Positions 1 to 64,000 of a stretch of 64,000 nt of DNA are shown here, in pieces. The position numbers and the translations under genes were made by a program. This DNA comes from Octopus vulgaris (Eukaryota), in assembly GCA_951406725.2 (NCBI GenBank), contig OX597817.1, forward strand, positions 106,020,001 through 106,084,000, read 5' to 3'. Below the pieces are notes generated by a model, which saw nothing but the letters and a program-made list of their open reading frames with translations, was not told the origin of the DNA and searched no databases. How positions within the stretch are numbered: position 1 is the first letter of the stretch; the number at the start of each line of letters is the position of its first letter.

Positions 1-875
1 ATGATAAATGATAAAATCAACATTAGGTGGATTTGAAACCAGAACATAAAGAAAAACACAACTAACTGCTATAAAACGGTGTTTTTCAAAGGATGTGAAG
101 ACTGATAAAAGAGCAGACACATTGTCTTGTTTAATAAAATCAAAATGGTTTTAAGTTTTTAAAAGCTGTCTAAAATCAAGACAAAGAATGAAGTCTATGA
201 ATGCAAACTCTGTTTTATCCTCTCACAAATAAAGATGGGTGAATGAAACAAAAAAAATTCCTTATTTTTTGTGTGCAGGATCTGGTAATTGTCAGTCTCA
301 GAAACACTGCTAATAAGGTAGGGTACCATTTCTTGCTTTCATTATTGTTCTTATGTTACTTTCTATAGGCTGTGTCATATGGTATGTTACTGGGTTAATT
401 TCCTAATATACCATCCCTGCAACACCATTTTCTTGAATGTTTCTTCTATAATCTATTACACTATTCCTCACTTTTCAAGCTCTTTATTTCCTTGGCAGTC
501 TTCCACCAATCACCTTTCCTATCAGTAACGCTCTTTAACCTTCTTGACAATGTTGTACACAACCAAGCTGAACATTCCATTACTCTCTCTCTCCTCCCTT
601 CTCCCTTCTTCTCACCCTACTACTGTATTGCATTGTCTCTCTATTAACTACAATACATTCTTTTGTATTTTCTCATAAAGCAAATGTACTTCCCACCTTA
701 TGCTATATTGACCACTACTTCATTAAAAGAGAGATGATCTCAAAATAGAAATAAACATAGAAGACAAAGAGGATCCTTAACCTACAAAGGCCTATTTCTT
801 TTATACTAACTGTACGATAAACATCTTTGGCCCTCTTTGTAATATTGATTACCCCAGGAGGGGAGTACTTTTTAA

Positions 876-1103
876 CCCTTTGTCTGTCCTGTATGACAGA
901 TGTGATACACATGACATATTACCCTGGCATCCCTGCATCACACGATATACATTCTCAATTTTTTCTGCCATAAGTGTAACTTGGTACTTTTGAAAGGAAA
1001 GATTTATATTACTCAGAAGATATGAAACAAGCTAACTAAAGGTCTGAAAATAAAATTGGATGTTGAGGACAAACTTATAAAAATGCTTTGGACATGCAAA
1101 GGG
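876..1103. mobile_element. piggyBac-type MITE (non-autonomous DNA transposon)
   Basis: TTAA on both sides (872-875, 1104-1107). Terminal inverted repeats CCCTTTGTCTGTCC / GGACATGCAAAGGG match 12/14. CCC...GGG ends with TTAA target sites are typical of piggyBac. Confidence 0.7.
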
Positions 1104-2012
1104 TTAAAAGAAAATTTAGCAACATTACAAATAACTGTTAAACTAATGCTGATGTTGGGAACTGGAGTTAGTAAAATAGTGACAATGAGTAAAAGTCAAT
1201 ACATATAAGTGTATGCGAGTATTGTATTCTGTTCCTTTATTTATTCTATTTTGTTCCTTTACTTGTTTCAATCATTTGGGAGCTATGACCATCCTGGGGC
1301 AACCATATTCATTGATATAGTCAGTTAGATTGTCCTTAGCATTTGACTGGCACTGGTTTTACTCTGGAAGGTAAACAGTGAAGTCCACTTGAATGGGATT
1401 TGGACTCAGAACATCTATCTATCTATCTATTTGTGCATGTGTGTGTGTATGCTTGCATCCATATATGTAGATATGAATGTATATGTATATACATGCACAT
1501 AAGTAAATATATGTATGTATATATATCAATACACTACTTCCATCCATACACACACACACTTTAATACACTTAGTTATATATACAATAATAGTTACTCAGT
1601 AATATTTTAGACTCTACCTTTCATATTTCTGAGGTTGGTAATATAACATACCCTCAAATACTGAGGTCAGTATGATCAACTATACCCTGCGCCAAACCTT
1701 GTGTAAGACATTTTAAACTATTTTTAAATAAATCTGGTTAGGTGAAACAAATCAGTCTACAAACCACACATTTAGTCGTTACAGTATCAGAGCCTGCCTT
1801 TATTATTATAGTACTAAAATTGTTTTGTGGGTATAATTGTTTTTCTAGTGATATGGAGTATGGTTTTCTAGTGAGATGGAGTATACTATATAGTATGTAG
1901 TTACATGTAGTAGTTTATAGCTATGTAAGAAATTGACATTAACGAAATGACATGTCAAAAACTATCAAAACATAAAAATTGTCAAATAGTTTTCCTGCTG
2001 GTTTAAATCTTA

Positions 2013-2582
2013 ATCTTTTGCTTGTTTCAGTCATTGAAGGGTTTAATTAAACAAACTGACCCTGGTACTTTTATTTTTTTAAGTCTGATAAAAACAGGTC
2101 AGTTTTTTTTAGTTATAGGGTAGTAAACAAATGAACAACAATTATCAGGTGACGATGGGGACAAACACAAAGATAAACACACATGCCACTACCCCTGCTG
2201 AAGAGGATTGGCCTGCAAGAGCCCTATGCTGGTGCAACATAAAAAGCGCCCAGAACACTCTGTAAAGTGGTTGGCATTAGGAAGGACAACCACCTGTAGA
2301 AACCAAGCCAAATCAAATTGGAACTTGATACAGCTTCCTGGCTTTGGTCAAACTGTCCAACTCATACCAGCATGGAAAATGGGCATTAAGGGATGATGAT
2401 GATGATGATGATATATGATGATTTTCCACACAGTTTCTGTCAACTAAATTCTCTCACAAGGCACTGGTTGACCCAGAGCTATAGTGGAAGACACTTGTCC
2501 AAGACATTGTACCATGGGACTAAACCCAAAACCACATGGTTGCAAATCAAGTTTCCTAAGAACACAGCCACACCTGCACCTA
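2013..2582 (-). mobile_element. SINE family A copy, interrupted in its central microsatellite by an RTE LINE 3' end (2183-2411, +)
   Basis: Reverse-complement similarity to the intact family A copies at 22353 and 51575: tail 'cttgtttcagtcatt', head 'cacagccacacctgcacc'. The insert matches the RTE 3'UTR and ends in (GAT)n. Confidence 0.75.
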
Positions 2583-3368
2583 ATATTTAACTATGTTTAT
2601 TGACAGTAGAGGTGATAAGAGTTAAGTAGATGTTTAGACTGACTGACAGACAGCAAACAGATAAAATAGCAATAATAAATGATAAGGTAGGTAGATAGAA
2701 AGATAGATAGATATCTAATCTAGACATGGGTAGTGCTGACAGATTTGAATGCCCTCTTCCCTGCAACACTCTACATATATGATTATTATCTAAAAGTATT
2801 TTAATTTTGTATTTTATGCAAATGAGATAGCTAAAGGCTTGGAATCTATTTTAATAATTGAGAACCCTACCTAATCAAAATTCTGTTAGACTCATGATTA
2901 TTCAACATGCTTTCTGTTGTTGTTTTTTAAGACAGTAGGGTGTGATCTTATGATGTTTCTATTCAACACACCAACTACTATCCAGCACATACATTTACAC
3001 ATACACACACACACAAAGTATCATCATTATAATTTTATATGCTTATCATAATGGTAATGGTTGGATAGCACATATATTTACGTACACACATATTTTACAT
3101 GTGGGTATATGTGTTTATACTATAATTTGTGCTGAAAAATCAAAGAGACTAAAGTCAATGTATGTAAAGTTTATGGATATTTTATTAATGAAATGATATC
3201 TTACAAGTGTACAGTCATTTCAATGTTATTGTATTTTTATTAAAAATCTCAAACGAACAAAGATGTTCAGAAACAATTGTGCATTTGTAAGAGATCATTT
3301 CCTCAGTTGTAATATGTATGTATGTTTGTGTGTGTGTAAATGTAAATACATACATAAATATATATATT

Positions 3369-3414
<46 letters not shown>

Positions 3415-3466
3415 TACAAGACAAGGTATAAATATAGGTCATTACATTTCTTCTTTGTAGTAAATT

Positions 3467-3590
3467 TAGCTTACAGCTGTTTCCAGTAGTCATTATAGGT
3501 TCGGTATTGATAGGTTTACACGATCGGCCTATTGATCAGTTGAGAGAAATTGAACAACCTCTGAAATTAATGCTTCTTTCATCAGAGCCA
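3467..3590 (-). ncRNA. Hammerhead ribozyme-like motif (type I) with ~95-nt stem II insert
   Basis: Minus strand reads UGGCU-CUGAUGA-[95 nt]-GAA-ACAGCUGU-A-AGCUA. Stem I is 5 bp, stem III is the palindrome ACAGCUGU, and the cleavage triplet is GUA. Stem II closing pairs are poor. Confidence 0.55.
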
Positions 3591-3715
3591 TTTCTGGTTA
3601 TAACAAAGCAGAACACTGAAGGAATGGTACAGGGATGGAGGAGGGGAGCATGAAAAGAGGCAATAAGAATCTGTATAAGGTAAGTGGAAGTATATATATA
3701 TATTTATAATAACAA

Positions 3716-3750
<35 letters not shown>

Positions 3751-3984
3751 CACGCAACTATTAGCGAATATTAATTAGCACATCCAACCTAATTTTGATA
3801 TGTTGTTTAGAATGCTGTAGACTGTGGTGTAGACTGTTAAACTATATCAGTTTGACTGGTCTTTGGCCTGGCATTTAGTGTTTGGCAGGTGAATCACATG
3901 ATACAACAGTTCCATCCACTGGCTCTGACGAAATTTTATCAGCCAATATAATCTTTGTTTTTTAGCATTTGTTGTCTACACAAG

Positions 3985-4250
3985 ATAAATTCTTGGAAAG
4001 TGCCAGTGATACATATAAGGCACCCATGCTGGTGACACATAAAAGGCACTGTGCCAGTAACACATAAAAGGGCATCCATGCTGGTGAGATGTAATAGATA
4101 CCTAGTACACTCTGGAAACTGGTTGGTGTTAGGAAGGGCATCTAGCCATAGGAACCAAACCAAAACAGATGATTGGAGCCTAATACAGTTCTCTGGCTGA
4201 CCAATTCTGGTCAAAGTGTCTAATCCATGCCAGCATGGAAAATGGACATT
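3985..4250 (+). mobile_element. RTE LINE 3'UTR fragment
   Basis: Matches the 3' end of the RTE copy at 27700-28070 (…ggttggtgttaggaagggcatc…ccatgccagcatggaaaatggacattaa). Confidence 0.75.
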
Positions 4251-4320
4251 AATTAGTAAAGCAGAAAGTCAGGAAGTGTGAGAGGTGAAGGTAGATTTAT
4301 TTTTCCATATGACTTCCTTA

Positions 4321-4470
4321 TGATTACAACTGTTTCATAACCTTCATGTATTAATTTCAGTATGCAAAATTTATTTGTACGTTTGCATCAATATATATGC
4401 TCAGCATTATACAATACAATTGTATATTCACAGATGAATGCAAATAAAGAAAGCTATTCATCAGATAATC
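4321..4470 (-). ncRNA. Degenerate hammerhead ribozyme-like motif with ~120-nt stem II insert
   Basis: Minus strand reads CUGAUGA-AUAG…UUAU-GAA-ACAGUUGU-A. Stem II is closed by 4 bp and the cleavage triplet is GUA. Stem I is imperfect. Confidence 0.45.
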
Positions 4471-5167
4471 AGAACATCATCTTTGGCTTTTGCAGGATAT
4501 CTATCTTCTAACTTTCACTTGCAAGGCACTGATCAGCTAAAGACTATGGTAAAAAGACTCTTAAAGTTCCACCAAATTGTTTGTATTTTGTTGTTTTTTA
4601 ATATACTCAGTTAATAAATCCTATAAGTATCCAATTCTAGTCTTTTCATTTTCCTTTGCAATATACATGATAATTTCATTTATCTTACATGATTAATGAA
4701 CAGTTGTCTTTTTAGCCTTAGGCTAGGCTGAATCAAGTCTGTCTGTGTTCAAAATCATTCTACATATGACCATCTCATTTTTTATTTGTCAGGCATACTT
4801 TATCTAGGATTACATTATCCGACTGTCTTTCCAGACAGTGGAATGGTATGAGAGAGACAGCAAGAGAGTGTGTGTGTGTGTGTGTGATTTGGCTGCTTTT
4901 TCTAGAAGGTTGATGCTTCCTCTTTAACTCAATATGCAGTATAAGTTAGTTACTCCCAAATTGTTATGAATCCTTGTCTTCAGAATTGTTCACTGATTCT
5001 TAGATTTTAGAATACAGGAGTGTCATACAATTATGAATCTTATACAACCTTCAAGGACTTCACGAAGATAAACAAGAGCGCTTTAATATAGTCATTCACC
5101 CTGCTATATCTTTCTCAAATCATTTACTACTATCTTAAAAGGAAAAATACATTGAGTAATGTAGGCA

Positions 5168-5405
5168 GTGGAGGCATGTGGCTTAGTGGTTAGGGGTGAT
5201 TGTAGATTGTGGTTTCAGTACCTTGACCAGGCAACCTGTTGTGGTCTTGAGCAAAACTCTTAATTTTACATTGCTCCAGTCCACTTAACTGACAAAAGTG
5301 AGTAATCCCGCAATGGTCTGGCATCTTATCCAGGTTGGGAATATATATGCCATGGAAACTGGGAAACCCGCCTTATGAATTTATGATTCAGGAAGGTACT
5401 TTATC
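5168..5405 (+). mobile_element. tRNA-headed SINE (family B-related)
   Basis: A-box-like 'tggcttagtgg', then a central block 'cttgagcaaaact…ttgctccagtccactt' shared with the copies at 9600, 29452 and 41036. Confidence 0.65.
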
Positions 5406-5974
5406 CTTTGTCCTATCCTAATGTAGGCATGGATATATAAAAAAGACAAGATGGTTGTAACTAGAAAGCTTTTTATCATAGGTCTGCTTTGATAAAACCA
5501 AGTAAGAGAGAGAACTTCTACAAAATTACTTGACCTACAAGAAATAACAGCCTTATCAACCTCAAATCATATCCTTTGGGATATACTGAACAGACAATGT
5601 AGCCCTACATATATGTAGGTCATCACTCTTTTAGGATGATTATGGCTGGAAAGATCAAAGCTCTGCTCAGTCTGGGTTAACTTGAGACTCAACAACTAAA
5701 ACAGCGATGAAAATTGTAATGAATAGAAAGAATTTTCTTCCCAAATTTTTATACTTTTATATTTTATCTCACTGTTAGCGGCAGGACTCAACATTTCCAC
5801 CAAGTTAAATATGTTTACACATGTATTATCTCCTAATGGACTGTTATGAGGGAAATAATAAATTTTTCATAACATTTGGCAAGATTGGAAATTCAGAATT
5901 AAAATTAAGGAGTTATAAAGAAAAAGATGCATAGAATACACATTTATTTATTTATGTTTATTAATGATGAAGTT

Positions 5975-6160
5975 CTTAAAATTTCTAGTCAGTAGTAATC
6001 ATGTATAGCACTGTTTTATTCTTTCTAGAAATCGTCAGCATGATCTAACCTGAGGTTTATTAATTAAACATTTTATGAAGCATGACTTTTCTTATAGACA
6101 GAAAATAATTACAGTCTGGAAGAAATTTTGGAATGTGTTTTCTTTTTTCTTTTCCTTTTC
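5975..6160 (+). repeat. Unclassified dispersed repeat, copy 1 (copy 2 at 15572-15765)
   Basis: Colinear similarity by eye: ttaaaattt.tagtcagt.gtaatcatgtatagcact…ttttatgaagc…gaaaataatta. Confidence 0.75.
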
Positions 6161-6723
6161 ACACAAATTCATTTGATAAGTGTTCTTTTAAATCAAATCG
6201 TTGCTTTATTAGAAATATGATGCCAGCTGTTCAATGATCTGTTACAAAATTCAATTGCTTATTTCATATCGAAAATGTTTCATCTTGAAAGTTTTGCTTT
6301 TTTTACTACTAGCTCTATTATATGTAAGTTTCCTTCCTCAAAATAACATTCAGTTATTTGAAATGTTATTTAAATATATGTAGTTTTGGGTTGTTTTTTT
6401 TATTTTATTGCTTTATCAGTGAGGAAGGGGGAGCTATGACCTTACATTTTCTTCAGAGTCATGAAGATTGCTGAAAAGGAGGGAAGTTAACCACAAATCA
6501 GAGATCTGGCCCTGTTGCTTACAACTGTTGTAAGTCCATCACCCTAGAATTCAGAACACAAAGAGTGGACACTCTAAAAATCCAACCCATCCATTACTGG
6601 AACTTTATTTTATTGACCCTGAAAGGCTGAAAGCCAAAGTTGATCTTAACATGATTTGAACTCAATCTGCATTAAACTGGAACATATGCTGCAATGCTTT
6701 TTATTCTATGTTCTAAGAATTCT

Positions 6724-6940
6724 ATGGTGGCCAGCTTGCAGAATCGTTATCATGCTTGACATAACACTTAATGGTATATTTTCCAGGTTTAAGTTCTTAG
6801 TTCAAATTCCACTAAGATTGACTTTGTCATTCATCCTTTTGGGGATCAGTAAAATGAGTACCAGTTGAGCATTGGAGTTGATGCAATTGACAAGTGCCCA
6901 TCTCCCCCAAAACTTCAGGTTTTGTGCCTATAGTAGAATG
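6724..6940 (+). mobile_element. SINE family C copy inserted into an older opposite-strand family C copy
   Basis: Exact 22-bp target-site duplication tattctatgttctaagaattct at 6702-6723 and 6941-6962. The body matches copies at 30645 and 53483. Confidence 0.8.
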
Positions 6941-7517
6941 TATTCTATGTTCTAAGAATTCTGCTAATCCACTATTCTTGGCTGGCACCTTATTTTATCA
7001 ACCCTGCTAAAAAAGATAAAATCCAAAGTTAACCTAAGCAGAATTTGATCTCAGAGTGAGGTAAACAATAACAAACACTACAAGGCATTTTATTTTACAC
7101 TCTAAGGATTCTGCCAATTCACCCCTTGAGAAAAAGAAGAGATCTCAGATATTTGGAAGTTCAAGTTCTTTTCAAAAGTAAAGAAGAGAGTTCCTTGTGT
7201 TGTGCTTGAAGTCACATGTAAGAGTTTATATTATGACAGTCAAGTGTTTTAATATGAGCTACCTCTCTAGTGTAGAATACTCTTTTTACTTGTTTCAGTC
7301 TTTGGATTATAGTCATGTTGGGACACCGCCTTAAAGGATTTTAATTGATCCTATCAAATCTTTTTTTTTTATTTTAATCTTATACTTATCTTTGTTTCTA
7401 TTTATCAAACTGTTAAGTTATGAAACATGAACAAAAACACCAGTTTGCAATCAATGTCAGTATAAAGCCAGATACACAAATACAAACACACACATATATA
7501 TGAATGTATACATGCAC

Positions 7518-7604
7518 ACATACATACATACATACATACATACATACATACATACATACATACATACATACATACATACATACATACATACATACATACA
7601 TACA

Positions 7605-7632
<28 letters not shown>
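7518..7632. repeat. (TACA)n microsatellite
   Basis: Pure tetranucleotide run; it is the source of the MYVC/HTYI ORFs. Confidence 0.95.
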
Positions 7633-7635
<3 letters not shown>

Positions 7636-8883
7636 GTGTGTATGTGTGTGAGGTTAAAGCCTTTACTTGCAATCACATGGTCTCAAGTTCAGTCTCACTG
7701 CATGTCATCCTGGGCAAATGTATTCTACTAAAGCCTCTACTACTGGTGTCTTCTACTATAGAGCTGACCAATGCATGAGGGAATTTGGTAGATTAAAATT
7801 GTGCAGAAGCCTGTTGTATGCTATTAATGTTATCATTCACTCACTTTGAGGAAAATCTTTAGTAGTCTTACAAATATATTAGAAAAACCAGTAGCACATA
7901 TGTTTGTATAACAGTAAAAATGTTGTAAGTTCATGTGCAAGAATAAAACATATGTTACAAGGGCTATGTATTTCCATGTTGACTAAACTTAGAATACTTG
8001 CTAATCCAACTGATAAAATCAGTATTGGTTTGGCTTGGTTCTTAAATAGTTCACTGGAGTTTCAGCTTGATATCACATATTCTAAAATTATACTCTATTA
8101 AGTCTTCTATAGTAAAATATCTTTTATATATTATCAGTGAGTGCAAAGAAACTTATGTTATGCTTCATGCTTTTATATCAAATCAAATCTTGATTTATCT
8201 TTATTATCAGAAACACTATCATGAACACTTCTCATTTATCATTTTCAATCTCTGCTTCCCATATCTGGTAGCCTTTATCACAAAATACATCTATTTTCCT
8301 CCCAAACACTCCATATTCTTTTTGCCATCCATTTTTTTTCTGCCTCTCAAATTTTTATGTTTTCAATGACTCCAATTTCTCACAGCTTTATATTTTAGCA
8401 TTCTACTAGGAATTTTTTTTCCTCTATAGAGGAACCTTTCCCTAAGGCTTGCAATCAGGAATCTTGCAGCAATGCTCAATTACTACATTTCAATTCAATT
8501 TCCTGCTAGCCTAGGCATATGCCAGGCTGTGAAAAACAACTCCTTCACTCAAATATTCAGTATCCAATAGCTGTCTTTAATCTACAACTAGCTAGCTGTC
8601 AGTATCGTGTGACAGCTGAGGTGGACACATTTTTAATGGGATGAAATTACACTTTTACAAACCATCTGATTAAAACTATACAATAAAAACAGAAGAAAAT
8701 ATTAAAAAAGATTAGGAAAATATTCATTATCAATTGCTATAATTTTTTTTTCTGTTTTGTGTATGTGAGAAACATAATAATACTAAAACAAATAAAAAAT
8801 AGAAAAATACATCATTTGAAATATGGATTCAAGAAGTGATTTATTTGCTTATTAAATTTTCATTTTTTTTTTTTTACATGCAG

Positions 8884-9306
8884 CCAAAACCAAAAGGAAA
8901 AATATAAATTCCTGGTACACAGAATTCAGTCAGTAAGGTAGTTTTTATTCTCATTTGAGGCCAATTCATTACATTTCTACCACTAATGTCTTTGGGAAAA
9001 GCAAGAGCTTTCTTTTTCCTTATTTCAAATTATATATGGGGTCTATGCATATAGTAAAAAAAAAATAAAGAAAATTAAATAAAAAGCACTTAATATTTTT
9101 CAAAATATTTTGGTATTATTGAATATAAATAAATCTTCTTGAAATCCAATAATATTATTTTTGGAAATCATTAATAATAAATTTTACTTGTTTCTTTGTT
9201 TTAGGTTCCTTTAAAAATAAATAGAATTGAAAGCAAAAATGAAGCTGCTCATATTACACCAGATGCTGTGATCTGTTGTCTATGCGAGTACATGAAAATA
9301 GAATGA
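8884..9306 (+). other. Possible pair of spliced exons (8884-8932 and 9205-9306) of an unidentified transcript
   Basis: Strong poly-T acceptors (…ttttacatgcag|, …tttgttttag|) and a donor tca|gtaagg. The joined frame is open: QNQKEKYKFLVHRIQS-VPLKINRIESKNEAAHITPDAVICCLCEYMKIE*. No homology is recognised. Confidence 0.2.
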
Positions 9307-9502
9307 CCAAGGTTTTAAAGAGATGGAATAGACAGTTAAAAGTTCTGGGTATTAGTTTATAGACATTAGTGATATAAATAAACTGGATCTACTTGGAGTA
9401 AAACCTGTCTTCTAGATGCAATTTGCTGGCAAAATCATTAAAATGTCAAGTAAATTGTCATGTAGCATGTATTCTGGGACTCTGAGCTGGGTTCAAATCC
9501 TG

Positions 9503-9583
9503 CTAAGGTCTAGTTTAACTTGCATCTTTTCTGGGTCAATACAATTATTGACCCAGAAAGGATGCAAGTTAAACTAGACCTTA
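9503..9583. repeat. Fold-back inverted repeat at the truncation point of a family C SINE
   Basis: Arms of ~38 bp (taaggtctagtttaacttgcatc…gggtcaata / tattgaccc…actagacctta) with 1 mismatch and a 4-nt loop. Confidence 0.9.
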
Positions 9584-9597
9584 CTTATCTTGGATGG

Positions 9598-9915
9598 GAG
9601 TGAAGGTGCATGGCTCAGTGGTTAGAGCGTCAGCCTCACAATCATGAAGTAGTGAGTTTGATTCCTGGATTGTGCTGTGTGTTGTGTTCTTGAGCAAGAC
9701 ACTTTATTTCACATTGCTTCAGTTCACTCAACTGTAGAAATGATTTGCAATATCACTGGTGCCAAGCCTTTGCCTTTCCCTCAGTGGTGTGGAGATGGGT
9801 GGCTGGTATGCATGAGTGACTGCTGGTCTTTCATAAACCTTGCCCAGACCTGTGCCTCAGAGAGGAACTTTCTAAGTGCTATCCCATGATCATTTGTGAC
9901 CAAAGAAGGTCATTC
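9598..9915 (+). mobile_element. tRNA-headed SINE family B
   Basis: A box tggctcagtgg and B-box-like gagtttgattcc. Colinear with the minus-strand copy at 41036-41376. Confidence 0.85.
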
Positions 9916-11129
9916 ACTATCATGGGAGGTGGAATAGCTAAATTGTTAAAGTGCTGAATGGGACACCTTGCAGTATTAGTTCCATATTTTTGCATTCTGA
10001 ACTCAAATTCCATCTTAGTATTGATGGCCAGGCCTAATCTCACAACCATGGGAGTACCCTGTTCTATTTGAAATTGGTCAGAATTGGATAAGTATGCTTA
10101 TAACCAGCACAAAGCAGCATACTAAAAAGTGTCATCTAACAGGGTATTATGAATTGGATGCTCATATGAATACAAACAGAATAAAACAAGTTATGTGTAA
10201 ATTGGACCATGGCTTACCGAGATATGCAGTTTTTTCGGGTACCTTTATAAATAGACAAACTGGTGTATAATGGGGAAAATGCTTTGAAAGTAAGGTAACA
10301 TTGAAATGTGAATACATATGTTATTTCATGTGGAGACCTCAGAGTTTCTCAAGAAACTCTGAGTTTCCCACCAACAGAGTTTTTGTTTCGTGAGTTTTGT
10401 GTAAATCAGACCACAGATACCTGAGATATGCAGTTTTTTCGAGTAGCTTGAACTACTGGTGACCCAAAAGGATCAGAGATAGTCTAATATGTATAGACAA
10501 TCAATAAGAGACATTCAACATCTTTGGTAGATTTTGTAAGGTGACTGAAGGAGGATAAAAGTACAGCATTAACTGGTCCATAGTAAGGTATGCAAAACCA
10601 TACAATATAATTTCCAGGAGTTGCCATCTCTGCTCCAAGGAATCCCTGTCTATTCTGTGAACTAACGAGAAGATAATTAATAGAATTTCTGAACGGCTCT
10701 TGAAATGCCTATATGCATATAAATGTACTTTCACGCAATGCAGTGAGAATGAATTTTGAGTAGCCGTTAATTCAATTTACTTTAAGGTATGGATGACTTA
10801 AGTTTACTTTTAATCTCCCCATTCTTTGTGATCATGAGTGCACCAAGCTTCACATGTGCATATGCTCACATTTTTGCAGATGCGTGTATGAGTGAGTGTA
10901 CTCATGCTATGCAGTTCGCCCGAGGGTGTTTATACATACATATCTGTTAACGGTTATTTTCAATACTTTTCTTGCTGGATTACATGTTCGTTTCTCTCTT
11001 TGTTATCTGCAATTTTATTTTTGATCTTCTGTATAAATGAAGATATTTCCTGTCTGGCTGTTTTTCTCTCTACAAAATGGAAAGTTACATTGCAGAGCAG
11101 TCATTTTAACGAGTTGTATTTATTTATTT

Positions 11130-11235
11130 ATCACCCGACGAGATACATCTGCACTATCAGATGCTCCTGAACCAATTGTTGAGTGTCCCACCCAAGAGGA
11201 ATCGATGCTAGATGTGTCAAAGCAATTGTCGTGAT
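11130..11235 (+). ncRNA. Decayed hammerhead ribozyme motif with 77-nt stem II
   Basis: Reads AUCAC-CCGACGA-GAUACAUCU…AGAUGUGUC-AAAGC-AAUU-GUC-GUGAU. Stem I is 5 bp and stem II is closed by 9 bp. Core substitutions are U4C, G12A and A15.1G. AATAATAAATT follows, as for other HHR copies here. Confidence 0.6.
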
Positions 11236-11309
11236 TAATAATAAATTCTTGTATATTCCATCTTCTTTCTTTCATTTGTTATATATATATATATAAATAT
11301 ATATATATG

Positions 11310-11343
<34 letters not shown>

Positions 11344-12032
11344 AGGTATACTCATAATAATAAAAAGAAATAAGTAGGTTATAACTACATGCACATGTAA
11401 ACAAATATAAATACTATTATATATACACAACTTGATACATACATATTTAGACTATTATATATATATACACACATTCAATAACTCTTATGTTATACATTTA
11501 CATAAGATATATATCTAAAAGTCAGTGAACCACAAGTCTTCCCAGTCAGGACCAACAACAACAACAAAATACATACAAACTCCTCCTCAATCTGTAATGA
11601 CAGTATTGAGTGAAGGTAATAATTATCTTGTAACATGAATTATTGTAGTAATTTTACCTGGCTTTCTATAGTTTCTATTTCTCTAGTTTACTCCAGTCAA
11701 ACCCACATGTATTGAAACATCTTCTTTAACCAGAATTTTTAGACTTCATGTTATTGGCAAAATTCATTTCTTTTATTAATTTGTATCAAAAGATGAAGCC
11801 AATTTAATCAAGTCAACTCGACTCTTTCCATTGGTTAAATAAAACTGGCCAATCAGCACAACTCAGTAAATTTTCAATGATCTACTTTCTGGAGTCCACT
11901 GCTAAGATGTTTGCTCATTTCTTGGAATTAATCAGAAGTACTAGTACACATTCCCTTTCATTCTGTCAAATGTATTTTTGATTGGTCAGCTTGGAGTCCA
12001 TTAGAACACATGCACATGCGCACACACACACA

Positions 12033-12067
<35 letters not shown>

Positions 12068-12764
12068 TTCACTCAAACATACATGCGCTTTCTCTACTTC
12101 TCTCACTCTCTACCTCACCAACTCAATCTCTACTACACAAAGGAAAACAACTACACAGAAACATTCACATATAATCAGATAGATACAGGAACTTATTTTT
12201 CTTTCTTTGCATCTCTTACAACTCTTTTTAACAATTCTCTTTCACATCAAGGAAAATCACGGAAATATATTTACTTTCTGAACCTTTAATGTTGGTCTCT
12301 ATAACTTTATGGAAAGAACTGTACAACCTTTAATCTCTTTATATTCTTATGTAGTCTATTGAGCCATCATGCTTAATGCTATTCTCTTTTCAACATACAA
12401 TAAATACACCATGCTGAATTTGAATGACAACAACTTCTCTTCTTTATGACTTTCTTCTTTTATTATTATTATTATCATCATCACCATCATTATTATTATT
12501 ATATTTTATATTAAATTATTTTATAACAATTTCTTTGATATACTTTGGAACTCCATTCTAACATCTTAGTATTATCTGTTTACTGAATTAAGCCTGGAAC
12601 TTTTTATGTTTAATATTTATAGTGTTTACCTGGGTAAGGACTAGCTACCTTGCCTACCATAAATGAAAAGGCAGGCAGGGAGAGGCAACAGCATAACTTA
12701 TGAGTCAGAAGCTAGAATATATATGAGGAAATATGTATGTATGCACATGCATACACACACCAGG

Positions 12765-13032
12765 TTAGGGCCAACCAAGTCCTTGTGAGTGGATTTGGTA
12801 GATGGAAACTGAAAGAAGCTCATCGTGTGTGTGCCTGTGTTTTTCCCTCTCCCACAGATTGACAACCAGTGTTAGTCTGTTTATGTCCATGTAACCTAGC
12901 AGTTCTGCAAAAGAGGCTGATAGAACAAGTACCAGGCCTAAAAAAATTTAAGTACTGGGGTCGATTCATTTGATTAAAAATTCAAGACAGTGCCTCAACA
13001 TGGCAGTAATTGAAACAAGTAAAAGATAAAAG
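12765..13032 (+). mobile_element. SINE family A, 5'-truncated
   Basis: Matches the family A body and tail (ccttgtgagtggatttggtaga…gaaacaagtaaaagataaaaga). Confidence 0.8.
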
Positions 13033-14944
13033 ACATATAAAAGTTTATATAAATATTTGTATATATATGGGAAACAAGCCATTTTTAGGCATGCATCTAA
13101 TATATGACTTTTGTAGCTTTAATAATTCATTGAGTTTTGTTTTATTATTATTTATTATTTTTCATATGTCTTTATGAGTTCCTTGCATTTTACTTGGAAT
13201 TGTAAAGTTCTTAAAGCAACTCATTAGTGTTTCTAATATTCATAGTTTCATCATCTGAATTAAAGCAATTTTGATATGTATTCTTGCCTCTTTATAACAG
13301 AACCAATGCAGTTGGTGTTGATGTTGTCACCAGAATTTGAATTTTCAGTTAGATTTGTACATCATCAGTCAGACATTTTACAGACACATTGTCTGTGTCT
13401 AGTGCCTTCCAGTCTCAGATTGCCCCATTACTGGGCAGACTTGAGATATAATTATAAGATATTCAATCACTAACAGACACACTCCAGCTTCTGGGCCATA
13501 AGTATACTGTTCCTCTCTCTGTATTTTCTATTGCCACAATAATGGCCTCTGTTCCTGGGAAATGGCTGGTCTCTCTCACCTCCCCCATTCAGGCACCCCC
13601 AATCCACTTGTCTCTCTGCCTGTCATCATCTTTGTTGCATCTAACCCCCAATTTTGACACCACACTAACCACTCTGCTCAATTCTTCCTCCATGGGCATT
13701 GACCCTCTGGAATATTCTCCCTACTCATGTCTTTCCTGCAGATGTTGACCTGCAACAGTTTAAACAAAGCATTAACAATGTCAGGCTCATCAGTCTTGCA
13801 GTGCTTCTAAAGGTCAGGGGCACTACCCCTCCTCCAAACATGGCAAGTGAAAACATATAATATTAGTGCTAATTTGTTTTAGTATAATGCATTTTAGTGT
13901 TCTGTTTTGCAAGGTTTTTAATAATCTGTTCATCTATTCAATAGTTAATATACAATAAATAATAATCATTATGTGTGGCTGGTGTATTTTTGATAGGTAT
14001 ATCATCTGAGATATTTGTTAAATTATATTTATTCTTGTATTGTTCAAAGCTCCATTTTCATTATTTAGTATGCTCGAATATTCATTGTTGATTACTGTTT
14101 GTTTTATTCTGAGGATCTTTTTATCACACAGCAAAATTTTATCCTCATAAAGATAACGTTTTGATGATGGATTTAGATACTTTACTGTTCCAAACAAATT
14201 ATACAAAACTCATACAAAAATATTAGAAAAAAAACACATAGATAAAAAGAAGATAAAATTAGAACAATGTTGTGCATTCAATACAATATGTTATATACAA
14301 ATGTATGTATATTTGTAGCTGTTTAGATTTGTATGTATGTACACAAGTATGTGCATGCATACATATAACTCTATAGCATAGCATATTGATTTGAAAGCTG
14401 GACACTTACAAAAGCAATAGAAAATAGATTAAATAGAACATATACCAAAATGTTAAAGAGGGTGAAGAATATCTCTTGGGAGCAACAGTTACTAAATTGC
14501 TTATTATATGAAAATAAACCCGCTTTAGCAGAAACCTTCAAACAGACTTAAATTTATAGGACTCTGTTGATGAATCAAATATGAAGTTATATACTAAATA
14601 TTACTTTGGAAACTAGTATATAGAATAAGAAGTAGCAGACATTTTCGAACTTATACACAAGACACAAAGGCTGAAGGAAACTGTATTACAGAGATATTGA
14701 AGGTTAAGGAAGTGCAGAAGGAAATGGTCAATGAGACACAAATGTGCTCAATACAACACAACATGACGTGTATGTGTGTGTGTGTCTGTGTCTGTGCTAT
14801 TGTGTTAGTGTTACATGAGTATAAAAGTAAATATTTCATTCTGTTTGTTTCACACAATTATCCAAGTGTGCACTGTTGATCTACAGAAGATGTAAAGCAG
14901 TGTTTGTAATGTTCTGCTTCCTATCATTGCAAGATCAGCGGTAT

Positions 14945-15362
14945 ATCTTTTATCTTTTACTTGTTTCAGTCATTTGACTGCAGTCATGCTGGGGCACCTC
15001 CTTGAAGGGGCTGTCAGTTGAACAAATCAACCCCAGGACTTACTTTTTTAAACGTAGTACTTATTCTATCAGTCTCTTTTGCCAAACAGCTAAGTTACAA
15101 GGACATAATTACACCAACACTGGTTCTCAAGCAATAGCAAGGGGACAAACACAGACACAAAGACACATGCACACAGAAACTCAAAGACACACATACACAC
15201 AGACTGGGTTTCTTTCAGTTTCCATCTACCAAATCCACTTACAAGGTTTTGGTTAGCCCAAGCCTATGGTAGAAGACACTTGCCCAAGGTGCAATGCAGT
15301 GGGACTGAACCCAGAATCATGTGGTTGGGAAGCAAGCTTCTTACCTTACAGCCATGCCAGCA
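14945..15362 (-). mobile_element. SINE family A, near full length
   Basis: Reverse complement of the family A copy at 22353-22750. Confidence 0.88.
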
Positions 15363-15571
15363 CTTTATTCATATGAAACCAATGAAATTTTGTTATATAG
15401 CTATCTACACACAACTACATTGTCTCACAATATGGTGTCCTCTAGTAGAGAGTTAATACAAAGGAGATAATCATTCCATCGTAGTATTTCACAGGATTAG
15501 AAGTTTGAATTTGTTATTAAGAAATATACGTATGTATTTAAACAATATTTTTCCTCACATATTGTGGTTAT

Positions 15572-15765
15572 TTAAAATTTGTAGTCAGTGGTAATCATGT
15601 ATAGCACTATTTCATTCTTTTTAGAAATCTTCAGCGTGACATAACCTGTGTTATATTAATTGAACATTTATGAAGCTAGACATTTCCTAATAATGGAAAA
15701 TAATTAGTTTGGACGAAATTCATAGTATGTGTATTTTCTTTTTTTTTGTTTGTTTTCTTTTTCAC
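15572..15765 (+). repeat. Unclassified dispersed repeat, copy 2 (copy 1 at 5975-6160)
   Basis: Colinear with 5975-6160; weaker similarity extends ~150 bp upstream. Confidence 0.75.
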
Positions 15766-16822
15766 TATAGAATGTGAGTTGTTTATCAATCTTGACAGAG
15801 AGTTCTTAGTCTCTATATACAGGGCAAGTGTTTCTAGGGTATTCTACCTTTGGAAGTTGTTTTATAGTAGCTAATATTTCAGTTTTAACTACAAACAAAA
15901 TTCCCTAGCCATTTTTGATAGATCCTTTGAGAAGTAAATACTTCATTACAAATGTATATTACGCATTTTAACAATAATAATCTACCACACACATAGACCT
16001 TTTTCTTTCTTTTTTTTCAGACAACATGTGTACTAAATTGTATCATTTATTTTTGAAGATAAGAAGATGAGTTTCAGGATGAATTGGCAACTACTTTTAG
16101 CAATCTAGCAAAATGGCTTTCTCACTATTAGTTGTTGGTAATTCTGGTCAAAATATTTTACAGATTATATGTGGATTTTGCATTTGCAAAACCTCTGCTA
16201 TTTTTCTTTTTTTTTTTTTCAATATTAATATAGCCTTAATAGTTTTTCTCTGTTGTATGCTTGTGATTTTGCCAATAATTTTCATATTATTTTCCTGTAT
16301 TTACCACCTTAGAATTACTTTACTGTACATATACACAACATGTATGCACATACACACACACACACACACATATGCCCACACACAAACATACACACATATC
16401 ATCATCATCGTTTTACGTACATTTTTCCATCCTGGTATCGGTTGGACAAGTGTCTCATCACCTGCTGTGGTTATTCATCTTCTAATGTGTACAACAGAAT
16501 GCAAAAATTGCTAAATCTTTATTTTTGTATATACATGTTTTATCACCAGATGGCCTTCCTATCACCAACCATTTTACAGTATGGCCTTTACATACATACA
16601 TATATAAATACGTGCACACACCCAACACAACACAACAGAAATAGGACTAAATATTTACTGGCTATTAAATGTTCAGATGAGAAATCTTATTGTGTTACAA
16701 CACAATTATAAATGTACATTTGTATGAATATTTGTATGTGTGTAGTGATTTAACTGGATACAGATTATGAAACAGTTAACAAATGGAGTAAACATTGCAT
16801 CCCTCAATCCTGAAATTGGTTC

Positions 16823-17080
16823 ATTATCATCATCATCATCATCATTATTATTATTATTGAGTGAGAGAGCAGTGCATGCCATCAAAGTGACACTGGGGTA
16901 AAATATACGAAGCCCAGTATACCCATCATGACTACCCGTCTGATAAGGGTACACCAGGTACATGCATCACAACCATATGTGCGCGACATGGTTTTCTCAT
17001 ATCAAGATAAACAGCACATGACCTTGTAGGTAGGGCCCAGTTAGAATTTTCTTCTGGTCGAGTAACCCATCCTGCTCAAA
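16823..17080 (-). mobile_element. Probable non-LTR retrotransposon 3' end with (AAT)n(GAT)n tail
   Basis: A GC/CpG-richer block bounded by trinucleotide repeats, with a simple-repeat tail on the minus-strand 3' side. The family is not identified. Confidence 0.45.
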
Positions 17081-17125
<45 letters not shown>

Positions 17126-17245
17126 TAGATAGATGCATACATACATACATGCATACATACATACATACATACATACATACATACATACATACATACATAC
17201 ATACATACATACATACATACATGTATGCATGCATGCATGCATGCA
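17081..17245. repeat. Compound microsatellite (ATT)n-(TA)n-(TACA)n-(TGCA)n
   Basis: Seen directly in the sequence. Confidence 0.95.
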
Positions 17246-17687
17246 TAGACAGGCAGACAAATAAATTGATATGCTCACACACATACACATAAACATATAC
17301 AAACATATACACACATGTGTACACATGCATGCACATAGGTGTTATATATGTGTGTATGAATTTGATGATCAGTGAGAAACTGCACAATGTTTAAATCATA
17401 TGAACAAGTCAGACAAGATCATAAGGTCAAAACACTCTGCAGTTTGTAACTAATCATTAAAAGTATTAATATATATTTATTCTCATTGGGTTTTTTTTCC
17501 ATTTCAATACTTTTATTACAAATATTAAATCTAGACATTCATTACATCATCATCATCATCATCATTTTAACATCTTCTTTTCCATGTTCATATAGTTTAC
17601 ATGGAACTTGTTGAGGCAGATCTTCTACAGCCAAATGCTCTTCCTGTTGCCAACCCTTACCTGTTTCCAAGCTAGATAATATATATG

Positions 17688-18068
17688 TTATCTTTTACTT
17701 GTTTCAGTCATTAGACTGCGGCCATGCTGGGGCACCATCTTGAAGAAGTTTAGTTGAACAAAACAACCCATTATATTTTTAAGCCTGGTGTTTATTCTAC
17801 CAGTCTCTTTTGCTGAACCGCTAAGTTACAAGGATGTAAACACGCCAACACCAGTTGTCAACTGGGGATGGGGTACAAATACAGACATAAAGACCACACA
17901 CACATAGCTACATTTATATATATGACAAGATTCTTTCAGGTCAGACCAAGGCTTCGGTCTATCCAAGGTTATATTAGAAGACACTTGCCCGAGGTGTCAC
18001 ATAATGGGACTGAACCCAAAACCATGTGGTTGAGAAACAAACTTGTTACTACACAGCCGCCTACGCCT
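17688..18068 (-). mobile_element. SINE family A
   Basis: Reverse complement of the family A tail and head. Confidence 0.85.
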
Positions 18069-18509
18069 ATATATGTGTATCTATGTGTGTGTGTGTGTGT
18101 ATACACATGTATATACATATATATATCATATGTATATATATATATATATATATATACACATGCATATACATATGTGTATATGATTACTCACATGCAAATT
18201 TACATATATAAAATGATGATAATATTTAACACAAGGTTGCATACAACAGGCTTCTTTCAGTTTCTGTTTATCAAACCCACTAATAAAGGTTTGGTCAGTA
18301 TATGGCTAGAGAAGACAACACTTGCCGAAGGTGTCCACACAGTGGGAGTGAACTAGGAATCATGTGGTTGAGATGGAAACTTCTTACCACACAGCTGTAC
18401 TTGCACCTATTGTTCACAAATATATCCTTTTTTTATTTTTTTTAGTTTTCTAGTGAGAAACTACATCCACCTGACTGACTGACCTTAGCTTTATTAACAA
18501 TAGACTAAT

Positions 18510-18894
18510 GGAAGCACTCCATCGGTTACGACGACGAGGGTTCCGGTTGATCCGAATCAACGGAACAGCCTGCTCATGAAATTAACGTGTAAGTGGCTGA
18601 GCACTCCACAGACACGTGTACCCTTAACGTAGTTCTCAGGGATATTCAGCGTGACACAGAGAGTGACAAGGCCGGCCCTTTGAAATATAGGTACAACAGA
18701 AACAGGAAGTAAGAGTGAGAGAAAGTTGTGGTGAAAGAGTACAGCAGGGATCACCACCATCCCCTGCCGGAGCCTCATGGAGCTTTAGGTGTTTTCGCTC
18801 AATAAACACTCACAACGCCCAGTCTGGGAATCGAAACCGCGGTCCTATGACCGCGAGTCCGCTGCCCTAACCACTGGGCCATTGCGCCTCCACG
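18510..18894 (-). mobile_element. Full-length, young tRNA-headed SINE family D
   Basis: The minus-strand head gtggaggcgcaatggcccagtggttagggc…ggtttcgattcc has A and B boxes. There is a 13-bp TSD acaatagactaat (18497-18509, 18895-18907), and the element is CpG-rich. Confidence 0.9.
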
Positions 18895-19099
18895 ACAATA
18901 GACTAATACATTATCCTGGAAATAACAACTTCAAGAGTAGTTAAAACACTTGTGTACACAGATAAGAACATAGTAACTCTTATCATCAGTCTCATCTGCA
19001 GCAAGGTCATCATAGCCATCATCATCATTGTTGTTGTCATTATCATCATCATTCTTATTATAACCAATTAGATCACTCAGATAACAAAAGTTTTCCTTT

Positions 19100-20000
19100 A
19101 CATCTAGCAAGCAGTTTAGATTTCATTCTATGGATAGCCTACTGTTAAGTGCTCATACAAATCTATAAAATCTAGTCCTGGCTTCTGTCATCTTTTCAGA
19201 GATCCTACTGCTTCTTTTGTGAACCTATTGTTTACACTTTGTCCCTTCATGCATATGAAGCTCACTCCCCAAATGTCACTGACATCATCATTCTCTGTCA
19301 ATAACTTGTGCTTATGGTCTGTGCTATAGTAACCTTTAAACCTTCTGCCTCTGGGTCTTACTTAAAAATTTGAAACATTTTCTTTACCATTTTGACAAAT
19401 CTACTATGAGAACTAGTTTGACAACACATTGAATCTCTCAATAACAACCATTCTTGAGTTGTCGTGTTAGAACCAGAAGTTCTATATCAGAACCTTGGTG
19501 AATTCCATCTGCACTTAATGTATTACTGTAATCACTATCAGTCTTAGCCTTGCTAGCAGCACCCTTGTAATATCTGTTGTGCCTTGTACATGCATGGCTT
19601 GAACAACTGTCACAAAGCATTTATCTACATCTTATTTTCTCAGCACTTACCATTTGCAAAAAGCTTTTGCAAATTTATTACAAGTATTTGTTTTTAGTTT
19701 ATAATTTTTCTTGCAATTGTCATCAGTAATATAATGTGCAGGCATCATTTGAAACTGTATCTTATCCAAATTAAGCTATTTCTTTGTTAACTTTGCTAAG
19801 TCTCCATCAACTACATTCAGTTTGAGATCTCTGTAAATGCACCTCCCAAGTGTCTGTCTTTCTTTGCCTCATATACTACTTTACTAATCACTGAAATTTT
19901 CACCATCCTGCATTACCTGAGCAACAAATAGATAAGCTATGTAGGATGGTACATTCAAACATTTTTAAGGAACATGTTACTTTCATTCACTAAACACATT
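19100..20000 (-). pseudogene. Highly decayed RTE-clade LINE reverse transcriptase fragment
   Basis: ORF 19438-19620 contains YKGAASKAKTDSDYSNTLSADGIHQGS, which resembles the RTE RT segment leading into GVHQGS. Many stops; boundaries are approximate. Confidence 0.5.
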
Positions 20001-21849
20001 GAAATAAATTCCATTGCTAAGCCCTTCTGTCAGTTTCATTTGGAATAGGTTTTTATTGTTTCACACATGTCCATTTTACTTCTCACATTAAATAACATTT
20101 CTGTACTTCTTTTCACAAAATTCTATACTAGTGTCATTTTAGACGCTTCTGTCCAATGACATCCAGATTAAATGAACACACTAGAATGCAATCTAGAATA
20201 TTTCACATTACATATCTCCATGCTGTAAAATATAAGAACTTACATAAATAAACCAGCTAGATATAGCTAACATCTTGCTAGATGCACCTTTATGTCTAGC
20301 TTCCCAGTATCATTTCTTGTTAATCCCTTTCTTCCACTCCTTCCAAGCTTGTTACTTAGTCCTTATGACTTTCTAGCTTTCTATTCTTCCTTTGTTATAT
20401 TGTCTGTTGCTTGGCTGATACATCACTCCATCTGCACAAATAGTTAAAGGCTTTTCTCATGAGAACATGCATCTGTTCTGCATGTAATAATTTGTTTTTT
20501 TAACATTTTCTTTTATATTTCTGAACAGGCATCATATATTCTAGCTGGATGTTATACTTAACCAGAAGGGTCTTTTACTTCCAGACTTTCCTTCTTCATT
20601 TTCATCTTCAATGAGATAACCTATATGAGGTCACAGAGCATGCTGAAAATAGCAGTTTCTAGCAAGATGAACAATCGTTTAGAGGCTCCCTCATTGTCTC
20701 ATATATTGAAGTGGCACAGAATGGTGATATTCCGTACTGTGTTAGTCATATACTACGTTGATGATGAACTTCATCATCTACATAATATACAGAAAATTTT
20801 TCCGAGGTAAAAAGAAATAATGTGGAACAAGATCAGTTGCAGGTATAGGGTTAACCAGTGTGAGATGAAGAGAGTACAGGTGAATGAAGAAAGCAGCTGG
20901 ATATTAAAGACATTAGACTACATATATGTAGAGAAACTCCTATATTGGTAGGGAAACTATGATGTTTGTGAATAAGGAATGTTTGTTGTTATTATTCAAC
21001 TACCTATGACCTTTGCTCAACAATATTCCAAATATAACTATACTCTGTGTGTGGTTGTGTGCATGTCTGTGTGTTTCTGCTTCTGTTTCTAGAACTCATA
21101 ATCCAATGCAGTTTTCTTTCTCAGAGAGTAGGTAATTTAATTTCATTGAAATATACCTGCTAATTCAAGCACATAGAGCAATCACATAAACGCTTTTCCA
21201 TAGTCATTGTTTTTGTTGTTTAGTGCCATTTAAGTTGAGTGAGGACTCAAATGTCACTATGTTATCTAAGACTTGACAATACAGTGTGTCCTTAATTTTT
21301 TTCCTTTCTTTCATTAAAGAAGTTAAGTCACTGATTGTCAAGAAAGAGTGCTGCAGTACACTGGTGCATCACAGATTTTTTAACAATACAATTTAAGTCT
21401 TTAGAAAATCCATATTAATGTTTGAACACCTTGAAAACGTGTTATTCGTATACACATGAGAAGCTATAATATTCTAGATCTTATTTCTTAATTTTTAACT
21501 TTAAAACAGTTTAATTTTCTTTTTATCTTTCTACGTGAAGAGATCCTGTAATGTTTATGTTTGATTTTTGATGTGTTATAAAGTCAAAATGATTGAAAAC
21601 AATAGTTATGGGGTATGATGAAAGGAAAACATAACTGATATTTCTAGCAGATTGAACAACAAAATAGAAGCGCCCTTATTGACTTGCCTTGCTGTTATTA
21701 ATGAAGAGTGTCTGAGTAAGTGGAAAACTGAGAACGAGAAATATGGCAGGAAACGATGTCAGATATCAGGATACTGGATCTCATGGATGAAGTGATGAAA
21801 GACAAGCATGATGTATGGCAACAGACATACTCAACAAAAACTAACACAG

Positions 21850-21850
<1 letters not shown>

Positions 21851-21888
<38 letters not shown>

Positions 21889-21925
21889 CGACGACGACGA
21901 CGACGGCGGTGGTGGTGGTGGTGGC
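21851..21925. repeat. Compound (GAT)n(GAC)n(GGT)n microsatellite
   Basis: Seen directly in the sequence. Confidence 0.95.
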
Positions 21926-21972
21926 TTTATTAATGGTGATGATTAGTGATAATGGCAATGTTGATTATGATG

Positions 21973-22118
21973 CTGTTGATAACAATATACATATCTTATC
22001 ATCATCGTTTAACATCTGTCTTCCATGTTAGCATGGGTGGGACTACTGTTGATAACAATATACATATCTAATCATCATCGTTTAACATCTTCCTTCCATA
22101 CTCGGCATGGGTGGGACT
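21973..22118. repeat. Tandem duplication (2 x ~73 bp) including a short RTE 3' tip
   Basis: ctgttgataacaatatacatatct…catgggtgggact is repeated at 21973 and 22046. Confidence 0.9.
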
Positions 22119-22139
22119 TAATATATTCACAAATTCATT

Positions 22140-22335
22140 AAGGTAGCAAGCTGAAAGAATTGTTAGCACTCCAGGTAAAATGCTTAGTGGCATTCCATCT
22201 GTCTTTATGTTCTGAGTTCAGATGCCACCAGGATTATTTTGCCTTTCATCCTTTTGGGATCAATGAAATAAGTACCAGTAATTGACTTACTGCCTTCCTC
22301 AAAACTGCTGGCCTTGTGTCAAAATATGAAACCAA
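22140..22335 (+). mobile_element. SINE family C
   Basis: aaggtagcaagctg…aaaatgcttagtggcatt…ttctgagttca…cctttcatccttt…aagtaccag. Confidence 0.8.
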
Positions 22336-22352
22336 TATATTAATATATTATA

Positions 22353-22750
22353 GGCGCAGGAGTGGTTGTGTGGTAAGTAGCTTGCTAACCAACCACATGG
22401 TTCTGGGTTCAGTCCTACTGCGTGGCATCTTGGGCAAGTGTCTTCTGCTATAGCCTCGGGCCGACCAAAGCCTTGTGAGTGGATTTGGCAGACGGAAACT
22501 CAAAGAAGCCCGTCGTATATATGTATATGTATATATGTATGTGTGTGTGTATGTTTATGTGTCTGTGTTTGTCCCCCTAGCATTGCTTGACAACCGATGC
22601 TGGTGTGTTTACGTTCTCGTTACTTAGCGGTTCGGCAAAAGAGACCGATAGAATAAGTACTGGGCTTACAAAGAATAAGTCCCGATTAAAGGCGGTGCTC
22701 CAGCATGGCCGCAGTCAATGACTGAAACAAGTAAAAGAGTAAAGAGTAAA
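22353..22750 (+). mobile_element. SINE family A, full length and young
   Basis: tRNA-like head (tggttgtgtggtaag…gggttcagtcc), internal TA/TG microsatellite and (AAAGAGT)n tail. CpGs are retained. Confidence 0.9.
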
Positions 22751-25139
22751 GTGTAATACAAATACATGTTTGCTCTTTTATGATTCTTTAATAGTTTTTT
22801 AAAAATTATATTGTGATCAAGCTACCACCTCAGATTTTAGTCAATAATTTCTATTCCAGTTATTTGTATCTGGTACTTATTTTATAGATCTAGTAATGGA
22901 ATAAAAGACAAAGTCTACTTTGTCATATAAGACCATGAACAAGAACTGCATACCACAAGGTATTTCTGTTCAGCCTTCCCTCATTGATACACACACGTGT
23001 GTGTGTGTGCATGCATGCGTGTGTGTGTGCATGCATGCGTGTGTGTACTGTGTTTTGGAATAGGCACATTGTTCTTATGTATTGTAAGAGGTGACAGGAA
23101 GGACATATGGCTTCTTTGGAGGTGGGGGTGAGAGCTTCCAACCCATAGCATCACAGAAAATCAGATGTAAAATGATGTTGGTTATGATGCACAGGATAAG
23201 GATGATGATGAGGGTGATGATGTGTGATGTTGACAATAATGAGAAAGAGGAGAAGGATGACAATGAGGGTGATGATGAAGACAATAAAGATGATGTTAAT
23301 GATGATGGTGATAGTTTGATGAAACTATATTTAACAATAAGGAAATTCTAATATCATGACAAATTGTTTCATAACTTAAAAACATGCAGATAATTTATAT
23401 TATTATATTTAATAATTAATAAATTACTTACATGTCTGCATTAATGCAAAATGCAAAAAAATCCTTCAAAATGATGTGGAACTTAAGCTAAGTTGTTTTG
23501 TTTTGTATCATAGTATATGTTCTGTATGGTTTTTGGAATGATACACTAAGGAGCTTTTTCTATGAGTGCTACCAGATTACTTGAATCCACATACTGTGAC
23601 TTAAGTATATATATTTATCTATCTTCTATATGAAATCTGAGTATCAAGTTTCACTCACATGGCTTTGATCGACCCCATGATTATAGTACAAGACACTGTC
23701 CCTGAGTGCAACACAGTGCAATGGGAACATCCTTTCTCCAGAAATGTGTAATTGTAAAGCAAACCTTCTTAGCTACACAGTCATTCAGAAATATTTATAT
23801 GCCTACAGATACAATAGATACACACTTACATATATACACACGCACATGCACTCACTCACACACACATACATCATGCATGCACATGCACACACACGCACAC
23901 ATGCACACATACATATTTCAAACACCCAATAACTAACCCATTGTCCATGCAAAAGGCACAGCAATTCAAAGGACATTATCTTAGGTTACCCACCACCCAA
24001 CCCTCACCACTACCATCACCACCTCCACTATCACCACCATCCCCTCTCTGACAGCCATATATACCATCAGTAGCCACATATTTTTGAAAGGCATCATTAC
24101 TTCTTATCTTGGTATTTAGATCTTCAATGCACTCGCGCACACAGCAACAACGTCATCATGCTTGAAAATCTTTGTCAGCTCTTTCCTTCTTTTATTTATT
24201 TATGTATTTATTTGCAATCACTTCTTTTTTTTTTCTGCTTTGCAGCTGACAATAAAAAAAAATCAATTCTTTGACATCATCAATTGCATCATTAGTAGGG
24301 TAAAGCTTATCCTTTTCACAATACTTCAACCCTGCCATTGTGATTCTCTTGTTCCTTCAATGGGATTGTATCATGCAAGCAAGGGCAAAATTTGTTGTTC
24401 TTGCATTTTTTGTTTTTGCTTTTTTTGTTTTTTTAAGAGTTATCATATCAAACCTGAAAGTGCACCACCACCACCCTGCCTCAATCCTCACCCTCTCCTA
24501 CCCTGTCTTTTATCCTTTCTTGATTTTTTTTTCTTTTCTGATTCTAAATTTCCAGATTCATCCTCAACTGCAATTTCATCAGATATTTGTAGATTAACAT
24601 GAAATAAAGGACATGAACGAAACATTGTGAAGATAAAACTAAGAATGCTATTTTCTTTTTCTTTTTTTTTTATGAAGTCAGCAGTAATTTCTCTAAGAGA
24701 CATTTTCTATGATGAAGCAACTTCTAGAGAAGATGATTAAATCAGCATTACAGTGGCTTTTATTTAATATGTCTTATAGTGGTTTTTGTTTGTTTGTTTT
24801 TGGTTTGGGTTGTTTTTTCAGCTGCTAGTTTCTTTTTAAGTAATGTTAACCATTAAACTGAGAAATATGAATTAAATCTAAAATAGCCAATGAAATACAC
24901 TAAGGCCATAAGAATTCAAGAGCTTAATCTCAAAGTGTGTCTCTTTTTTGATAATAGTAGAAATGTGTAAATCTTTGAGCTTTTCCCAATTATCAAATAT
25001 GCAATGCTAGTTGTTCTTGTTGTTGTTAGTGTTATTGCTGCTGCTGCTGTTGTTGTTTAAATTCAGATCAATCCTCACTGAGAAGATCTATGATTAAAAA
25101 GACTTGGCTATTACATCCTTCTCTCTGTATTGCACCTGT

Positions 25140-25345
25140 AAGGTAGCAAGCTAGCAGAATCATTGGCATGCCAGGCAGAGTGCTTACTGGCATTTGGTCT
25201 GTCCTTACATTCTGAGTTCAAATTCTGCTGAGGTCGACTTTCAGGATTGATAAAATAAGTACTAGCTGAACACTGGGAGTTGATGTAATCAACTAGTTTC
25301 CTTCCCCAAAACTGCAGGCCTTGTGCCTATAGTAGAAAGGATAAT
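25140..25345 (+). mobile_element. SINE family C
   Basis: Colinear with copies at 30645 and 53483. Confidence 0.8.
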
Positions 25346-25604
25346 TACATTCCCCATTCATGAGAGAAATGTTGCTGCTATTTCCTGCCTGGCAGAGGAT
25401 CTCTTATTGACTCATGATAGTTATTAGCTTTAAATAATGGTTGTTACATTCAAAACATGAAAATATCCTCTTTTGATCAAAATGCATTCTTCAATCGATT
25501 TTATACTTTTTATATTGTACCACTACTGTAGGGAATTCTTCTGCATTAATATCCTGAATTGATTTATAATTAATTTATTTAGTAAAATTAATAAGTCACT
25601 GACA

Positions 25605-25965
25605 TTACTGTGCAGTTAAGAAACTTGCTTTGCAGTTACATGGTTTCAGATTCAATCCCACTATCTGGCATCTTGGGCAAGTGTTTTACTATAGCCCAGG
25701 ACTGATCAATGCCTTGTGAGAAACTGTGTGGAAACCCATCATATTTGTGTGTATGTGTGTGTGTTTTCCTCCTCCTCCCCTGCTTGACAACCAGTGTTGG
25801 CTTGTTTACATTCCCTCAATTTAGCAGTTTGGTGAAAAATACCTAGAGAGTAAGTACCAGACTTTAAAAATAAGTACTAGGGTCAATCTCTTCAGCTAAA
25901 GCCTTTCAAAGCAGAGCCCCAGTATGGCTGCCATCCAGTGACTGAAACAAATGATTAAAAGATAA
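25605..25965 (+). mobile_element. SINE family A (older)
   Basis: Colinear with 22353-22750. Confidence 0.8.
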
Positions 25966-26288
25966 AAAAAAAAAAGAAACAAAAAATTAACAAGATTTAA
26001 CAGTTGGATTGGAATACTTCAAAGTAAATTGCAATCACTTATGAATTCCTGTGAAACTTGTGGAAGTATGTTGTTTGTGACTTTTAAACCAGTGTCCCCA
26101 AATACTGCACTGCAGTGTACTGATGCGTTAAAGGGAGTACCTAGAATCACTGTGGATTTTGAGAAATATGATTTGAGATCTTAGGAAATCTGCTGTGAAA
26201 AAAATGTATTATTCCTAATTTATTCCCAGTGTTATTCCTAATTTTGTTATACGCAATTATTTTTCATAAAACAAAGTTACCATACATA

Positions 26289-26662
26289 GGTGAAGGTGTG
26301 GCTGTGTGGTAAGAAGCTTGCTTCCCAACTACACGGTTCCAAGTTCAGTCCCACTGCATGGCACCTTGGGCAACTGTCATCTACTCTAGCCTTGGGCCAA
26401 CAAAAGCTTTGAGTGGATTTCGTTGCTGGAAACTGAAAGAAGTCCATTGTGTGTGTGTGTGAGTCTTTGAGTCTGTGTTTGTCCCAACTATTGCTTGACA
26501 ACTGGTGCTGGTGTGTTTATGTTCCCATAACTTAGTGGTTCAGCAAGAGACTGATAGAATAAGTACCAGACTTGCAAAAGTAAGCACTAGGGTTGATTAA
26601 TTCAACTAAAAAGTTCTCCAATGGCCACAGTCTAATGACTGAAACAAGTAAAAGATAAAAGA
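26289..26662 (+). mobile_element. SINE family A
   Basis: Colinear with 22353-22750. Confidence 0.88.
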
Positions 26663-26699
26663 TATGTGGCCTGGATTTAGAATAGGGACACTGTCTCTT

Positions 26700-28072
26700 G
26701 CATGTTATATAAGTTGACTAAAAGTACTAGGGACAGAAAGTGTACAGAGCCACATTCCAGGGAGAAAAACTAGAAGTAGATAGCTTCCGTTACCTAGGGG
26801 ACCAAGTCATTAGCGGAGGGTGGATGCTCTGAAAGTGTAGGATAAGAATAGCCTGGGCAAAGTTCAGAGAGCTCCTACCTCTGCTTGCTCAGAGTAAAAG
26901 GTAGACTGTATGATGCATGTGTATGAACAGCCATGCTACATGGCAGTGAAACATGGGCCATGACTGCTGAGGACATGCATAAGCTTGCAAGGAATGAAGC
27001 CAGTATGCTCCGCTGGATGTGTAATGTCAGTGTGCATACACGACAGAGTGTAAGCACCCTGAGAGAAAAGTTGGATTTAAGAAGCATCAGATGTGGTGTA
27101 CAAGAGAGACAACTGTGCTGGTATGGTCATGTGTTGCAAATGAATGAGGACAGCTGTGTGAAAAAGTGTGGAAGAGGTAGACCCAGGAAGACCTGAGATG
27201 AGGTGTTGAAGCACGACCTTCGAACAATGGGCCTTACCAAGGCAATGACTAGTGACCAAGACCTTTGGAGATATGCTGTGCTTGAGAAGACCCAACAAGC
27301 CAAGTGAGACCATAGCTCATGGCCTATGCCAGTGGGTATAACCAGCCCACAAATGAACACCCCTCATTCATTGGACAATAAACCTTGAAGACCTATTGAA
27401 GCAAGTGAAATCAAAATTAAAATTGCTGACGTGGCTGATGACAGTACCATCTGCTTGGCACTCATGCCAGTGGAACATTAAAAGCACATCCAAACATGAG
27501 GTGTGACGGGCCCACTTGTGAGTTTCCCTCATTCGTTGGACAATGAACTTTGCTTGCAAAGACCTATTGAGGCAAGTGTAAACAAATCAAAATGACGTGG
27601 CCAATGACAGTACCACCTGATTGGCACTCGTGCCAGTGGAACGTTAAAAGCACACCTGAGTTTGATCGTTGCCAGGGCCACAGATTGGCTCCCATGCCAG
27701 TGACACTTGAAAAGCACCATTCAAGCGTGATCATTGCCAGTGTTGTCTTACCAGCACATGTGCCAGTGGCACGTGAAAAACAACATTCAAGCATGATCGT
27801 TGCCAATGCCACTGGACTGGCTCCCGTGCAGGTAGCATGTAAAAACACCCTTTGAGCGTGGTCATTGCCAGAACTGCCTGACAGGCCCTCTTGCTGGTGG
27901 CACATAAGAGCACCCACTACACTTTCGGAGTGGTTGGCATTAGGAAGGGCATCCAGCTGTAGAAACTGTGCTAGATCAGATTGAGCCTGGTGCAGCCTCT
28001 GGCTCACCAGTTCTCAGTCAAACCATCCAACCCATGACGGCATGGAAAGCGGATGTTAAATGATGATGATGA

Positions 28073-28076
<4 letters not shown>
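26700..28076 (+). mobile_element. 5'-truncated RTE-clade LINE (RT C-terminus + repetitive 3'UTR + (GAT)n tail)
   Basis: Translates to GEKLEVDSFRYLG…MLHGSETWAMTAEDMHKLARNEASMLRWMCNV…WYGHV…GRGRPRKT, a typical RTE RT C-terminus, with stops and deletions. The 3'UTR has ~50-bp subrepeats and ends in gatgatgat. Confidence 0.92.
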
Positions 28077-28124
<48 letters not shown>

Positions 28125-28269
28125 CTTCCAGTGTGCCAGTAACTTTTTTATTTGATCTCCAGTGTGCTTCAAAGTCAAAAAGACTGAGAACCATTAATGT
28201 AAAGTTTAATATGAATTATTTAGAGATAAGCTCTTTTCAATCAAACAACTTATCAGTCTGAAGTTGTGT

Positions 28270-28318
<49 letters not shown>

Positions 28319-28736
28319 AAGAGAGAGAGAGCAATGCTAAAAGAAAAGAGAAAAAAGACTGTTATCGAAGCAGCTCTACCCTTGCTTACCAGTGAGGTTT
28401 GATGAGAAATATGATAATTATTAACCGAAAACTATAGGACAGTGATCTAATCAACAAATAGCCTCTCAAGTTAAACATTTAAAGGGTAGAGCAAAAGTGC
28501 CAGAAAATAAAGTATCTACCAACAAATATACTGTTTATACATTTTTTATCATGTATATCATTGTATTCATTGCTGTGACATTTACACTTAATGACAAAGA
28601 TAATATCAATGTAACTAATCAATAATGTTATTTATATGGTATATTCTCTATGATGCAGGCACGGCTGTATAGTTAAGAAGTTTGCATTGCAACAGCTTTG
28701 GATTCTCTACCACTGTGAAGCATCTTGGGTATGGTC

Positions 28737-28772
28737 TTCTTCATCCATTGCCTAATGGCAATGGATGAAGAA
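28737..28772. repeat. Perfect 16-bp hairpin at the truncation point of a family A SINE head (28655-28740)
   Basis: ttcttcatccattgcc-taat-ggcaatggatgaagaa. Confidence 0.9.
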
Positions 28773-28949
28773 AACAATGGTAAACTCTGCCGCAGCCTAT
28801 CAGTTGGCTTGTTCTTGTTCTGGCTATCCTGGTCTAGTTAGACATCTTTATTTAAAATGGTAGAATGTGATTTGTGGGTGATTTGGCTGCTGATTCTAGC
28901 AAGCCAAGGCATATTTTGAGGCTCAATCATTGACTAAAAATACTTGACA

Positions 28950-30320
28950 TAAAATTATATGCGATAGCAAACTGTATGTAAAAGTCATGTGCAAAAACTA
29001 TCTGTAAAAACAAACCATATATAAAAACTATATGCAAAAACAAACCATATATATATAGATGATGATGATGATGATGATATATATATGTATGTATGTATAT
29101 ATGTATGTAAATATATATGTATGTATATATGTATATGTAAAAAATATGATATGTAAAAACAATATTAAAAACAAATCATATATAATGACCATGTCAAAAC
29201 TGTTAAAGCTACTAGTAAAAGCTATGTAAATAAAACAAACTAGTTGTGAAGTATGTAAAAATTATATGTACAAATAAACTATATTTAAAAGCTTTATGTA
29301 CAATCTCTGCAAAAACAAACTGTATATAAAATAAACAAAGCAGGAACCATTTGTAAAAATACTGTTATATGTATATATAAAAACTAACCATATGTGAAAA
29401 TAAATATATGTAAAACTATATGTATAAAACTACTGTGTGTAAAAAAAAAAGTGAAGGCATGTATTGGAGTGGTTTGGGTATTGAGTTCATTAGGTTGTGT
29501 GTTCAATTCTCAGACCAAGCTGCACGATATGTCCTTGAGCAAGGCATTTCATTTCACATTGTTTCAGTTCACTCAACTGAAAATAAATACCAGTGAGTGA
29601 CAGCTGGAGTGAGATGGGGATGGGATAGTGGGTACCCCCTGCAACAGACTGGCGTCATATTCAGTGGGGAGTCCTGTACTCTCAGTCATTTAAATGCAAT
29701 GGAAACTGGAATAAGCCCCCAGGCTATTAGGCTTGTCAGCTCGACAGAAAGTAAAAGCTATCTACAAAATCAAACCATACGTAAAGTTATTCTTTTACTT
29801 GTTTCAGTTAATTGACTGTGATCATGCTGGAGCACCACCTTAAAGGGTTTCAGTCAAAGAAATCAACCCCAGGGCTTATTCTTTGTAAGCCTAATACTTA
29901 TTCTATCAGTCTCTTTTGCCGAACTGCTAAGTTACAGGGACATAAACACACCAGCATCAGTTGTCAAATATTGGTTGGGGGACAAACAGACACACATACA
30001 CATAAATATACATACATATATATATATACATGACAGGCTTCTTTCAGTTTCTGTCTACCAAACACAAACTTCTGTTGCCCCAAGGCTATAGTAGAAAACA
30101 CTTGCCCAAGGTGCCATGCAGTGGGACTGAACCTGGAACCATGTGGCTGGGAAGCAAGCTTCTTACCACACTGCCACACCTGCACCCATACATAACAAAA
30201 TAACAACAGAAAAAAATCTGTGGGTAAACCATATGTAAAACTATATATATATATAATGGCATGTGTAAAGCTACATGTATAAACTATATGTAAAAACAAA
30301 CAATATTTAGTTGTAAAAGC
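28950..30320. repeat. Degenerate A-rich minisatellite (aaac[c/t]atatgtaaaaa) split by two SINEs (29452-29760 +, 29789-30187 -)
   Basis: The motif recurs at 28950-29440 and resumes at 30190-30320 after the SINEs. Confidence 0.7.
29789..30187 (-). mobile_element. SINE family A
   Basis: Reverse complement of family A. Confidence 0.88.
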
Positions 30321-30644
30321 CAATCATAATAAAGGAGAACCTATAACTTCATAAATGAACAAGATTTTCTCTATTAGAAAATGCAATCACTATCTATGAC
30401 ACCAGCTAGACACCTTGTACGATATGATATCTAATAGATAGAGGCTGTTCATATAATGAGAGAAGATATGGCAATTGCAAGCCTAGTATATATATAGAAG
30501 ACTGCAACATCTGATTTTAATATGCTTGTGAGGTGATAAATGAATAATATTGTATAATCCATTTTAAAGATTATACTAAGATTTTTTTTTTAATACAAGG
30601 ATGCTGCTATATCTTAACGCAATAAACAATATTTAACACTCTAT

Positions 30645-30862
30645 AAGGTGGTGAGCTGGCAGAAACATTAGCACACCAGGCAAAATGCTTAGTGGTATTT
30701 CATCTGTCTCTACATTCTGAGTTCAAATTCCACTGAGATTGACTTTGCCTTTTATCCTTGTAGGGTCAATAAATTAAGTACCAGTTGTGTACTGGGGTTG
30801 ATCTAATCAACTGTCATCCTCCCCAAAAATTTTGGGCCTTGTGCTTAGAGTAGAGAAGAATA
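30645..30862 (+). mobile_element. SINE family C
   Basis: aaggtggtgagctggcagaaac…gagttcaaattcc (B-box-like)…aagtaccagttg. Confidence 0.85.
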
Positions 30863-31261
30863 TAACTATGCTACATAAATATGTTTCTATGCATTCATAT
30901 ACTTATATTTTTAGTTTTCTTACTAATGCTAAAGCTATTAGGTTATTATTAATTGCTGGATAGTAGCCATGCTGGGGCACTTAGTATTGGCTCCAATAGT
31001 TTGTCTGTAACTTATTTTTTCCATCTCAGTAGAAAGAGAAGCAAAGTTGCCCTAGGTGCAAAAGAAACAGAACACTATATCTGAAGGTATTTTTGTCTGA
31101 CACTCTGAATCAGTTGCATTCCAAGACATACATACATGTATACATAAACACATAAACACACACACTCACATTTGAAGGTGTCAGTAATGCTGTTAGCCAC
31201 AATCAATAAAAATGTACTTGGCACATGGAATGTAGACTTGATATATATATATATATATATG

Positions 31262-31321
<60 letters not shown>

Positions 31322-31322
<1 letters not shown>

Positions 31323-31713
31323 CTTTTATCGTTTCTTTGTGTCAGTCATTGGGTTGTGGTCATATTGGAGCACCACCTTGAAGAGTTTAGCTGAATAAAT
31401 TAATCTCAGTACTTATTCCCCCACTACCACTTCTTAAAAGTTTGGTGCTTATTCTATCTCTTTCACTAAACAGCAAAGTTTTGAGGACATAAACAAACCA
31501 ACACTAGCTGTTGAGTAGCGGAGGGACAAACATACATATATACAAATATGATGGGCTTCCACACAGTTTCTCTCTACTAAATTCACTCACAAAGACATTG
31601 GCCAACCCAGGGTATAACAGGAGACATTTGCCCAAGGTGCTGTATAGAAGGATTGAACTAAAAACCACATGGTTGCAAAGTGAGCTCCTTAACCACACAG
31701 CCATGCCTGCACC
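31322..31713 (-). mobile_element. SINE family A (older)
   Basis: Reverse complement of family A. Confidence 0.8.
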
Positions 31714-32014
31714 TATGTATGACAGGCTTCAACTCTGTTTTAATTTTTTTTTAATTTTAACTCAGAAGCATTTGACTGAACCTGATGTTATGATAGAAAA
31801 TACTTGACCAGGATTGAATCTTGAACCATGAAGATTGTGAAGTGAACTTCTTAACTACAGAGGCCATCCCTGATCTATTGATGTTCTTTCTCATATAAAA
31901 CTAACAGAATGATAAGTCTTGACAAAACCTGACAACCCTACTAAAGAGAGTAATATTTCAATAACATGAAAGATATTGCTTTATGTAATGTTGTCATTGC
32001 GTGTAGGTCTAGAT

Positions 32015-32273
32015 GAGTGGTTCTCAACCAAGGTCCATATGGTCCTTGGTGGGTGGGGAGGGTTCATATAAGATTTTGTTAAAATTTATCTACAACATAT
32101 TGGTTTTGTTTGAACAATACACAAAATATTTTGACAATTTTTTTTATACAATTCCTAATAATATTATAAAAGTGTAAAGATTGAATTAAACATTAAAATG
32201 GCTAAGAGGGTCCATATGAATAAAAGAAGAATTAAATGGGGCCCAAGAGTAAAAAAATGGTTGAGAAACACTG
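32015..32273. mobile_element. hAT (Charlie-like) MITE
   Basis: TIRs gagtggttctcaacc / ggttgagaaacactg. The 8-bp flanks gtctagat / ttttagat fit the NTCTAGAN Charlie target preference. Confidence 0.8.
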
Positions 32274-33329
32274 TTTTAGATCATCCTTAACTGAACATCC
32301 CTAATATGAAGGACATGTATCCATTATGATCTAGTCCTGTGATTTAAAGGATTTGACTGCTAGTTTTAGCAATTAAGACTATTGTGCTTAATCTCCCTTG
32401 TTGACTTGCTGTTTGAATTATATATAAGCATGAATCACAGAATATTGTTGTTTGTTATTCTTGTTTACTGCCATGTCAGCCCTGATCATGTAGACCTATG
32501 GACAAAGATGTTTTCTCTGTAACCATCTTGCCTTTCTTCTTTCCTGAATTTGTCCTTCTTCTTTTGAAGTAGGAAAGTGCCATATGAAGATGATATGCCT
32601 GTCATTTCTGTGAGATCAAATGACCACTTAGTGGTAATGTTGTTGGCACTTCAAACCAAGCTAGATATGGAAGTTGTATTCCATGAATCAGAACAAAGAA
32701 AACCTGCTACCTAATTATTCATGTGCATGTGTGTGTGTTATAAGTGGTAATCCCCAGAAATTCTTGGATTATAGATATAATCACAACAGAGCAAAGCTTT
32801 GTAAATCCATCTATCACAGTTATACTCTCAAAGACAATTGAACAGGGACAGTTGAAAGCTAAACAAATTAATACTTGTCAAATTTACAATGTTCCTACTA
32901 ATTATAACAACCAAGATTTCTTCTTAACTTATCATTTAGTTCATATTTACAGCTAGGTTGGGTGACCCATTTAAGTGTTTCGGCACAGACTCATCATATT
33001 ACTTGTGGCCAACTTCTTAAGTCATTTCAGAGATTATCGATTTAAGGAGTTTTACTCTCTAAACAAAAGTTCTGTTGAAGACTTCAGGAAATTTTCAAAC
33101 ATTTGTGTTCAAGTCTTCATATGGCCTTGGAAAAGGAAAGAGCTTGTGTCTGGGGCGAGTCATTCTCATTTGGTGCCTTTATAATTTAACACACTCACTG
33201 GTAATATTTCCACTTATTTCTTTTATATTTTTCTAAAATTTTCGTTGCGTCTTGTAACCTTTTAAATAGTTTTGACTCTGCCTGTTACTCACACTACATT
33301 CCTTTTGTTTGTGCACATGTGTGTGGATC

Positions 33330-33363
33330 AGTGTGTTTGTGTGTGTGTGTGCGTGTGTGTGTG

Positions 33364-33401
<38 letters not shown>

Positions 33402-33600
33402 ATACATGCATGTATGTATGCATGTATGTGTGTGTGTGCATATGTATCTATTTATGTGTGTACATTTCTATGTACATATTCTACATATTCATGTGTTTGC
33501 ATGTCCATGCTTGTGTGTTTTTATGTATATGTGTGTGTGTTTGTATATGTGTGTGTACCTGTCTCCTTGTGTGTGCATGTCTGAGTGTGTGTGTGTGTTT
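33330..33600. repeat. (TG)n/(TA)n-derived low-complexity tract
   Basis: Seen directly in the sequence. Confidence 0.9.
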
Positions 33601-33809
33601 TGCAACTATGTACCGTGTTTGTATGTATGGATGCGCATATTGTCTCAAATGTTCATTTAGCCATTCCTTTGAGACAATATGTGGACAAAAAACAATCCTC
33701 CATACTCTACCAACATGGAGGCAACCAGGGTCAACTTGACATCCGCATCTTATCCAAGCACCCAAAGGACCCAATACTCAAACAAATACGGGAGTATGTC
33801 CTCAAATGA

Positions 33810-33970
33810 CCAGCCTTGTCATATACTGTGTCACACTGAATCTCCTTGAGAACTACATTAAGGGTATATGTGCCTGTGGAGTGCTCAGCCACTTGCACGT
33901 TAATTTCATGAGCAGGCTATCTTGTTGCCTTGATCAACTGGAACACCTGTCGTCGTGATCAACAAAGTGC
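33810..33970 (+). mobile_element. SINE family D 3' fragment
   Basis: Reverse complement of 18515-18675 (gtggagtgctcagccactt…ttaatttcatgagcaggct). Confidence 0.85.
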
Positions 33971-34952
33971 TAGTATATGCGTATATATATATATATATAT
34001 ATATGGATTTAGCATAACATGCCTGTATATGAGATTTGTATTACTATGGTTTTATATGAAAGTGATGAATACACATGTATGATGGAGTATATAAAGTCAC
34101 ATACATGCTTATATATATTTAATTACTTTTATAAATCTTATATATAATTAAATTATATCTATTTAATGGTTTCACACAGGTGTCTTTAATGAATGATTAC
34201 ATACACATATATATACATGTATATTTGTATGTACGTGTGTGTGTTGACAAAAATCACATGAATAGTATGAATAAGATCATGAAGGAAGGAGATGGCATAC
34301 AAATGAATAATATATGGAACCAGACATGTAGAAGCACATGATTGAAAGAGCATAAAAACACAGAGCAAAAAATATAAATTTATTCAGAGTACAATGAAGG
34401 TAAATATTCAGACATGAAAAGAAAAAGTATCAAGAAAGGTAAGAGAAAGAGGAAAAACTATGACATCAAACCCGTAATGTCTGTGTACTTAGCAGGTCAA
34501 AGGTAAACGTAGATATAAATGTACTCCTGTATTTGTAACAACAAGGCTTACAGATACAAAATAAAGAAAACCATTCTTCAGGAACTAGAGTGTGTTAGTT
34601 TTCTTTATTGAATTTCACAGGGATAATTCTGTTCAATTGAAACAGGATTAGATCTGTAAAACACCAAATAATGTGTGTGTGTGTGTATGTGTGCGTGCAT
34701 GTGTGTGTGTGTATGTGTGTGCGTGTGTGTGTGTGTATGTGTGTGGGTGAGTGTGTGTGCATGTGTGCGTGCATGTGTGTTGTTCAGCTCCCAAAGTAAA
34801 TTTGATATGTTTTTTCCAGACAAAGTGTATCTGCAATGCGTTATTCTTTTTCAAGATGAGATATGTTTCAGTATAAACTTAGCAGCTATTTCATGCAGAT
34901 CAAGCAACCACTTAAAGATCACCTTGTTAGCTTCTCTGTGTGTATGTATAAA

Positions 34953-35022
<70 letters not shown>

Positions 35023-36314
35023 TATACACACACACAATGCATAAGGAATTATAAATAATGGTTCTTAATACGTTTGATAAGATACTCCTTGATAATGGTA
35101 AAAGTGGAATTGAACCACTTATTTGTCATGCAGGAAGTGACTATGACACCAAAGCAAACTAACAACTCACAAATATCAGAATGTTTATCACCGTCAACTC
35201 GTAGATGACTGAGCATGTGCATCTATTTCAGTTGATGGTTCTGGTCTTATTTTCCTCATCAATATGTATCTTACATGATACATATGTATAAAGGACTTTT
35301 ATTTATAGCTTCATTTACATTTGTAGCAACATCTTAAATACATGCTGTACATTCATACATACATAGATATATACACACATGCACACACACACATGTATAT
35401 ATACATATATATATACAACTATATTGTCCATCATAACAACAGTAAAAGTTGGCAGTATTATATTTTCTGTGATACACATGAGTATGTGCACACATACACA
35501 AAACCACACAAACACACATAAGCATTCATACACTTACATATAGGTATGTATACTTTTACTTTACATACATACACATAGTTTATACCAATAAATATGTATT
35601 TCTGTGCATGTGTGTGTGTCCGCATAGCTTCTTGGTTACAAGGACCTTTCTCCTATGGGCTACTCCTACAAATGGAACATATTTGGAATCAAGATAACCC
35701 TGGGTATGTTTCTCTGCTACTTTGGTCCACAGGTTTGTAACACAAATACAGACCACCCTATAACACTTTCAGTTCTTGCAGTCAGGAAAATGTAAACTTA
35801 GAACTATAACAATGAATGCAAAAGTACAGAAAGCAAACAATCTGAATATTGTTGAGAGAATCATATTTAACCAATTCAAAAACTGAATGGCAAGTAATAA
35901 GACTAATTAACACTTTTGGAACTCTTTTAATTTTCACATATATTTAAGCACTAAAACACACTTTGTGTTGGTTGGAGTAAGATACCAATGAATTGCAATT
36001 TTGACATTGATTTAACCCTTTATCTCCAGACAAAATCCATGGAACATGAAGTGATAGTCTGTTTCCTCATATTTAATCCATTTCTCCAAAAAGGAAAAAT
36101 TTCTTATTTTGCATGATGAGTTAACTTAATTTTTCTTTCAGATAGTTTTAGAAGTGAAATTAGAGTTCAGAAATAGTAAAAATTATTTTGAAATAATATT
36201 AGAAAATTTGTGCACATTGATATGAAGCTAGAAAGTTGGCAAAAAAAGATAACAAGTGAGGAGAAATGATAAACTAGCAAAAAAAATAATACAATACAGA
36301 AGCCAGGGTAGCAT

Positions 36315-36353
36315 ATGTATGTATATACACAATCATATAAATTTGCACATGTG

Positions 36354-36387
<34 letters not shown>

Positions 36388-36507
36388 TATATACCTATTC
36401 ACATACACATGCATATATATATATACACTTACATATACATATATGTATATATCTAAATAGATGCATATGTGTATATATTTATATATACTTATATATATTC
36501 ACGTATT

Positions 36508-36542
<35 letters not shown>

Positions 36543-36563
36543 AATATATATATACACGTGTGT

Positions 36564-36594
<31 letters not shown>

Positions 36595-36674
36595 GTCTAT
36601 ATATATATATATATATATACATACATATATATATATATATATACACATATATATATATATATATATATACATAC

Positions 36675-36727
<53 letters not shown>

Positions 36728-36760
36728 TCACATACATATATATACACACACATGGACATT
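36315..36760. repeat. Large (TA)n/(TACA)n mosaic microsatellite
   Basis: Seen directly in the sequence. Confidence 0.95.
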
Positions 36761-37311
36761 AAATGATGATGATGATGAGTCACTTGCACACACACACACA
36801 CCATGTATGTATATTTAAATAGTTTATATGAAATTCATATGATTGTGTGTATGCTTGAGTGCCACATGGATTTGTGTGAATGCATGAATTCATGTGTGGG
36901 CATGGAGAACAGTCTTTTTGGTTTAACAATCAAAAAACCATTCTTATTACAAAAAAATAGCTAAAAGTGCCAGTCCACTAATACCATATCAAACTCACTC
37001 ATCTGTGTTTTTCTCTAAATGATAACAGCTGAAGATCAAGAAGCTTGCTCTTAACTGTGTACAGACACTCTTATAAAAACATAAGGATATTCACTTAGCA
37101 GCGGGAGTTTGAGAATCTTGCTATGAGGTATGGTGTTATACCTACAGCCGAAAACCAGATATATTCACTATATGCACATGGTTCTTGTTCTCTACATACA
37201 CACAAGCAAATGTGCGCATAAACGCGCAAATGCATGCAGGTACACACACACACACACATAAATGCCTTGAAAATAAAACATTTAAGTGCTGCCTGACTAA
37301 TGTGACATTGA

Positions 37312-37347
<36 letters not shown>

Positions 37348-38064
37348 TTGCATTTGTGTGTATACACACACATATATATGTATATATGTGTGTGTGTGTA
37401 TGCACATACACACACACACACGCGCGCGCAGACATATGTTTCATAAAATATGTGTGTTTCATTAAATACACGGTTGCGTCCAAGTTCAATTTTTCTTTTT
37501 GAAATTTTTTATATTATCAAGTTTTTTTACTGTTGGTTTGGAACATTAAAGTTCCTAAATTCACATTCAACATTTCCAGACTTTCACTGTCTTATTTTGA
37601 AGAATTGACTGGATTTGGCATCTGCTTGTTTTTTTTTATATAGTGCTTCAATTCATGTAAACTTTTCTGACAAAGACTTTTTGACCATTAAGCTTCTATG
37701 TCAATGATGCCATATTAATATATTTTGTTGTGATCAAAATTTTTTACCATTACATTTTCATAGCAGTAGCCACATGTTAATTCTGTGATATGGGTGCTAT
37801 TTGAATGTTTGTTTTGACATTATGCTGCTGTATAAGTATTGCTTTCATAGTTAATCTCCAATTTTTATCTGGGATTTTTATAGAATGCCTAAACATTATC
37901 CTCTTGTGTTTTTTTATCTAACATTGTTTTGTGGAGTGGTATAAGATTTTAGGATTGTTCCTTATTGTAAGTGCATGGTGAGCCTACAAGAGAGGATTGT
38001 ACTTGTACATCTGATGAAACAGCTAGAATCAAGATATATATATAAATTATTTACAAATGCTGCT

Positions 38065-38109
<45 letters not shown>

Positions 38110-38111
38110 TC

Positions 38112-38486
38112 TTTCATTCTTTTACTTGTTTCAATCATTTGACTGTGGCCATGCTTGAGTACTGCCTTTAGTCGAGCATATCACACCCAGGACTTATTCT
38201 TTGTAAGCCTAGTACTTATTCTATCGGTCTCTTCTGCCAAACTGCAACACTCCAACATCAGTTGTCAAGCAATGGTTGGGGGAACAAACACAGATGCACA
38301 AATATATATGTATATGTATATACGACGGGCTTCTTTCAGTTTCTATCAACCAAATCCACTCACAAGGCTTCGGTTGGCCCAAGGCTATAGTAGAAGACAC
38401 TTGCCCAAGGTGCCACACAACAGGACTGAACTCAGAACCATGTGGTTGGGAAGCAAGCTTCTTACTATACAGCCACGCCTGTGCCT
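38112..38486 (-). mobile_element. SINE family A
   Basis: Reverse complement of family A. Confidence 0.88.
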
Positions 38487-38800
38487 GTATATATATATAT
38501 ATATGAGATATATATAAATTACATATGCATATATATATATATATATAACACATATGTATGTAAGTTATGTATATGTATATATAAAAGAAGAAACTCAAGA
38601 TATAAATCAGGGATATATGTTATTTATTTGCTATGATGTTTGCATACATGACACAGTTTTATGCCAAAGTAATCATCAAAACTTTGGCCAGTTCTTTGGC
38701 ATGATCCTTAAGTCTCTGTGGCATTTACATAGCTTTGCAACTACTAAATAATATACCATACATAAATACATCACACGTATGCACACATGCATATGCATAT

Positions 38801-38994
38801 ATTTTACTTGTTTCAGTCATTGGACTGTGACCCTGTGACCGTGCTTGAACTTATTCTCTCTATCTCTTTTGTCTAAACCACTAAGTTACAGGGATGTAAA
38901 CAAACCAGCAGCAGTTGTGAAGCAGTGGTGGAGGACAAACATACCACAGACACAAAGACACACATTAAAATATACATGCACACACACACACACA

Positions 38995-39046
<52 letters not shown>

Positions 39047-39290
39047 AAAAATATATATAAAAATATATATAAAAATACAAAATGGGACAAGAACGCAAAA
39101 CATTCAAATAGACGATACAAAAAACGGACGGGTCATTCAAAGCCTCTAATCTTCAGTCAAGAACCGGATCATCCTCGCAATTTCGGCTAATGCCAGGCTT
39201 CTTTCAGTTCCAGTCTACCAAATCTACTCACAAGGCTTTGATTGGCCCAGGGCTATAGTAGAAGACACATGCCCAAGATGCCACATCTAA
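38801..39290 (-). mobile_element. SINE family A interrupted in its central microsatellite by a CpG-rich foreign fragment (39070-39190)
   Basis: SINE tail at 38801-38960 and head part at 39195-39290. The insert is unrelated to the SINE. Confidence 0.7.
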
Positions 39291-39954
39291 GCAAATAGTC
39301 ATTTTACTCTTTTTTATTCTTGCCACCAGATTCTTCTTTCTTATTACATACAATTAGATTCAATCTGTCAATCTAACTCTTTTGTCTTCCTGGCACTCAT
39401 TTTATCACCAACGTTGATTTTGATTTTCCTCAAACAGAAAGTTGGAAATAAATATTAACCTTAAGTTGACCAGCACAAACAAGCTGGGAGTTAGGCTGTC
39501 TTTATAATTATCATCATTGTAATGTCTACTTTTCTATGTCAGATGGAGTTTATTGAAGCAGATTTTTTATGGCCAGATGTCCATTCTGTTGTCACCCTTC
39601 ACCTGTTTTCCAAACCAGGCAATATTTCTCCATTGCTGGACATGCTTTTTTTTACAGATGAGACAAAGAACATTTGTATGACAGTGACTATCATTTTACA
39701 ATTATCACATAGTGTCAAAACAAGGACACACACACACACACACATGCACACACGCACGCACACACACACATACATACATACATACATACATACATACATA
39801 CATACATACATACATACATACACACACACATACATACATACATACATACATACATACATACATGACTGGCTTCTTTCAGTCTCCATCAACCAAATCTATT
39901 CACAAGGCTTTAGCTTGCCCAGGACCATAGTAAAAATATAAAGAATTTTAGTCT

Positions 39955-40345
39955 TCACCTTGAAGAATTTTAGTCAAATATATTGACAAATTGACACCAT
40001 TACATTTTTTTTAAGCCTGTTACTTATTCTCTTGGTATCTTATACTGCACTGTTAAATTACAGGGACATAAACACACCAGTACCAGTTGTCAAGCCATAC
40101 TGGGGAATGAACACAGACCCAAAGATATATACATACACTCATAAAAAGATTTGTCATATATATATATTATACATACACATACATGAGAGACTTCTTTCAG
40201 TTTCCATCTACCAAATCTACTCACAAAGCTTTGTTCAGTCCAAGGCTATGGCAAAAGACACTTGCTCTAGGTGCCATATAGAAGGACCTAAACTGAAATC
40301 CTATGGTTGGGAAGCAAACTTTTTACCATGCAGCCATGTCCACAC
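39955..40345 (-). mobile_element. SINE family A (with an additional head fragment at 39865-39935)
   Basis: Reverse complement of family A. Confidence 0.75.
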
Positions 40346-40794
40346 CCTAAATTTAATATCTTGAGCCATTAAAAACAAACTTTTAAAGCCACTTGTTTAT
40401 TTGTTACCCTTAATTACAACTACTTAGAAGCCTCTCTTGTTGTATTTCCTAGTTGACTTCCCGGAATATGTGGAAGGAGTGGTGTTCTGAAAACTATTTA
40501 TTTAGTTATTTTTCTTTTTCAAATTGTCAGTTCTGAGTGAGCCGTTATTTCAAAAGCCGATTTTGTTTTTAATATTTCTATTTCAATATTTTTTTAATAT
40601 GGAACACAAACACATATATATATATATGGTATATATATGTATATTCGCCAGTGTTCGTTATTTTACCCTCGTTCTGTTCTAATGACCCTCCATGTTTGTT
40701 TACGTTTGGTTTCCTTGTATGTCTCCACTGTCCTGTTTTGTTCCTAACTTTGACCCTCCATAAATCCAAAATGTTATTTTGGTATTTATGGGAG

Positions 40795-40870
40795 CAACTG
40801 TCTTTGAAGATTCATATTTCATTCAATGCTCGAAATGAGGAATAGATAGACAGCTGACAACTGATGAAGG
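40795..40870 (+). ncRNA. Degenerate hammerhead-like motif within a pLTR-like fragment (40640-40935)
   Basis: Reads caactgtct-TTGAAGA…C-GAAA…agacagctg with stem I 8/9 paired, followed by a second CTGATGA. Stems II and III are decayed. Confidence 0.35.
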
Positions 40871-40971
40871 GTTTTTCTTTGTGTCACTTGTCCTGTTTTC
40901 CATTTTTTTCTCTCATTGTTTGTGCATTTAACTCATATATATATATATATATATATATGGTATATATATAT

Positions 40972-41017
<46 letters not shown>

Positions 41018-41035
41018 ATATATATATATACCATA

Positions 41036-41376
41036 TGGTAAGGGTAAAGACCCCCTTCGGTCATGAATGACCATGGGATTGCACCTAGAAAGTTACCCTC
41101 CTAGACACAAGTCTGGGCAAGGTTGTTTTTATGGAAGGCCAGCAGTCGCCCATGCATACCAGCCTCCCTCTCCATGCCACCAGTGTTATCCAAGGGAAAG
41201 ACAAAGGTCGATACAGCTTGGCACCAGTGACGTCGCAACTCATTTCTACAGCTGAGTGAACTGGAGCAACGTGAAATAAAGTGCCTTGCACGAGAACACA
41301 ACACGCAGCCCGGTCCGGGATTCGAGCTCACAACCTCACGATCGTAAGCTCAACGCTCTAACCACTGAGCCATGCG
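41036..41376 (-). mobile_element. tRNA-headed SINE family B, young
   Basis: Minus-strand head gcatggctcagtggttagagcg…gagctcgaatcc has A and B boxes. Colinear with 9598-9915 and CpG-rich. Confidence 0.9.
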
Positions 41377-41392
41377 GTATATATATATATAT

Positions 41393-41524
41393 ATTTATTT
41401 TATAGAAGGAGCTTCTACAGGACTAGAACTGTTTCATTCAAAAGAAATCATCAGGAAGCTTCCTGATGATTTCTTTTGAATGAAACAGTTCTAGTCCTGT
41501 AGAAGCTCCTTCTATAAAATAAAT
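41393..41524. repeat. Perfect 132-bp palindrome (no spacer) encoding a hammerhead motif on each strand
   Basis: Two 66-bp arms centred on GAAG|CTTC (41458/41459), checked base by base. Confidence 0.95.
41457..41507 (+). ncRNA. Type I hammerhead ribozyme motif (identical mirror copy at 41410-41460, minus)
   Basis: Reads AGCUUC-CUGAUGA-U-UUC-UUUU-GAA-U-GAA-ACAG-UUCUAGUC-CUGU-A-GAAGCU. Stem I is 6 bp, stem II is 3 bp with a U.U at 10.1-11.1, stem III is 4 bp, and the triplet is GUA. Confidence 0.75.
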
Positions 41525-41824
41525 TAATTTACTCTGCTATGTATTGAGTACCTTATTTACTGTGGTTAACCCCGACTCAACCCGGGACCTACATATATAT
41601 ATATATATATATACATATATATGGTACATATTTTCTTTTTCTCCTTTTATTCTGTTATTTATTTCAGTCATTTGACAACTGCCATGTTGGAGCACCACCT
41701 TCAGTTGAACAAATTGACCCCAGAACTTATTCTTTGCAAGCCTAGTACTCATTCTATTGGTCGCTTTTTGTCGAACTACTACGTTACAGGGATGTACATA
41801 TTTACCACACAGCCACTCCTATGC

Positions 41825-41896
<72 letters not shown>

Positions 41897-41928
41897 ATAT
41901 ATATATATATACACACACACACATATGT

Positions 41929-41969
<41 letters not shown>

Positions 41970-42164
41970 TACACATATTTATATATATGGTACATACATA
42001 ATATATGGTACATACATATATGGTACCCACCCATGCCAGCATGGAAGGCAGACGTTAAATGATGATGGTACATATACATATGATACACACACACATATAT
42101 ATGTGCATGTATGTGTCTGTCTGTCTGTATGAGTGTGTTAATTTTTTAATTAATCATCTCCATA

Positions 42165-42870
42165 ACTGCCACTGCTACTAATATAATGGCAACAACCATC
42201 AATCCTAACACAACTATCATCACCACCACCACCACCACCACTGCCACCATTACTACAATCATTGCTACCACAACCATCTTCCCACCTCCTCCATCAGTAA
42301 CCACCCACTATAATCAACCCTAACACCGCCACCACTTCTACCACCTTGACCACCACTAACTCTACCTCAACCCAAACTCACCAAACTCAGCCTGCCAAAA
42401 CTATCTTCATGAATTCCAACACCACCACCACCACCACCATCAATCTTACTAAAACCATAAACACAACCACTACCACCACCTACCTCCACCACAATTATCC
42501 TCACTGCCACCACCATCATCACTACAACAACTCTCACCATCATCACCGCCTTCATTACCAAGAATACCATTACTGCCATCGACCCTACCAGAACCCCAAT
42601 ACCCATTGAATTATGATCATCATCACGTCACAATTACTGTCATTAACATCATCATCATCATCATCATCATTTTATTTCATCTAACTCCCAAACCATCACC
42701 AGTGTTTCACATCATCATCATCATCATAGTCGTCTTCACTGAAATGGCTGTGGTGTTGGTGGTGGTGGTGGTGGTGGTGGTGGCAGAGATGATAGCCTAC
42801 CATGATTAACCATCATTATCATTCTCTCGCCACCATTACCGCCTGCATCCTCATCAGCATTACCATAGTC
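42165..42870. repeat. Degenerate (CAC/CAT/TAC)n low-complexity tract
   Basis: Seen directly; it produces Thr/His-rich spurious ORFs. Confidence 0.9.
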
Positions 42871-43069
42871 ATAAACCTAACATGTGGCGGCAGCGACAAC
42901 GACAACGGCAGTGTCATGTTGAATAGACACTAATTATTTTCAAATATAATTTGTGCTGAGCTTTAAGATATGCCAGGCATTTCAACAAACAAGTAATAAT
43001 CTTGCATTAGAATTACCTAAATAAATCGACAAATAGCAAGACTAAGAATTATTTCTCCTAATAAATAAA

Positions 43070-43110
43070 TAAATACACACATACATATATATATATAAAT
43101 ATATATATAT

Positions 43111-43142
<32 letters not shown>

Positions 43143-43199
43143 TGTATGTATGTGTGTATGGTATGTATGTATATATATATATATACATATATATATGTG

Positions 43200-43262
<63 letters not shown>

Positions 43263-43349
43263 TCATCATCATCATTTAGAGTCCGTTTTCCATGCTAGCA
43301 TGGGTTGGACTGTATATGTATATATATATGGGTTGTCATATGAACTAAA

Positions 43350-43399
<50 letters not shown>

Positions 43400-43483
43400 C
43401 ATACATATACATATATATACATATATATATATATATATACATATACATGTACACACATATATATATATATATATATATACATA

Positions 43484-43533
<50 letters not shown>

Positions 43534-43833
43534 CATATGTACATATATATATATACACACACATATATATATACACACACACATATATATATACATATAC
43601 ATATATATAGGCACATATATTCATACATATGTTTAAATAGGCACATATATACATACATATATATAGATACAGATATATATAAATACATACATATACATAT
43701 ACATATAATATATATATGTATATATATACACACATTTATATATATACATATATGGCTCAAATTTATTGTGAGTGCCCTTCTTTCATTTGTCCACTCACTT
43801 GTATATGTATACATATATATATGTATGCACATA

Positions 43834-43885
<52 letters not shown>

Positions 43886-44030
43886 CATATGTATATGTGT
43901 GTGTATGCATCTATATGTGTGTGTGTGTATGTTTGTGTGTGTGTGTATGTGTGTGTGTGTGTGTGTGCACGCGTGTATATGTGCGTGTGTATGTGTGTGT
44001 GTGCATGCGTGCCTGTGTGTGTGTGTGTGT
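43070..44030. repeat. ~1-kb mosaic (TA)/(TATG)/(TG) microsatellite with a short RTE 3' tip at 43261-43310
   Basis: Seen directly; it is the source of the 306-aa YI-rich ORF. Confidence 0.95.
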
Positions 44031-44634
44031 TTGAAATTTATTCCTATGGCATCCCAAGCTAAAATCACATTTGAATCTGTAAGAGAGGAAACAAAGAAAG
44101 GCAGGAAAGAAAAATAGGAAGCCTAAAAGAATAATGTGGTGGCAATAGATAGAAAAAGGAAAGAAATTTGGTAAGGAGACAATCTAAAAGATATCAATAT
44201 TTGCTAAGTAACTCAAGCATATTGATGAACACAACAGACAGCAATAGACTGCTGACTTTTGCATTTTACTGGAAATGTCTTTAGAATATCATTTTGCCAT
44301 CAGCAGTCATCTTTGTCAACTCTGTAAAATATCATCAATACTATTTAGTGTTTTCAGCAGCAGACCAAGCAGATCTAACTGTCCTGTTCCAGTCTTCTGC
44401 TGCTTCAGCAGTAGCAATGCCATTTTTGTTGATGCTAGCAGATATCTTTTTACTAATCTATTGTTCCACACTCTATTGTTCTCTATTTCTGAAGAAATGT
44501 GTGAAAAAATAAGAATATCTTAGCATGCTTAAACACTGTTAATTTAGAATCATAATAAAAATTCCACTCTTCAATGGATATCACACCATTTAAACAGTGA
44601 CTGCTTTACTAGATTTAAGACACTATCCTATAGA

Positions 44635-44713
<79 letters not shown>

Positions 44714-44760
44714 TATATTTCTCTTTTTCGCTCACTCCCTCTCACCCTCTCTCTCTCTCC

Positions 44761-44852
<92 letters not shown>

Positions 44853-45578
44853 ATGCGCGTGCATGTGTGTGTGTAGTCAAGAGAATTTTGATATAAAGTT
44901 TTAAACATATATACACAAGGAAACAAAATTGTATATAAAAGTAAACTCCAATGATTATATGAATATTGAAATACTATCATATATGCTGTGTTGTGTTTTA
45001 AAAACTCCTCTTTTGAGTGAAATCAAAACAATACATAGTTTTAAAAGATTACAGTATATGAACAGAGAAAGAAATTAGTGCTACATATAATGATAAAACA
45101 GCTGAATGTGTAAAGAAAATGACATTTCCATTGTTATAATTGTAGTTTCAGATCTATATCTATCAAAATGATAACCATATGTAAAAAGAAATGAATACTT
45201 GAAGTGTCATTTAATTAGTTGATTCTAAAAAAAAGTTCTTTATAACATGCAATAAAATAGAAAACATAACTAAAAATCTTTTCCTGAAAAAAAAAATGCA
45301 ATTAAATCTTTCATTAAAATTTTGAGTTAAAATTTGTTTTTTTTTTAAATATTAAAGTAATGACACTGAGAGAAGGAAAAAAAAAACTTTTTAATTGTGG
45401 ATTATAAAATTTCCTACTGGTCCCTTTTCAACTAAGCACAGTAGGAAACAATGACAAAGAATATCATCTGTCAACTAATTATATAAATTAGACAACTCTA
45501 ATCAGGAAATATATTGAAGGATCTGCTTATTCTTGTAGTGACAATTTATTTGCCTAAGTAGTTTACATTTGATGAACA

Positions 45579-45690
45579 GGAAGAATATTGCCCCCTTTCC
45601 ATTTTAAGGCAGCAGCCTGGAAGAATATTGCCCCCTTTCTATTGAATTGGAAGTTGTTTGAAAGAATATTGCCCCCTTCTGTTTTATGGT
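45579..45690. repeat. Three-copy ~40-bp minisatellite with conserved AAGAATATTGCCCCCTT core
   Basis: Cores start at 45581, 45621 and 45662. The intervening segments are diverged but related. Confidence 0.85.
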
Positions 45691-46989
45691 AATGATTGTT
45701 TCCTTTTGCTACAAACAGTGAAGGGACTCTTTAACAAAACAGTAAGGGCCCAGCTAGTAAGTAATAAAGGCTCAGTGATGAAGAAGATAAAAACAGAATA
45801 ATGTAGTCAGTAAGAACAAAATTCACCTTTGTTGAATTTAAAATAATCTTTTGCTATTTCTTAAATAATTTTTTACCATCTTTTATCATTTCTTTAGTTT
45901 TGTATAAAGAACATGTATAGATTTTTATCAAACTGGAATTGGTAAACAGGCTAATATGTTTGGATTTAAGATCTAATATGAGAAGAATAAATAGATAATT
46001 CTAGACAATGTTAAACAAAAACATAATTTTTTTTTAAATGAGAGACAGAGAGAAATTAAGCATTTTATATAAAATGGACAAAAAATTGGAAATGATTTGA
46101 GAAAATATGAAATGTTGGTGCAGAATCAAAGACCATGTTCACTTTATGAGATAAGAAACATGAAAGGAATGGAAAGTTGTCACCCAGACAAATAGAAAGA
46201 ATAACAAAGAGAAAATATATGATAGAATGAAATAAATATTTTAAAGCAAATTGAAGAATAAAAAGGAAAAAATATTTAAATTTGCTTACATTTGAATAAA
46301 TTGTCTTTTATCTGATTGACTTTTCTTTTTTTTAATGATGGATACCTGTTGCTACAGGCAAAAGGTAATGAATGAAGCACGTTCTCAACAGTAGTTTATC
46401 TATCTCCACTGGAGTTTAGCTCTGTTTAGTGAAAGGCACTAAGAGCATTAACAAGCGAGAGAGACTGTTGAGAAGGAATATTGAGGGGTTCAACAGAAAG
46501 ATGTGGAGAAGATTTTGCTGAAGCAAGGGTGGGGAGATAGAAATTATTTACTTACTTTCCCAGTAGCCAGTTATAATGCTCCTTTCAATAAGGTTTCTCA
46601 AAGAGCTCCAAATAGCATCCACAGAGGGAAGCATGAACAATTCTGTGTAGTTCAGAAGAGTACAGTGGCAGGCAGCAGATTCTAGAGAGTAGCAGCAGCA
46701 GTAGTAGCAGAATTAAGAAAAGAGAGAAGAAAAGAAATACCTAGGGAAAAAGAGAAAGTTTGGGATAGTGCAAGAGAGAGAAGAGATGAGCAAGGAAAAG
46801 GAAGAATGAAGAGAAGTAGATGGAGTGAAAGGAGGAGAAGAATCTTCAAGTAACAGCTGCCTTGAATAGCAATAATGATGGTAGTAGTGACAGTAGTAAC
46901 GATGGTTGGTTGTGATAATGATAGTAGTGGGATAATACACGGATGTGAGTGCTGATGATTACATGGCCATGGAGAAGGAATATACTGAT

Positions 46990-47375
46990 GCTAGTTGTAG
47001 AAGCAGTAATACTAAGATAACTGTCCAGCTTATGGACATTTACTAAGTAGGCTGGTATTTTACCAGCTTATGTTTATTAAGACCTACAATAAATTACAAT
47101 ACTTTAATGTTTGTGTCAATCCTTTCTTTAGCTTTAAATACACACCACTATACTAGAATTCAGCAAAATCACTCAAAATCACATGTATTTTATTAGATTA
47201 TGGTGAGTCAACATCACTGATCTACATACATCCGAACAAGTGAATGTAATTTGTCTTAATAATATTTCTTATAGAGGTGTGAGAATCTGAGATATTCATA
47301 CAAGGAAATTGCAAAGTTGCAACATTACCCAGGGCTCTGAAGATGCAAATTAAGCAAGATGTGTCCAACTGGAAA
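46990..47375 (+). pseudogene. Decayed Penelope-like element 3' end: GIY-YIG endonuclease remnant followed by an HHR remnant
   Basis: Across frameshifts it reads SCR..KDNCPAYGHLLSRLVFYQ (46993-47065), YIRTSECNL…YFL (~47227-47270) and SEIF (47286-47297). The order and spacing resemble PLE endonuclease motifs (CNCR…CPL.G.CL…VVY; Y…S..CNLCL.EK..I; RSE.). CTGAAGA-TGC…GCA…GTC follows at 47337-47365. Confidence 0.5.
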
Positions 47376-47662
47376 TTGAAACTTAGATTTTGGAATCAGC
47401 TTGTTAAGATCTTATAATCTTACTATAAGGGGAAGAATAACTTTACATCAGCATTTTCATAAGTAAAGCTTTTATTAAAACTCTCATCAAGACACATTAC
47501 ACACAACCATATCCAGCTCCACCAACCCAACTCACCTCAATAATTATTACTTTCACTTATCAAAATTATTAATTATTCTAATTAGAAATTGTTGTAAATA
47601 CTTGCAATGAAAGTTTTCAAAGGCATACAGTTCACCAATGAAGAAAATTTCCACAATTATAA

Positions 47663-48572
47663 CCCTTTAGCATTTAATCCAGCCATATCTGGCCCAAATA
47701 TTCTACCTGTTTTATGTTAAAACTGACCAAATCCAACTTCTCACACCTATCCTACAATGTCTTTCTCAAAATATACAAACACATCATTGAAATCTTGAAG
47801 CTACAAAATAATGCGAGATTAATTCAAAGAAATGTGAATAAATAAGCAATACATTTGACAAAAAAATCAGAATGCTAAAGGGTTCATATTCTAACCATTT
47901 TGACACCAACCCAACAGAGACCATCTCTGATTCAATGATACAAAAACTTCCAACTTTAACTCTTTAGCATTCTAAAAGTAATGCTTATTTATTCATATTG
48001 CTTTTGAATTAATCGTGCATTATTTCATAGCTTTGAGATTTTGATCATTGATTTTTTTTTATTTTTAAAATAAGCTTGTAGGGTAAGTGTGAGAGACTGG
48101 ATCTGGCCAGTTTGAAAATAAAGGAGAGAGAATACTTTGGCCAGATACAGCCAGTTTAAATGCTAAAGGGTTAACTAGTTTATAATTAAATTAAAACCTA
48201 TCATAATTTAATGTAATAACCTCTTCATAGGTCATATTCTTATAACTGGCTTAGCAAGAAATGCAACTTATTTTAATAAACCCTTCCAAATTTACTATTA
48301 TTTTCAAAATTAACTAAAATGTAGGTAATGTATTTTATTTGAAATATAGTCACAAAAGGGCTTTAATATTTAAACCGGCCATATCTGGCCTGGATATTCA
48401 ATTTTATGCTCCAACTTGCCAGATCTCACTTCTTACACCTACCCTACAATGTCATTCTTATGATATACAATCATATCATTGAAATTTAAGAGCTACAAGT
48501 AAGGGATGAATATTCAAAATAATGTGAGTTAATAAGCATTATATTTGACCAAGTAATCTGAATGCTAAAAGG
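47663..48572. mobile_element. Nest of piggyBac-type MITEs: three ~215-bp copies of one family (47663-47882 +, 47960-48170 -, 48361-48572 +) and a second family (47895-48360)
   Basis: TIRs CCCTTTAGCATT / AATGCTAAAGGG. The middle copy has TTAA on both sides (47956-59, 48171-74). The second family has CCATTTTG…CAAAAGGG ends. Confidence 0.8.
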
Positions 48573-48814
48573 TTAAAGAAGTTTTTGGTAAAGTTAGTAA
48601 GTCTTTGCAGCTAGATTTATTAGATTTAGGAAGGTGGTTTTAATTGTCAAATCTTCAGATTTAAAAACTGTATTTAATTGTCGGCAATTATTCTTGATTA
48701 TTATCATTTTACTATTACACATTATAACACCATTTTTACTATCTTTTTTTCCTTTCCATCATTTTTACACTTAATGCAAACAAAATTGTATACATTTATA
48801 TTCTTTAATTACTA

Positions 48815-49335
48815 AACTGGGCACATCTGTACACATCCACACTATCTGATACCTTAAATGTTTCCAACTTTACACTCAACTGTCTCATTAGTATACATCT
48901 GCACATACTAATAGCTCATCTATATACATACACACCATGTAATGCCTTAACTATTAACATCTATTCATTCTGATGGCTGTCTGTACATGTCTATATATTT
49001 TAATACCTTATTTGTATATATCCACACTAATTAATATCTTATTAGTACACATCTACACATACTGAAGACTTATCTGTACATATCTATTTGCTCTAATTTA
49101 TCTGTACAGATCTGTATAATCTAATGCCTTATATGTACACAGTTACACCATCTAATGCCTTATCTGTACACATTTATATCAGCTAATGCTTTCATATAAT
49201 GCCATATCTTCACACATCTAAACACTCTAACAGATAATCTGTACATAACAATTCCATAATTATCTTACCTGTACTCTTTGATACTATACAATAATACTTT
49301 ACCTGTGAAACATCTATACACTCTTAATACCTTAT
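48815..49335. repeat. Degenerate ~28-bp minisatellite (ctgtacacatctacactctaatgcctta-like)
   Basis: Recurring tatctgtacacatctac…taat.cctta units. Confidence 0.75.
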
Positions 49336-49559
49336 TGGTAAAGATATAAACGCTGTAATTCAGACTCATTCAGATTGAACACAAATACACAGAGAAATAG
49401 ATATTAAGTTGATGATTAATCATATAGAATTTAATTTCATGATAATATTAAGAATTTATATATATATATTTGTATTTATTTTATCATATGTATCTTGCTA
49501 AGTGTCTCTATGGAACAGAAATATTGAGAATGTACAGAGCAATGGAAAAGAGGAAGAGT

Positions 49560-49905
49560 ACAGATGACTTTGAAATGTGAATCTTTTGTACATTGGGTAG
49601 AATAACCTGGAAAGACAGGTTCAAAAATGCTGCAGTACTAGAAAAGTTGAAAATCCAAAGACACCTATTTTTGAGTCCACAAAGCTATCATATTTTGGAC
49701 AGATGATGCACCATGAGTCATTGTGGCCCAACACCATCCTGACAGGAATTGTGGAAGGGAAGAGAGAAGGATGTGTGTCAAAGACATCAAAGAATGAACC
49801 AGAAACAAGAGCCTAGATAATTGCATGCAGCACAGCACAGAAGGAACTGCAGAGTCTTGGCAAGTCAACCCCTGAATATAGGGAGGGTACCTGGTTGATG
49901 ATGTA
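49560..49905 (+). mobile_element. Old RTE-clade LINE 3' fragment (different family)
   Basis: Translates to LSYFGQMMHHESLWPNTILTGIVEGKR…KDIKE, an RTE/BovB-type RT C-terminus, and ends in gatgat. Confidence 0.65.
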
Positions 49906-50394
49906 TTTTGCATTTTGAAAAGATACACTATATTCCTGTGCATTATCAGGAGTGACTAACAGGGTTGGCAACTAGTAGGGAATCCTGTTATAAAACACTT
50001 CCTAAAAAAAAAAATAAAAACCCCATCTCTGCACAGAAAAGCAAACATAAATTGCTCTAGTTGATGATGATGATGTATATTTATTGCCAAAGTCTGCTCT
50101 ATAAAATAACTACTATATATATTGACTCATTCATAAGGCAGACAACCTTAATGATATCCTAAAGTTTGCATAGAGAACAGAAGACTTTCAAAATTATACA
50201 TGTGTCACTGTACCTTTATAAAATTCATTCTACCTCTATAACTGTATCTGCCTCTCTCTTACCTCCTGCCTCACTCACTCTCTCAATATAAAATAACTGC
50301 ATTTCTCCAGTTTTATATAAAGTTACCAACATACAAGAAAATTTATCAAGTGGAAGCAAATTTTAACTTTTGTTTATTCAAATCACCAGGATCA

Positions 50395-50910
50395 ACTTTC
50401 TCCTGTCATCCTGAACATCTTCCTCTTCACTCTCCTCATCTTCATGCTCTTCTTCTTCTTCTTCTTCTTTTTCATCTTCTTCTTCTTCTTCTTCTTCTTT
50501 TTCATCTTCTTCTTCTTCTTCTTCTTCTCCTTCTTCTTCCTACTCTTTATAACTCTCCTATTCCTCTCCTTCATCTTCCTTTTCATTATTCTTCATGCTC
50601 TTCTTCTTTCTCCTGTCATCCTGAACATCTTCCTCTTCACTCTCCTCATCTTCATTCTCTTCTTCTTCTTCTTCTTCCTACTCTTTATAACTCTCCTATT
50701 CCTCTCCTTCATCTTCCTTTTCATTATTCTCCTCCTTGTCATTCTCCCAACATTCTCTTCCTCTTCCTCCCCAACGTTGTCATCTTCCTCAATATCTTTC
50801 TTCATCCTCCTTCTTTTTCCCTTCTCTTTCTCTACCACAACAGCCTCTTTCAGCTTAATATTGACCTTCCCTCCTCCACCCCATTCCTCATCATCAACAT
50901 CACCATCATT
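50395..50910. repeat. Polypyrimidine (CTT)n tract with an internal ~200-bp tandem duplication
   Basis: tttctcctgtcatcctgaacatc… occurs at 50397 and 50607, and cttcctactctttataactc… at 50536 and 50674. Confidence 0.9.
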
Positions 50911-51494
50911 ATAACTTGTTGCTGACAGCCCTGAGTCAGCCTTTACCAAGCAGACATCTAAGATCAATTATTCCACCCACCTTCCTCTCCTTTTGAAAAT
51001 ACAATCAAGTGTGATTTGAGGATGATATGACAACTAGTCCCATCATGTCAAGTGACCAGGTAGCTGCTCCCTTATTGACATGTGTATGGTTTTATCTATT
51101 TTTTTTTTAGTTGCTTCAGGCATTGGACTATTGCCATGCAACACTGCACTGAAGGGTTTGGTGAAACAAATCAACCCCAGTTCTTTGCCAAACCACTAGG
51201 TTATAGGTAATAAGCCAACTCTGATTGTCAAGTGCTGGTGGTGGAGAGAATAAACATGTGGAACATGACTGTCACTACTACTACTACATACACCTGATGA
51301 CTGCACAATGCATGAAAGTACTAGTTTTATCACAATAAATATGTAATATTCTATTATTATATTGTAAAATTGTAAAAATTGCAATTAATAAAACATGAAA
51401 AGCAGACTAGGTTGGGATTTCATTGATTAATAAATTCTTCTATTCACAATCACACAAACTTGGATATCTATCTATCTGTCTGTCTGTCTGTATC

Positions 51495-51535
<41 letters not shown>

Positions 51536-51574
51536 ATATATGTATGTGTGTATATATATATGTATATATGTATA

Positions 51575-51963
51575 GGTGCAGGAGTGGCTGTGTAATAAGT
51601 AGCTTGCTTACCAACCACATGGTTCCAGATTCAGTCCCACTGCATGGCACCTTGGGCAAGTGTCTTCTACTATAGCCTCGGGCCGACCAAAGCCTTGTGA
51701 GTGGATTTTGTAGACAGAAACTGAAAGAAGCCTGTATTATATACATATGTATGTGTGTGAATATGTTTGTGTGTCTGTCCCCCAACATCACTTGACAACC
51801 AATGCTGGTGTGTTTACGTCCCCGTAACTTAGCGGTTCGGCCCAAGAGACTGATAGAATAAGTACTAGGCTTATACAGAATAAGTCCTGGGGTCGATTTG
51901 CTCGACTAAAGGCAGTGCTCCAGCATGGCTGCAATCAAAATGACTGAAACAAGTAAAAGAGAG
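51575..51963 (+). mobile_element. SINE family A, full length
   Basis: Colinear with 22353-22750. Confidence 0.9.
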
Positions 51964-53482
51964 TATATAGATAAATAGACAGAGAGAGAGAGTTTCATCA
52001 AAGCCTTGAATATGAAGTGCAAATTTTCAGGTACTCAACTATGAGTCCACTGCATCTTATGGTAGAAACAGCTGTAAGCTAATGAAGTTGATAAGATGAT
52101 CCTTTATCCTTTTGTCATATCGCTTTCTTACATATGTATATGTTAGTCAACAAATAAGATACAGAGTTGCTCAATATAGAAAACACTTAGTAACACTCAA
52201 ATGGTTTGAACATACACTCTGAAGTCTTTACTAAGGACTAAGTCCATGGGGTAAAGGGTGGGTATAAGAGGAATCTAGTTGAGCAGATATGGAGATAATG
52301 ATGCAAATAAACAAATAAAACTGGATATATAAAATATACATACATACATATATATACATACACACACACACACACACACACAATGGGCTTCCATACAGTT
52401 TTTGTCCACTAAATTCACTCTCAAAGTAATGGTCAACCCAGGGTTATAGTAGAATATGCTTGTCTACAGTGCCATACAATGGAACTGAACCCTAAATTAC
52501 ATGGCTACAAAGCAAGCTTCTCAACCACACCATCATACTTGTGTGTGTGTATATATATATTCTAAAAACACCCATTATACTCCTGGAAGGGCATCCAGCT
52601 GTAAAAACCATGCCAAATCAGACTGGAACCTGGTGCAGTTCTCCAGCTCAACAGCTCCAGTCAAACCATCTAACCCATGCTAGCATGGAGAGTGAATGTT
52701 AAATGATGATGATGATGATGATGATTCTGAGTTCTAGTCCTGCAGCCATGCTGCCTGCATTCATGTTAATTTGTCTATGTTGTTAGAAAATGTAAATGTA
52801 AGCAAAATAGCCTCAACCATTCTCAAATGACATTTAATTCTTTCATCCTACTTTTTTGACAGCTTATTTTCATCCTTCACATACAAGCATGCAAGCAAAC
52901 ATGCATACAAATACATATATGTGCAGATTCTTACTTACAAATGTATATCATATGTACATTCTTGCATATGTATATGTAAATGCACACACATATTCATAGA
53001 AATACATACATGTGCAGATTCATACTTACACATGTATATGTATGTATATCAGAACAATATAACACAAGGATGGAGGATATCAGGCTTAAATAGTAAATCA
53101 CAACATTTGTTTCTGCACTGCACACCAGCTTTAAGTTGCTGAGTTTATATTCATATACCATTATACAAGATTATTCTTTATAATTACTATATAGTTGAAT
53201 ATTTTTAAGCAACAAACATGTGTGGGCGCTTCATTGAGTGGAATGTATATATGTATGTACATGTACATATATACACTCATATACACACATATATATATAT
53301 ACATACATACACACATACATGCAATAATATGCCCATCACTCTGTGGAGGGAGTTAGTGAGTATATATTTTCATGTATATCTACTATGATAGGTACACTGG
53401 ACTATGTAACAACTAATTTGCATAAAAGCTTGAAAATGCTGTGGTTTTCCCATGAAAGAACAAAGTAAACAAAATAAATATA

Positions 53483-53710
53483 AAGTGGCGAGCTGGCAGA
53501 AACATTAAGCACACCGGGCAAAATGCTTAGCGGTATTTCGTCCGCCGATATGTTCTAAGTTCAAATTCCACCAAGGTTGACTTTGCCTTTCCTCCTTTCA
53601 GGGTCGATTAAATAAGCACTAGTTACGCACTGGGGTCAAGATAATCGACTTAATCTGTTTGTTTGTCCCCTCTGTGTCTAGCCCCTTGTGGGCAGTAAAG
53701 AAATAAGAAC
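53483..53710 (+). mobile_element. SINE family C, young
   Basis: CpG-retaining copy, gtggcgagctggcagaaac…agttcaaattcc. The sequence aagaacaaagtaaac occurs on both flanks (~53456-53470 and ~53705-53719). Confidence 0.85.
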
Positions 53711-56034
53711 AAAGTAAACTGATTCACATTTTTCATATCCAATCAATTAGTGGTACTGTGAAGTTTTGTAAAGCATTCCAAAGACTTTCTACTTGAGTTT
53801 CCTGAAATGAACACTGTGCCATATGTATACTATTACATGTACATATGGTATGTACACACTTACATAAAGAGCTGTCATATACACACATGCTCATATAATT
53901 AAAGTGGTATGTAATCATATATTCACAATTACTGAGAACTGTATTTACTCAGACACACATAAATACATACACGGACAGATGACAACCTAGTTAACATTGT
54001 CTAAATCACAATGCAACAGTCCTATCTTTTAGCTGAAGACTGGCCCCAATAATAATATTGGGAGAGAAATTTGAAAAATTAAACCAGAAAAAGATATACG
54101 CACATGCATTCATTAGATTTATACACACACAAACATGCATACTGAAGAGTCTTCATCCATAGCATCAGACTCACCAATACTTTACAAATGAAATTTGGTA
54201 GTCAGAAGCTGTGCAAAGACTTATCTGTCTGTCTGTGTATATGTAAGAAATGACTCTTTGCAATCAGAGTTTAAATTCTTCCAAGATGTGGATGACCTTG
54301 GTTAATCACCTGAAAATAAAAGCAACCTGTCTAACCAACAGATGGTTAACAGCATTTGCTAAGGTTTCATCTTGCAGTGGATTAACAACTGCTGAATAGA
54401 ATCTCATCATTGCCTCTGTGTTGAGCTTATGATCAAAAGTGTTCTACCTTTGGCCATCCCATCTATTGCTTTTTTTTTTCTGAGCACTGTAATAGAGACA
54501 TTAAAGCATCAGATATATTTTTTAATTTTGTTTATCACATCCCACTGACTTATAAAAGGGACTGCATTAGATATATTAGAACAGTCAATCACACGCAGAG
54601 ACAACTTGATAGTATATACCAGGCTTTCATAATTTCTTTTAGGTGCCCATCTAGATAGTTACCAGACACATCAAGACACTCTCTTGGTCTTACTACTCTT
54701 GCGCTAGCTGTGAAGGCACTGCCAATGACCATTTACAGAGCCTCCAAGACTTGTAAAAAGAAGGGTGTATGTGCTTTTGTTGTTCAACTTTAAAAAAAAA
54801 ACAAATATGTGTGTGTGTTTCACAGAAGTATGCCAACAAAGGATATGAACACCAGCTAGAAAACAGAAAAAGCATGTCCTTTACAAACAAGTTCCTGGAA
54901 ATATTTGTTCTGCATTGATTACAACTGATCCATTACAATCCTAACCCTAACCTTTAAAACTGGAGACCTTTCCCAAATGCTTGCAGCAGAGTAAAATCCA
55001 CTACATAATACCCAAAGTTCCAAGTGTTGATGTTAAACCAGATAGCAGATTAAGTCTTAAGTCTACCATCTAAATAGGTGGAGGCAGGATTTGAACTCAA
55101 AATACAAAAAAAAAAGTATTGTCAGACATCTAATCCAACATTCATACAGTTCTACCCTGGATTAGTACTTCTTTTTGAACACTAAAATGATGAAAGAGAA
55201 AGTTGACCGTGGTGAGATTTTGAACTCACTGCACAGAAACTCCAAACAATAACTGCAAGGCATTCTGTCCAATGCTTAAACAATTCCAACAGTTTCCTGC
55301 CAGAATGAGTGGTGATATTTGTTCTGGTTGTCTACACTCTGAGTTCAAATTTTGTCATGGTCTACAATAACTTTCATCCTTTCAGAGTCAATAAATAAAG
55401 TATTGTCCCAGAGCTAGTGTAGCCTCTTTTTCTCCAGTCATTAGATCCTAAATATTCAGCTGATTCAAGAGTGGGAGGGCCAAGAGAGTGCCTGGATTTG
55501 CTGCTAACTAAATGGGCAACTAAAAGAATTAATGAAAGGTTGGTATATGCTACCAAAATCACATTTATCTGTGAGTGACAATGGTATATTTAATGAAGTC
55601 TCTTCTATAAATCAATAGGATGTGAGTTAAGATAATTTGGCTATTATTTTTATCAGATCAAGTGGTCATGTAGAGGATCTCTTACTGGCTCATATTGTTG
55701 CATGACAGCACTAAAAATCTGATGCATGCTGAATTCATTTTTTTTCCCTTTCAATACTACACAGCTATGAATAAATAAAAGAAAATTACCTAGTGATGTC
55801 ATCTGCAAACAGCAATCATATGTCTTTCCTCACTATCATCCATACATACAGGCATGTCCTTTATGGCCGTGACTCCACTCCCTCTCCCAGCTGAGAAGTT
55901 TTTGCTTTGCAGGAGCCAGTGCCACATAAAATGCACTCATGCCAGTACCATGAAAATGCACCCATGCCAAAACAGACAATTGGAGCCTGGACAGCTCCTG
56001 TCCAACCCATGCCAGCATGGAAAACAGACGTTAA

Positions 56035-56068
<34 letters not shown>

Positions 56069-57767
56069 CAACTACTACAATATGATTGGACAAACTTGAG
56101 TGAATGAATTGGAAAAAATAATGGAGGTAAAGCCTCACTGAAAAATCAAAAGTGGTGGTGGTGGGTGTTGTTATTTTAGTTTGTTGTTGTTTAGTCTCAG
56201 ATCAGCCTTATGGAATGGATTGGAGGCATCACAGTTATGACTATTCCATCATTTTGTATATCAGAAACAACACTGTCCAAGGTATTTACGTTTTTTTTAA
56301 GATGATGAAATGTAATTTGAGGGAAATTTGCCTACTTTTTCTAGGAGGTTGAATGACCACAAACAGGCTAATTTGTTGGCTTAACTAGCTTGTATGAAAA
56401 GCTTTCTTCTTTCTGGTCTTTCTTGCAGCCAGAAGAACCAAATATCACGAACTATACTGATGTTAGGAAAAGATGAAGATCCTGCTATCAGAGGATCCCA
56501 GGAATTCCATGCACAATAGTTAGGCTCACACTCAGTCCAGTTAATTTTGATTGGAAACTTACCATCGTCATCATCATCATCATTGTTTTGTGCCCATTTT
56601 TCTGTCATGGGTTATACATGGTGCTGTCATGGGTTATACAAGTTTATTTCCAGCACAGTATCTTGCCACTTGTTGTACTCCTTAGTCATCTGATTCACAC
56701 AATAGTTGAGTGAAACAACCAACTTTTGGTGTGACTGATAGAAAAATAAAGAATTATATTGGAGTGCTTGTGGAAATTTTTCTCAGATACAATTCAATGG
56801 GTAGGGAAGTTGCCAAATGCTATGACTGTAGAATATTTCATGCTCAGTTCCCTTTAGACAATCCAATAATTATTTTATTGATTCTAGTAAAAACCTACAT
56901 GGAACTGAAACTACTGAAGCATGTTTGTCAAATATAAGCTAGAAGCTAAACTGTTTCTGTAATAGTCTTGCTAGTTCCGTTGTTGACAGATGAGAAAGTC
57001 AACAGTTCTGGATTCCTTTCAAATACAGTAGAGGCTATATAAATAATGACAGGCTTGCCAATGGCATCTGTAACTGAAGAACAACAACGGGGTATAAATT
57101 GAGTCATTTTGTCATACACTGATTTTCTAAAAGAATGATTCCAAAAGAATAGTTGTTGCCATGGTCATTGTACTTTAGCCACAAATCTGCCCTGATCAAG
57201 CAAAGTTATGATTACAAGTATTCCAGCCATGACTGTCCCATTTTTTGAATATCAGGGACTTTTCTGCCCAATGTGTCCCTACATATTTAAGGCAGTAGGC
57301 TGTGATTGACAGGTGATTTGGCCACTATTTCTGGCAGACTGAGTGACTACATAATGGCTTCCTCATTGGTTTATCCAAAAGAATGCTTTAACCTCATGCT
57401 TCCAAATGTTGTTTACCTTACTAAGAACACATTATGAGCATGTCTACATCCTTGTAATACAAAAGGGAATTGCTGCAAAAATCTTTTAAGGAACACACAT
57501 CTCTCCCTCTCTCCCTCTCTCTCTCTCTCCCTCGCTCTCTCTTTCTCCCTCCCCCTCTCTCTTTCTCTCTCTCTCTCTTTGGCACACACACATATGTATA
57601 AGAGTGGTTAAAATGTTTGCTTCCTAGCCATGTGCTTTCAGGTCCACTCTCATGCAAGGCACCTTGGACAAGTGCTTTCTACTGTAGCTCTGTGTCAATC
57701 AAAGTCTTGTGAGTAGATTTGGCAGATAGAAACTGTAAGAAACCCTCACTCCTCTTCCTCCTCCTCC

Positions 57768-58592
57768 TCATCATTTAACATCCCTTTTCCCTGATGGCAT
57801 GGTTTTTATGGGTAGAAACCTTTCCTACCACCAACCACATTACAGCATGTAGTGAATGCTTTTTTCATGACACCAGCACTAATGAGGTAACCGAGTAGCT
57901 TGCAAGACAAGACCCTCTCAACTGAGTGGAATATAATATTGAAGGATGTGAAAGTTTAATAGAAGAACAGGAACAGGCGGCTTGTTGAGGAGATGATACA
58001 TGGCTTTTCTAGCTGGAAGAGAAAGATGGTAAGGACATAACCACAAGTTACAAGGTAAATATGAGTGAGAGAATAGGAGTAGAGAAACGGAAAAGTATGC
58101 TAGAGTGTGAAGAATGTATAATGGGAGTTAGAAGACTGTGGCAGATAATGGGAGTTAGAAGACTGAGGCTGATGCAGTGAATATCAGTTTGAGGGAGAGG
58201 AAGTATAGGTAATAGGAGTAGATCACGGAGAAGGAAGTGATAAGAAGTAGTACTAAGGATACAATGTAAAGTGTAGGAGGGTAAATGGTATCATTTACAT
58301 ACAGTACCTGAGTGAGTGGTAATGCAGTTAGAAGATTATTTACAGGAGAGGGCTTGACAGGACCCTCATATTTGATGAGACAGACATGTCTTCCCAAGCA
58401 CAGCATATCACCATTCATCTCAGTTCTTTTGTAATCGCCTTTGTGAGGCTCACTATTTTGAGGTTATTCTTCACTATTTCATCTGAAATATTCTTGAATT
58501 TCCCTCTTCCACAGTTTTCATCCATGATTAATGATCAGCACTTCTTTACATGGCTGTCACCATCTATCCATATCACATGACCATACTAGTGT

Positions 58593-58653
<61 letters not shown>

Positions 58654-58790
58654 ACAAACCACATCTGAATTTGTTTATACCACATTTTTCTGCTAACACA
58701 GTTTTGCTTTATCCTATATGTACATTAACGATGCACATACAGAGAATCATGCTAGCTTCATTTCTTTCTAAGCTTCACCTGTCCACCATC
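57768..58790 (-). mobile_element. Older RTE-clade LINE 3' portion
   Basis: The minus strand has a WYGHV-like segment (catgaccatact at ~58577), gtggaagaggg matching the GRGRP region, and an RTE-type tail (gttaaatgatga). Confidence 0.55.
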
Positions 58791-58852
58791 ATATATATAT
58801 ATATATGTAATATGTAATTCATATATATATATATATATGTAATATATATGTA

Positions 58853-58982
58853 ATTCTTAAACAAGAATGTTGTTGACAGTGACTTTGAAATTTTCATCAG
58901 CTAAGTCATCATTGACTGTCTGACGAAGGCTTAGCTGACTGAAACTTCAAAGTCACTGTCAAGAATATTCTTGTATAAGAAT
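58853..58982. repeat. Imperfect 130-bp palindrome carrying a hammerhead motif
   Basis: The arms attcttaaacaagaatgttgttgacagtgactttgaa… and …ttcaaagtcactgtcaagaatattcttgtataagaat are reverse complements with scattered mismatches. Confidence 0.9.
58912..58962 (+). ncRNA. Type I hammerhead ribozyme motif (minimal stem III)
   Basis: Reads UUGACUGU-CUGACGA-AGGC-UUAGCU-GACU-GAA-ACUU-CA-AAGU-C-ACUGUCAA. The core is intact with a GUC triplet. Stem I pairs 7/8 and stem II pairs 3/4. Confidence 0.7.
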
Positions 58983-59061
58983 AATAAATTCGTACTCTGC
59001 AAAAGCATAAAGTAATCCATCAGATTAATGTAAATTTGTTTTTATTATAACTCAGTATGAA

Positions 59062-59567
59062 AGATAAAAGACTGAGACCTCTGGAGATATGCTGTGACTG
59101 CGAAGACCCGACAAATAACGTGAGTTCATGGCTGTTTCCTGCACCAGTTTCACATAGCAGCCCTAGCCCATCCAAAGTACCTTGGATTGCAGGACGGCCT
59201 GCTGTGCTTACCTTGGATTGTAGGGCGACCTGCTGTGCTTGAGGAGACCTATTGAGTCAAATACATCAACATAAAAAAATCAAATGGAAATTGTAGTTGT
59301 GATACCTGAGCCAAAGGCACATAAAAAGCACCATCCGAGCGTGGTCGATGCCAGCACCGCCTTGACTGGCTTCCATGCTGGTGGCACATAAAAAGCACCC
59401 ACTACACTCACAGAGTGGTTGGCATTAGGAAGGGCATCCAGCTGTAGAAACACTGCCAGATCAGACTAGAGCCTGGTGCAGCCTCCTGGCTTCCCAGACC
59501 CTGGTCAAACCGTCCAACCCATGCTAGCATGGAAAACAGACGTTAAACGACGATGATGATGATGATG
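59062..59567 (+). mobile_element. RTE LINE 3' end
   Basis: Begins at the DLWRYAV-coding end of the ORF, followed by a 3'UTR like that at 27300-28070 and a (GAT)n tail. Confidence 0.85.
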
Positions 59568-59572
59568 AGATA

Positions 59573-59609
<37 letters not shown>

Positions 59610-59702
59610 TTATATATGAGGATAATATCGATATTTAAGTGTCGAAATTATCAAGTGGCCAGCATGAAAGAAATACCTTATAAAGGTAAAAAAATTTTTA
59701 AC

Positions 59703-60269
59703 AATTAAAAATGAGGGTGTCTAAAAGACACCAACATGCCGAAATAGCAGTCGAAACTCTGACTATAAAACCACGTTAAATGTTCATATCGCACCATGAG
59801 GTAAAGCGGAGGGACAAAACATACAAGCAAAAATTATTGAATAATTCAAGATCCAAGGATTTCTGGTTCTGCTTTAGATAAGCTTTACCGTCATCAATTG
59901 AATATATCAAGGTGCTTATTTTAACCATATCGTACTTATGTGGTGATTTGGTGGGCGATTCAAACTGGCTGTGTCCATACGTGCATATGTATGTATGTAC
60001 GGCGCTCGTATATGTAAGTATATCGTTTGCTGTGCATATATATATCTGTATTTATGTACCCTTGATATATTCAATTGATGACGGTAAAGCTTATCTAAAG
60101 CAGAACCAGAAATCCTTGGATCTTGAATTATTCAATAATTTTTGCTTGTATGTTTTGTCCCTCCGCTTTACCTCATGGTGCGATATGAACATTTAACGTG
60201 GTTTTATAGTCAGAGTTTCGACTGCTATTTCGGCATGTTGGTGTCTTTTAGACACCCTCATTTTTAATT
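59703..60269. repeat. 210-bp apparently perfect inverted repeat (59703-59912 / 60060-60269) with a 147-bp spacer; inverted pLTR-like arrangement
   Basis: The arms were compared by eye and no mismatch was found. Each arm contains an HHR motif. Confidence 0.92.
60069..60128 (+). ncRNA. Variant hammerhead motif (mirror copy at 59844-59903, minus)
   Basis: Reads AUUCAA-UUGAUGA-CGGU…ACCA-GAA-AUCC-UU-GGAU-C-UUGAAU. Stem I is 6 bp, stem III is 4 bp and near-palindromic, and the triplet is AUC. It carries C3U and a C.A at the base of stem II. Confidence 0.6.
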
Positions 60270-60274
60270 ATATA

Positions 60275-60507
60275 TCATCATCATCATCATCATCATCGTT
60301 TAACGTCCGTTTTCCGCGCTAGCACGGGTTGGACGGTTTCGACCGGGGTCTGGGAGCTAGGGACTGCCCCAGGCTCCAGTCTAGTCTGGCAGTGTTTCTA
60401 CAGCTGGATGCCCTTCCTAACACCAACCACTCTGCGAGTGTAGTTGGTGTTTTTTACGTGCCACCTGCACAGGTGCCAGAGGGGTCTGGCATCGGCCACG
60501 TTCGGAT
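60275..60507 (-). mobile_element. RTE LINE 3' end (probably continues at 61280-61460)
   Basis: (CAT)n tail, then the reverse complement of the RTE 3'UTR. It breaks at …cggat, and similar UTR sequence resumes at 61284 (ggatagtgcttttt). Confidence 0.8.
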
Positions 60508-60589
60508 ATATATATATATATATAACCAATATGACAGCATTGTGCAATGTTTCACCTAAAAGAAGAATTACAAATTCACTAAATACAAT

Positions 60590-60902
60590 TAGGATGTTAG
60601 AAAACGCATACATTGCTAGAAATAAGAGCTAAAATGCTCTAATGCAGTAGTTAATGCATATAAATGAAAACATATACACTAACAGGGACCATAATCGTCC
60701 AAAAAGTGCCATTCAAGAATACTTAATACTGACACATCAGTTTCAGTGATTTCCATCACCTCATCAGTTAAGCCAGCTCAGCTTCGGCTCTTTCTGGACT
60801 CACTACACCATTAATATTTATGTTTTCAGTCATGTGCATTAGCTATAGTATCAGAGCATTTAGTTCTTATTTCTTGGAATGTGGGTGTTTTCTAACACCC
60901 TA
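60590..60902. mobile_element. Fold-back element: ~85-bp imperfect inverted arms (60590-60675 / 60818-60902) enclosing a hammerhead; partial direct copy of the left arm at 61166-61272
   Basis: taggatgttagaaaac…cattgctagaaataagagctaaaatgctct…tgaaaacata matches the reverse complement of tatgttttca…agagcatttagttcttatttct…gttttctaacacccta. Confidence 0.8.
60721..60773 (-). ncRNA. Near-canonical type I hammerhead ribozyme
   Basis: Reads GCUUAA-CUGAUGA-GGUGAU-GGAA-AUCACU-GAA-ACUGA-UGUG-UCAGU-A|UUAAGU. All core nucleotides are present. Stem I is 6 bp, stem II is 6 bp with a GGAA tetraloop (G.U at 10.1-11.1), and stem III is 5 bp. Predicted cleavage is after the GUA at 60727. Distal stem I pairing is 60786-60799 with 60697-60710. 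Confidence 0.88.
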
Positions 60903-60904
60903 GT

Positions 60905-60978
<74 letters not shown>

Positions 60979-61513
60979 TATATATATATATATACAGGGT
61001 GTGGTGAATATATGAATATATTCTTCACTATTTCATTATGCAAAAAAATTTCGCCTACTATACTGTGTAGTTGACAAAATCAAAAACAAACAATGCACAT
61101 GTGCAAAATAAAATATATAATATGTTGTACCAAATCAGAAAACTGTAATTGTCACTTAATATGAGTAGGGTGTTTGAACACCTACATTGCTAGAAATAAG
61201 AGATAAAAAGCTCTAATGCTGTAGTTAAAGCACATAACCGTATACATATATACTGATAGGGGTTGTAATCCATAGACTACACTTGGATAGTGCTTTTTAG
61301 ATACCACCAGCATGGGGAGCCAGTCAGGTGACACTGGCATCAACCCATGCTTGAATATTGCTTATTATGTGCCAGCAGCACGGGTGCCCGTTAGCTAGCA
61401 CTGTCATCGGCCACAACTACAATTTCCATTTCGGTTTCAATCTTGATTTGCTTTTGATTTTGATTTTTGATTATATATCTATATATATCTATATGTGTAT
61501 ATATATATATATA

Positions 61514-61571
<58 letters not shown>

Positions 61572-61575
61572 TATA

Positions 61576-62859
61576 CGAAAGGTGTATGAAAAGTTTTGAG
61601 CCTCAAAAAAACAAAACATGGTATAAGACTTCTGGTGATTTATTTTTCAACATAGTCCCTCTCGATGGCTAAACACTTTCTCCAGCAGTGCTGAAGCGCT
61701 ATTATCCTGGTGCCGAAAAACTCTTATGTTTGAGACTCCAAGAAACATCCTACAGCATTTATGACGTCATTGTCACTGGCAAAATGGTAACCAGCCAGGG
61801 CTTTTTTCATTTTTGGAAATAGATGAAAGACAGAGGGGGCTAAGTCTGGTGAATTAGGCGGATGGGGAACAAGTTCATATCCACAATCACGAATTGTTGC
61901 CATGGCAACCCCTGAGGTGTGTGCTGGAGCATTGTCATGATGAAAAAGGACTCCTCTGGTGAGCATTCCCAGCCTTTTTTCTTTGATTGCTTCTTGGAGG
62001 CACTTCAATAGCTGAGAATAATACAGCCCTGTCCCGGTGTGACCCTATTCAAGGTAATCGATCAGCAAAATGCCTTGAGAATCCCCAAAAATGGACGCCA
62101 TGACCTTACCAGCTGAAGGAATGACCCTGGCCTTCTTTGGGGTTGAAGATGTGTGCTTCCACTGCTTTGATTGTTCTTTGGTTTTAGGCTGGTAGTGATG
62201 AACCCAACTTTCGTCCATAGTAATGAAACAAGCAAGAAAATTCTCTTCATCGGCTTCAAACAGTTCCAGATTGCTCATGGACAAAGTGCATCTGGTGCGT
62301 TTCTGTTCAGGAGTCAAAAGGTGGGGGACCCACCTTGCGCAAACCTTTGAGAACCCAAGTTCTTTTATCACAATATTGTCTGCTCTTTCAGTTGAAATGC
62401 CCAGCCTCTTGGCTATCTGACGACATGATATTCAGCAATCTTGCATTATCATACCAAGAGCAAGGTCAATATTGTGATTGCAGTTGGAGGTCTCCCTGGT
62501 CTGGGATCAACTTCCACGCTCTCCCTGCCACGCTTGAATTCATTTACCCAGCGTTTGACTGTTGCATATGAAGGAGCATTGTCTGTTAAGGTTCTCACCA
62601 TATTTTCATGGATTTCTGATGGAGTCATGCCTTTCAAATGAAGGTACTTTAAGACAGCATGATACTCAGTTTTCTCCATTTTCCTTGTAAACTCGAAGCT
62701 TGTTTATTCTAAAATCTGCAACAAAAAGAATTAAAATATCAGAATCATGAAAATGAGCAAGAATACTCCGAAAAGACTGTACTTACCAGAAAAAAATTGT
62801 TTCAGCTATATAGCAGTGCCGTTTCTAGGTTAGGCTCAAAACTTTTCATACACCCTTCG
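61576..62859 (-). mobile_element. Full-length mariner (Tc1/mariner, DD34D) DNA transposon, irritans/Himar1-like
   Basis: 28-bp TIRs cgaa[a/g]ggtgtatgaaaagttttgagcct (61576-61603, 62832-62859) with 1 mismatch, TA on both sides, total length 1284 bp. Confidence 0.95.
61640..62679 (-). pseudogene. Inactivated mariner transposase
   Basis: Reads MEKTEY…GRP, WVPHLL, MDESWVHHY, SAGKVMASIFGDSQG, FHHDNAPAH, PPNSPDLAPSVFHLF, …RDYVEK*. It has one frameshift (~62475) and in-frame stops (~62432, 62045, 61724). The third catalytic D, 34 residues after the second, is replaced by V. Confidence 0.93.
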
Positions 62860-62966
<107 letters not shown>

Positions 62967-62973
62967 ATATATA

Positions 62974-64000
62974 TCATCATCATCATCATATTTATTGTTT
63001 AACATCCGCTTTCCATGATAGTATGGGTTGGACGATTTGACTGAGGACTGGCGAACCAGATGGCTGCACCAGGTTCCAATCTTGATCTGGCAGAGTTTCT
63101 ACAGCTGGATGCCCTTCCTAATGCTAACCACTCCAAGTATGTAGTGGGTGCTTTTACGTGCCACCGGCATGAGGGCCAGTCAGGCAGTATTGGCAACAGC
63201 CACGCTCAAATGGTGTCTTTTATGTGTCACCTGCATGGGAGTCAGTCCAGCAGCACTGGCAATGACTTCGCTCGATTGTTTTTTCACGTGCCAGTAAGGC
63301 GATGCTGGTAATGATCATGCACAAATGGTGCTTTTTACGTGCCACCAGCACAGAAGCCAGTTAGTTGCTCTGGCAATGATCATGCTCGGATGGTGCTCTT
63401 AGCGCTCCACTAGCACGGATGCCAGTCATCGAATTTGATTTTGATTTCGATTTCACTTGCCTGAACAGGTCTTTGCAAGCAGAGTTTAGTGTCCAATGAA
63501 GGAAAGGTATGCATAAGGGGCTGGTTACACCCCTGGCATAGGCCACGAGGTTATAGTCTCAATTGGCTTGCCGGGTCGTCTCAAGCACAGCATATTTCCA
63601 AAAGTCTCAGTCACTAGTCATTGCCTCGGTGAGGCCTAATGTTTGAAGGTCATGCATCACCACTTCATTCTAGGTCTTCTTGGGTCTACCTTTTCAACAG
63701 GTTCCCTCAACCGCTAGGGTGTGGCACTTTTTTACAGAGCTATCCTCATCCATTCTCGCCACATGACCATACCAGCGCAGTCATTTCTCTTGCGCACCAC
63801 ATCTGATGCTTTTTAGGTCCAACTTTTCTCTCAAGGTACTTACACTCTGCTGAGTATGCACACTGACATTACACATCCATCGGATCATACTGGCTTCATT
63901 CCTTGTGAGCTTACGCATGTCCTGAGCAGTCACAGCCCATGTTTCACTGCCATGTAGCATGCATCATACAGTCTACCTTTTACTCTGAGCGAGAGACCAA
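62974..64000 (-). mobile_element. RTE-clade LINE 3' portion (same family as 26700-28076), runs off the window end
   Basis: The reverse complement encodes LHGSETWAVTAQDMRKL…WYGHVARMDED…, followed by the repetitive 3'UTR and a (GAT)n tail. Confidence 0.92.

Follow-up and report, generated by a model that had tools for sequence, protein, structure and literature searches.

How does a perfect palindrome carrying a ribozyme on both strands come to stand within a run of simple repeat? We addressed this question for a locus of Octopus vulgaris (assembly GCA_951406725.2, contig OX597817.1), lying in a stretch of 64,000 nucleotides here called the window. Positions 41393-41524 form an exact, spacer-less palindrome of 132 bp (66-bp arms, center 41458|41459), as a previous sequence-only reading of this DNA had claimed. 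Microsatellites aside, no other palindrome of the 64-kb window comes near it in length, and its hairpin (-106.1 kcal/mol, z -23.8) was equaled in stability by 0 of 200 shuffles. Beyond the palindrome only the right arm extends, again as previously read, up to approximately 41592, where microhomology to the TA repeat obscures the exact limit. The whole is a head-to-head stub insertion of 200 bp (41393..41592, no strand assigned) set between a left (41378..41392) and a right (41593..41622) (TA)n target flank, both read from the sequence; among the best 30 copies, its boundaries recur in 30/30 on the tail side and in 29/30 on the mirror side. With A41457 numbered +1, the tailed arm (41457..41592, plus strand) corresponds to RNA positions +1 to approximately +136 and matches the native pLTR-tail-ORF junction of long copies (L081, L083, and L223). 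The inverted, tail-less arm (41393..41460, minus strand) corresponds to +1 to +68; the short arm ends between +66 and +70, with a mode at +68, in 36 of the 49 perfect-center copies. What we call the tail is the 68 nt (41525..41592, plus strand) between two putative RT start sites; it belongs to exactly one arm in 49/49 perfect-center copies, and in native copies the sequence runs on into the start of an ORF. Target-site duplications are unreadable in the (TA)n at insertions of these stubs. With neither promoter nor ORF of its own, the 200-bp stub was probably dead on arrival. A repeat with a tRNA-like head (41040-41377, minus strand), likely a tRNA-derived SINE, adjoins the left TA flank, and similar sequence also follows the insert in another copy (L082).

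Both strands carry the same hammerhead, which was recognized by inspection of core and helices and had been proposed in the earlier reading. The minimal type I form on the plus strand spans 41457..41507, with a predicted cut after A41501; by perfect symmetry, its mirror on the minus strand spans 41410..41460, with a predicted cut between 41416 and 41415. On each strand a stem I of 6 bp (+1 to +6 with +46 to +51) is followed by CUGAUGA (+7 to +13), a 3-bp stem II, GAAA, and a 4-bp stem III whose 8-nt loop, UUCUAGUC, contains the CUAG noted before; GUA comes next, and the cut is predicted after +45, directly before stem I' (+46 to +51). CUGANGA, GAAA, NUH, and three helices are thus all found, while the base of stem II is a U-U and not a pair. 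The self-complementary AGCT common to both arms (41457..41460, no strand assigned) starts stem I, so that the center indeed falls inside its 5' strand, as first described. Among 44 copies (52 columns), the frequent variants lie at N7 or at two loop II positions in 3/3 cases (p 0.0005-0.013 for this restriction), a distribution as would be expected under selection for the hammerhead fold. Searches of Rfam gave no hammerhead match, neither at the gathering score nor at E<=10; its miRNA-precursor matches, which fall short of that score, were rejected as reflections of the hairpin. When the half unit was folded without constraints, it did no better than shuffles (z 0.18 to -0.6).

The palindrome is one of many. 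Exact patterns for two sequence subfamilies recovered the same perfect center at 646 genome loci (346 + 300), and this center recurs, with both arms matched, in at least four sequence subfamilies; the homologue search called for by the sequence-only reading therefore yielded inversion centers far from random. By exact patterns, the core has 1,724 matches in the genome and the tail at least 3,368, and the right arm plus tail occurs in at least 40 identical copies (the best 40 of 447 candidates scored), nearly all with a mirror arm. A sample chosen only by the tail (the first 83 of 3,368 matches) comprises 55 mini head-to-head inserts, 16 loci whose sequence continues into the native upstream pLTR, and 12 of other kinds. 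Most stubs display other, heterogeneous junctions around +1. In the perfect-center copies examined, 49 from the first 50 listed among the 346, one arm always ends near +136 and the other near +68 (49/49). A subfamily variant at +18 is A in both arms of 13 copies and T in both arms of 32, with 2 discordant; this matching implies that both arms derive from the same template type and that the palindrome formed repeatedly. The arms of older stub copies have drifted apart. The sample of loci includes a few local duplicates: in L182/L183 and L214/L215, pairs separated by 2.5 and 8 kb, both the stubs and their flanks are identical, and these represent local duplications and not new insertions.

Judged by its motifs, the stub is an insertion of a Hydra-clade Penelope-like element (PLE) in (TA)n. 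The tail continues at nine loci, where it runs into an RT-endonuclease ORF (e.g. L078, L081, L083, and L084). Frame translations contain IRWR, SDKT, YRDD, and a CNCPDKTTC (CxCX5C) linker, without CCHH, and the C-terminus comprises an endonuclease-like region in which a VY...YIG-type motif and downstream R, H, E, and N are common to the homologues. Pfam profiles gave no GIY-YIG match for this ORF, and the Hydra-clade EN has been described as divergent (PMC8557442); the RVT_1 match was weak (E 0.0033), with 369 homologues and the YRDD motif. The motifs agree by eye with those of Hydra-1_Obim (Octopus bimaculoides) in the supplement of PMC8557442, and the octopus element shares with the Hydra clade, this member included, the RWK-like motif (here RWR), DKT, the CxCX5C linker, the absence of CCHH, a late CxxC, the canonical hammerhead, and (TA)n targets (PMC8557442). 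Hydra-1_Obim nonetheless represents a different family: its listed hammerhead differs, and the 13-nt core motif does not occur in the available passages of that supplement (PMC8557442). Direct pLTRs were found at L223 and L225 (4,340 and 4,709 bp from pLTR to pLTR) and inverted ones at L061-L068, with bodies of 2.4-7 kb in L061-L067; the four long copies translated are all broken (4/4). Units are thus approximately 4.3-4.7 kb, owing to a long simple-repeat 3' region, whereas published Hydra-clade elements are <3 kb (PMC8557442), a length that is a general trait of the clade and not a diagnostic motif.

Why the inversion falls on this particular base is addressed by the native copies. In these, the first base of a TATA box lies at -29 from the stem I A in 47/48, with a spacer of variable sequence, and a pyrimidine occupies -1 in 48/48. 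Arm ends of the tail-chosen sample fall on +1 in 31 of 96 cases and upstream of it in 6; this count is preferred to a tally of 113 arms, with 39 ends at +1/+2 and 0 between -1 and -6, for which the choice of loci depended in part on a G at +2. At 71 loci (TA)n is joined directly to +1, the base at -1 being G in 43, T in 13, C in 8, and A in 7, and a lone untemplated G separates pure (TA)n from +1 in 38/71 (both hand counts). The G is supplied neither by the repeat nor by the native -1 base; the C, on the other hand, fits a mirror-arm remnant in 8/8 cases. Internal junctions (+37 to +50) show a lone G in 0/21, against 38/71 at +1 (Fisher p 2e-6), and as background a G follows ATATATATAT at 56/890 window positions, with the caveat that AT runs are most often terminated by G (56/80). 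The G at -1 of inverted junctions (78 of the first 100 of 246 rows) was not counted as cap evidence, since the other arm can template it. In L1 and SVA, untemplated 5' G has been attributed to cap copying (PMC3287187). Taken together, the TATA box at -29, the 5' ends piled at +1, and the lone untemplated G make the center a likely transcription start: from these sequence features, the palindrome is most likely centered on a capped RNA start at A41457, where stem I likewise begins, and the fixed center is better explained by a capped RNA 5' end than by fold-back at stem I. Head-to-head junctions a few to approximately 30 nt upstream of +1 also exist (L038, L044, L071, and L072), with templates extending into the pLTR.

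We consider it probable that the stub was built from two cDNAs, primed on the two cut strands of the target, that ran off the capped 5' end and annealed. In such a mechanism, the TATA promoter of the pLTR would start a capped RNA at A41457, the element protein would cut both target strands in (TA)n, and both cut strands would prime cDNA at the insertion site on one RNA. RT would begin internally, at both borders of the tail (+68 and +136); with the 5'-proximal pLTR used in place of the 3' copy, only 68 and 136 nt would be reverse-transcribed. Both cDNAs would then run off the capped 5' end and terminate in the self-complementary AGCT, over whose 4 nt their ends could pair, with subsequent fill-in producing a spacer-less palindrome. 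In vitro, the Poseidon_Ac protein cuts both strands at AT-rich DNA and starts RT at two tail-bounding internal sites on an uncut RNA template (PMC11167929), a two-start precedent from a Poseidon and not a Hydra element; the portions of that source available to us draw no link from the two starts to an inverted arm or the 5' end of the RNA (PMC11167929).

The principal alternative is fold-back self-priming, in which a tail-primed cDNA, having arrived at the 5' end of the RNA, would turn back on itself at AGCT/stem I, use 66 nt of its own sequence as template, and then transfer to the TA target; it is close to the self-priming proposed by Arkhipova 2013 (PMC3846280), although there an antisense template was invoked, while the octopus center lies at a cap-marked start. 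Support for it comes from the arms themselves, which match by subfamily and hold private changes in common (L074, L124, L128, and L132), and from short templated fillers that resemble snap-back synthesis (L239 and L241). The junction class without one A corresponds to the product of a 3-nt-loop hairpin; the second commonest junction (approximately 37 of the first 100 of 246 rows, hand count) is equally expected from 3-nt-loop fold-back of one cDNA. Private changes were more numerous in the short arm (41 versus 26 events), a bias in favor of fold-back, but the difference was not significant (p 0.09) and includes alignment artefacts. Among 48 inserts the tailed arm extends further 5' in 25, as fold-back allows, with 10 ties, but the tail-less arm does so in 13 (e.g. 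L037, L090, L170, and L210, the tailed arm of L210 stopping near +72). Fold-back of a tailed cDNA cannot add sequence that was not copied, and fold-back of a tail-less one cannot make a tail; these four copies are therefore not fold-backs. Nor does fold-back yield L066, where the ORF lies on the side of the tail-less arm, and solo tail-less stubs starting at +1 exist as well (L235 and L237). Longer-reaching tail-less arms, L066, and the solo stubs thus indicate that both outer ends behave as RT starts. Finally, the perfect center, the commonest class, would need a 2-nt loop under fold-back, whereas it is the natural 4-bp overlap of two cDNA ends. Fold-back may account for part of the junctions and for the short fillers; as the origin of the stub it seems unlikely. 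The sequence-only reading had attributed the inversion to PLE-type reverse transcription with fold-back priming at stem I: the PLE RT origin and the non-random centers hold, yet the fold-back itself is excluded for 13/48 copies and for L066.

The ribozyme bears on the state of the template: each arm runs through the position of the predicted hammerhead cut, and the RNA that was copied must therefore have been intact there. Looking for cut templates, we found 16 head-to-head loci near the cut site, 7 centered on a second AGCT and approximately 4 with an arm end at +46, and, among 21 direct junctions, 2 clear and 5 ambiguous cases. The few copies beginning near +46, a class confounded by the second AGCT and by TA microhomology, faintly suggest cleavage in vivo. 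A broader and more tentative reading is that inverted pLTRs are what PLEs necessarily produce: their RT-endonuclease, acting as a dimer, would prime on both strands of the target and copy a single capped, uncut RNA from its tail borders. Across the genome, the stubs would then preserve a fossil record of where the cap lies, of the two RT starts, and of a rare class of templates cut by the ribozyme; most insertions of the family would be abortive copies of the RNA 5' end, and the hammerhead, beginning at +1, could switch the RNA between its roles as mRNA and as template by a timed removal of its own cap.

A palindromic, non-autonomous master element (SINE- or retrozyme-like), transcribed and copied as one 200-nt unit, would suit the very uniform size and the hundreds of near-identical copies. 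It appears rather improbable, given that the same center with matched arms occurs in at least four subfamilies, that most stubs have other junctions around +1, and that the stub lacks a promoter while the same arms flank the 2.4-7 kb bodies of L061-L067. Non-LTR retrozymes do resemble the stubs, as short non-coding repeats with a type I hammerhead related to PLE pLTRs, but they form head-to-tail tandems of 200-400 bp and circular RNA, whereas the octopus stubs are head-to-head and dispersed (PMC7229834; bioRxiv 10.64898/2026.07.22.740005): 55/83 tailed copies are head-to-head, with direct pairs only occasional (e.g. L073 and L079). Still less probable is a selected dsRNA or regulatory hairpin serving as ADAR or Dicer substrate. 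Computed folding agrees with the earlier suggestion that read-through RNA would form a hairpin, here of 64 bp, masking the ribozyme (-106 kcal/mol for the full hairpin versus -7.3 for the hammerhead); against selection, insertion mechanics fully explain the structure, the arms of older copies drift apart, and no coding ORF of at least 150 aa and ordinary composition lies near the locus (ORFs read without introns). An assembly or amplification chimera is very unlikely, for although none of the public contigs among the matches listed bridges the center by 31 nt on each side, a chimera should give random centers and mirrored flanks, while the center is fixed in 646 loci with unequal, subfamily-matched arms, the flanks are unmirrored, the arms differ by private changes, and 12/12 sampled words are present in two public runs.

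Octopus is an animal with heavy RNA editing, and its genome holds several hundred perfect and some thousands of near-perfect stubs predicted to form hairpins. The architecture itself limits the surprise of the finding, since PLE insertions that combine inverted pLTRs, a palindrome at the junction, and a tail on one side only are already published (PMC3846280; PMC8557442). Published insertions of EN+ PLEs, whose inverted pLTR is 5'-truncated, share with the stubs the head-to-head inverted pLTR, the palindromic junction, the one-sided tail, and the AT-rich target; in octopus, by contrast, the insert is reduced to two pLTR stubs as the majority product (55/83), and the tail measures 68 nt against a published 30-40 bp (PMC3846280; PMC8557442). 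Poseidon_Ac is alike in its two tail-bounding internal RT starts, the cutting of both strands, and the uncut RNA (PMC11167929). In L1 twin or dual priming, both target ends likewise prime cDNA and junctions show microhomology or filler, but the parts do not overlap, whereas both octopus cDNAs would copy the 5' 68 nt and so give a palindrome (PMC2837659). To these precedents the octopus family contributes an example from the Hydra clade, a center that bears the signature of TATA box plus cap, and copies that exclude pure fold-back. Our literature search, which covered few subscription journals, found no report of cap-marked or double-primed PLE palindromes; the available text of PMC13282606 mentions Penelope, but not Hydra, hammerheads, or palindromes. 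The formation of inverted PLE ends and the role of the hammerhead are stated as open questions in section 15 of PMC8557442. On both, the octopus family offers sharp predictions, namely the exact base of the cap, two positions at which RT begins, a template left uncut, and a rule for the junctions, and its footprint helps to explain how the mirror halves of PLEs are built.

Several copies of the family display further arrangements. Palindromic stubs of approximately 110 bp, centered at the second AGCT just past the predicted cut, occur at L227-L232 and 7 other loci. Between the Hydra-family inverted pLTRs of L062 lies a second, unrelated PLE ORF (L062:2902-5224, minus strand) with a CxxC linker and matches to RVT_1 (E 2.6e-10) and GIY-YIG (E 3e-6), presumably Neptune-like; it would be either a nested insertion in the TA run or carried cargo. 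This RT/GIY-YIG ORF was dropped as the partner of the stubs, as it occurs once and the Hydra ORF directly follows the tail. In L063, L065, L067, and L068, inverted pLTR pairs stand 0.5-4.8 kb apart around simple-repeat-rich sequence without a long ORF; these are truncated or non-autonomous forms. Other copies are head-to-tail (L073, L079, and L085), with a piece reaching the ORF start joined to a new copy from approximately +1, which suggests rarer RT starts further downstream, combined with template jumps.

Follow-up and report, generated by a model that had tools for sequence, protein, structure and literature searches.

Palindromic hammerhead units of Octopus vulgaris as probable head-to-head leader copies of Hydra-clade Penelope-like elements

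Many features of Penelope-like element (PLE) insertions have already been described, among them an inverted pLTR accompanied by a tail, a pLTR that contains TATA and initiator sequences, insertion into (TA)n, hammerhead motifs and pairs of hammerheads on opposite strands. The origin of the tandem and inverted ends, however, is named as an open problem in the available text of PMC8557442. The same source gives the properties by which the Hydra clade is recognized, i.e. RWK, DKG replaced by DKT, a CxCx5C linker, CxxC and CxH around conserved E and N residues, and a GIY-YIG core that lacks CCHH. Biochemical data come from PAc (Poseidon, Anolis; Frangieh et al., 2024, PMC11167929), which in vitro introduces nicks into both strands of AT-rich DNA and extends them. 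Reverse transcription (RT) by PAc starts at two internal sites that flank the tail, uncut RNA is used in vitro and the enzyme is predicted to be a dimer (PMC11167929).

The window analysed here is a stretch of 64,000 nucleotides from O. vulgaris (assembly GCA_951406725.2, contig OX597817.1, positions 106,020,001–106,084,000), and it has two palindromic hammerhead units, which begin at 41393 and 58853. An earlier sequence-only reading had described the latter as a palindromic hammerhead unit, and alignment to its own reverse complement bears this out: across 58853–58982 the inverted repeat is imperfect, being interrupted by mismatches and short gaps, and a type I pattern with its core at 58920 is found on the plus strand. 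The TA-rich left flank, also noted in that reading, is evident in the sequence. It is a target remnant (58789–58852) with a local tandem duplication of ~32 nt; copies of both families to which the two units belong insert into (TA)n.

The inverted, tail-less arm is 65 nt long (58853–58917, minus strand) and, by alignment to the majority sequence of its family and by self-alignment, corresponds to positions +1 to ~+66 of the leader and contains a decayed hammerhead whose core reads CAATGA. Head to head with it is an arm of ~150 nt (58918–59066, plus strand) that holds the leader from +2 to ~+150, with hammerhead and tail; its right edge, at ~59066, is drawn from loose ends and a step in depth. 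The arms meet in GAC-T-GTC (58914–58920), and GAC-A/T-GTC centres recur in the family. The centre, T58917, is 3 nt before the hammerhead core and would mark where the template RNA has its 5′ end (the A of CAGT). The centre had been placed in the 5′ strand of stem I just before the core; the apparent 8-bp 5′ strand of stem I at this place is mostly sequence of the inverted arm, and the element's own part is CAGT. An AT-rich motif (58980–59000, plus strand) lies across the short end, the point at which arms without a tail terminate. This motif, AATAA(T)AAAT...TACTCTGC, is common to both units and their families, but the PLE ‘tail’, found on one arm only (58990–59066, plus strand), extends ~77 nt past the short end and not ~20. 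The arm tracks the family majority as far as ~59066. A very abundant repeat begins at ~59067, at the tail end; it replaces the expected (TA)n flank, and the final bases of the tail are lost to it.

A 135-nt contig found in two sequencing runs (X15 and X16, from one study under two organism labels, one of which is possibly the source of the assembly) bridges 58864–58998, including the centre, with four differences. The unit is therefore genomic and an assembly artefact can be rejected, as had been surmised. It has no promoter and no ORF, its predicted fold is a hairpin and not a ribozyme, and it is inert debris of an ordinary, familiar sort. Beyond the inverted pair, the window has just one more fragment, a weak one.

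The decayed type I hammerhead of this unit (58920–58958, plus strand) was recognized by pattern scan, folding and family alignment (A1). It consists of the core (58920–26), an extra base (58927), stem II (58928–40), GAAA (58941–44), a palindromic stem III (58944–53), a predicted cut site after C58954 and the 3′ strand of stem I (58955–58). There is a C-A mismatch in stem II and a U-U mismatch in stem I. The predicted hairpin has −79.5 kcal/mol, versus −31.3 kcal/mol with the hammerhead helices enforced, and thus masks the hammerhead by 48 kcal/mol; in the 41393 unit the figure is 76 kcal/mol. With pairs broken in both stems and the hairpin so far ahead in the model, this copy is unlikely to cut itself, and a role as an active ribozyme switch was rejected. 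In an Rfam scan of the window, hammerhead families were absent from the best 150 of 186 matches, most of which were microsatellites matched to miRNA models. A third type I hammerhead is found on the minus strand at 60713–60775. It is well formed, with stems I, II and III of 5, 6 and 5 bp, is unrelated in sequence to both families and has no inverted partner in view.

The stems of the two units differ in sequence, as had been observed, and this reflects their derivation from two separate PLE families that have hammerheads of their own. The further proposal that the stems had undergone compensatory changes finds no support: covariation among 54 aligned arms of the 58853 family is 0.155 compared with 0.156 for shuffles, 263 of 500 of which are as high, and most of the variation in this family is CpG decay. 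Helix positions are paired in 84.9% of cells of these 54 arms, compared with 17–48% in slid controls, a lenient test given that the structure was drawn from the same sequences. Core positions 4–5, read in 33 arms, are CG in 11, CA in 9 and TG in 8, and so vary as other CpG sites do. It is therefore likely, on this sequence evidence, that the ancestral core was CCGACGA (U4C) and that the canonical-looking core arose by CpG decay. The two arms of the unit carry the two reciprocal decay products, and in runs X15 and X16 the left arm has CC at these positions. U4C is said to lower hammerhead activity in vitro (PMC3088659).

The genome (2.8 Gb in 227 contigs) has many relatives of the 58853 unit. 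A DNA search with the unit gave 1221 first-look candidates, and the 40 that were scored have 86–93% identity; for a 25-mer of the family, with one mismatch allowed, there are 924 matches (control, 0). The 3′ end, ~150 nt past the start of the core, is common to the copies and is followed by (TA)n, and the longer ones have a TATA box upstream, then a UTR of ~1.2 kb, and run into a decayed ORF. At two loci (L181 and L182), which have 1.7 kb in common at 67%, the hammerhead arm is collinear with a decayed RT-endonuclease ORF whose pieces are in line with the arm. The L181 ORF is 42% identical to the ORF of the sister family over residues 302–550, and Hydra-type motifs are found in other pieces as well: RWK and DKT in L184, CxCx5C in L182, and CxxC and CxH in L180. 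The RT and C-terminal endonuclease ORF exists in this family as decayed pieces only, and 13 fetched stretches of 7–9 kb include no full-length copy. ORF pieces that adjoin some loci belong to other LINEs or to PLEs on the opposite strand and were set aside. Judged by its sequence, then, the 58853 unit is an old, decayed copy of the pLTR region of a Hydra-clade PLE, and its PLE origin as such is hardly in doubt.

The 41393 unit (41393–41594, plus strand) is a perfect palindrome with the same layout, its arms meeting at AGCT (+1 at 41457) and its tail ending at ~41594, followed by (TA)n. The claim of a shared architecture holds for this layout, but the units do not form one sequence family: blastn within the window links neither to the other, and the associated ORFs differ. 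The sister family was counted by pattern search (8983 matches to a 25-mer and 5359 to a tail 24-mer, genome-wide), since a DNA search gave none, probably because the words are too common. Long sister copies contain, in order, the TATA box, hammerhead, tail, an open ORF of 712 aa, a microsatellite-like UTR of ~3.1 kb and the next pLTR. The 712-aa ORF was found at L141 and L143 and has YRDD and a C-terminal YIG region. In L141 the ATG is at about +184; RWR, DKT, CxCx5C, CxxC and CxH are present, and there is no CCHH inside the GIY-YIG core as judged by eye in this copy. The ORF has 1120 homologues at ~40% identity, many with PF26215 and a few with PF01541 or PF00078. The ORF itself gave only an unrelated, sub-threshold Pfam match, its C-terminus gave no Pfam match, and a PDB sequence search gave none. 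By eye it resembles the Hydra alignment in the supplement of PMC8557442, yet it differs from Hydra-1_Obim as given there. Tandems of the pLTR type occur at L141, L146 and L147 and inverted long arms at L063, L144, L145 and L149, so that the insertions have the anatomy of EN+ PLEs, with partial tandems forming pLTRs, an inverted copy and a tail at one end.

The presence of Hydra motifs in both ORFs suggests that the two window units derive from two Hydra families, an assignment based on motifs and on comparison by eye with references in a paper's supplement. The 41393 unit comes from a young family with intact ORFs. The microsatellite-like 3′ UTR of ~3.1 kb (L063, L064, L141) travels with the sister element and may seed its own (TA)n targets. 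At L059 a 177-aa frame (minus strand, 1774–2304) is found directly past a sister-family tail.

Units of this geometry are numerous. A strict pattern of two exact 12-mers finds 60 head-to-head palindromes of the 58853 family genome-wide compared with 0 in the control, which argues against chance; head-to-head pairs of the sister family number 2051 compared with 1 in the control. The search for further copies that the sequence-only reading had proposed thus succeeds, and its view of the unit as a recurring product is upheld, since both families make such palindromes repeatedly and with varied junctions. Breakpoints were read at 90 tail-anchored sister loci, namely the tail matches that head the list for contig 1, within its first 41 Mb; these comprise 53 palindromic minis (two irregular), 20 long copies, 10 without a readable core and 7 solo copies. 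The tail is never on the partner arm of the 47 tight minis. Palindromes of the 58853 family have one tail in 18 of 26 cases, none detected in 8 and two in 0. Of 106 sister arms, 71 start within +1 to +6 (the first six bases of AGCTTC), and only 4 extend >3 nt upstream of +1, one of them artefactually. The commonest sister centre is the loop-less AGCT, in 8 of 47. Spans in the 58853 family tell much the same: although 94 was allowed, 49 of the 50 listed are ≤81, with 27 in the class 76–81, 22 shorter and 1 longer, and the 58853 unit has a span of 78 by common anchors.

At their other ends the arms stop at one of two sites, a short one (~+66 to +72) or a long one, which is ~+141 for the sister family and ~+150 for the 58853 family. 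The tail arm is the longer in 20 sister minis, the tail-less arm in 22, and the two are equal in 11; at L063 the tail-less arm holds kilobases more. The two arms of a unit nearly always carry the same variant (46/47, 39/40, 37/37 and 36/37, versus 30.7, 22.8, 20.8 and 16.2 expected). About 12 of 30 inspected solo sister copies end at the short site and have the extra G described below, so that this site can start a cDNA on its own. Individual copies differ in their junctions, and identical types of junction turn up in several sister sequence variants, which indicates that units are made repeatedly and are not descended from one master.

The base at the centre is set off by its distance from a TATA box, in that the 5′ ends of arms accumulate 29–31 nt downstream of one. 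All six sister variants have the TATA box at −29 from +1 (one reads CATAAA), with differing intervening sequence; among 18 long copies of the 58853 family displayed, out of 21 aligned, 10 have it at −29 to −31, counted from the A of CAGT. Sister solo copies joined to (TA)n, found with the pattern TATAT-N-start, provide a second mark: the base before the start is G in 37, C in 8, A in 5 and T in 1 (n = 51, with at least one pair, L308 and L309, a local duplicate). The element's own base at this position is T, C or A, and the G is therefore non-genomic. In the fetched DNA, G makes up 9.6% of bases after TATAT and 34% in TATAT-N-AG, and the binomial p value is 2e-8 on the stricter null. It should be pointed out that the pattern is blind to in-phase joins without an extra base, so that 37/51 is not the share of all solo copies. 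Sister loci outside the pattern, at non-native and non-perfect junctions, have G in 15, T in 4 and C in 3 (n = 22). All eight solo cases with C belong to one sequence variant. In the 58853 family, 14 distinct solo starts showed no extra G before AGTC, 6 of them being direct TA joins.

An extra G marks the capped 5′ ends of L1 insertions (PMC11702581), and by analogy the sister +1 base would be a capped transcription start. That the palindrome centre corresponds to the RNA 5′ end is very probable for the sister family and fairly probable for the 58853 family. Contigs that we guessed to be RNA have native sequence across +1 and no joint, and such contigs cannot reveal starts. Where solo leader copies lie between (TA)n tracts (L299–L328), the target supplies a TA repeat at −30; renewed transcription from +1 is a speculation. 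Hydra-2_Amil, as displayed in the supplement of PMC8557442, also has a TATA run ~30 nt before the bases that precede the hammerhead core, and Hydra elements in general may have this layout.

Each arm includes the entire hammerhead, and none of the 90 sister tail arms starts at the cut site, which suggests that most templates were uncut. Forty sister copies do begin at the cut site of the hammerhead, or adjacent to it, with TA as their neighbour, a count confounded by native TA microhomology, and such starts were for this reason rejected as proof of cleavage. Among the ten inspected, three follow pure (TA)n, two are collapses via an internal repeat and three matches (two units) are palindromes. 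A minor class derived from cleaved RNA may exist. Rare small palindromes at L332 and at L337/L338 have both arms beginning at the cut site, with a TA-rich spacer between them.

The reading we prefer, with a probability of about 0.6, is that two cDNAs are primed from the cut ends of a TA repeat, that each is copied to the first base of the RNA and that they are joined head to head. Both target ends of the cut would prime reverse transcription on a capped mRNA uncut by its hammerhead. The short and long sites would be the two internal RT start sites known in vitro from one PLE, a Poseidon and not a Hydra element. The products would be cDNAs of ~70 nt and ~140–150 nt that both end at +1, copied from a single RNA or from several transcripts of a single source copy, as the sharing of variants by the arms far above chance would indicate. 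Their 3′ ends would then be annealed or end-joined, by way of the self-complementary AGCT in the sister family and with the loss of one base in the 58853 family. The short palindromic stubs would thus represent complete cDNAs of the first 70 and 140–150 bases of the mRNA, an abortive product and not a random truncation, and for transposition at full length a read-through RNA would be required, in which the start sites occur a second time downstream. The joining of two cDNAs, taken as such, is rather probable. Whether Hydra-clade PLEs in general reverse transcribe from two sites in the first 150 mRNA bases, at both target ends, with more than half of insertions being cap-to-cap twins, is an even bet.

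One cDNA might suffice, if it began at the tail site and reached the 5′ end of the RNA, folded back and copied itself, and was cut or joined at the AT-rich short site, with later central deletions to vary the junction. Self-copying predicts the same variant in both arms, as is nearly always seen. There are precedents for parts of such a pathway: a tail produced by endonuclease resolution of an intermediate is suggested in PMC8557442, PAc cleaves at ATT within the pLTR of its own element (PMC11167929), and self-annealing cDNA hairpins have been proposed for L1 foldbacks (PMC11702581), as far as the accessible parts of these papers go. A folded-back strand, however, does not readily account for a tail-less arm that is the longer in 22 of 53 minis and by kilobases in L063, nor for the short-site solo copies with extra G, and at the loop-less AGCT centre two strands would anneal readily, whereas a single strand could hardly prime on it. 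Either arm being longer, together with the solo copies, favours two cDNAs, although later central deletions could also lengthen either arm relative to the other, which weakens the case. On balance we consider a single folded-back cDNA unlikely.

There are two further rival accounts. The centre could be set by RNA processing or structure and not by the cap, either because helix I holds an acceptor (YAG) for splicing or trans-splicing or through stalling of RT at hammerhead stem I on read-through RNA. A YAG is present at the centre in both families, the 58853 family lacks the extra G, and the D. virilis Penelope intron is described as ending at helix I (PMC4209133, in the part available). Against this, sister arms retain the AG and have a non-genomic G before it, and a leader ending in G ahead of a retained AG would not fit splicing there; TATA is fixed at −29 in six variants despite the differing intervening sequence, and genomic copies have no attached upstream exon. 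Processing is thus an improbable explanation. The other account corresponds to the second option of the sequence-only reading, a family of palindromic hammerhead mini-elements that are self-propagating in a MITE-like or retrozyme-like manner, with the ribozyme structure under selection. The thousands of near-identical short units, and a geometry and motif common to two sequences, are what such a family would provide. But the variation and recurrence of junctions noted above do not agree with it, every variant also occurs as long, ORF-linked copies, covariation does not exceed that of shuffles, no tandem arrays of the unit were seen, the hairpin masks the hammerhead in both units and the minis are without the TATA region. 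This view is largely refuted, and we hold it to be very improbable. A MITE with terminal inverted repeats was likewise rejected.

If the joining of two cDNAs at the cap is correct, an inverted, ‘truncated’ PLE pLTR would be a complete cDNA run off the cap, the need of PLEs for tandem, read-through copies for full movement would be explained, and transcription starts could be read from the centres of genomic palindromes. The stubs, a class with thousands of young members, follow rules at the level of single bases (one short end, one long end, a TATA-defined junction and a cap-type G), and these rules connect what is seen in genomes with the finding, made in vitro, that RT starts at two internal sites. 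For annotation, the stubs raise genome-wide numbers of hammerheads by motifs that a hairpin masks or that CpG decay has made to look canonical, and they should not be taken for active ribozymes or MITEs. Two other features of the window can be mentioned. At 59703–60269 there is a perfect 210-nt inverted repeat with a 147-nt spacer and AT-rich flanks, which is young and could be a MITE or another inverted PLE product. The minus strand at 62045–62431 has a 128-aa frame, which we take to resemble a fragment of a mariner/Tc1-type transposase.

Among described elements, Hydra-clade PLEs such as Hydra-1_Obim are closest. Both octopus families resemble them in ORF motifs of the C-terminal endonuclease type, in a terminal hammerhead and in (TA)n insertion, and the clade's motif set is matched in RW(K/R), DKT, CxCx5C, CxxC and CxH (PMC8557442). 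By eye, the hammerhead and ORF sequences of Hydra-1_Obim are unlike those of both families. The sister family, at ~5.3 kb with its 3.1-kb 3′ UTR, is larger than Hydra elements, described there as generally <3 kb, and the tails of ~70 nt (sister) and ~80 nt (58853 family) exceed the 30–40 nt given for them (PMC8557442). EN+ PLEs also have an inverted copy abutting a direct copy and a tail at one end, e.g. Pen2a_Av, and pLTRs with TATA and initiator-like sequences (PMC8557442; PMC3846280). Unlike the insertions in the available parts of those descriptions, the octopus insertion as a whole consists of two leader copies in more than half of the sampled cases, with the junction at one base; the inverted copy is described there as 5′-truncated, and its junction is not tied to a transcription start or cap. 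PAc shares with the octopus families, as read here, the two RT starts flanking the tail, nicking and extension on both strands, an AT-rich target and the use of uncut RNA. It belongs to another clade, however, and its RT starts are inside the ORF, whereas those postulated here are upstream of the ATG; in its accessible portion the PAc account is without inverted junctions or a cap (PMC11167929).

The hammerheads are of the minimal PLE kind (Cervera and de la Pena, 2014, PMC4209133), with the same type I form, an extra base between 9 and 10.1 and a palindromic stem III, the 58853 family differing in its probable ancestral core CCGACGA (U4C). Opposite-strand pairs have been reported in Schistosoma at distances of 100–700 bp (PMC4209133), whereas the pairs found here abut. 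Animal non-LTR retrozymes (bioRxiv 10.64898/2026.07.22.740005) are likewise small, non-coding and PLE-derived with a type I hammerhead, but, as presented in the available text, they are direct tandem arrays of at least two units with intact hammerheads; the 58853 unit, an inverted, promoterless and damaged pair, was therefore rejected as one. In the literature covered, no account was found of PLE palindromes centred on a transcription start or cap, though a prior description may exist among early papers on Penelope structure and promoters. A further parallel is twin priming of L1, in which both target ends are also primed, with microhomology at the inversion junction and an extra G at complete 5′ ends. 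The L1 arms, however, copy adjacent and mostly non-overlapping parts of the RNA, while both arms here copy the same 70 bases, and the outcome is a palindrome (PMC11702581). What the octopus families add to these systems is that the arms stop at one base 29–31 nt behind a TATA box, and that in the sister family this base is preceded by a G of the cap type.
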